DNA of 11,498 nucleotides from a virus (lineage: Duplodnaviria; Heunggongvirae; Uroviricota; Caudoviricetes): the IMG/VR virus record IMGVR_UViG_2698536395_000021. One strand, 5' to 3'. Position numbers and translations under genes: made by a program. How positions within the stretch are numbered: position 1 is the first letter of the stretch; each line of letters starts with the position of its first letter. This document shows, piece by piece, positions 1 to 11,498 of this stretch. The notes under the pieces are model-generated. The model saw nothing but the letters and a program-made list of their open reading frames with translations, had not been told where the DNA came from and searched no databases.

Positions 1-351
1 GCCTGCGATGCCCTGCAGATGGCGCTGTGGCGGCGTAAGAGGCCCCGGAACGTTATCGTTCACACGGACCGTGGAGGCCAGTACTGTTCAGCAGATTATC
101 AGGCGCAACTGAAGCGGCATAATCTGCGTGGAAGTATGAGCGCAAAAGGTTGCTGCTACGATAATGCCTGCGTGGAAAGCTTCTTTCATTCGCTGAAAGT
201 GGAATGTATCCATGGAGAACACTTTATCAGCCGGGAAATAATGCGGGCAACGGTGTTTAATTATATCGAATGTGATTACAATCGGTGGCGGCGGCACAGT
301 TGGTGTGGCGGCCTCAGTCCGGAACAATTTGAAAACAAGAACCTCGCTTAG
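1..351 (+). CDS. IS3-family transposase OrfB (DDE integrase core), C-terminal part; 5' end outside window
   Basis: Frame is open from base 1; the listed ATG at 19 is internal. Translation ...[55 protein letters not shown]...[19 protein letters not shown] matches the conserved C-terminus of IS3-family OrfB (IS2/IS3/IS600 pattern; IS600 assignment from memory). Confidence 0.9.
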
Positions 352-381
352 GCCTGTGTCCATATTACGTGGGTAGGATCA
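1..381 (+). mobile_element. Right end of an IS3-family insertion sequence (IS600-like), cut by the window edge; terminus placed at ...GTGGGTAGGATCA (381)
   Basis: Seen: transposase C-terminus in frame 1 from base 1; sequence 369-381 GTGGGTAGGATCA resembles the IS3-family right terminus (reverse complement of the TGATCnTACCCA left-end consensus, recalled from memory). GC-richer than the downstream cassette. Exact IR length not determined. Confidence 0.8.
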
Positions 382-502
382 CGCAGGGGTCGGCCCATTT
401 GAGCTTCAGATAGGAACGTTTGAATTCCTTTCACAAAATACATCACATACTGAACGTGAACATTCCCACTTTGATCTTAAGGCCAAAAAGTATGCAGGAC
501 TA

Positions 503-2221
503 ATGATTTTTAGGGATAGCTTGAGAGTATTACCTTATGGTCGAGTAGATAATGATTTCTTCCAGATAGAAGAAAGACGTTCATGGAATGCAGGGCGATA
601 TTATTGGTCTAATAGAAGGATTTTTGGTTATATTGGAATTACTCAATCCAGTAATAAAGAGCTGAAAGATAAGTCGGGGAGAGAGGGATTCATAAGAAAC
701 CAGGCTGCAAGAGAACTGAAAACTATTATATCTAATTTGTTAACTGAACTTGCTGATAGATTTTTTGGTTCACGTTCTGATGACCGTAAAGAGCTTTTAG
801 AACAAGTTAAGCGTGAAAAAGAGTTAAGAAAATCTGCTCAACAACAAGCTCGAAAATCAACACAAAAAAGTTTTTCAGAAGCTTTGAAGAATCAGACACC
901 AGTTCTTGATGCTTCCTTGGAGGCTGTTAAAAGGCTGAAAACTAAGCTTGATAAAACTGATGGTTCGTTAGATTTAAACTATCTTAAAATTATAGACAGT
1001 GATCTTACAAACTTAGATGCGTTGCGCAGTGAAATTAAAACGCCTATCAAACCTCCAAAACTTGGAATGTATGAAGAGAAATATAGAGACTACAGAGATA
1101 AATTTAATGAGTTCTCTGCGTATATTCTACAAATGAAGTTAGCAATTAATAAACTTGATTCTGAATTAAATAAACTTGAGCCTTCATTGTCAGCGAAAAA
1201 TCACCTTGAAAAAAATCAAGGTATTATTAATTCTAAACTAACTAAGTTTAATAACACGATAGAGGAGAAGATACATTCTCTTTTAAAAAAATGGGCCGAT
1301 GAAATAAAGGTTGATCGAAGTGATTATTATGCTAAAACTATATCAGTTGTTGATTCAATAGATAATGATTCACAAATTGAAAATGTGTTTAATTTGCTCG
1401 ATAGTTTATATGTTGAGTCAGTTGATACCCTAACTTTCAAATATCAATCAATAATAAAAGGTCTCGATAGATTATTTGAAGGTATAAACTTAGATTCAGC
1501 ATTCTCATTATCTGAAGAAGAACGCTCATATTTTGAAGAAAAAGCTAAAAGTTTAAACGCGCTTGCACAGTTAGGTATTAGTGTTGAGATAATATCTCAT
1601 GAACTTGAAGAAATGGATTCTATGGTAACCAGAGGACTAAACTCTCTTCCTACTTCTGTAAAAGAACACCCTGGTTTTTCATTGGCGTTAAATGCTCACA
1701 GATCGCTTACTCAACAAATACGTTTCTTATCACCTTTGAAAATATCAGGTTATCAATCCAGGCAGAGAATAACTGGAAAAAATATCATGGATTATGTCCT
1801 GAAGTTCTTTGGGGAGCGTTTCGAACGGCAACGAATAACTATTGAATTTAGTGAAGAGTTTAAGCAAATCGCAATAACAGATATACCATTAAGGATCTAT
1901 CCTGTTTTTACTAATATTATCAACAATGCAATGTATTGGGTCAGTCTGTCAAATAATAGGCTCATAAAGATTGGTTTTGTGAATTCTTTGGTTATCATAG
2001 CAAATTCTGGTCCGGCAATTGATACCGATGATATCCCGCGACTATTTGAACTATTTTATAGCAAAAGAGCAAATGGACATGGGGTAGGTCTGTATCTATG
2101 TCGAGAAAACCTTGCTGTTGCACATCATAAAATATGGTATTCAGAACCTGATGAAGGCGATAACTATTTAATAAAAGATGGCGCTAATTTTGTGATCCAG
2201 TTCAATGGAGTGGAGTTCTAA
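503..2221 (+). CDS. Soluble histidine-kinase-like protein: N-terminal domain, long coiled coil, DHp-like His-box, C-terminal HATPase_c; possibly N-terminally truncated by the upstream IS
   Basis: 572 aa ORF, AGGA 4 nt upstream of ATG. No obvious TM segments. Coiled-coil-like region (KELLEQVKREKELRKSAQQQARK...). His-box-like ISHELEEM. HATPase_c motifs in order: N-box VFTNIINNAMYW, G1-like IANSGPAID, F-box-like LFELFYSKR, G2 GHGVGLYL. Motifs seen directly; domain assignment is by comparison with the histidine-kinase consensus from memory. Confidence 0.8.
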   Translation: MIFRDSLRVLPYGRVDNDFFQIEERRSWNAGRYYWSNRRIFGYIGITQSSNKELKDKSGREGFIRNQAARELKTIISNLLTELADRFFGSRSDDRKELLEQVKREKELRKSAQQQARKSTQKSFSEALKNQTPVLDASLEAVKRLKTKLDKTDGSLDLNYLKIIDSDLTNLDALRSEIKTPIKPPKLGMYEEKYRDYRDKFNEFSAYILQMKLAINKLDSELNKLEPSLSAKNHLEKNQGIINSKLTKFNNTIEEKIHSLLKKWADEIKVDRSDYYAKTISVVDSIDNDSQIENVFNLLDSLYVESVDTLTFKYQSIIKGLDRLFEGINLDSAFSLSEEERSYFEEKAKSLNALAQLGISVEIISHELEEMDSMVTRGLNSLPTSVKEHPGFSLALNAHRSLTQQIRFLSPLKISGYQSRQRITGKNIMDYVLKFFGERFERQRITIEFSEEFKQIAITDIPLRIYPVFTNIINNAMYWVSLSNNRLIKIGFVNSLVIIANSGPAIDTDDIPRLFELFYSKRANGHGVGLYLCRENLAVAHHKIWYSEPDEGDNYLIKDGANFVIQFNGVEF

Positions 2222-2222
2222 T

Positions 2223-3971
2223 ATGACAGTGGCAAATTATAATTCTCTTGTCCAGAAAACTTTCTGCGAAAATGCAATTCGTTCCGTTGTCATGATTGAT
2301 GACGATTTTCTGACGTATTCTGAATCAATCAGGGCGTTGAATAACGAAGTTGATTTAGACTACAACAAAATTGACTCATCTAAACGAGCCGCTACTCTTG
2401 AGAGCTTTTTTCAATCTAAAAATATGATTTGTGATGTTGACAATGGTTCTGTTAATTTCGATGTGGATCGGATTAGAAAATCAGATCTTATTATTGTAGA
2501 TTATCATCTTGATAATAATGCACCTGATAAAACACTTAAACTATTACAAGATTTGAAAGACTCCGATCATTTAAATATGATTGTAATATATACTAGAGAG
2601 AATTTAGAAACGGTTTGGATGCAGATATCATCGACTCTCAAAGGTGCTCTGGATATCAACAGCTTGATCATTGACTACGATAATGAAGATGTCCAAAGTT
2701 ATTGGGAAGACGTTGTATTACCGAACTTAAATGATAATGGTAATAAAGCTCTCACAAGAGATGAAATAATAGCCTATATTAAAGACAGTAAGCCTTGTAG
2801 AAGAATTAAAAGATTAATACATGATGATGCTGTGTTGGAGGATCAAAAGGATAAAAACTTCATTGCAAAAATGATTGCAGAATATGCTGTGTCTAGAAAT
2901 GCAATTATTTCTAGCAACACATCTGGCAATGTCATTCGGGGTGATGAAAGCGGAGTAAAATGGATTCAATGTGGTAATATCTTTGTCTCCCTATTTCATA
3001 AGGTTCAAGATGATCATGAAAACGATGGAGATAGGATTTGGCAAACTCTCAATGATTCTCTCATTGAATGGAAACCATCTTATTATCAGTTAATAAAATC
3101 TGAAATTCAGAATGCAATCGAAGCTGAGGCTTTATCTTTTGTAAATCATTTGGCTAACGATCATTACGGTCAAGCTGCGTGGTTAAATGAGATATTAAAA
3201 TCAGACTCGCCTGATATTAGATGTAGAAATATTGACTTTGTATTTGGTAATTTATCAGAAGAGCTTTATCAAAGACTTAAAAATAATAATACGCTGGATG
3301 AATTTATCAAAAGTGTTTTTGATAGCTATTCAAATGAATACGCTAACAGCGGAGTTGCTGCATTGCTCCAATATTGCTCTTCAAAAATGGATCTGCCATC
3401 AAATAATGATACTTATCACGAAATGTATCATGCTTTAAATATGAATTTGTCTTCAAAGAATTTTGAAGATGGTCATATTTCTACTGGCACTATTTTCTTT
3501 GATACAGAGTCGAACAAATGGTATTTATGTGTATCTGCGGCATGTGATTTGGTTCCTACTCAGGGTAACGACCCTCACCATGTAAGATTAAGTCCGCACA
3601 GGCTCATTAAAGTTCTGGAGCTTTTTAACGCCAGTCAGAGTAAAGCATTGCCATTTGCTGAACATTCGAAATATATATATGTAATGCATAAAAATCAAAG
3701 AAAATATCTCTCTATTTTCGAAGGGGATAAAACGCTTCCTGTTGTTGATTATATGGTGGTGTTGAATCATGGAACAACAGTTGATGGCGAAGAAAAAAAT
3801 ATTATTTCTGCCGTGTTTTTAAGTAATATGGATGGCAACGTGCAAAATGTTCCTGTCCGACTCAAACTTAAATCTCAACTGAGAACTGGTTATGCAGAAA
3901 GATATCAGGCTATAGCGTCTCAGTATAGCTCAAGGATTGGTGTGGATTATGTATCAATGATGCTACCATAA
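2223..3971 (+). CDS. Receiver (REC)-like domain protein with a large C-terminal domain of unknown function; no recognisable DNA-binding output
   Basis: Start moved from the ORF-track ATG at 2205 to ATG 2223 (MTVANYNSL...): it lies 1 nt after the upstream TAA (2219-2221) and 7 nt after GGAGTGGAG. The N-terminal ~130 aa fits a receiver fold: VVMIDDD (acidic pair), DLIIVDYHLDNN (candidate phospho-acceptor Asp), NMIVIYT (conserved Thr position), then a Lys. The remaining ~450 aa show no motif I can assign. Confidence 0.8.
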   Translation: MTVANYNSLVQKTFCENAIRSVVMIDDDFLTYSESIRALNNEVDLDYNKIDSSKRAATLESFFQSKNMICDVDNGSVNFDVDRIRKSDLIIVDYHLDNNAPDKTLKLLQDLKDSDHLNMIVIYTRENLETVWMQISSTLKGALDINSLIIDYDNEDVQSYWEDVVLPNLNDNGNKALTRDEIIAYIKDSKPCRRIKRLIHDDAVLEDQKDKNFIAKMIAEYAVSRNAIISSNTSGNVIRGDESGVKWIQCGNIFVSLFHKVQDDHENDGDRIWQTLNDSLIEWKPSYYQLIKSEIQNAIEAEALSFVNHLANDHYGQAAWLNEILKSDSPDIRCRNIDFVFGNLSEELYQRLKNNNTLDEFIKSVFDSYSNEYANSGVAALLQYCSSKMDLPSNNDTYHEMYHALNMNLSSKNFEDGHISTGTIFFDTESNKWYLCVSAACDLVPTQGNDPHHVRLSPHRLIKVLELFNASQSKALPFAEHSKYIYVMHKNQRKYLSIFEGDKTLPVVDYMVVLNHGTTVDGEEKNIISAVFLSNMDGNVQNVPVRLKLKSQLRTGYAERYQAIASQYSSRIGVDYVSMMLP

Positions 3972-4042
3972 TTATTATATTTTAGGCGTGGTGATTTTTT
4001 TTCGCCATGCCTATTTTATATTTATCATCACAATGATGTTGT

Positions 4043-4459
4043 TTATTTTTGTTTAAGTCTTCTAAGCTTCATGCATTCTAATGAGAATAATAATAGAGTT
4101 GTGCTGTATATAAAGCCAGAGTTAGTTAATAACTTTAAATTTAATGCTTCAGGATTTTCACTGAGAAAGTGAAAGGCATAAACTAAGTATACAGCTAAAG
4201 TAGCCGTTCCAATTGTTGGTCCAATATCGCCTTGATCATGAGGTTCAAGGTTTACATTGAACTTGAAGATTAGCCATTCAAATCCCCAAGTAAAAAAAAC
4301 AACTAATATCATGGCTGCGAATAATTTCGCGATGTTATCTGCTGATGGATTCATCAGAACAGATTGTTTCTGAAAAAATTCACAAAGTGAGAGTCCGAAA
4401 AAAATAAAAAAAAGTGGTCTGGAACTAAATTTTTCAAAAACTTTGAATAGGGTTTCCAT
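4043..4459 (-). CDS. Small hydrophobic membrane protein (about 4 predicted TM helices), function unknown
   Basis: 138 aa ORF with ATG start, 38 bp downstream of and co-directional with the integrase. Hydrophobic stretches PLFFIFFGLSL, LFAAMILVVFFTWGFEWLIF, ATLAVYLVYAFHF, FIYSTTLLLFSL. AT-rich like the adjacent cassette. Confidence 0.6.
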   Translation of the reverse strand: METLFKVFEKFSSRPLFFIFFGLSLCEFFQKQSVLMNPSADNIAKLFAAMILVVFFTWGFEWLIFKFNVNLEPHDQGDIGPTIGTATLAVYLVYAFHFLSENPEALNLKLLTNSGFIYSTTLLLFSLECMKLRRLKQK

Positions 4460-4497
4460 TTTCTTTACCTTCAGGATTATATTAGCTATTCTGATAC

Positions 4498-5727
4498 TTA
4501 GGCTACCAGAGCATTTGATCTTTGAGCTTGAACGTAATCACTCCACCATTGCATCAAACTCTGTCGCTCTATCAGATATTCTGCACGATTGTATGCTGCG
4601 ATAATTTCATCTTTTTTCGAGTGGGCAAGCGCTGCCTCAAGAACTTCAGCTCTGAATTTACCAGACTCCTCTGCCGCTGTTCGTGCAATAGAACGCATAC
4701 CGTGAGCTACAAGCTCGCCTCCGAACCCCATTCGGATGATAGCTGCGTTGGCTGTTTGTTCATGCATATGATTAAGAGGCGCTTTTATGCTGGGGAAAAC
4801 CCATTCTCTATGCCCACTTATTGATTTCATTAATTCAAGGATGCGCAAAGCTTCTTTACTCAAAGGAACTTTGTGAAGCTTTTTCATTTTCATGAAATCA
4901 GCAGGAATGTTCCAAATGCTGTTGGTTGTATCAATATCAGACCACCTTGCGCGAACGGCTTCACCCGGACGAACCCATGTCAACAATTGCCATTCAATTA
5001 GCATACGTGTTTCCAACCGGATTGACGCATTCGTCAAAGATTCCATAAACCTTGGCAATTCGCTTGGGGGAAGGGCAGGCATATTTTGCTTTTTTGGTTT
5101 ACTGAATCTTTGACCAAGGTTGTCAGCCGGGTTGAACTCAATAAGTTCTTCAGTAGCTGCCCACCGGAAGATTTCATTCAGACGTGAAATGATACGGCGT
5201 AGAGTTTCCAATACGCCTCGTTGCTCAATAGGATCAAGGTGTTGTTTTAAGAGCTTAGGTCGGATCTCATTGATAGGGACATTACCCAGACCGGGAAAGA
5301 CATTTCTCTCTAAGCTGCGCCAGATGTCTGCTGCATGGTCTTGTGAGATACCTGATGTCTTTACCTTCTCATCTAACCATTTCCGCGCTACGGCTTGGAG
5401 AGTGTGCTCAGTAGCACTCTTTAATGCCTTCGCCTTATCGTTGTTATGGATTTGGGGATCAACACCATTTGCCAGAAAGGAGAGATATTCATCACGTAAG
5501 GCTCTGGCTCTTGCAAGGGTAAGGTGAGGATATGTCCCAAGGCTCATTTTGGTTCTTTTCTTGCTCACGGGTACTGCATACCTGAAATACCAATTTTTCT
5601 TGCCTCCTTTCGCCAAAGGAGCGATTCGTAGAATCAGACCATCACCGTCAAACAAGTTGATTTCTTTATCGGCTGGCTTGGTGCTTTTGATTTCAGTGTC
5701 AGTGAGCTTCTTAGCGATTTTTGCCAT
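4498..5727 (-). CDS. int: P4-type tyrosine integrase (IntA/CP4-57-like)
   Basis: Start taken at the ATG at 5727 (MAKIAKKLTDTEIK...), which has GAGG 8 nt upstream and aligns with the N-terminus of E. coli IntA as I recall it; the ORF-track start at 5769 has no SD. Matches include DGDGL, ADIWRSLERNVFP, ALRILELMK, HGMRSIARTAA, LAHSKKDEIIAAYNRAEYLIERQSLMQWW. Confidence 0.92.
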   Translation of the reverse strand: MAKIAKKLTDTEIKSTKPADKEINLFDGDGLILRIAPLAKGGKKNWYFRYAVPVSKKRTKMSLGTYPHLTLARARALRDEYLSFLANGVDPQIHNNDKAKALKSATEHTLQAVARKWLDEKVKTSGISQDHAADIWRSLERNVFPGLGNVPINEIRPKLLKQHLDPIEQRGVLETLRRIISRLNEIFRWAATEELIEFNPADNLGQRFSKPKKQNMPALPPSELPRFMESLTNASIRLETRMLIEWQLLTWVRPGEAVRARWSDIDTTNSIWNIPADFMKMKKLHKVPLSKEALRILELMKSISGHREWVFPSIKAPLNHMHEQTANAAIIRMGFGGELVAHGMRSIARTAAEESGKFRAEVLEAALAHSKKDEIIAAYNRAEYLIERQSLMQWWSDYVQAQRSNALVA

Positions 5728-5824
5728 TTTGGGACCCTCGGTTTTTGGACCCTTCTTAGTGGGTCCCATTCAGGGTGCCATAACTCGTAGTTCTCAGCAA
5801 TTCTCACTGGACGACAATAGACGT

Positions 5825-5856
5825 AAAAAAGCCCGCAGAGCTTGTGCTGTGTGGGC
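5825..5856 (-). terminator. Rho-independent terminator on the minus strand, between the ssrA-like core and the integrase
   Basis: Minus-strand RNA reads GCCCACA-(loop CAGCACAAGCUC)-UGCGGGC then UUUUUU. Stem has 4 G-C pairs, one A/C mismatch, then 2 more pairs. The plus strand has the A-tract before the hairpin, so it is minus-specific. Confidence 0.5.
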
Positions 5857-5891
5857 TTAGTAGACTTCATTGAACTTCAAACAACTAAAAA

Positions 5892-5916
5892 GTGGAGCTG
5901 GCGGGAGTTGAACCCG
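5892..5916 (-). other. Attachment-site core: 25-bp copy of the 3' end of tmRNA (ssrA), without the rest of the gene
   Basis: Minus strand reads CGGGTTCAACTCCCGCCAGCTCCAC, identical to the E. coli ssrA T-arm/acceptor 3' segment as I recall it. The CCA end is replaced by TTTTT, and upstream sequence does not continue as tmRNA; no 5' acceptor partner within 400 bp. Lies about 165 bp upstream of the P4-type int start. Confidence 0.7.
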
Positions 5917-5975
5917 TGCCCGAGCAATGCTTAACCCATTGAATAACAATGCATTCTCTGTTTAAAAATGCCTCA

Positions 5976-5997
5976 AGTGCATTTTGAGTGCATTTTC
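5976..5997. repeat. Perfect tandem direct repeat of an 11-bp unit (AGTGCATTTTG / AGTGCATTTTC)
   Basis: Seen directly at 5976-5986 and 5987-5997, about 60 bp from the att core on the prophage side; a related AATGCATTCTCTG lies at 5948-5960. Confidence 0.5.
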
Positions 5998-6025
5998 TGG
6001 TCCTCTCTTGGTCCATACAACGAGA

Positions 6026-6967
6026 TTAAGTGGCCACTTGAAGTTCCGGCCCTGCGTCGCTATCTATTAACGGCTGACCTTGAACCATTTTTTCAACCAT
6101 ATCGTTTGAAGGATATGGAACCCCGAGCTCAACCGTATTAGGGTTGGAACGGTGGGTTTCAACAAACGATGTTCCGTTCCATTTTTTTGAAAGGTAGATT
6201 ATTCCTTCAAAGGCTGCAGGGTCCTGTTTCTGAGACTCTAAGATCATGTGGAAGCCACGACGTTCTATCCCGCGTAAGAAGCTGGAGAAGCACTCCCTCA
6301 GTAATTCGTCATCCAAATCCTTGAACTTGATACCCTGCGCAAGAAACTCGAAATAATTAAGAATATATAAAAGGCCATTGATGGCATCCCTGTACTCATC
6401 GGGGACCTTCATATTCTTGTATTCTTCTTTGTCTGGGTTGCAGCGCCACTCTGATAGTTCTTGTGGTACATAACGCATGCCCCGATAGAATTTGGTGCTG
6501 TTCCGAAGCTGTTTTTGGTACTCCGGGCTTGTTCGGGTGTTAATGATCATGTTCAGCGTGTGGGACCTGCGCGTGTTAGCAGCGGACGTTATGCATTGTA
6601 TCCACCATCCCATTCCAACGAGCATTCCTGTAACCATGATCGAAAGCGATGTTTGATAGGCCGGTGTGTACCTTAAAATTGCATATCCAATAAGGATAAT
6701 CACATAACAAACAGTGCTGAACATAGGAAGAAATTCTGCAGTGTCTGGATAGCGTTTTTTGATGAAGCAGAAGATAGAAGATATTGCTGCACCAGAACCA
6801 GCAATGACGATCAGCCAATCAATGATGGCGATGCTAAATGGTAGTTTTCCAGGGTAGATATAAGTAAAAAGTGCTCTGACAATCATCATTAGAGCAAAAA
6901 TTGTAGCGCTGACGTTGACTAATGTTCTCGCCATCTTATTGATTCCTATAACAAAAGACCTCCGCAT
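6026..6967 (-). CDS. Membrane protein: N-terminal about 4 TM helices plus about 180 aa soluble C-terminal domain; function unknown (prophage cargo or moron candidate)
   Basis: 313 aa ORF with ATG start (alternative Met 12 codons in, MARTLVNV...). Hydrophobic segments ATIFALMMIV, AIIDWLIVIAGSGAAISSIFCFI, MFSTVCYVIILIGYAIL, SIMVTGMLVGMGWWI, then a charged C-terminal domain. Sits between the lambda-type int 3' end and the att core. Confidence 0.75.
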   Translation of the reverse strand: MRRSFVIGINKMARTLVNVSATIFALMMIVRALFTYIYPGKLPFSIAIIDWLIVIAGSGAAISSIFCFIKKRYPDTAEFLPMFSTVCYVIILIGYAILRYTPAYQTSLSIMVTGMLVGMGWWIQCITSAANTRRSHTLNMIINTRTSPEYQKQLRNSTKFYRGMRYVPQELSEWRCNPDKEEYKNMKVPDEYRDAINGLLYILNYFEFLAQGIKFKDLDDELLRECFSSFLRGIERRGFHMILESQKQDPAAFEGIIYLSKKWNGTSFVETHRSNPNTVELGVPYPSNDMVEKMVQGQPLIDSDAGPELQVAT

Positions 6968-7012
6968 GGGAGGCCTTATTGTGCTAATGGAGGTTTGTTT
7001 TAAAATTTTAGG

Positions 7013-7098
7013 TTGTAGTTAACCTTCACCGAAACCTACGGTCAGTGTCTTTTTCATAGTGTTCACTCCAGTTGTGGTGCTTCGCCGATACCTACGTT
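7013..7098. repeat. Imperfect direct repeat of about 30 bp (TTGTAGTTAACCTTCACCGAAACCTACGGT ... TTGTGGTG-CTTCGCCGATACCTACGTT), copies about 57 bp apart
   Basis: Seen directly; the 17-bp cores CTTCACCGAAACCTACG (7024-7040) and CTTCGCCGATACCTACG (7080-7096) differ at 2 positions. Lies in the 450-bp AT-rich non-coding gap between the 313-aa gene start and the int stop. Confidence 0.5.
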
Positions 7099-7416
7099 AA
7101 GCTCTTGAAAAGTAAAAAAACATAAAAGTTTTAGAATTTGTGGAGCACAGGATAACAGTTTGTACTGGGACTCATCAAGTACTATCAGTGTCCTTGCACT
7201 GTCCTAGTGAAAATTTATTGCAATAAAGTAACTTACGTGAAGTCAAGAAATATATTTGCACTCCATTTCTTGCTATGATGTAAGTTATTGATTTTAATTA
7301 AATTTACAATTACCTAAATGAACTATGGAAACTATCAATAACATAGATGATAGCTCATTTCACAAAAAGCAATGGTAGACTCATTCTTAATTTTCATCAG
7401 CCTTAAGCCTATGTAC

Positions 7417-8592
7417 TCAGCTTGACACAACATTTATAGACGTTTTACCATCGTATTCAGCCAGGTATTTACCGTAATTGCGGAACAGCATTTCCGGCCC
7501 CTTATGCCCCATCTGCCCGGCAAGCCAGAAAAGGTTTACACCCTGGCTAATGTGTCTGGTGGCGAATGTGTGGCGCGTCTGGTACGGGTTACGGTAGCGC
7601 ACACCAGCTTTTTTCAGGGTCGGCACCCATGCTTTTTTACGGATAGCGTCGGCGTTCGTCCAGGGTTCTCCCGTTTTCGGATCGCTGAATATGAACTCAC
7701 TTTTCATAAAGGTGTATTGCTTCTGCGCCTGCAGGGCTGCCAGCGCCTCACTGTTCAGCTCCACCTTACGGGTACCGGCTTTTGTCTTGGTGCCTTTAAG
7801 TACCCCTACGACACTGGCCGCCTGAACGTGGGCTGTGTTCGCGATGGTGTCGAGATCAGCCCAGCGCAGCGCGCACAGTTCTGAGCTCCGCAGACCTGTA
7901 TTGAAAGCAAAGCGGAACAGGTTTTCCCATTCCCTGTACCTGCAGCTCTGGTAAATGGCAAGGGTCTCCGCTGGCGTGAACGGGTCAACCTCGTAATCGT
8001 CGGCGCTCGGGCTACTGTCGATCACGTGGTACCGGCTGGCGCTGACGAGGGTTACCGGGTTAATGGTCAGCAGGCCATCCGTAACAGCTTCATCAATGGC
8101 GCTGCGCAGAAATGACAGGTTATTCCTGATTGTTTTCAGCTTAGTTTTTCGGCTGGCTATCCAATTTTTTAGTATCGCAGGCGTCAATTCTGTTACATGT
8201 AGTTTATGTAGTTCTGATAGTGCTGATAGACATTTTTCGTAACCGCCAATGGTTGACGGCGACAGATTACGGTTTATGCAAATTTTCAGGTATTCATCAA
8301 GATAGGACTTAATATTTTTGGTTTTCTTTACTACACCGAATAACTCCAGTTTTTTGGAATTGGGGAAATATTTCGCATATTCAAACGTTCCGCTGGCGAT
8401 CTGATTTTGTATCTCCCCTAGCAGGCGCTCAGCATATTTTATACCACGTGTATTTGCCTCAAGCCGAGATAGGGGCTCCCTGCAAAGAACCCCTTTATAT
8501 GTGAAAGTGATAACTAGTGTTGAAGCAGTTTTATGCTTACGAATAGTTACTCCTCTTGGCAGAGATAATAATCCTTGTTCTTTCTTGCCCAT
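7417..8592 (-). CDS. int: Lambda-type tyrosine integrase (phage integrase family)
   Basis: Start taken at the ATG at 8592 (MGKKEQGLLSLPRGV...), with AGAGG 7 nt upstream; the ORF-track start 8619 is 9 codons further up. C-terminal catalytic region ...LRWADLD...RHTFATRHISQGVNLFWLAGQMGHKGPEMLFRNYGKYL has the conserved R/H/Y pattern. 5' end overlapped by an excisionase-like gene, as in lambdoid xis-int. Confidence 0.9.
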   Translation of the reverse strand: MGKKEQGLLSLPRGVTIRKHKTASTLVITFTYKGVLCREPLSRLEANTRGIKYAERLLGEIQNQIASGTFEYAKYFPNSKKLELFGVVKKTKNIKSYLDEYLKICINRNLSPSTIGGYEKCLSALSELHKLHVTELTPAILKNWIASRKTKLKTIRNNLSFLRSAIDEAVTDGLLTINPVTLVSASRYHVIDSSPSADDYEVDPFTPAETLAIYQSCRYREWENLFRFAFNTGLRSSELCALRWADLDTIANTAHVQAASVVGVLKGTKTKAGTRKVELNSEALAALQAQKQYTFMKSEFIFSDPKTGEPWTNADAIRKKAWVPTLKKAGVRYRNPYQTRHTFATRHISQGVNLFWLAGQMGHKGPEMLFRNYGKYLAEYDGKTSINVVSS

Positions 8593-8756
8593 TTTGAAAC
8601 CTCTATTAAGTCGACCCAACGCTCTTTAACCCCGTCGACTTTTAATACATGTACCCCTTCTTTCCATATTCCTCTTTGTATCCGTTTGTTAACGGCATCA
8701 ACCGTTTCTCCCGCGTTGCGGCAGTAGGTTGATATAGGTACGCAATCCAGCCCCAC
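8547..8756 (-). CDS. xis: Excisionase-like small DNA-binding protein (Xis family, tentative)
   Basis: 69 aa ORF starting with GTG, overlapping the int start by about 45 nt. The segment GETVDAVNKRIQRGIWKEGVHVLKVDGVKERWVDLIEVSKWARKNK resembles the lambda Xis winged-helix region (ETVRRWVRE...VKDGREYLF) as I recall it. Start codon uncertain. Confidence 0.6.
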   Translation of the reverse strand: MGLDCVPISTYCRNAGETVDAVNKRIQRGIWKEGVHVLKVDGVKERWVDLIEVSKWARKNKDYYLCQEE

Positions 8757-8764
8757 AGTTCACC

Positions 8765-8911
8765 TCACACAACATTCAGCCCACGACAGTGACACCACAC
8801 TTCAAACATTCGTTTCACAATTTCACGACAGTAGAAACCGTCAACATCTCGCGTCAGGTCATAGCGATTGCCGAATGTCTTGCGAACCCATAACTCAAAA
8901 ACCGTATGCAT
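8765..8911 (-). CDS. Hypothetical 48-aa Cys-rich small protein
   Basis: Hand-translated: MHTVFELWVRKTFGNRYDLTRDVDGFYCREIVKRMFEVWCHCRGLNVV. ATG sits 3 nt after the upstream gene's TGA, same strand as the operon. Below the ORF-track length cutoff; no similarity evidence. Confidence 0.3.
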   Translation of the reverse strand: MHTVFELWVRKTFGNRYDLTRDVDGFYCREIVKRMFEVWCHCRGLNVV

Positions 8912-8914
8912 GTA

Positions 8915-9157
8915 TCACCTCCGTTGCATTGCGCGCAATTTTTTCAGGTGCTTTTCCTGCTCAGTGTCCGCCAGGATTTTGCAATACTGCTGGTGGTCAA
9001 TATGTTCGAACAGGCAGTTGAACTCACCAATGCATACCCGCCCGGAGTGTCCGTCCATACGTCGAAAGAACACAGAGCGGTCCGTACAGCGAGTAATCAC
9101 CACAGGGTATCCGGCCCTGTCCGTGTATATTTGCCCGCGTTGAATAAGTGCGAACAT
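8915..9157 (-). CDS. Hypothetical small phage protein (80 aa)
   Basis: ATG start; co-oriented and close-packed with the surrounding minus-strand operon. Preferred over the overlapping plus-strand ORFs 8868-9143 and 8906-9190 on operon context only. Confidence 0.5.
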   Translation of the reverse strand: MFALIQRGQIYTDRAGYPVVITRCTDRSVFFRRMDGHSGRVCIGEFNCLFEHIDHQQYCKILADTEQEKHLKKLRAMQRR

Positions 9158-9161
9158 GAGA

Positions 9162-9245
9162 TTATCCCCAGCGGCAAATCGAAAAAATAATCAGCGCAAT
9201 CGATATTGCAACACCTACAATTGCAAATGCTTCAGGCCAACTCAT
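9162..9245 (-). CDS. Candidate 27-aa hydrophobic micro-protein (single TM helix)
   Basis: Hand-translated MSWPEAFAIVGVAISIALIIFSICRWG. Its ATG overlaps the upstream stop (ATGA at 9245-9242), and its 3' end TGGGGATAA supplies a GGGG SD for the next gene. No other evidence. Confidence 0.3.
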   Translation of the reverse strand: MSWPEAFAIVGVAISIALIIFSICRWG

Positions 9246-10105
9246 TGACTCACCTCCTGCGGCGGTTCTGGTAGAGGCATCCAGTGGGTTACATCGCATT
9301 CAGGGATGCTGATATCATCACCAAGCCACCCTTGACCTTCAGACCAGCATTGCACGTAATACCCGTATTCTGTGTTCACTACGCACCACTGTGCGTCGTT
9401 CGGCATTAGCTCACTACAGCTTATCCAACCATCCGGAGTTACCGGAACTTGCGGAATGGCTGTCTGCTCTCGAACGTCATTAGGCGCTATAGGTTCTGCT
9501 GCCAACTGACTGGCATATTTGTTAATGGTAACGATAAGCTCTTGCTCAGCCTCATCCAGATAATCACCGATACCTCGCCTGTCACCGTCAAAATCATCGA
9601 AATCGGCACGAATCTTGGCAACCTTCTGGATTGCGGACAACACCTCACTAGGAATTACCGGATAGTTGGTTGACGTTTCCGCGATTTCCCGAAAATTATT
9701 GGTTGACGAATTCTTATTTTCCCGAAAGTTTCTGGCCTGAAGCATGGCGGCGCGGCAGGCATTCCAGCCAGTAGCGTAATATTTCGCATCCTGCCAGCTC
9801 GTTTGTACATTTGAGTACGCTTTTTCCTCTGTCATGGCCTCTGGTATTGATGCCGGTGCAATTCGTGGCAGGCCGATATATAGTGGTACATCTCCCGGCT
9901 CCATCGAATTGACGGGCCAAATATACGCATCACTACCATGGTTAATGAGCGCAATCCCCGAAGTATCGATGATGCCAAATGGCTCCGCTGTCAATGCAGT
10001 CAATGCAATTTCATAAGCCCGACGCTCAATATTGTCTCGCACGTCCAGGCTGCTTATGCGCTCTTTGATTTCTTTAATCAGTTTCTTATCGGTGAAAGTG
10101 GTCAT
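9242..10105 (-). CDS. Lambdoid prophage early-region protein (287 aa); Cys/Trp-rich C-terminal module, possibly DUF551-like
   Basis: ATG start with AAGGAG 6 nt upstream; stop of the upstream gene 1 nt before the ATG. C-terminus ...WISCSELMPNDAQWCVVNTEYGYYVQCWSEGQGWLGDDISIPECDVTHWMPLPEPP is reminiscent of a module common in enterobacterial prophage early genes (from memory; needs HMM confirmation). Confidence 0.75.
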   Translation of the reverse strand: MTTFTDKKLIKEIKERISSLDVRDNIERRAYEIALTALTAEPFGIIDTSGIALINHGSDAYIWPVNSMEPGDVPLYIGLPRIAPASIPEAMTEEKAYSNVQTSWQDAKYYATGWNACRAAMLQARNFRENKNSSTNNFREIAETSTNYPVIPSEVLSAIQKVAKIRADFDDFDGDRRGIGDYLDEAEQELIVTINKYASQLAAEPIAPNDVREQTAIPQVPVTPDGWISCSELMPNDAQWCVVNTEYGYYVQCWSEGQGWLGDDISIPECDVTHWMPLPEPPQEVSQ

Positions 10106-10106
10106 C

Positions 10107-10436
10107 TCACTCTCCTTTGATGCGAATGCCAGCGACGCGTAGTGCGTGTTCTAAGTCAATCAGGCAAAGCCAGCTGCCATTTTCTTTAGGTATCATGACA
10201 TGTCGCTTATCAGCATTTATTGGGTGCCCATATCGAAGGTCGTAGCGAGTCGGTAATTGAACTTCCCTCGCTTCCAGTTCTGTAATGCGTTTGTTTTTAG
10301 CTTCTAGTTCATCCAGCAGCACCAGCACAACCTGCGGTGTGACTTTCATACGAAACGCAAGCAATTTTTGCGGCGTTGCCACGACTTTTATTGCTTCTGC
10401 CGCCTCACGCAGTGCCTGATAGTCAATCTTGCTCAC
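10107..10436 (-). CDS. Hypothetical lambdoid early-region protein (109 aa); possibly Ead/Ea22-like
   Basis: GTG start with AGGAGG 6 nt upstream, overlapping the upstream stop (GTGA). Coiled-coil-like LLDELEAKNKRITELEAREVQ. Family name is a guess from memory. Confidence 0.65.
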   Translation of the reverse strand: MSKIDYQALREAAEAIKVVATPQKLLAFRMKVTPQVVLVLLDELEAKNKRITELEAREVQLPTRYDLRYGHPINADKRHVMIPKENGSWLCLIDLEHALRVAGIRIKGE

Positions 10437-10672
10437 TGGTTGCCTCCTTTACGGATCTGCGCTGCGATGCGCGAAAAAAAAGCCTCCCGCGTATGGCTGT
10501 TAAGAGCTGGCGCGAACGCCGCGTTAAGAACGGCAGCATCACAGCCGTCATCGATATAGAGCGCAATTTTTTTCTCCAGGCGCGCTTTGGCTTCCTGCAA
10601 CTGCATACCCCGGCACGCACGCGGGATATAATCAGCAATTTGAGCGATAGCTTTTTCGTTCTGTTTAAACAT
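10433..10672 (-). CDS. Hypothetical phage protein (79 aa)
   Basis: ATG start; overlaps the upstream gene by 8 nt and the downstream gene by 4 nt. Amino-acid composition looks natural, unlike the overlapping Arg-rich 120-aa ORF 10423-10785. Confidence 0.6.
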   Translation of the reverse strand: MFKQNEKAIAQIADYIPRACRGMQLQEAKARLEKKIALYIDDGCDAAVLNAAFAPALNSHTREAFFSRIAAQIRKGGNQ

Positions 10673-10868
10673 GCTTCACCTCGATAGGCTTGATGGTGTC
10701 TAACAGCAGTCGGCGGCGCGTATTTTCTGCAAAATGGCGGCGTCCAGTTTCTTTGTGGTAAAACTCGTTTTTGCCAACGACCCACATCCGCTCTGTTTGG
10801 TGCAATTTTTTTACCTGCGGGCCATCTTTGGTGATCACGGTACCGGTATGGGTTTTTACGATTGTCAT
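10665..10868 (-). CDS. Hypothetical phage protein (67 aa)
   Basis: ATG at 10868 overlaps the upstream gene's TGA (ATGA at 10868-10865). Confidence 0.6.
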   Translation of the reverse strand: MTIVKTHTGTVITKDGPQVKKLHQTERMWVVGKNEFYHKETGRRHFAENTRRRLLLDTIKPIEVKHV

Positions 10869-11498
10869 GCCACGACCTCTTCGAATTTCAACTCCAATTG
10901 GTCACCCCAGATTTCACATGATTCGGAACACGAACCAGTATCAAACCGCTTGGCCAGCACCATCGCCTGATACAAACTTCTGTAGTCGCTGTCGGCATAC
11001 ATTCTGGCAATCCCGTCAAGCGTCAGGTGACCACGGTACATAACGTCTTTACCTGTTCTGCGATGACCATCCCTGACGTGTTTGCCTGTAACCAGTTCAT
11101 TAAAAACCCGCATCAGACCGGGTTCGTCTTTACATGCAAGCCCCAGCTTTTGCGTTGACTTTTTGATGCAAAAAACACAGTTCCCGAGGTGCTCCGGGAT
11201 TTGCAAATCAAAAGGTTGTTTTTGCCACCACCGGATAACATCCGACTTATCAAAATCTGACAGCTCGGCAAGATACCGGACGCCAGGTTTCGGTTTCAGC
11301 CTACGGGGTTCGTCCGCACGAATACCGAGCCATGTGATGTAATTCCCTCGCCCAAAATGGTCATCGCAATATTTCGTGAAAGGGGTGAGTTTTAGCCTGT
11401 CAGTACAGAATGCGCCGCCGATGTATGAGGTGTACTGGCAATAGCGGCCACTACCATTTGTTCTTTTTTTAAGCAGCCATCTGATGATATTTTTCCCT
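10865..11498 (-). CDS. PAPS-reductase-like (phosphoadenosine phosphosulfate reductase family) phage protein, C-terminal part; N-terminus beyond the window
   Basis: The ORF-track TTG at 11206 is only the first start codon in the window. Hand translation shows the same frame open with no stop from 11497: ...GKNIIRWLLKKRTNGSGRYCQYTSYIGGAFCTDRLKLTPFTKYCDDHFGRGNYITWLGIRADEPRRLKPKPGVRYLAELSDFDKSDVIRWWQKQPFDLQIPEHLGNCVFC... LGIRADE and the following W-rich and Cys motifs fit the PAPS reductase family as found in lambdoid prophages (from memory). Confidence 0.6.
   Translation of the reverse strand, partial: GKNIIRWLLKKRTNGSGRYCQYTSYIGGAFCTDRLKLTPFTKYCDDHFGRGNYITWLGIRADEPRRLKPKPGVRYLAELSDFDKSDVIRWWQKQPFDLQIPEHLGNCVFCIKKSTQKLGLACKDEPGLMRVFNELVTGKHVRDGHRRTGKDVMYRGHLTLDGIARMYADSDYRSLYQAMVLAKRFDTGSCSESCEIWGDQLELKFEEVVA

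Follow-up and report, generated by a model that had tools for sequence, protein, structure and literature searches.

A kinase-like gene in an ssrA-proximal island stump of Escherichia coli, very probably cut by an IS3-associated deletion

The DNA analysed here (the window, 11,498 nucleotides of virus record IMGVR_UViG_2698536395_000021) carries, just downstream of the right end of an IS element, a 572-codon open reading frame for a kinase-like protein (positions 503..2221, plus strand), which raises the question whether this frame is a complete gene or the remainder of a longer one. A first-pass annotation of the sequence had placed the start codon at ATG 503, had found the frame open from there back to a TAG at 374-376 in the IS terminus, which leaves 42 sense codons, with stops in the remaining two forward frames at 400-402 and 411-413, and had suggested an N-terminal truncation. 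All these coordinates were reproduced, the two stops being TGA and TAG, respectively. There is no ATG, GTG or TTG among the 42 codons, thus 503 is the earliest possible start. The sequence AGGA lies only 3 nt ahead of this ATG, a poor Shine-Dalgarno spacing. By itself, the open stretch is weakly unusual (P = 0.03-0.08 based on composition), and 7.7% of shuffled sequences remain open.

The proposed truncation was borne out by a comparison with IS-free homologues, none of which starts at ATG 503; instead, these proteins are 988 amino acids long and remain colinear across the 42 codons ahead of that ATG. At least 13 proteins of 988-991 amino acids, from Salmonella, Klebsiella and Serratia, share 98-99% identity with the 614-residue conceptual translation from the IS end, over 100% of its length. 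BLASTP against a 988-residue homologue gave 606 identical residues out of 613, beginning at subject residue 376, and the 42 codons upstream of ATG 503 correspond to residues 376-416, with a difference only in the first, junction-spanning codon. ATG 503 itself is the codon for the internal Met-417. The sequence at 382..502 (plus strand) is therefore a startless coding remnant of ancestral codons 376-416, the annotated 572-residue 'ATP-binding protein' represents residues 417-988, i.e. the final 58% of a gene of 988 codons, and the lost part comprises residues 1-375. A three-way alignment of the DNA, with the intact locus of Salmonella and a derivative from E. coli that has no IS, puts the junction, which marks a deletion or recombination, at 381..382, where the last base of the IS element meets the ancestral gene inside codon 376. 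Identity with the Salmonella locus begins at 381/382, with an ambiguity of one base, as the A at 381 fits both the IS and the ancestral gene. It is the homology of the 42 codons, and not the openness of the frame alone, that leads us to regard the truncation as real.

The window is 100% identical to E. coli O26:H11 strain 11368 across 8221 bases, and at this identical locus RefSeq annotates an 'IS3-like element IS3 family transposase' with a programmed frameshift (-1, orfA/orfB). The window holds the right-hand 381 bp (1..381, plus strand) of this 1258-bp element, with only the 3' end of the transposase orfB, whose stop codon is at 349-351; in the O26 strain an internal stop interrupts the IS3 copy, which is annotated as a pseudogene. 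The element terminates in ...GGGTAGGATCA at 381, in agreement with the IS end given by the first-pass annotation, and its right inverted repeat spans approximately 343-381 (plus strand, ending ...GGATCA). The two inverted repeats are imperfect, about 39 bp long and of the TG...CA type (TGATCTTACCCA... versus TGATCCTACCCA...); they were missed by an inverted-repeat finder using 9-nt seeds and were recovered by pairwise alignment. Size and repeats (5'-TG, CA-3') are as expected for an IS3 of ~1.26 kb, and this copy shares with E. coli IS3 the orfAB frameshift transposase and outward promoter signatures, but it differs in having no 3-bp target duplication.

The flanks of the element bear on how the truncation arose. 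The first-pass annotation had proposed that the IS may have inserted into a longer ancestral gene, and the longer gene is indeed real and truncated at the IS. Were this a simple insertion, the 5' part of the gene would lie just across IS3, a 3-bp duplication would be present, and precise excision would restore the gene. A frame that stays open as far as the IS terminus fits such an event, and 3-bp target duplications are usual for IS3 and its family. However, the flanks read ...GTTATCT | IS3 | CGCAGG..., so that ATCT and CGC face each other with no 3-bp repeat, and the sequence to the left, at the identical O26 locus, is not the missing 5' part that the first-pass annotation proposed to look for but the 3' half of an oppositely oriented amylase pseudogene that resembles ygaQ, without colinearity across the IS. 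In K-12 and in strain 4588 the ygaQ-like gene runs ~1.15 kb further, with ileY, ypjC and ypjA beyond it. A query that combined the missing 5' part with the methylase gene preceding the intact homologue (see below) had no match among 5426 complete E. coli genomes, and no genome covered at least 80% of a chimeric query for a parental single insertion, composed of the IS3 right end and K-12 ygaQ sequence beyond the break. Moreover, the sole IS-less allele examined, that of O121 strain WL1277, joins the amylase fragment straight to the stub with extra flank bases gone. A simple insertion thus fails and is, in our judgement, highly improbable; the amylase left flank, the missing duplication and the absence of the 5' part together indicate a deletion or recombination junction. 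We read the lack of a duplication as a signature of such a junction and not as an argument against the identity of IS3. The WL1277 allele was also considered as the ancestral empty site, and this was rejected: in addition to IS3 it lacks 19-21 bp on the amylase side and 2-4 bp of the stub, and the loss of these extra bases points to a secondary deletion.

A gene that begins at ATG 503 in its own right, as a genuine short-form kinase gene with IS3 in intergenic DNA upstream, might be suggested by the intact 'ATP-binding protein' in RefSeq and by the 572-residue proteins annotated likewise in Salmonella, Klebsiella, Pectobacterium, Yersinia and Morganella. This has next to no probability, as the supposedly intergenic 121 bp ahead of the ATG encode part of the 988-residue protein, with 99% identity. 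The 572-residue call in Salmonella Bareilly is a start-site error, since the frame is open there over all 988 codons, and in Klebsiella CP141543.1 the gene is frameshifted near codon 304. We are highly confident that the window contains an ssrA-proximal island stump in which the kinase-like gene was cut by an IS3-associated deletion, leaving a fragment that is likely non-functional. The kind of event can be inferred as follows. In one E. coli lineage a large block would have been deleted, with a copy of IS3 at the deletion junction, either by recombination between two IS3 copies or by an IS3-mediated adjacent deletion. The block would have extended leftwards from codon 375 of the kinase-like gene to the middle of the ygaQ-like amylase pseudogene, and its loss would have removed the ATPase domain described below, the methylase gene, the upstream or promoter region of the operon, the remainder of the island and adjoining DNA of the chromosome. 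Downstream of IS3 this would have left a startless stub of 41 codons, followed by the first internal Met codon, from which gene callers report 572 amino acids.

What the deletion took can be seen in the intact loci, where the gene order is methylase, 988-residue gene, response regulator (RR)-like gene, a gene for 138 amino acids, integrase and tmRNA. The gene directly upstream of the 988-residue gene encodes a C5 DNA methylase, which is absent from the window, and since the two genes overlap by 20 nt they form an operon. Judged by sequence, the intact operon would encode the methylase, a 988-residue protein with HATPase_c_3, HEF_HK and HATPase_c domains, and a 582-residue Response_reg_2 protein. 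The methylase was the sole match of the module in PADLOC, where the kinase-like protein found none. The first-pass annotation had speculated that a sensor region was removed, but a recognisable N-terminal sensor input domain was not found in the full-length homologue. Instead, Pfam places a GHKL ATPase domain, HATPase_c_3 (PF13589), at residues 28-137, and 31 homologues show no variation in its motifs E32..N36, D61-N-G-C-G-M and G104-E-K-G-I-G. The lost region therefore appears to be a GHKL ATPase domain of the MORC/MutL type and no classical sensor. The domain occupies the position that a sensor usually has, in which the intact homologue differs from a classical sensor histidine kinase, and sensing of NTP by this N-terminal domain has been put forward as a speculation (PMC8011034). 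Over its first ~130 residues the intact protein also matches the N-terminus of the GHKL-ATPase-containing BbrUII/HgiDII restriction enzymes (NF050001, E = 1.5e-13) and, weakly, MutL. With 50 bits the NF050001 score is far under the 550-bit cutoff, so this similarity is limited to one domain, whereas the rest of the intact protein consists of a coiled coil and a histidine-kinase core. The domain that resembles BbrUII/HgiDII and MutL/MORC is precisely what the window copy lost.

The 572-residue remnant retains the tail of a middle domain rich in beta structure, a long coiled coil, a HEF_HK DHp domain (PF19191; 1568-1744, plus strand; 26.2 bits versus a cutoff of 24.1) and a HATPase_c kinase domain (PF02518; 1886-2161, plus strand; 44.6 bits versus a cutoff of 26.4), the profile of which also matches the catalytic domains of ThkA/TM1359-type sensor kinases in the PDB. 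The DHp domain contains a conserved histidine of the phospho-acceptor type (H782, codon at 1598-1600, plus strand), which together with its S-H-E-L-E motif is invariant in 31 homologues. Pfam detected no HATPase_c_3 domain in the window frame. The break and Met-417 are predicted to lie inside a beta-rich folded unit (approximately residues 309-465) and not in a linker; the AlphaFold2 model of the full 988-residue protein, which is of low confidence (pLDDT 60, pTM 0.31), was used with caution for this position.

The kinase-like gene belongs by its domains to the already described HEF_HK family. Together with Response_reg_2 proteins, this family forms two-component-like modules that are associated with C5 DNA methylases and with ATPases of the paraMORC type (Bellieny-Rabelo, Pretorius & Moleleki 2021, Genome Biol Evol, PMC8011034). 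The window genes match PF19191 plus PF02518 and PF19192, and are adjacent, as in these modules. According to the same study, the family is soluble, without transmembrane regions, and its predominant architecture is group 1, with HATPase_c_3, HEF_HK and HATPase_c, while 34 of 222 members form a 'group 2' with HEF_HK and HATPase_c and no N-terminal ATPase. The intact allele has the group 1 architecture, with the C5 methylase immediately upstream. The window copy has neither HATPase_c_3 nor the methylase and hence resembles group 2, a resemblance that exists because the IS3-associated deletion removed both. Since the window frame lacks HATPase_c_3 while its 99%-identical 988-residue homologue has it, the remnant would be a truncated former member of group 1 and not a natural short form. 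Our literature search on the HEF_HK/Response_reg_2 module found no experimental or biochemical work and no named defence system.

The partner gene is intact. It encodes a Response_reg_2 (REC-like) protein of 582 amino acids (PF19192; 2223..3971, plus strand), begins 1 nt past the stop codon of the kinase-like gene and has GGAG 7 nt upstream of its start. Fold searches with a model of this protein recognised only the REC domain; the C-terminal part of ~400 residues gave no convincing fold match and no sequence relative in the PDB, and a marginal PADLOC hit (E = 0.007) to a transmembrane model was discounted. Next come a gene for a conserved hypothetical protein of 138 amino acids (4043..4459, minus strand), located in the same gene order in the intact loci and without a family match in Pfam, PADLOC or NCBIfam, and a tyrosine integrase gene (4498..5769, minus strand; Pfam Arm-DNA-bind_3, Phage_int_M and Phage_integrase), which marks the ssrA-proximal end of the island. 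In related E. coli and Salmonella the tmRNA gene directly adjoins the integrase gene. The window holds the ssrA-proximal stump of an integrative island, here down to four genes. Like CP4-57 of E. coli K-12 it has its integrase gene by ssrA, and it lies between ssrA and the ygaQ-glaH-lhgO-gabD region. Its cargo is unlike that of CP4-57: a methylase/HK-like/RR-like module and, in the intact Salmonella form, a relaxase.

The remnant is not rare. It was present in 561 of 5426 complete E. coli genomes (~10%) at 95% identity or more, and in 560 of these at 99% or more. The identical junction between IS3 and the gene was found in 484 of the 561 carriers and is inherited clonally. Most carriers have kept both the 572-codon frame and the RR gene open. 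In some lineages the module is decaying further: strain 00_3305 has an IS600 inserted between IS3 and the ATG, an internal deletion from IS3 into the gene splits the frame in strain C3, and in O121 WL1277 a further IS interrupts the RR gene. A cluster of truncated RR proteins of 453 amino acids counts 1605 member sequences, versus 1966 in the intact cluster. Relative to the intact allele, the remnant differs by 6 non-synonymous and 4 synonymous changes and the Response_reg_2 gene by 3 and 7, respectively, in each case 10 differences and too few for a test of constraint.

Such retention could mean that the truncated module was exapted, with transcription out of IS3, from latent promoters or by read-through from the transposase gene, yielding a deregulated 572-residue kinase core and its REC partner that are still useful. 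The first-pass annotation had likewise raised an outward promoter supplied by the IS as an alternative. Both frames are intact and co-oriented with the transposase gene, a scan of 1-700 found no terminator-like site, and IS3 contains an exact match to the latent outward promoter signature TTTAAT, 15-bp spacer, TACAAT (256..282, plus strand, toward the truncated gene) described for the IS3 right end '3R(+)' (PMC12095673), as well as to a second outward promoter, TTGGTG ... CAATTT (300..330, plus strand), that PMC12095673 attributes to Charlier et al. 1982. IS3 has also acted as a mobile promoter elsewhere (Charlier 1982, by way of a citing paper). The DHp histidine and the ATP-binding kinase domain are kept, the RR gene has a good Shine-Dalgarno sequence of its own, and with the short group 2 architectures reported in the family, a form without the N-terminal ATPase could conceivably work. 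However, reporter activity from the wild-type 150-bp IS3 end was undetectable, and the right end contains a pause/termination-like element within its last 50 bp (PMC12095673). A scan of 352-520, which covers the stub, found no sigma-70-like promoter site, and a start at ATG 503 would combine the poor Shine-Dalgarno spacing with a methionine predicted within a folded domain. Independent disruptions occurred in several lineages, frameshifts or annotation artefacts account for at least some of the 572-residue or short-form entries elsewhere, and recent common descent explains the retention equally well. We therefore consider exaptation unlikely, and find it quite unlikely that the kinase core and REC partner, read out of IS3, act as a deregulated, methylase-independent signalling or defence module; if they did, such a module would be retained in ~10% of E. 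coli, including major non-O157 STEC serogroups. Most likely, the 572-codon frame is a non-functional pseudogene fragment, a reading based on the loss of the catalytic N-terminal ATPase, the native start and the promoter, and on the decay of partner genes in several sub-lineages.

What we see at this locus is routine IS-associated decay of a horizontally acquired island, and its main value lies in annotation and comparative work. The cluster of 572-residue 'ATP-binding proteins', with ~2000 member sequences, represents a gene fragment and deserves a pseudogene flag, and the same gene model recurs in other species, as in Salmonella Bareilly with its full open frame and in one frameshifted Klebsiella genome. 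Such entries can inflate the class without an N-terminal domain that has been reported for the HEF_HK family. For a functional study of the methylase/GHKL-kinase/REC module, an intact allele from Salmonella, Klebsiella or Serratia is suited, and the E. coli allele is not.

The first 381 nucleotides of the window, on the plus strand, are the right end of an IS3 element, as the first-pass annotation had proposed. The orfB transposase stop codon lies at 349-351, the IS3 terminus ...GGGTAGGATCA falls at 381, and at the same locus in E. coli O26:H11 str. 11368, identical to the window at every one of the 8221 bases compared, RefSeq annotates an 'IS3-like element IS3 family transposase'. There, IS3 is 1258 bp long, with imperfect inverted repeats that start with TGATC. 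This copy (4808-5970 of the O26:H11 11368 locus, L001) is annotated as a pseudogene with an internal transposase stop, as it is in strain 00_3305, thus IS3 is probably immobile in the lineage of the window. The same-junction copy in NZ_CP026085.1, labelled 'DH5alpha', is intact.

To the right of IS3 lies a kinase-like ORF of 572 codons (503-2221, plus strand), and an open frame upstream of its ATG had been taken as a sign of N-terminal truncation. Translation reproduced all coordinates: the frame runs from a TAG at 374-376 through 42 sense codons to the ATG at 503, and the other two forward frames are closed by a TGA at 400-402 and a TAG at 411-413. The 42 codons include no ATG, GTG, or TTG. 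By itself, this openness is weak evidence; its chance probability is 0.03-0.08 based on composition, and 7.7% of shuffles remain open. A protein search with a 614-aa conceptual translation begun at the IS end retrieved 988-991-aa proteins from Salmonella enterica, Klebsiella aerogenes, K. oxytoca, and Serratia liquefaciens, which are 98-99% identical across 100% of the query and have an additional N-terminal PF13589 domain. In a BLASTP alignment with an intact 988-aa homologue, query residues 2-614 matched subject residues 376-988 (606/613 identical, 0 gaps), therefore the 42 'upstream' codons correspond to residues 376-416, and ATG 503 to the internal Met-417. DNA identity with the intact Salmonella locus begins at 381/382, and the sequence to the left is all IS3. 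These alignments bear out the suspected truncation and show that the gene was cut precisely at the IS terminus, with loss of residues 1-375.

The lost part had been suggested to be a sensor region, which does not hold. In the full-length protein, Pfam recognizes HATPase_c_3 (residues 28-137), HEF_HK (772-830), and HATPase_c (878-969). The N-terminal domain contains invariant GHKL motifs (E32/N36, D61-N-G-C-G-M, and G104-E-K-G-I-G), is similar, at the domain level only, to the N-terminal part of restriction enzymes of the BbrUII/HgiDII type (E = 1.5e-13), and weakly resembles MutL. The missing domain is a MORC/MutL-type ATPase domain and not a classical sensor. A methylase gene is missing as well. 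The gene order in four intact loci is a C5 DNA methylase gene, overlapping by 20 nt with the 988-aa gene, then the 582-aa Response_reg_2 gene, a 138-aa gene on the opposite strand, and an integrase gene, with a relaxase farther upstream; a tmRNA gene adjoins the integrase in an intact locus and in a related E. coli. The window retains only codon 376 through the integrase, and lacks the methylase gene and the operon upstream region.

Bellieny-Rabelo et al. 2021 (PMC8011034) defined the 'two-component-system-like' HEF_HK/Response_reg_2 family, of which this gene pair is a member. Both C5 methylases and paraMORC ATPases have been connected with that family, and its predominant architecture is HATPase_c_3 + HEF_HK + HATPase_c (174/222 members). 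The intact allele has all sequence features of the family, whereas the window copy lacks the N-terminal domain and the methylase because those parts were deleted. No experimental characterization of the family was found in the literature, and PADLOC has no model for it.

A longer ancestral gene had been correctly suspected, but the event was a deletion and not a simple IS insertion into it. Across IS3, the identical O26 locus contains neither the missing 5' part nor a target duplication, both of which had been suggested as things to look for. What lies there is the 3'-terminal ~1.1 kb of a pseudogene for a ygaQ-like alpha-amylase, encoded on the opposite strand and with glaH-lhgO-gabD beyond it. 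The same amylase gene is ~1.15 kb longer in K-12 JM83 and in strain 4588, where it is followed by ileY, ypjC, and ypjA. The IS3 flanks at the O26 locus differ (left ...GTTATCT, right CGCAGG...) and lack a 3-bp duplication, thus the genes on both sides are truncated and mutually unrelated, the hallmark of a deletion whose junction is occupied by IS3. From general IS biology, two directly oriented IS3 copies may have undergone homologous recombination, or an adjacent deletion mediated by the IS may have occurred. The parental state occurs in none of 5426 complete E. coli genomes, neither as the methylase with the 5' gene part nor as an IS3 copy in ygaQ whose right flank is intact.

The remnant is probably non-functional because the ATPase domain, the native start, and the operon promoter are lost. 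An AlphaFold model of the whole 988-aa protein (overall poor, pLDDT 60) places the break and Met-417 within a beta-rich unit (residues ~309-465) of moderate local confidence, which is weak evidence against function. An AGGA lies just 3 nt from ATG 503. Other observations speak against its being dead: its ORF and the downstream response regulator (RR)-like gene remain open and run in the same direction as the IS3 transposase gene, a scan found no terminator-like site in 1-700, and two signatures of outward promoters that were reported for the right end of IS3 (PMC12095673) are present, TTTAAT-15-TACAAT at 256-282 and TTGGTG...CAATTT at 300-330. In that study, reporter activity of the wild-type 150-bp right end was undetectable, and its last 50 bp repressed transcription about two-fold. 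Compared to the intact allele, the remnant carries 6 non-synonymous and 4 synonymous changes, and the RR-like gene 3 and 7, respectively, divergence too small for a constraint test.

The remnant is present in 561/5426 complete genomes, in 560 of them at ≥99% identity and in every case on the chromosome; the carriers include O26, O103, O111, O121, O45, and O104:H21 strains. An identical IS3-gene junction is common to 484 genomes; one ancestral event passed on by descent explains this sharing. The locus shows three independent secondary decays: in O121 WL1277, IS3 is gone, as are 19-21 bp of the amylase flank and 2-4 bp of the stub (382-502), and another IS3-family element interrupts the RR-like gene; in strain C3, a deletion extends from within IS3 into the remnant; and in strain 00_3305, IS600 has inserted into the stub, the 121 bp that separate IS3 from the ATG. 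Among RR-like protein clusters, a truncated 453-aa form has 1605 member sequences versus 1966 for the intact 582-aa form.

The RR-like ORF ends at 3971 and has two candidate starts: ATG 2205 gives 588 aa and an overlap with the kinase-like gene, and ATG 2223, the RefSeq start, gives 582 aa, lies 1 nt past the preceding stop, and has GGAG 7 nt upstream; both lengths are found among database homologues. Past the island integrase, in 5770-11498, a DUF4760 gene (6026-6967) and the gene for a second integrase (7417-8619), both on the minus strand, are accompanied by early genes of lambdoid prophage type (DUF551 fragments, ead/Ea22-like, PAPS reductase-like); the arrangement resembles a tandem stack of mobile elements at the ssrA site. 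The window itself contains no tRNA or tmRNA gene. In NZ_CP026085.1, the same island stump lies directly beside ssrA, unlike in K-12 JM83, which has the intact ygaQ-ileY-ypjC arrangement, and the DH5alpha label looks doubtful.

'ATP-binding proteins' of 572 aa are annotated in further species too. In Salmonella Bareilly (loci L009, 3993-6983, and L010, 2247-5237), an open frame spans all 988 codons and aligns without a change of frame, thus the 572-aa call is a start-site error, which leaves 1.25 kb as 'non-coding'. In Klebsiella pneumoniae CP141543.1 (locus L015, 1734-4719), the gene has a frameshift near codon 304. Therefore, some 'N-terminal-domain-less' family entries are artefacts or pseudogenes. 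The E. coli fragment model appears to have been copied onto intact or broken genes elsewhere, and such models may make the published 'group 2' (N-terminal-less) architecture class look larger than it is. The case is ordinary IS-associated decay of a horizontally acquired module, and its chief value lies in correcting the annotation and in a caution for comparative studies.

Follow-up and report, generated by a model that had tools for sequence, protein, structure and literature searches.

This study investigated why an AT-rich block occupies positions 382-4470 of an 11,498-nucleotide stretch recorded as a Caudoviricetes virus (IMG/VR record IMGVR_UViG_2698536395_000021; the whole stretch is hereafter called the window), and whether its kinase and receiver genes were acquired from a lower-GC donor as cargo of the neighboring integrase, as the original prediction had proposed by eye. 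The best overall explanation, to which we assign a probability of roughly 85%, is that the block is the decaying ssrA-proximal remnant of a mobile ssrA island that was cut by IS3. The features on which this reading depends are listed in Table 1.

Table 1. Features of the window discussed in the text
Feature	Position	Strand	Basis or remark
IS3 3' end	1..381	+	orfB C-terminus (19-351) and right terminal inverted repeat
5'-truncated paraMORC-type histidine-kinase gene	382..2221	+	33.6% G+C, GC3 0.25
HEF_HK dimerisation/phosphoacceptor (DHp) domain	1568..1744	+	PF19191, 26.1 bits, cut-off 24.1
Kinase C-terminal HATPase_c catalytic domain	1886..2161	+	PF02518, 44.8 bits, cut-off 26.4
Response_reg_2 protein (REC), 582 aa	2223..3971	+	PF19192, 109 bits, cut-off 27
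Terminator-like hairpin	3983..4013		Consensus scan; 12-bp stem, then T run
Hydrophobic protein, 138 aa	4043..4459	-	32.1% G+C
P4-type tyrosine integrase of ssrA island (int1)	4498..5769	-	Pfam, NCBIfam
Partial ssrA (tmRNA) 3'-end copy	5892..5917	-	GTGGAGCTGGCGGGAGTTGAACCCG on + strand
Start of another ssrA-integrated element	5918..11498	-	Pfam; outside the AT-rich island

The computed G+C content of the block was 33.9%, against 51.7% in the IS3 end and 46.3% in the entire right flank (4471-11498; z = -16 for block versus right flank), which confirmed an island sharply set off from both sides. The estimates made by eye, about one third for 503-4460 (33.6% computed) and near 45-50% for the flanks, were accurate. 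The G+C content was 45.1% in int1 and 53.8% in the adjoining host core genes, stpA to glaH. Two-breakpoint maximum-likelihood segmentation of G+C placed the edges at 396 and 4500 (log-likelihood gain 97.8), at most 15 nt from the IS3 end and 2 nt from the integrase stop codon (4498), respectively, so that the predicted switch at the IS end and the integrase 3' end was recovered. Codon usage also set the cassette genes apart. Third-position G+C was 0.28 in the REC gene, 0.27 in the membrane gene and as low in the kinase gene (Table 1), against 0.42-0.56 in IS3 orfB, both integrases, the DUF4760 gene, and the prophage genes. With the host core genes as reference, the three cassette genes scored -1.32 to -1.46 per codon in synonymous-codon usage, and the host core genes themselves -0.88 to -1.31. 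The Karlin dinucleotide distance from the block to host core DNA was 148-190 (x1000), and the dinucleotide signature of the block was nearest to that of int1, at a distance of 64 (x1000).

We then considered what the left edge represents. The IS3 end matched the Pfam families rve_2, rve_3, and rve, is labeled in RefSeq as an IS3-like element IS3 family transposase, and closes at 381 with a right terminal inverted repeat ending in ...GTGGGTAGGATCA. The annotated kinase ORF comprises 572 aa (503-2221) and uses an internal Met as its start; the frame is open from 383, and 383-520 is translated without a stop. Homologs with 99% identity have a full length of 988 aa and the architecture HATPase_c_3 + HEF_HK + HATPase_c, and the window lacks approximately the first 376 of these 988 codons, including the N-terminal HATPase_c_3 (a paraMORC-type ATPase). 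Alignment with an intact Salmonella locus breaks at 381/382, homology beginning exactly at 382. The 3 bp on the two sides of IS3 differ (TCT versus CGC) and form no target-site duplication; the event was therefore no simple insertion. The other side of IS3 adjoins a truncated ygaQ-like amylase pseudogene. The left compositional edge is thus an IS3-associated deletion scar within the kinase gene, which the original prediction had missed together with the decapitated and decaying state of the cassette, the further AT-rich DNA of intact islands, and the nature of the right edge, and its interpretation as an acquisition boundary was rejected. Comparison with the intact loci described below shows that the deletion took the C5 DNA methylase gene in addition to the N-terminal GHKL ATPase of the kinase.

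The remaining kinase contains the H-box motif SHELEE, with its His at codon 366 (nt 1598-1600). In REC, DDD at aa 26-28 supplies the acidic residues of the N-terminal receiver domain (approximately nt 2277-2747), and Asp93 (nt 2499-2501) is its phospho-acceptor; D26, D27, D93, and T124 were invariant among 37 homologs. AlphaFold2 gave pLDDT values of 85.6 (full protein) and 85.1 (C-terminal part). Fold searches of the PDB with the N-terminal part gave weak receiver-domain matches only, and those of the PDB and BFVD with the C-terminal part gave nothing at E <= 0.001; the C-terminal 355 or so residues are a domain without detectable relatives. The terminator-like hairpin separates the convergent REC and membrane-protein genes and shows where the methylase-kinase-REC operon ends. 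The 138-aa membrane protein has one strong hydrophobic segment and about three moderate ones; searches of Pfam, NCBIfam, and PADLOC gave no family match. Its gene is retained beside the integrase in E. coli O157:H7 493/89 with 94% identity and with different cargo, and no gene of its size was found at the matching position beside the triads of Acinetobacter, Pantoea, and an E. coli ICE. This protein belongs to the island backbone, outside the kinase/REC module.

Islands and prophages with P4-type integrases that target ssrA (tmRNA) are known in Enterobacterales, for example CP4-57 of E. coli K-12. The int1 gene, for which the RefSeq start gives 409 aa (4498-5727), encodes the Pfam domains Arm-DNA-bind_3, Phage_int_M, and Phage_integrase and matched NCBIfam PRK09692 at 440 bits (cut-off 434). 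As in the CP4-57 type, transcription of this Arm-DNA-bind_3 tyrosine integrase leads away from the 3' end of the tmRNA gene, the attachment core is a duplicate of that end, elements stand in tandem at ssrA, the distribution is sporadic, and the composition is anomalous; unlike in that type, the cargo is a methylase-kinase-receiver triad with a relaxase/NikA module, without prophage genes. In intact loci, the integrase lies directly downstream of the tmRNA gene. Upstream of int1, the window is identical to the ssrA junctions of two intact loci (L002 and L005) up to the partial ssrA copy and then diverges; ARAGORN identified tmRNA genes in L002 and L005 and none within the window. The partial copy is the attachment-site core and marks where the int1 island ends on its ssrA-proximal side. 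The right edge of the block, at approximately 4500, is an internal module boundary of a single element, between AT-rich cargo and an integrase module of 45% G+C.

The neighbors of the block raise a further explanation, namely that it was carried by an IS3 composite transposon or as a moron of the lambdoid prophage to the right rather than by int1. IS3 adjoins the block on the left, and the prophage lies approximately 1.5 kb past the integrase: the element on that side comprises a DUF4760 gene (6026-6967) and, past an AT-rich spacer, a lambdoid integrase (7417-8619) as well as early prophage genes, and in O26:H11 strain 11368 this lambdoid prophage of approximately 52 kb reaches back to the true ssrA (record position 3604541-3604903). 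Nevertheless, only one side of the block has an IS3, which lacks a target-site duplication and is absent from intact islands. Between the prophage and the block lie int1 and the ssrA attachment core. Moreover, the prophage slot of strain 600468 is taken by a different element, while the same island remnant is there unchanged. We consider carriage by either neighbor extremely improbable.

The remnant of the ssrA island has intact counterparts. Contigs of Salmonella and Serratia type carry the order integrase, membrane gene, REC, kinase directly beside smpB-ssrA, at approximately 99% identity. In the intact loci L002 and L005-L008, smpB/ssrA, int, TM, REC, kinase, and methylase are followed by relaxase/NikA mobilisation genes and further recombinases. 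Their operon, on the strand opposite the integrase, encodes a C5 DNA methylase, the 988-aa kinase, and the 582-aa receiver protein; the methylase gene and the start of the kinase gene share 20 nt. The intact island has 25-38% G+C nearly throughout, the integrase and relaxase modules excepted, and its AT-rich DNA extends at least 11 kb further over the part compared, which stops short of the far end. Only approximately 5.5 kb of the island survives in the window. The gene order by ssrA, the attachment core, and the dinucleotide closeness to int1 bear out the proposal that the integrase island carried the block as cargo.

The proposed lower-GC donor was supported only in part. Recent direct import from a low-GC organism, such as Acinetobacter or other Moraxellaceae, would leave an un-ameliorated donor signature. 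The third-position G+C of the cassette resembles that of a low-GC genome, many homologs with 45-65% identity occur in Acinetobacter species, and the Acinetobacter cassette (31-35% G+C) is the closest to the composition of its host (39%). However, this cassette still lies below its host and adjoins Tn7-type transposition genes (TnsB to TnsE), and the nearest relatives (99% identity) are enterobacterial (Salmonella, Klebsiella, Serratia), in the same ssrA island with the same anomalous composition. The triad is carried by the mobilizable ssrA island, an E. coli ICE, and integrase islands of Aeromonas and Pantoea, and its G+C content stays at 31-38% across all hosts and carriers examined, including copies as low as 43% in protein identity to the window copy, whereas the surroundings range from 39% in Acinetobacter to 55% in Pantoea, 54-58% in the E. 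coli ICE backbone, and 53-59% in the Aeromonas flanks. Low G+C is therefore a lasting trait of the mobile cassette in all its settings and names no specific recent donor. The window-specific substitutions are mostly GC to AT, and thus give no sign of amelioration. Such an import is unlikely, and the donor part of the original prediction was not established.

We further analyzed the fate of the remnant in E. coli. The whole block was found in 560 of 5,426 complete genomes (about 10%), and 28 of 28 full-length copies sampled across the ranking were at least 99.8% identical. The IS3 junction of the window is shared by 484 genomes. None of the 5,426 genomes carried the methylase or the kinase N-terminus of the window allele, and all 555 E. 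coli matches in the search for the missing part ended at one common point. These findings strongly suggest that the truncation was a single ancestral event. Five intact copies differed by 1 nonsynonymous and 19 synonymous changes, compared with 8 and 6 window-specific ones (Fisher p = 0.0012). Ten E. coli copies had 16 nonsynonymous, 1 nonsense, and 2 synonymous changes (p = 6e-8 versus the intact set; p = 0.40 versus neutrality, with which they are compatible), from few substitutions and a sample biased towards the most divergent copies. Among the eight most divergent sampled copies, RefSeq records REC as frameshifted in three and with an internal stop in one. The substitution patterns show that purifying selection no longer acts on the kinase fragment and the receiver gene.

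These results also bear on whether the truncated kinase and the receiver still work in O26, possibly as a rewired two-component module at a domesticated locus. Both ORFs of the window are uninterrupted and annotated by RefSeq as intact genes; the H-box His, the HATPase_c domain, and the phospho-acceptor Asp are kept, the block persists at the frequency given above, and a natural "group 2" architecture without the N-terminal ATPase has been listed (Bellieny-Rabelo et al., PMC8011034). The window kinase mimics this architecture, yet it is no natural variant, and it lacks its native start, promoter, and upstream methylase. Together with the neutral rate of nonsynonymous changes, the disrupted REC copies, and the essential role of the homologous N-terminal ATPase in the Ambrosia system, this makes a working module very unlikely.

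The preferred reading, a decaying island remnant, involves the following course. An integrative mobilizable island entered at the 3' end of ssrA, with the attachment site, the P4-type integrase, the small membrane protein, and the opposite-strand methylase-kinase-receiver operon in that order. In the E. coli lineage of the window, an IS3-associated deletion removed everything distal to approximately kinase codon 376, leaving a scar seen as the sharp left compositional edge. Later prophage insertions at ssrA displaced the remnant from this gene, and the kinase fragment and the receiver gene are decaying without purifying selection.

The family itself has been described computationally, and the block is an ordinary genomic-island story. 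In a purely computational study, Bellieny-Rabelo, Pretorius, and Moleleki (2021, Genome Biol Evol, PMC8011034) described HEF_HK / Response_reg_2 pairs, 91.6% of them linked, associated with C5 methylases, restriction-modification genes, and paraMORC ATPases. As in that family, both Pfam domains scored above their gathering cut-offs, the receiver gene follows immediately after the kinase gene, and the catalytic His, acidic pair, acceptor Asp, and Thr are conserved. The intact orthologs match its predominant architecture, including the overlapping methylase gene, whereas the window copy has lost HATPase_c_3 and the methylase through the IS3-associated deletion.

PADLOC returned no convincing model match for the kinase or REC. 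Iyer, Abhiman and Aravind reportedly described the association of paraMORC proteins with restriction-modification in 2008. An N-terminal stretch of 125 residues in the full-length kinase matched the N-terminus of the GHKL/paraMORC-containing restriction enzymes of the BbrUII/HgiDII family (NCBIfam NF050001; E = 1.5e-13), which also partner with C5 methylases. Only the ATPase head is common (50 bits, cut-off 550); unlike in those enzymes, the rest of the kinase is a coiled coil and a histidine-kinase core without a recognisable nuclease.

The experimentally validated anti-phage system Ambrosia of Pseudomonas aeruginosa (AbrR, AbrA, AbrB, AbrC, AbrD; bioRxiv 10.1101/2025.09.30.679545) requires the ATPase Asn and the receiver Asp, and N40A in the N-terminal ATPase of AbrB abolishes defence. 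In Ambrosia and in the intact triad alike, one cluster brings together a DNA methylase, a receiver protein, and a soluble kinase whose N-terminal ATPase is Hsp90/MORC-like. The full-length kinase is a colinear homolog of AbrB (E = 6e-11 for the N-terminal ATPase, E = 4e-6 for the R-V-x-P-Y-G region). However, the methylase is of the N6 adenine type in Ambrosia and of the C5 type in the triad, and the Ambrosia receiver is a canonical 209-aa Response_reg protein described with a winged helix, whereas that of the triad has 582 aa and an unmatched C-terminal domain. Ambrosia also has an HNH nuclease and an XRE regulator, genes not found in the ssrA island.

By analogy with these systems, the methylase-linked kinase/receiver family is probably anti-phage, and the intact triad may be a restriction-modification-like system directed against phages or plasmids. 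Self DNA would carry the mark of the methylase, and the kinase would detect foreign DNA or infection through its N-terminal ATPase; His-to-Asp phosphotransfer would then activate the C-terminal output domain of the receiver protein. In the window, we infer that this system is inactive.

We compared base composition along the window by using a sliding window, exact counts, and likelihood segmentation. The sliding-window G+C was 0.47-0.52 in bases 1-450, fell to 0.28-0.37 over approximately 450-4650, and returned to 0.42-0.47 from approximately 4500. The exact values were 33.9% for the block at 382-4470, 51.7% for the IS3 end (1-381), 45.1% for the P4-type integrase gene, and 46.3% for the whole right flank, from which the block differed by z = -16. 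Two-breakpoint segmentation gained 97.8 log units with compositional edges placed at 396 and 4500, essentially the positions where IS3 ends (381) and where the integrase has its stop codon (4498). The original prediction, made by eye, of a sharp compositional island switching at the IS end and at the integrase 3' end was thus borne out, far beyond chance. The G+C scan and codon usage comparison proposed with it both revealed a difference from the flanks or core: GC3 was 0.25-0.28 in the three block genes versus 0.42-0.56 in the remaining genes, and the block was distant from the host core genes stpA to glaH (53.8% G+C; a reference of 9.3 kb of core DNA) in both codon usage and dinucleotide signature. 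The dinucleotide distance of the block was 64 to the integrase, the closest in signature, versus 148-190 to host core DNA, which fits the view that block and integrase belong together. A repeat search of the window found no repeats bounding the block, and scans of the window with Rfam and ARAGORN detected neither an RNA family nor a tRNA or tmRNA gene, respectively. The window was 100% identical to E. coli O26:H11 strain 11368 and to many further E. coli genomes.

Features of the AT-rich block and its two borders
Feature	Coordinates	Strand	Domain or family
IS3 3' end	1-381
Kinase ORF	503-2221	+	HEF_HK + HATPase_c
Receiver ORF	2205/2223-3971	+	Response_reg_2 at N-terminus
138-aa hydrophobic protein	4043-4459	-	family match absent
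P4-type tyrosine integrase	4498-5769	-	Arm-DNA-bind_3; NCBIfam PRK09692

The kinase matched HEF_HK (PF19191) at 26.1 bits against a cut-off of 24.1 and HATPase_c at 44.8 against 26.4, and its DHp H-box reads SHELEE, with the histidine at codon 366 followed by an acidic residue. The receiver gene is adjacent on the same strand, its start at 2223 following the end of the kinase stop codon at 2221. The receiver matched Response_reg_2 (PF19192) at 109.1 bits (cut-off of 27) over residues 25-181 of the 588-aa ORF, and D26, D27, D93, and T124 were invariant in 37 homologs with 23-86% identity to the query. The N-terminal HATPase_c_3 (paraMORC) ATPase of the predominant "group 1" architecture was absent from the window kinase because IS3 cuts the gene at nt 382, and no C5 cytosine DNA methylase was found in the window. 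The kinase fragment had no match among the models of PADLOC-DB v2, Detocs-type and candidate systems included as far as that release contains them, and the sole match of the receiver was to an unrelated transmembrane model (E = 0.007). The membrane protein and DUF4760 had no convincing match to PADLOC models.

The kinase reading frame was open upstream of the annotated ATG as far as the IS3 terminus. Kinases of Salmonella, Klebsiella, and Serratia with 99% identity are 988 aa long and carry an additional N-terminal HATPase_c_3 domain of the paraMORC-type GHKL kind. In the alignment with an intact Salmonella locus, homology started exactly at window base 382, and approximately 376 kinase codons are therefore missing. 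The 3 bp flanking IS3 are unequal (TCT versus CGC); a simple IS3 insertion was ruled out by this lack of a 3-bp target duplication. The far side of IS3 adjoins a truncated ygaQ-like amylase pseudogene, and the window has lost the distal island end. The event was an IS3-associated deletion or recombination, and the left edge is the point where IS3 severed the AT-rich DNA. Database entries for a 572-aa "ATP-binding protein" with the same internal Met start were also present in Pectobacterium, Klebsiella, Salmonella, Yersinia ruckeri, and Morganella at approximately 83% identity. Some database members with the HEF_HK "short architecture" may be truncations or annotation artefacts, not natural variants.

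Intact counterparts of the element were identified in five ssrA-island loci on Salmonella- or Serratia-type contigs. Their gene order began with smpB (in Salmonella, the bap operon), followed by ssrA, the integrase, and the 138-aa gene; beyond these, a triad of C5 DNA methylase, kinase, and receiver was encoded on the opposite strand. Within the triad, the methylase and kinase genes share 20 nt at the kinase start, and the receiver starts one base past the kinase stop. The recurrence of this order at ssrA sustained the proposal that the AT-rich block was cargo of an integrase island. Farther out were small ORFs, mobilization genes (NikA-like and relaxase), and two or more additional tyrosine recombinases; the intact element is an integrative mobilizable island at ssrA. 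The loci were retrieved with 10-kb flanks, and the distal island end lies beyond them. Because the intact islands had 25-38% G+C nearly everywhere and 45% in the integrase (relaxase and NikA, 43-45%; host flanks, 52-58%), the right edge of the block is an internal module boundary within one mobile element. At positions 1-3634 of two of these loci (L002 and L005), two adjacent tyrosine recombinase genes were followed by a 543-626-aa ORF without a domain match, a distal layout that recalls recombinase-in-trio elements.

In the same two loci, the tmRNA gene ended approximately 165 nt upstream of the integrase start. The window sequence upstream of the P4-type integrase was identical to the intact islands up to a copy of the ssrA 3' end and divergent beyond it. 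This 25-nt copy, located at 5892-5917 between the integrase and the DUF4760 gene, is the ssrA-proximal attachment core of the integrase island. The window island fits the tmRNA-targeting P4-type class in its Arm-DNA-bind_3 integrase, att core, sporadic occurrence, and anomalous composition. As an attachment-site scar, the copy at 5892-5917 shows the tandem integration of two elements at ssrA.

In E. coli O26 11368, the true ssrA lies approximately 52 kb beyond the remnant, and a lambdoid prophage carrying espK, espN, and nleL lies between them; the integrase of this prophage is the second integrase of the window. Strain 600468 carried the same remnant with a different element, and a different integrase, in the slot. 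The presence of different elements in the slot implies that ssrA was used repeatedly, the remnant being the older occupant. ssrA is a hotspot that takes up prophages and defence cargo of various kinds. The element of strain 600468 (L014, 11779-14563) comprised an anti-phage dCTP deaminase gene beside a site-specific integrase and a CI-type repressor gene, and it takes the place of the EHEC effector prophage.

In E. coli O157:H7 493/89 (L012, 7374-10857; window 3867-4470), the same backbone of integrase and 138-aa membrane gene was present at 94% identity with quite different cargo: a DUF6119 gene with a frameshift, a radical-SAM system of the His-Xaa-Ser (Hxs) type, and an ABC-three-component system. 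Homology began approximately 105 nt inside the REC 3' end, which suggests that cargo was exchanged by recombination at this point. Two further observations concern the prophage side of the window. A second, smaller AT-rich dip (approximately 32-34% G+C) occupied the spacer at 6968-7500 between the DUF4760 gene and the lambdoid integrase 3' end, and a GC-rich peak of 54-59% lay at 7500-8100 inside the lambdoid integrase gene; the spacer presumably contains the prophage attachment region, in which case the DUF4760 gene would be a prophage-end moron. The window also contained, at 9242-10105, an uninterrupted 287-aa ORF with DUF551 at its C-terminus, and RefSeq splits the O26 11368 counterpart (L001, 20861-21724) into a single short CDS with DUF551 plus two pseudogene fragments of DUF551.

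We then considered the distribution of the block among complete E. coli genomes. A match was present in 586 of 5,426 genomes and the whole block in 560 of them; 28 full-length copies sampled across the ranking were all at least 99.8% identical, and the IS3 junction was identical in 484 genomes. When the methylase and the kinase N-terminus were used as a probe, only the last 74 bases matched in all 555 matching genomes, and one truncation is therefore common to every E. coli copy of the allele. No intact copy of the window allele was found among the complete E. coli genomes.

The substitution patterns differed between the intact and the truncated copies. Five intact copies exhibited 1 nonsynonymous versus 19 synonymous substitutions, which indicates strong purifying selection. 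The changes specific to the window were 8 nonsynonymous and 6 synonymous (Fisher p = 0.0012), and ten E. coli copies exhibited 16 nonsynonymous, 1 nonsense, and 2 synonymous changes, a pattern that fitted neutrality (p = 0.40) and differed from that of the intact set (p = 6e-8). A frameshifting REC indel was common to three strains among the ten. Of the eight sampled copies that diverged most, three have a REC gene that RefSeq marks as frameshifted and one has a REC gene marked with an internal stop. The kinase and REC ORFs were uninterrupted in the window itself. The membrane gene had no substitution in the ten copies (approximately two expected by chance), a difference that was not significant and was not used as evidence. 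These findings reveal that the E. coli cassette is a drifting fossil. The compositional island is explained as cargo of a mobile island integrated at ssrA, now truncated and in decay.

The triad was also found on other carriers, namely an E. coli ICE (kinase 72% identical) and integrase-bearing islands in Aeromonas veronii and Pantoea dispersa. In Acinetobacter junii (L010, 1-13104), the triad and an XRE-type HTH gene lay directly downstream of the Tn7-type genes TnsB, TnsC, TnsD, and TnsE, and this copy looks like transposon cargo. In Acinetobacter, the methylase gene was convergent with the receiver gene, whereas on the other carriers (the intact ssrA islands, Aeromonas, Pantoea, and the E. 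coli ICE) it overlapped the kinase start. Across the ICE, Acinetobacter, Aeromonas, and Pantoea set, receiver identity to the window copy reached down to 43%. The G+C of the triad was 31-38% on every carrier examined, and that of the surrounding DNA was 39% in Acinetobacter, 53-59% in Aeromonas, 55% in Pantoea, and 54-58% in the E. coli ICE backbone. The cassette thus has low G+C as a stable trait, which reveals little about any specific recent donor. The original prediction of acquisition from a lower-GC donor was accordingly supported in the low G+C itself but not in a specific recent donor, given a triad of 31-38% G+C in hosts of 39-59%. E. coli most likely received the cassette directly from another enterobacterial ssrA island, and a long-term low-GC reservoir for the triad is possible.

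Bellieny-Rabelo et al. defined HEF_HK and Response_reg_2 in a study without experiments (PMC8011034). In that description the two form a soluble two-component-like pair, linked in 91.6% of cases across 644 regions, which is related to paraMORC ATPases and has a strong association with R-M genes and C5 methylases. The sequences here retain the H-box histidine, the acidic pair, the acceptor Asp93, and Thr124. Among characterized systems, Ambrosia, experimentally validated as anti-phage in a 2025 preprint, comprises an N6 methylase, the Hsp90-like-ATPase kinase AbrB, a short receiver with a described winged-helix domain, an HNH nuclease, and an XRE regulator, and mutation of the N-terminal ATPase Asn of AbrB abolished defence (bioRxiv 10.1101/2025.09.30.679545). 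The full-length kinase was a distant, colinear homolog of AbrB (E = 6e-11 and 4e-6 against the first 399 aa of AbrB). The N-terminal ATPase that AbrB needs for defence is the counterpart of the domain deleted in the window kinase.

The intact triad differed from Ambrosia in several respects. AbrA is an N6 adenine methylase, whereas the intact-island methylase is a C5 enzyme (PF00145, E = 8.6e-59; TIGR00675 dcm); AbrC has 209 aa and a Pfam Response_reg domain, whereas the receiver here has 582 aa, Response_reg_2 only, and a C-terminal 355 aa without a fold match. No HNH (AbrD-like) or XRE (AbrR-like) domain was found among the intact ssrA-island genes; an XRE gene, which recalls AbrR, was present in the Acinetobacter locus only, and an HNH_2 gene lay approximately 4 kb away in Aeromonas. 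The N-terminal ATPase domain of the full-length kinase gave a local match to the restriction-enzyme model BbrUII/HgiDII (NF050001), but the kinase as a whole differed from that model, scoring 50.2 bits against a cut-off of 550 with only residues 13-138 aligned. The methylation-associated defence system (MADS) was dropped as a candidate because the "histidine kinase" of the MADS paper serves there just as a marker gene at the flank.

The receiver was modelled with confidence by AlphaFold2 (pLDDT of approximately 85). Foldseek with the full model returned weak receiver- or flavodoxin-like matches at the N-terminus only, a separate model of the C-terminal approximately 355 aa had no match at E <= 0.001 in PDB or BFVD, and a PDB sequence search with the receiver protein returned nothing. 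The proposal that the C-terminal domain is a recognisable nuclease was unsupported, with no PDB or BFVD fold match.

The intact triad may be a methylation-linked immune or addiction module in which a phosphorelay would activate the putative output domain of the receiver. A single deletion that took the methylase and the sensor ATPase together could then have allowed a safe loss of the system. The most far-reaching reading, at a probability of roughly 0.45 and thus slightly below even odds, is that the intact triad of Salmonella, Klebsiella, Serratia, and the E. coli ICE is an uncharacterised R-M-like immune system in which a foreign-DNA or infection signal would pass by His-to-Asp phosphotransfer to the output domain of approximately 355 residues, that it is a distinct, nuclease-less relative of Ambrosia, and that the E. 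coli fossil records its safe loss. The window itself holds only a dead remnant.

The gene family and the phenomenon have already been described. Hundreds of E. coli genomes, EHEC O26, O103, and O111 included, carry an annotated 572-aa "ATP-binding protein" that is an IS3-truncated pseudogene fragment and should not be counted as a natural short HEF_HK architecture. The locus illustrates tandem occupancy of the ssrA attachment site, and its AT-rich cargo module, which keeps its composition across carriers and hosts, calls for caution in taking low G+C as a pointer to a donor. The object of biological interest is the intact triad, which lies outside the window and is a reasonable experimental target.

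Follow-up and report, generated by a model that had tools for sequence, protein, structure and literature searches.

A histidine-kinase and receiver gene pair beside an ssrA-type integrase is probably the relic of a three-gene, restriction-modification-like cassette in E. coli

When a soluble histidine-kinase-like gene and a receiver-effector gene are found coupled on an integrase island, do the two constitute a complete anti-phage module? The question is raised by a stretch of 11,498 nucleotides from IMG/VR virus record IMGVR_UViG_2698536395_000021 (hereafter the window), in which a preliminary description had seen an undescribed two-gene defence module at positions 503 to 3971, either a variant of Detocs or a member of a different family. 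The coupling of the two genes and their location on an integrase island were borne out by our analysis, whereas the completeness and the novelty of the pair were not. The features on which the argument rests are as follows.

1..381, + strand: right end of an IS3 element (Pfam rve_2/rve_3/rve), whose terminal inverted repeat ends at 381
19-351, + strand: C-terminus of the IS3 transposase orfB (Pfam rve_2/rve_3/rve)
382..2221, + strand: gene 1, a 5'-truncated paraMORC-histidine-kinase gene, corresponding to aa 377-988 of a 988-aa intact protein
1568..1744, + strand: HEF_HK (DHp/His-box) domain of gene 1 (Pfam PF19191, aa 356-414)
1886..2161, + strand: C-terminal HATPase_c, the kinase catalytic domain of gene 1 (Pfam PF02518, aa 462-553)
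2223..3971, + strand: gene 2, an intact 582-aa receiver-effector gene of the Response_reg_2 family (Pfam PF19192)
2277..3008, + strand: REC domain of gene 2, split by a helical insert (D26/D27, D93, T124, K260)
3006..3968, + strand: C-terminal region of gene 2, about 320 aa (helical bundle and beta-rich domain)
3983..4013, + strand: terminator-like hairpin (12-pair stem, 6 GC pairs) followed by a T run
4043..4459, - strand: 138-aa hydrophobic hypothetical protein with TM-like segments
4498..5769, - strand: P4-type tyrosine integrase of the island (Pfam Arm-DNA-bind_3, Phage_int_M, Phage_integrase)
5890..5915, - strand: last ~26 nt of ssrA (tmRNA 3' end), recognized by homology to the intact island L002

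The surroundings of the pair were as first described: an AT-rich module (GC 0.29-0.37) lying between an IS3 end, which RefSeq labels "IS3-like element IS3 family transposase", and a P4-type integrase with an ssrA 3' fragment. This fragment is the att-site remnant at the right end of the island. The homology between the window and L002 stops 26 nt into the L002 tmRNA gene (L002 16638-17001); Rfam gave a weak tmRNA match at 5890-5937, and ARAGORN found no complete tmRNA or tRNA in the window. The hairpin at 3983..4013 closes the operon and sits between gene 2 and the convergent gene. The latter, encoding the 138-aa protein, for which family matches were sought and none found, occupies the equivalent place in L002, yet just 4 of the 62 related loci contain it (cluster c3), and it probably lies outside the module.

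Gene 1 is annotated as a CDS at 503-2221 encoding 572 aa. We observed, as the preliminary description had not, that its frame extends without interruption upstream of the ATG at 503, reaching the IS3 end. It is open from position 383, the translation of 380-520 contains no stop, and the annotated start is an internal methionine (M417) of the intact protein; the open frame indicates that the gene has been cut. By BLASTP, 383-2218 matched aa 377-988 of the intact orthologue P0003 at 606 of 612 residues. Gene 1 is thus 5'-truncated, with its first 376 codons missing, and what is missing from the window is the N-terminal HATPase_c_3/paraMORC module, which precedes HEF_HK and HATPase_c in the 99%-identical orthologues of 988 aa. 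The 572-aa form was also considered as a natural short isoform and rejected, given that the frame runs upstream in the window and that the example from K. pneumoniae (L074) comes from the downstream portion of a split gene; such short forms can therefore be gene-calling products of broken genes.

The part of the kinase that remains has nearly all the properties reported earlier. HEF_HK scored 26.1 bits against a cut-off of 24.1, and HATPase_c scored 44.8 bits (E 1.9e-11) with N, G1, F and G2 boxes present. Since the motif ISHELEEM begins at aa 364, the putative phospho-accepting histidine is H366 (nt 1598-1600; H782 in the intact protein), and the H-E pair of the His box is at least 98% conserved among 51 full-length homologues. 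The conserved kinase boxes are N887/N890-N891, G919 and GxGxG 941-945 in the numbering of the intact protein. With respect to the putative long coiled coil, residues 96-350 consist by half of E/K/R/D/Q/L and include 5 Pro and 5 Gly. No TM segment was seen in gene 1, because no 19-aa window exceeded 1.6 on the Kyte-Doolittle scale.

Gene 2 follows at a distance of 1 nt (TAA of gene 1 at 2219-2221, ATG at 2223), as originally noted, with GGAG motifs shortly upstream. Its protein, 100% identical to a cluster named "response regulator receiver domain" with 1,966 member sequences, does open with a receiver: Response_reg_2 scored 109.1 bits against a cut-off of 27. The residue set is complete, comprising the acidic pair D26/D27, the putative phospho-acceptor D93 (nt 2499-2501), T124 and K260, and the receiver catalytic residues, His box, kinase boxes and GHKL motifs are all conserved in the family. 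The statement that the remainder of the protein has no recognizable output also held. The C-terminal region of about 320 aa, in which a helical bundle spanning aa about 268-410 precedes a beta-rich domain at aa about 411-565, matched no known family; searches of gene 2 for a DNA-binding or other known output domain, and for a PNP ATP-nucleosidase or other known cell-killing domain, found none. The sole fold resemblance of the beta domain, a weak one, is to CcdB/MazF. Invariant residues of the region include N406, G422, C436, C441, P445, Q552, R554, Y557, R571, G573 and D575, with T423 and D442 nearly invariant, and among the best 150 of 675 clusters, full-length proteins carry this domain behind a Response_reg_2 receiver.

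The intact relatives indicate what the window has lost. Positions 381-5915 are 98.9% identical to L002, in which the order is methylase, kinase, receiver, hypothetical gene, integrase, tmRNA and smpB; the first window position homologous to this island is 381/382. The 62 related loci come from different species. In all 57 that have upstream DNA, the receiver gene is immediately preceded by the kinase gene, and of the 54 with enough flank, 52 have an adjacent C5 DNA methylase. Vsr adjoins the unit in 24 loci and HNH_2 does so in 3, with no other conserved neighbours; an HTH gene near the unit was seen only in Acinetobacter. The carriers are mobile elements, namely an ICE, a Tn7-like element and integrase islands. 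The conserved unit thus comprises not the two genes first proposed but three (for a C5 DNA methylase, a paraMORC-kinase and a REC-effector), and Vsr often accompanies them. No methylase is present in the window, either among its ORFs or by Pfam. In the intact orthologue, the N-terminus is formed by a GHKL+S5 module whose ATP-binding motifs are conserved and which is linked to Vsr and cytosine methylases. The GHKL domain of this module found its best NCBIfam match in NF050001, the BbrUII/HgiDII restriction-enzyme family (E 1.5e-13), at a score far under the family cut-off (50 vs 550 bits).

On the basis of the Pfam matches, we assign the pair to a family that was already described, contrary to the initial claim of novelty. 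Bellieny-Rabelo, Pretorius & Moleleki (2021, Genome Biol Evol, PMC8011034) reported the HEF_HK/Response_reg_2 pair as "two-component-system-like" in a purely computational study, and the models PF19191 and PF19192 were made to describe the pair; the C-terminal HATPase_c occurs in 93.7% of members and HATPase_c_3, which is not obligatory, in 83%, and no function was assigned to the C-terminal region of the Response_reg_2 protein. As in that family, both window proteins exceed the Pfam gathering thresholds, the genes lie side by side in the same orientation, the kinase is a soluble protein, and the relatives associate with C5 methylase, Vsr and HNH_2. Unlike most members, the window copy has neither the N-terminal HATPase_c_3 nor a neighbouring methylase. 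The stretch itself had also been annotated before: GenBank AJ304858.2 calls it a "remnant integrative element" and lists a "histidin kinase-like protein" in it.

Among characterized systems, a related one is Ambrosia of P. aeruginosa (AbrR-AbrA-AbrB-AbrC-AbrD; 10.1101/2025.09.30.679545), a validated anti-phage defence that requires the receiver Asp and in which phage DNA is not protected by methylation. Like the intact relatives, it has a methylase and a receiver protein together with a protein of the Hsp90/MORC-like-plus-histidine-kinase type. Over its first 399 aa, AbrB aligned with P0003 at 32% identity over the GHKL domain (E 6e-11) and also over the S5 region (E 4e-6); the AbrB-type combination of HATPase_c_3 and HATPase_c is found in P0003, whereas the window keeps only the C-terminal half. 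Ambrosia differs in having five genes, among them the N6-adenine methylase AbrA, the HNH nuclease AbrD and the XRE regulator AbrR, none of which is in the window, while in the relatives of the window pair the methylase is of the C5 type, a separate nuclease is not conserved, and the receiver carries the 320-aa domain as a fusion. No similarity was detected between AbrC (209 aa) and gene 2 (582 aa), and hhalign of AbrC against the gene 2 family returned a probability of 0.3%. More broadly, paraMORC/MORC GHKL ATPases occur in restriction-modification operons (Iyer, Abhiman & Aravind 2008; PMC2292703). In contrast to BbrUII/HgiDII, the fusion partner of the GHKL module in the intact relatives is a histidine-kinase core and not a nuclease, and a receiver protein accompanies the fusion; it is this GHKL module that is deleted in the window. 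V. cholerae WonAB, reached through the paraMORC literature, proved unrelated. A search of PADLOC-DB 2.0.0, suggested in the preliminary description as a check, gave no defence-family match for either window protein or for the intact kinase; only the methylase of the intact island matched, to type II methylase models.

Since the methylase and the first 376 kinase codons are gone, the window copy is better regarded as a remnant than as a working variant. We consider it probable that the gene pair is a non-functional relic of a three-gene, restriction-modification-like cassette on an ssrA-integrating island, inherited clonally in EHEC-type E. coli, and the window copy is most likely inactive. As for the defence role first proposed, it is plausible for the intact relatives, given the methylase, Vsr, the mobile elements and the validation of Ambrosia. 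By analogy, the intact relatives are probably restriction-modification-like defence systems gated by a phosphorelay, because Ambrosia, with its homologous kinase, is a validated defence. The intact cassette would encode a C5 DNA methylase, a soluble protein of 988 aa (N-terminal MORC-like GHKL+S5 ATPase, long helical region, and histidine-kinase core with His box and catalytic domain) and a receiver fused to the ~320-aa domain. The methylase would mark host DNA, and the MORC-like ATPase may detect foreign or unmodified DNA or an infection cue. Detection would lead to autophosphorylation on the His-box histidine and transfer of the phosphate to D93 of the receiver, which would switch on the fused C-terminal effector, maybe toxin-like or targeting nucleic acids. 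In the window, a deletion ending at IS3 has taken the methylase, the native promoter region and kinase codons 1-376 (the ATPase sensor), leaving an N-terminally truncated kinase core and the intact receiver-effector gene. AJ304858.2, a single record, has the identical breakpoint and lacks IS3, and IS3 is therefore the likely, not the proven, agent of the deletion.

The main alternative is that the truncated pair still works, the kinase core being translated from the methionine at 503, expressed by read-through from IS3 and phosphorylating the receiver-effector, with defence or some other benefit that does not depend on the methylase. Gene 2 is indeed fully intact and nearly unchanged from the intact island (2 non-synonymous and 12 synonymous changes), the kinase core retains all DHp and catalytic motifs, and the IS3 transposase gene orfB is co-oriented, so that read-through could express both genes; these observations also speak against a relic. 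The gene 1 remnant, however, is relatively richer in non-synonymous change (6 against 4 synonymous), the native promoter and sensor ATPase are lost, a promoter-like site was sought in 382-502 and not found, and the AGGA motif lies merely 3 nt before the ATG at 503. A "group 2" architecture without HATPase_c_3, listed for 34 of 222 proteins (PMC8011034), would fit a functional short form, but the 572-aa form in K. pneumoniae is a piece of a split gene. Of 5,426 complete E. coli genomes, moreover, at least 484 still carry the truncated form, all with the identical IS3 junction, and the missing methylase and 5' kinase part were found in none of the 5,426 by megablast, which required at least 85% identity. 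Since the carriers are at least 99% identical across the region, this persistence may merely reflect recent clonal descent. We regard a still-working pair as unlikely, and its more specific form, in which the remnant is alive in EHEC O26/O103/O111-type strains as a methylase-independent two-gene module expressed from IS3 with a new, possibly CcdB/MazF-like effector domain confined to proteins with this receiver, as about equally unlikely.

It is likewise improbable that the family works as an ordinary two-component regulatory system, its receiver protein acting on the transcription of adjacent methylase or restriction genes instead of serving as the effector. In its favour, Ambrosia reporter genes are induced on infection, AbrC is said to hold a wHTH domain, and the Ambrosia authors prefer transcriptional control by the receiver to direct effector activation (10.1101/2025.09.30.679545); a regulatory link to restriction-modification systems was raised for the HEF_HK/Response_reg_2 pair in 2021 (PMC8011034). 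The preference of the Ambrosia authors, like the lack of protection of phage DNA by methylation in that system, also counts against the mechanism proposed above. Of the two affiliations initially offered, a different family proved correct and Detocs did not. A Detocs variant would be a system whose kinase, on sensing phage, turns on a cell-killing effector joined to a receiver. It would share the logic by which a cytoplasmic kinase phosphorylates a receiver-effector fusion, and effectors can be swapped in Detocs (Rousset et al., 10.1101/2023.01.24.525353). Detocs is, however, a three-gene operon (DtcA-DtcB-DtcC) with the receiver-only buffer DtcB, an N-terminal TPR sensor in DtcA and a PNP ATP-nucleosidase effector in 80% of systems (10.1101/2023.01.24.525353). 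A receiver-only ORF was found neither in the window nor as a conserved element of the 62 related loci, HATPase_c_3 occupies the N-terminus of the intact orthologue, where no TPR was found, there is no PNP domain, and the obligatory methylase partner is foreign to Detocs. Homology to Detocs beyond generic kinase and receiver folds was not detected, and PADLOC-DB 2.0.0, a release that may not contain Detocs models, gave no relevant DtcA, DtcB or DtcC profile match. We therefore rejected membership in Detocs and consider this reading very improbable.

For annotation, the preferred reading of the locus as a relic carries the lesson that recurrent calls of a "572-aa ATP-binding protein" can be downstream pieces of broken genes, as in the window and L074, and part of the published "group 2" architecture perhaps consists of such pieces too. 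As a decayed relic, already flagged in GenBank, the locus is of little importance in itself and should be left out when defence systems in EHEC genomes are tallied. The joint loss of methylase and sensor ATPase may be informative, as it is what would be expected if loss of the methylase alone were lethal. The intact family is the more important outcome: with few exceptions, it couples a C5 methylase to a MORC-like ATPase-histidine kinase and to a protein that joins a receiver to the 320-aa domain. From its sequences, this family appears to resemble a restriction-modification-type system in which the "restriction" arm would be driven by a phosphorelay.

Two plus-strand genes stand 1 nt apart in the window (TAA 2219-2221, ATG 2223, with GGAG motifs closely preceding), among the following features.

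Features of the window
503-2221, plus strand: gene 1, histidine-kinase-like protein (ORF call, annotated start)
2223-3971, plus strand: gene 2, receiver protein (ORF call, annotated start)
4043-4459, minus strand: 138-aa hydrophobic protein, convergent with gene 2, without family match
6026-6967, minus strand: 313-aa membrane protein, DUF4760 (E 8e-16)
7417-8619, minus strand: second tyrosine integrase

The gene 1 product matched the Pfam HEF_HK His-box domain (PF19191, aa 356-414, exceeding the cut-off) and HATPase_c (aa 462-553, E 1.9e-11), and the gene 2 product matched Response_reg_2 (PF19192, aa 19-175, E 3.6e-31); in the ~400 aa of gene 2 beyond the receiver, the Pfam search found no recognisable domain. 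No TM-like hydrophobic window was detected in either product. The His of ISHELEEM is H366 of gene 1, and the Asp of the receiver motif IIVDYH is D93 of gene 2. The module is AT-rich (GC 0.29-0.37) and flanked by an IS3 end on one side and a convergent P4-type integrase on the other; a terminator-like hairpin (3983-4013) ends the operon. The Pfam matches, motif positions and AT-rich context bear out the preliminary description of the sequence: two adjacent co-oriented genes, soluble kinase and receiver products with these His and Asp residues, and cargo between an IS element and an integrase. Its interpretation, that of an undescribed two-gene defence module, stood for the kinds of protein and for a distinction from Detocs, and failed on novelty, gene number and integrity of the copy.

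The module had been assumed to be intact; the window copy is truncated. The gene 1 frame is free of stops from the IS3 end (381) to the ATG at 503, and the extended translation (383-2218), used as a query, matched 988-aa proteins of Salmonella, Klebsiella and Serratia with 99% identity over its full length. On these proteins, which carry an extra N-terminal HATPase_c_3 (MORC/MutL-type GHKL) domain, the window residues map to aa 377-988 (606/612 identical). In the DNA alignment, homology to the intact island starts exactly at 381/382, the end of the IS3 terminal repeat. Given the open upstream frame and the match to 988-aa proteins, the RefSeq "572-aa ATP-binding protein" is, by these alignments, an ORF called from M417, an internal Met of a gene that has lost its 5' part. 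Its K. pneumoniae counterpart (CP141543.1) corresponds to the downstream part of a gene broken in two, so the 572-aa form is at least sometimes a product of gene calling, and its reading as a natural isoform was rejected. In that locus (5734-8719) the same kinase gene was disrupted independently, into calls of 314 aa (HATPase_c_3) and 572 aa; the C5 methylase and receiver genes are kept, making this a second case of decay, with the methylase retained.

A contig with the intact island (L002) aligns to window 381-5915 at 98.9% identity; its order is C5 DNA methylase, 988-aa kinase, 582-aa receiver protein, 138-aa hypothetical gene, P4-type integrase, tmRNA and smpB, the methylase gene overlapping the kinase start. 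Further carriers of the methylase-kinase-receiver trio are a Salmonella ICE, a metagenomic relative (25% identical) and Tn7-like cargo of Acinetobacter, where an HTH controller-like gene accompanies it. A neighbourhood census of one genome per species yielded 62 loci. The receiver gene is immediately preceded by the kinase gene in 57/57 loci having upstream DNA, and a C5 methylase adjoins the pair in 52 of the 54 with enough flank; the unit thus comprises three genes rather than the two proposed. The exceptions are L040 and L012, the latter being the IS3-truncated form as in the window. L012 (DAIPZW010000118.1) is a 5.6-kb contig labelled as a Bacteroidales MAG, with a receiver protein 100% identical to that of gene 2 and a likewise truncated 572-aa kinase ORF, and probably entered that bin as contamination from E. 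coli. Beyond kinase and methylase, only Vsr (24 loci) and HNH_2 (3 loci) recurred as neighbours. Vsr mends T:G mismatches produced by 5-methylcytosine deamination, so its presence fits a methylase acting on host DNA. The 138-aa protein is an island companion in Enterobacterales (4/62 loci), without association with the module elsewhere.

Among 51 full-length kinase homologues (intact-protein numbering), conservation of at least 98% was observed for the N-terminal GHKL motifs (E32/N36/D39, DxGxG 61-65, GxxGxG 103-109), for RVLPYG 423-428 together with a Lys-containing SGREGF motif (both consistent with an S5/transducer region), for the His-box H782-E783, and for the N, G1 and G2 boxes of the kinase. 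The GHKL motifs all fall within the part deleted from the window. For the kinase N-terminus, the best NCBIfam match was the BbrUII/HgiDII restriction-enzyme family (E 1.5e-13, well under the family cut-off), with MutL ranking lower. A profile search with the C-terminal part of gene 2 against 1.84 billion representatives recovered 675 protein clusters. Among the best 150, lengths of 560-680 aa predominate, with the match at ~250-600, and the shorter proteins look like fragments. Judging by these best 150, the domain appears tied to the Response_reg_2 receiver.

The family is not undescribed, since PF19191 and PF19192 were created for this gene pair (Bellieny-Rabelo et al. 2021, PMC8011034). The two genes were linked in 91.6%, the dominant kinase architecture was HATPase_c_3 + HEF_HK + HATPase_c, and the pair was enriched beside C5 methylases, Vsr and HNH_2 (PMC8011034); this linkage and these neighbours agree with our 62-locus census. 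The validated Ambrosia system of P. aeruginosa comprises an XRE regulator, an N6 methylase, the Hsp90-like/histidine-kinase protein AbrB, the receiver protein AbrC and an HNH nuclease, and its anti-phage defence requires every component, including the receiver Asp (10.1101/2025.09.30.679545). With sequences from Table S1 of that preprint, AbrB aligned with the intact orthologue in the GHKL domain (32% identity, E 6e-11) and S5 region (E 4e-6), and no similarity was detectable between AbrC (209 aa) and gene 2. Ambrosia is therefore a relative through its kinase, yet a different system. Detocs requires a receiver-only DtcB, a TPR-bearing kinase and usually a PNP effector (10.1101/2023.01.24.525353), all of which are absent here. 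No PADLOC-DB 2.0.0 model matched either protein of the pair.

The module is present in 574 of 5,426 complete E. coli genomes (562 at >=99% identity), 484 of which share the identical IS3/gene 1 junction; the lost methylase and 5' kinase part were found, at >=85% identity, in 0/5,426. In GenBank AJ304858.2, which covers phage CP-1639 and its integration site in E. coli 1639/77, the stretch already bears the label "remnant integrative element", and a "histidin kinase-like protein" is annotated in it. There the same kinase breakpoint (CGCAGGGG...) abuts chromosomal DNA without IS3, and a single ancestral truncation is the simplest account. The breakpoint was the same in all copies compared (window 381/382, AJ304858.2 2700-2740 and the IS3-bearing locus L001 7700-9001). 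In O26-type genomes the breakpoint is occupied by a full IS3 with TTATCT ahead of it; in 1639/77, which lacks both IS3 and a 3-bp target duplication at this point, the chromosome is fused straight to the breakpoint. IS3 is the likely agent, and two orders of events are conceivable: IS3 mediated the deletion and the IS was lost later, or IS3 inserted once the deletion had occurred. In RefSeq, the transposase of the IS3 copy that supplies window 1-381 (L001 7808-8970) is labelled a pseudogene (internal stop plus programmed frameshift), and this copy may itself be inactive. Codon changes relative to the intact island number 6 non-synonymous and 4 synonymous in the gene 1 remnant, against 2 and 12 in gene 2; with these small numbers, the difference (one-sided Fisher p ~0.03, hand calculation) fits relaxed constraint on the remnant. 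The feature is already known and, in the window, degraded. The window copy is most likely an inactive relic; because gene 2 is intact, it may retain residual activity through IS3 read-through.

At the island end, the last ~26 nt of ssrA remain (5890-5915), and ARAGORN found no complete tRNA or tmRNA in the window. Just upstream of the integrase gene, beside the ssrA fragment, 5825-5899 (minus strand) partially matched the Rfam sRNA IsrM (51.5 bits, E 5e-12; the gathering score, 376, is far higher), probably as island-end sequence that Salmonella islands also have. The DUF4760 gene stands alone between this att remnant and the integrase of the next prophage and could be cargo at the att junction; its match to DrmMII, the sole PADLOC match, was weak (E 0.0026) and judged not credible. 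From 7417 to 11498 (minus strand), the integrase is followed by small leftward genes (RefSeq labels DUF4222, DUF551, ead/Ea22-like and others), a layout resembling the early-left, int-proximal part of a lambdoid prophage that integrated in tandem at the ssrA site; the corresponding prophage in AJ304858.2 is CP-1639.

The family combines an established domain content, conserved catalytic residues, obligatory methylase linkage and carriage on mobile elements. In intact copies, the methylase would mark self DNA, and the MORC-like ATPase would sense an infection signal or DNA that is foreign or unmodified; autophosphorylation of the kinase core at H782 would follow, and transfer of the phosphate to D93 would switch on the fused C-terminal effector. 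The joint loss of methylase and sensor in the window would be expected if losing the methylase alone were lethal. The point of general interest is the role of the receiver-fused domain in intact three-gene systems.

Follow-up and report, generated by a model that had tools for sequence, protein, structure and literature searches.

A 25-bp fragment of the tmRNA gene ssrA, lying between two integrase genes in the 11,498-nucleotide stretch of viral DNA analyzed here (IMG/VR record IMGVR_UViG_2698536395_000021, referred to as the window), is very likely the displaced 3′ end of ssrA at the int-proximal junction of a ~54-kb lambdoid effector prophage that inserted between ssrA and an older P4-type island. 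Comparison of phage-free and lysogen genomes bears out the original prediction that two elements are stacked at ssrA: phage and island share a single ssrA. The tandem arrangement is thus real, but only the phage has an ssrA fragment of its own, as the strict Islander sense of the term would demand of each element. The interpretation offered earlier is supported with two corrections, one concerning the origin of the orphan fragment and the other a 3-bp deletion at its end; the observation behind it was confirmed with three small corrections.

The fragment occupies positions 5892-5916 on the minus strand, where the window reads CGGGTTCAACTCCCGCCAGCTCCAC. All 25 bases are identical to nucleotides 337-361 of ssrA, which is 363 nt long in this E. 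coli lineage; a failure to align with the host gene had been named beforehand as one of the findings that would overturn the prediction. By simple 4^25 arithmetic, ~2e-11 chance occurrences of such a 25-mer are expected in 11.5 kb. It takes in the T stem-loop together with the 3′ acceptor strand and the discriminator, and it breaks off after the first C of the CCA (CTCCAC/TTTTTAG, as compared with CTCCACCA in ssrA). The claim of an exact copy of the tmRNA 3′ terminus therefore holds for every base present but not for the terminus as a whole, which is incomplete. The rest of ssrA is absent, as had been noticed: ARAGORN detects no complete tmRNA gene in the window, the partial match to the Rfam tmRNA family (RF00023) scores 13.9 bits, below the family threshold of 47, and neither search recovers a complete tmRNA with a tag reading frame. 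No second copy of the 25-mer occurs in the window or in the 20 kb to its left, even with up to six mismatches allowed.

The genomic setting supplies the missing gene. Positions 1-11427 of the window are 100% identical to E. coli O26:H11 strain 11368 (NC_013361) and to many other O26 genomes. In strain 11368, intact ssrA lies at 3604541-3604903 (smpB and ssrA together span 3603844-3604903), the orphan lies at ~3659116-3659140, ~54.2 kb away and pointing in the same direction, and a whole lambdoid prophage fills the interval between them. Next to ssrA is the tail end of this prophage, where a dinI-like gene is found together with espK, espN, and nleL, which encode type III effectors. Strain RM10386 has the same layout, with intact smpB-ssrA at the other prophage end, so that the intact gene expected beyond the right edge of the window is found, together with smpB, in both strains. 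At this far end, ssrA reads ...CTCCACCA and then continues into phage-arm sequence, CTTTTGATAGG, which is identical to the attP of phage LMessi; an intact ssrA is regenerated there by element-borne sequence. A search for core copies, proposed as a means to delimit each element, succeeds for the phage, which is bounded by the orphan and by ssrA, but not for the island, for which the 20 kb to the left hold no copy.

Domain matches confirm the two neighbors ascribed to the orphan. On its left, the P4/CP4-57-type integrase gene (4498-5769, minus strand) encodes a complete set of DUF4102-type arm, central, and catalytic domains (Pfam Arm-DNA-bind_3, PF13356; Phage_int_M, PF22022; Phage_integrase, PF00589), and the N-terminus of its product matches solved domain structures of a "CP4-like integrase." The island cargo lies farther left and consists of an open reading frame for a hypothetical protein (4043-4459, minus strand), a receiver-domain protein (2205-3971, plus strand; Response_reg_2), and an HK-like ATPase (503-2221, plus strand; HATPase_c and HEF_HK). 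On the right of the orphan, a DUF4760 cargo gene (6026..6967, minus strand; E=8e-16) is placed between the att arm and the int gene of the prophage. The latter (7417-8619, minus strand; phrog_1 integrase) encodes a lambdoid tyrosine integrase, Int, with an Arm-DNA-bind_2 domain (PF12167; residues 21-89, E=4e-21) and a Phage_integrase catalytic domain (E=3e-18), in which the R, HxxR, H, and Y motifs are represented by TGLRSSE, RHTF, GH, and the terminal Y in an alignment to Tn1549 Int. An excisionase gene (8547-8756, minus strand; phrog_2917, E=2e-41) overlaps the start of int, and DUF4222, DUF551, and Ead/Ea22 early-left genes, identified by domain matches, follow farther right on the same strand. 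PADLOC matches were insignificant throughout, both in the island cargo and in the DUF4760 gene, and no defense system is assigned to either.

The element that generated the orphan can be identified from genomes that lack the phage. A chimeric query that continues from the ssrA tail into the sequence on the left side of the orphan represents the phage-free site and matches ~1000 E. coli genomes, at one place per record. In these genomes nothing separates ssrA from the island: the island integrase gene comes first, then the genes for the HK-like and receiver-domain proteins, IS3, and an amylase gene that is truncated. The ssrA-island junction reads CTCCACCACTTTTTAG in ~1000 of them, and 11 carry the same junction with a 3-bp deletion; among all these matches there is a single copy of the core and no orphan. 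Conversely, an attP reconstructed from the int-proximal arm, the core, and the int-distal arm of the prophage lines up, at 87.8% identity across both arms, with one uninterrupted stretch of the genome of the free phage LMessi, which also contains the 25-mer block, and it matches the annotated attP of Cronobacter phage phiES15 as well. Because of the empty-site genomes and the contiguous LMessi attP, we attribute the orphan to the lambdoid phage, not to the island: it makes up the core of the att junction at the int-proximal end of the prophage.

The wording of the original prediction implied instead that the orphan was the duplicated core that a P4-type island leaves at its far junction after integrating into ssrA. 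P4-type integrases do target ssrA, an integrase gene of this type adjoins the fragment, and in many genera ssrA is followed by this island sequence. Even so, we regard this origin as extremely improbable, and the empty sites, at which phage-free genomes join the island to intact ssrA, already refute it. The sequence upstream of the orphan, moreover, is a phage attP arm, contiguous with the core in LMessi, and the fragment sits at the int-proximal end of the island, with no copy at the far end.

The order in which the two elements arrived can be argued from the same genomes. Had the island come second, integrating into an orphan left behind by the phage and used as a secondary attB within the array, the same final order would have resulted, and junctions of an orphan followed by an island, with no adjacent tmRNA gene, are seen in Photorhabdus, Serratia, and Dryocola. 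This sequence of events is nonetheless very unlikely for E. coli. The island, including its junction with IS3 and the truncated amylase gene, is fixed in at least 510 E. coli genomes without the phage, at 99.8-100% identity, whereas the phage is limited to ~78 genomes. The island also lacks a distal repeat and looks immobile: its far end consists of IS3 and the truncated amylase gene, no displaced ssrA fragment of its own is found in the 20 kb to the left with up to six mismatches, and GenBank AJ304858 annotates it as a "remnant integrative element." Phage-free E. coli and seven other genera have its integrase gene immediately 3′ of ssrA and in the same strand orientation. Since it lacks a distal copy, we conclude that, as judged from these sequence comparisons, the P4-type island is an old, immobile remnant that appears to have become fixed beside ssrA.

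We therefore favor a history in which the phage came to a chromosome that already held the island. In this ancestral chromosome, the P4-type island would have been fused to the 3′ end of ssrA, supplying its trailer and terminator. A phage whose attP contained a copy of the ssrA 3′ end would then have recombined, through its Int, with ssrA; the phage copy would complete a functional ssrA at the far, or tail, end of the prophage, and the original 3′ end would be pushed ~54 kb away, to abut the island. A circle excised from this position would carry the attP junction ...GGGCACGGGTTCAACTCCCGCCAGCTCCACCACTTTTGATAGG....

The position of the crossover within the shared core can be narrowed. Between the canonical attB (as in strain 503025) and the phage attP, identity is unbroken over 32 bases, CGGGTTCAACTCCCGCCAGCTCCACCACTTTT; other family members have a G-to-A change in the 5′ T-stem, and the block common to all is GTTCAACTCCCGCCAGCTCCACCA. 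Whatever lies 3′ of the crossover has to be restored by the phage, and the two T-stem arms form an inverted repeat around a loop of 7 nt; we infer from this that strands are exchanged within this T-loop or close to it. Such a placement would accord with Williams' sublocation rule, which is well established.

Next to the core lies a tandem repeat (5976-5996, minus strand; Tandem Repeats Finder: period 11, 1.9 copies, 100% match), which very probably represents a pair of candidate arm-type Int sites. It had been described as an 11-bp perfect repeat spanning 5976-5997; the period and the match are correct, but base 5997 (C) differs from 5986 (G), leaving 21 perfect bases rather than 22. Within the repeat, the 9-mer AAAATGCAC occurs at 5988-5996 and 5977-5985, 11 bp apart, and these are its only exact copies in the window. 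Over ~87 kb that cover the prophage and its flanks (L001 and L002), it occurs exactly four times; each att arm has two copies 11 bp apart, and all four point the same way. The pair in the int-proximal (P′-like) arm is 72 and 83 bp from the center of the T-loop, and the pair in the ssrA-proximal arm (L002, 10697-10716) is 113 and 124 bp from it.

The same layout recurs among relatives. Of 80 IMG/VR loci whose Int shows 91% identity or more, ~70 have ATGCAC-N5-ATGCAC on the downstream side of int, and the motif begins 78 bp ahead of the core in every locus that allowed both to be placed. The 1.4-kb DUF4760 cargo is present in some relatives and absent from others, and the distance from arm site to core is unchanged. 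When 11 diverse junctions are aligned, both motifs, the core, and a TTCAA-N4-TTA element are invariant, and the spacers between them vary freely. Pairs in both arms are also found in LMessi, in two further loci (L038 and L053), and in the much more divergent phiES15, which keeps ATGCAC/GTGCAC pairs. The TTCAA-N4-TTA element lies between the arm sites and the core, at 5932-5944 (minus strand) in the window, and its TTCA and TTA columns are invariant in all 11 arms; its sequence, ATTCAATGGGTTA, fits the IHF consensus WATCAANNNNTTR as judged by eye, making it a candidate IHF-like site. The motif conservation, together with the arm-binding domain in Int, is the reason for reading the tandem repeat as arm-type sites, and the earlier suggestion that it may bind a recombinase is accordingly well supported by comparative evidence: a pair in each arm, invariant, and at a fixed distance from the core. 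By extension, AWATGCAC, in 11-bp-spaced pairs in both arms, is a well-supported candidate for the arm motif of a widespread family of ssrA-targeting lambdoid integrases.

The repeat might alternatively bind Xis or another accessory or regulatory protein, or might have arisen by chance. The last of these is excluded, since all four copies within 87 kb are at att arms. A role in binding Xis or some other protein has in its favor that lambda Xis also binds tandem direct repeats and that further conserved GGAC/GAC columns, just upstream in the alignment, lack an explanation, but we consider it improbable. Lambda Xis sites are confined to one arm, and the pairs described here are in both; neither the motifs nor their distance from the core changes, although the spacers do; and the arm-binding domain of Int needs such sites. 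We thus retain Int as the probable ligand. Binding of the arm pairs by the Int N-terminal domain would, together with the IHF-like site, create a lambda-like intasome layout. As far as can be read from the DNA, the phage has in common with lambda a heterobivalent Int with an N-terminal arm-binding domain, xis beside int, and tandem direct repeats of a candidate arm-type site near int, with more such sites across the core; the likeness would extend to IHF if the candidate site between arm and core is one. In contrast to lambda, the arm-binding domain belongs to the PF12167 family, the motif is AWATGCAC, 2+2 sites are seen rather than 2+3, and the core resides inside a structural RNA gene.

On the other side of the orphan, the trailer and the terminator come from the island. 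The trailer, TTTTTAGTTGTTTGAAGTTCAATGAAGTCTACT, occupies 5859..5891 (minus strand) as defined by alignments and is followed by an intrinsic terminator at 5823-5858 on the same strand, composed of a hairpin (5858-5829) and a T-run down to 5823; the coordinates proposed for it, 5825-5856, were essentially right. In phage-free genomes this terminator is the first after ssrA, and in the window it would be expected to end transcripts arriving from the int/DUF4760 side of the prophage. An 18-mer from it, ATGAAGTCTACTAAGCCC, is found in 16 species genomes, in 11 of which it lies ~22-24 nt past an intact tmRNA gene. The whole block, consisting of the ssrA end, CTTTTTAGTTG..., the terminator, and the leader of the integrase gene, is conserved at ~95% or more in six genera (Citrobacter, Kluyvera, Enterobacter, Klebsiella, Buttiauxella, and Xenorhabdus). 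Because it is conserved after ssrA across genera, we take the segment to be island-borne and to serve ssrA as a replacement trailer and terminator.

The best Rfam match at these coordinates is not a terminator but the Salmonella small RNA IsrM (RF02763; 5825-5899, E=5e-12, 51.5 bits), raising the question of whether 5825-5899 encodes a homolog of this RNA. Position adds to the resemblance: Salmonella isrM lies between STM2762 and STM2763, just upstream of the latter and on the same strand as this downstream gene (PMC2330248), and the position of the island terminator is consistent with an equivalent location. Membership in the family was nevertheless rejected, and we give an IsrM homolog next to no credence. 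The score is far under the gathering threshold of 376 bits; the match covers only the two ends of the model, with 253 central positions missing; the 3′ part of the match is the conserved ssrA terminator of the island; and the promoter scan found no promoter-like site around the orphan that would support an independent transcript.

The end of the orphan departs from what phage integration would leave behind. The predicted junction is ...CTCCACCACTTTTTAG, and strain UTAK-6, which has the same phage in a different chromosomal background, has exactly that. The window reads CTCCACTTTTTAG, 3 bp shorter than the predicted junction: CAC, which precedes the canonical trailer, is missing at the junction with 5859-5891, and the loss can equally be written as a deletion of CCA. 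This shortened orphan is present in 59 of the 60 best-matching genomes, which belong to O26:H11, O111:H11, and one O103 strain. All other genera and ~1000 E. coli genomes read CCACCACTTTTTAG; because all other genera keep CCACCAC, the 3-bp deletion is derived.

Being 3 bp short of the predicted product, the orphan calls for an extra mutational step or for a variant attB that existed before integration.

The deletion is not confined to lysogens. Eleven complete prophage-free genomes of the same lineage, including H19 and the O111:H11 strain 8D, carry it on ssrA itself, such that their tmRNA gene ends ...CUCCACUU, with no encoded CCA. Six of the 11, H19 and 8D among them, show essentially no differences across 8 kb, and the closest phage-free genome that retains the CCA is set apart by a 3-bp gap and by a slightly lower bit score, 14739 versus 14776, which corresponds to an estimated few substitutions. 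A CCA-less ssrA is the product that would be expected, from the sequences of the two junctions, if the prophage were lost by a crossover inside the 25-bp repeat. Such loss, through the action of Int/Xis or through recombination of one 25-bp repeat with the other, would move the CCA-less end onto ssrA, and a cured attB to which the deletion had been transferred would read CTCCACTTTTT. The events may also have occurred in the opposite order, with the deletion arising first in ssrA and the phage later restoring the CCA. Since O26:H11 and O111:H11 both contain both states, there must have been more than one gain or loss.

What this means for tmRNA is a matter for more tentative thought. In these lysogens, the CCA-encoding end of ssrA would come only from the effector prophage, and curing would leave a CCA-less end; it is conceivable, though we are inclined to doubt it, that the resulting tmRNA is matured poorly, weakening trans-translation and either stabilizing the prophage or shifting the burden to rescue by ArfA. 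Since E. coli possesses both RNase BN and an enzyme that adds CCA, the loss of the encoded CCA may be tolerated.

The arrangement has close precedents; it is an ordinary textbook tandem array at ssrA, already published, and the strain 11368 genome has long been public. The nearest counterpart is CP-1639 of the O111:H- strain 1639/77 (AJ304858), which occupies the same locus in the same order: gab-side genes, the remnant element (HK-like, hypothetical, and intA genes), a lambdoid prophage, ssrA, and smpB. The int-distal arm of CP-1639 beside ssrA, including its arm-type pair, is 81% identical to that of the prophage studied here. CP-1639 differs at the int-proximal junction, which has been destroyed by IS629/IS3 with truncation of intA, and the orphan and arm sites are lost there. 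Tandem arrays at tRNA and tmRNA genes are a catalogued class (Williams 2002/2003; Islander database, PMC4383910), and the present array shares with them a regenerated target, a displaced 3′ fragment in direct orientation, an internal integrase, and several elements per tDNA; it differs in that only the phage has its own fragment, the island having lost, or never retained, a distal copy. The use of ssrA as an integration site by lambdoid and Stx phages of EHEC is likewise documented (PMC2323221; PMC8112680).

A possible functional parallel is the CP4-57/ssrA "phage regulatory switch." Mutations of ssrA induced by excision, CP4-57 deltaT357 and others, are documented (PMC10107115, Table 1), and the two cases have in common a decayed displaced fragment and an element whose loss leaves ssrA with a mutated 3′ end. 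They differ in what is lost, the encoded CCA here (CTCCAC/TT) rather than an acceptor-stem base, and in the element responsible, a lambdoid phage and not a P4-type island. Unlike in the CP4-57 cases, natural genomes with the resulting CCA-less allele exist; neither a CCA-loss variant nor natural "cured" carriers appear in Table 1 of PMC10107115.

These results describe ssrA as a hotspot for stacked integrative elements, whose boundaries are marked by displaced fragments of the target gene. The fragment at 5892-5916 precisely delimits the left end of the EspK/EspN/NleL prophage of EHEC O26 and helps in prophage typing. The arm motif with its IHF-like site, and the recognition that the "IsrM" match in Rfam is merely the conserved terminator of P4-type ssrA islands, go modestly beyond published annotation; they are useful details rather than a new kind of system. 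The same modest advance is made by the finding on the encoded CCA: curing this prophage would leave EHEC with an ssrA that has no encoded CCA, a state that is present in nature.

Three base pairs (CAC/CCA) are missing, at 5889-5893, from the orphan ssrA 3' fragment when it is compared with the expected junction, which is complete, without the deletion, in UTAK-6 (locus L011, 9096-9125). The same deleted end is present on ssrA itself in 11 phage-free genomes of the O26/O111:H11 lineage, including H19 (locus L003, 12100-12108); the tmRNA gene of these genomes therefore lacks an encoded CCA.

On the prophage side of the orphan, a DUF4760 gene (6026-6967) lies between int and the att arm of the lambdoid prophage, a typical moron position. 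Many relatives with near-identical Int do not carry this gene (e.g., locus L061, 4200-4360), and their arm sites begin ~56 bp past int, whereas in this phage the distance is ~1.43 kb. Just upstream of the tandem arm-type pair, at ~6001-6015 on the minus strand, GGAC and GAC columns are invariant across 11 aligned att arms that otherwise vary; these columns could constitute an additional protein-binding site.

The match between the window and strain 11368, or most O26 genomes, ends at 11427, leaving 11428-11498 outside; an IS600 is located near this match end in related genomes. A 6-bp indel within the P4-type integrase gene, near 5512, separates RM10386 from the window, and in RM10386 the DUF551 region, corresponding to the window ORF at 9242-10105, is annotated as pseudogene fragments.

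The cargo of the P4-type island comprises two overlapping genes (503-3971) with Pfam HATPase_c/HEF_HK and Response_reg_2 domains, families described from predicted conflict systems; PADLOC returned no match for the pair. At least 510 E. coli genomes carry this gene pair fixed beside ssrA. At the ssrA-facing end of the island, 5825-5899 on the minus strand gives a partial match to the Rfam IsrM model in which the two model ends alone align, the matching 3' part being the terminator conserved among P4-type ssrA islands. This suggests that Salmonella isrM may be placed at the equivalent island end. The leader and terminator of this island recur in genomes of Photorhabdus, Serratia and Dryocola (L106, ~2700-2765; L101, ~5070-5135; L094, ~7125-7190), where an ssrA-like 3' fragment precedes them, and no tmRNA gene was found in the 8-kb loci of these three genera. 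Junctions composed of a displaced fragment followed by an island, like that in the window, therefore exist in other genera.
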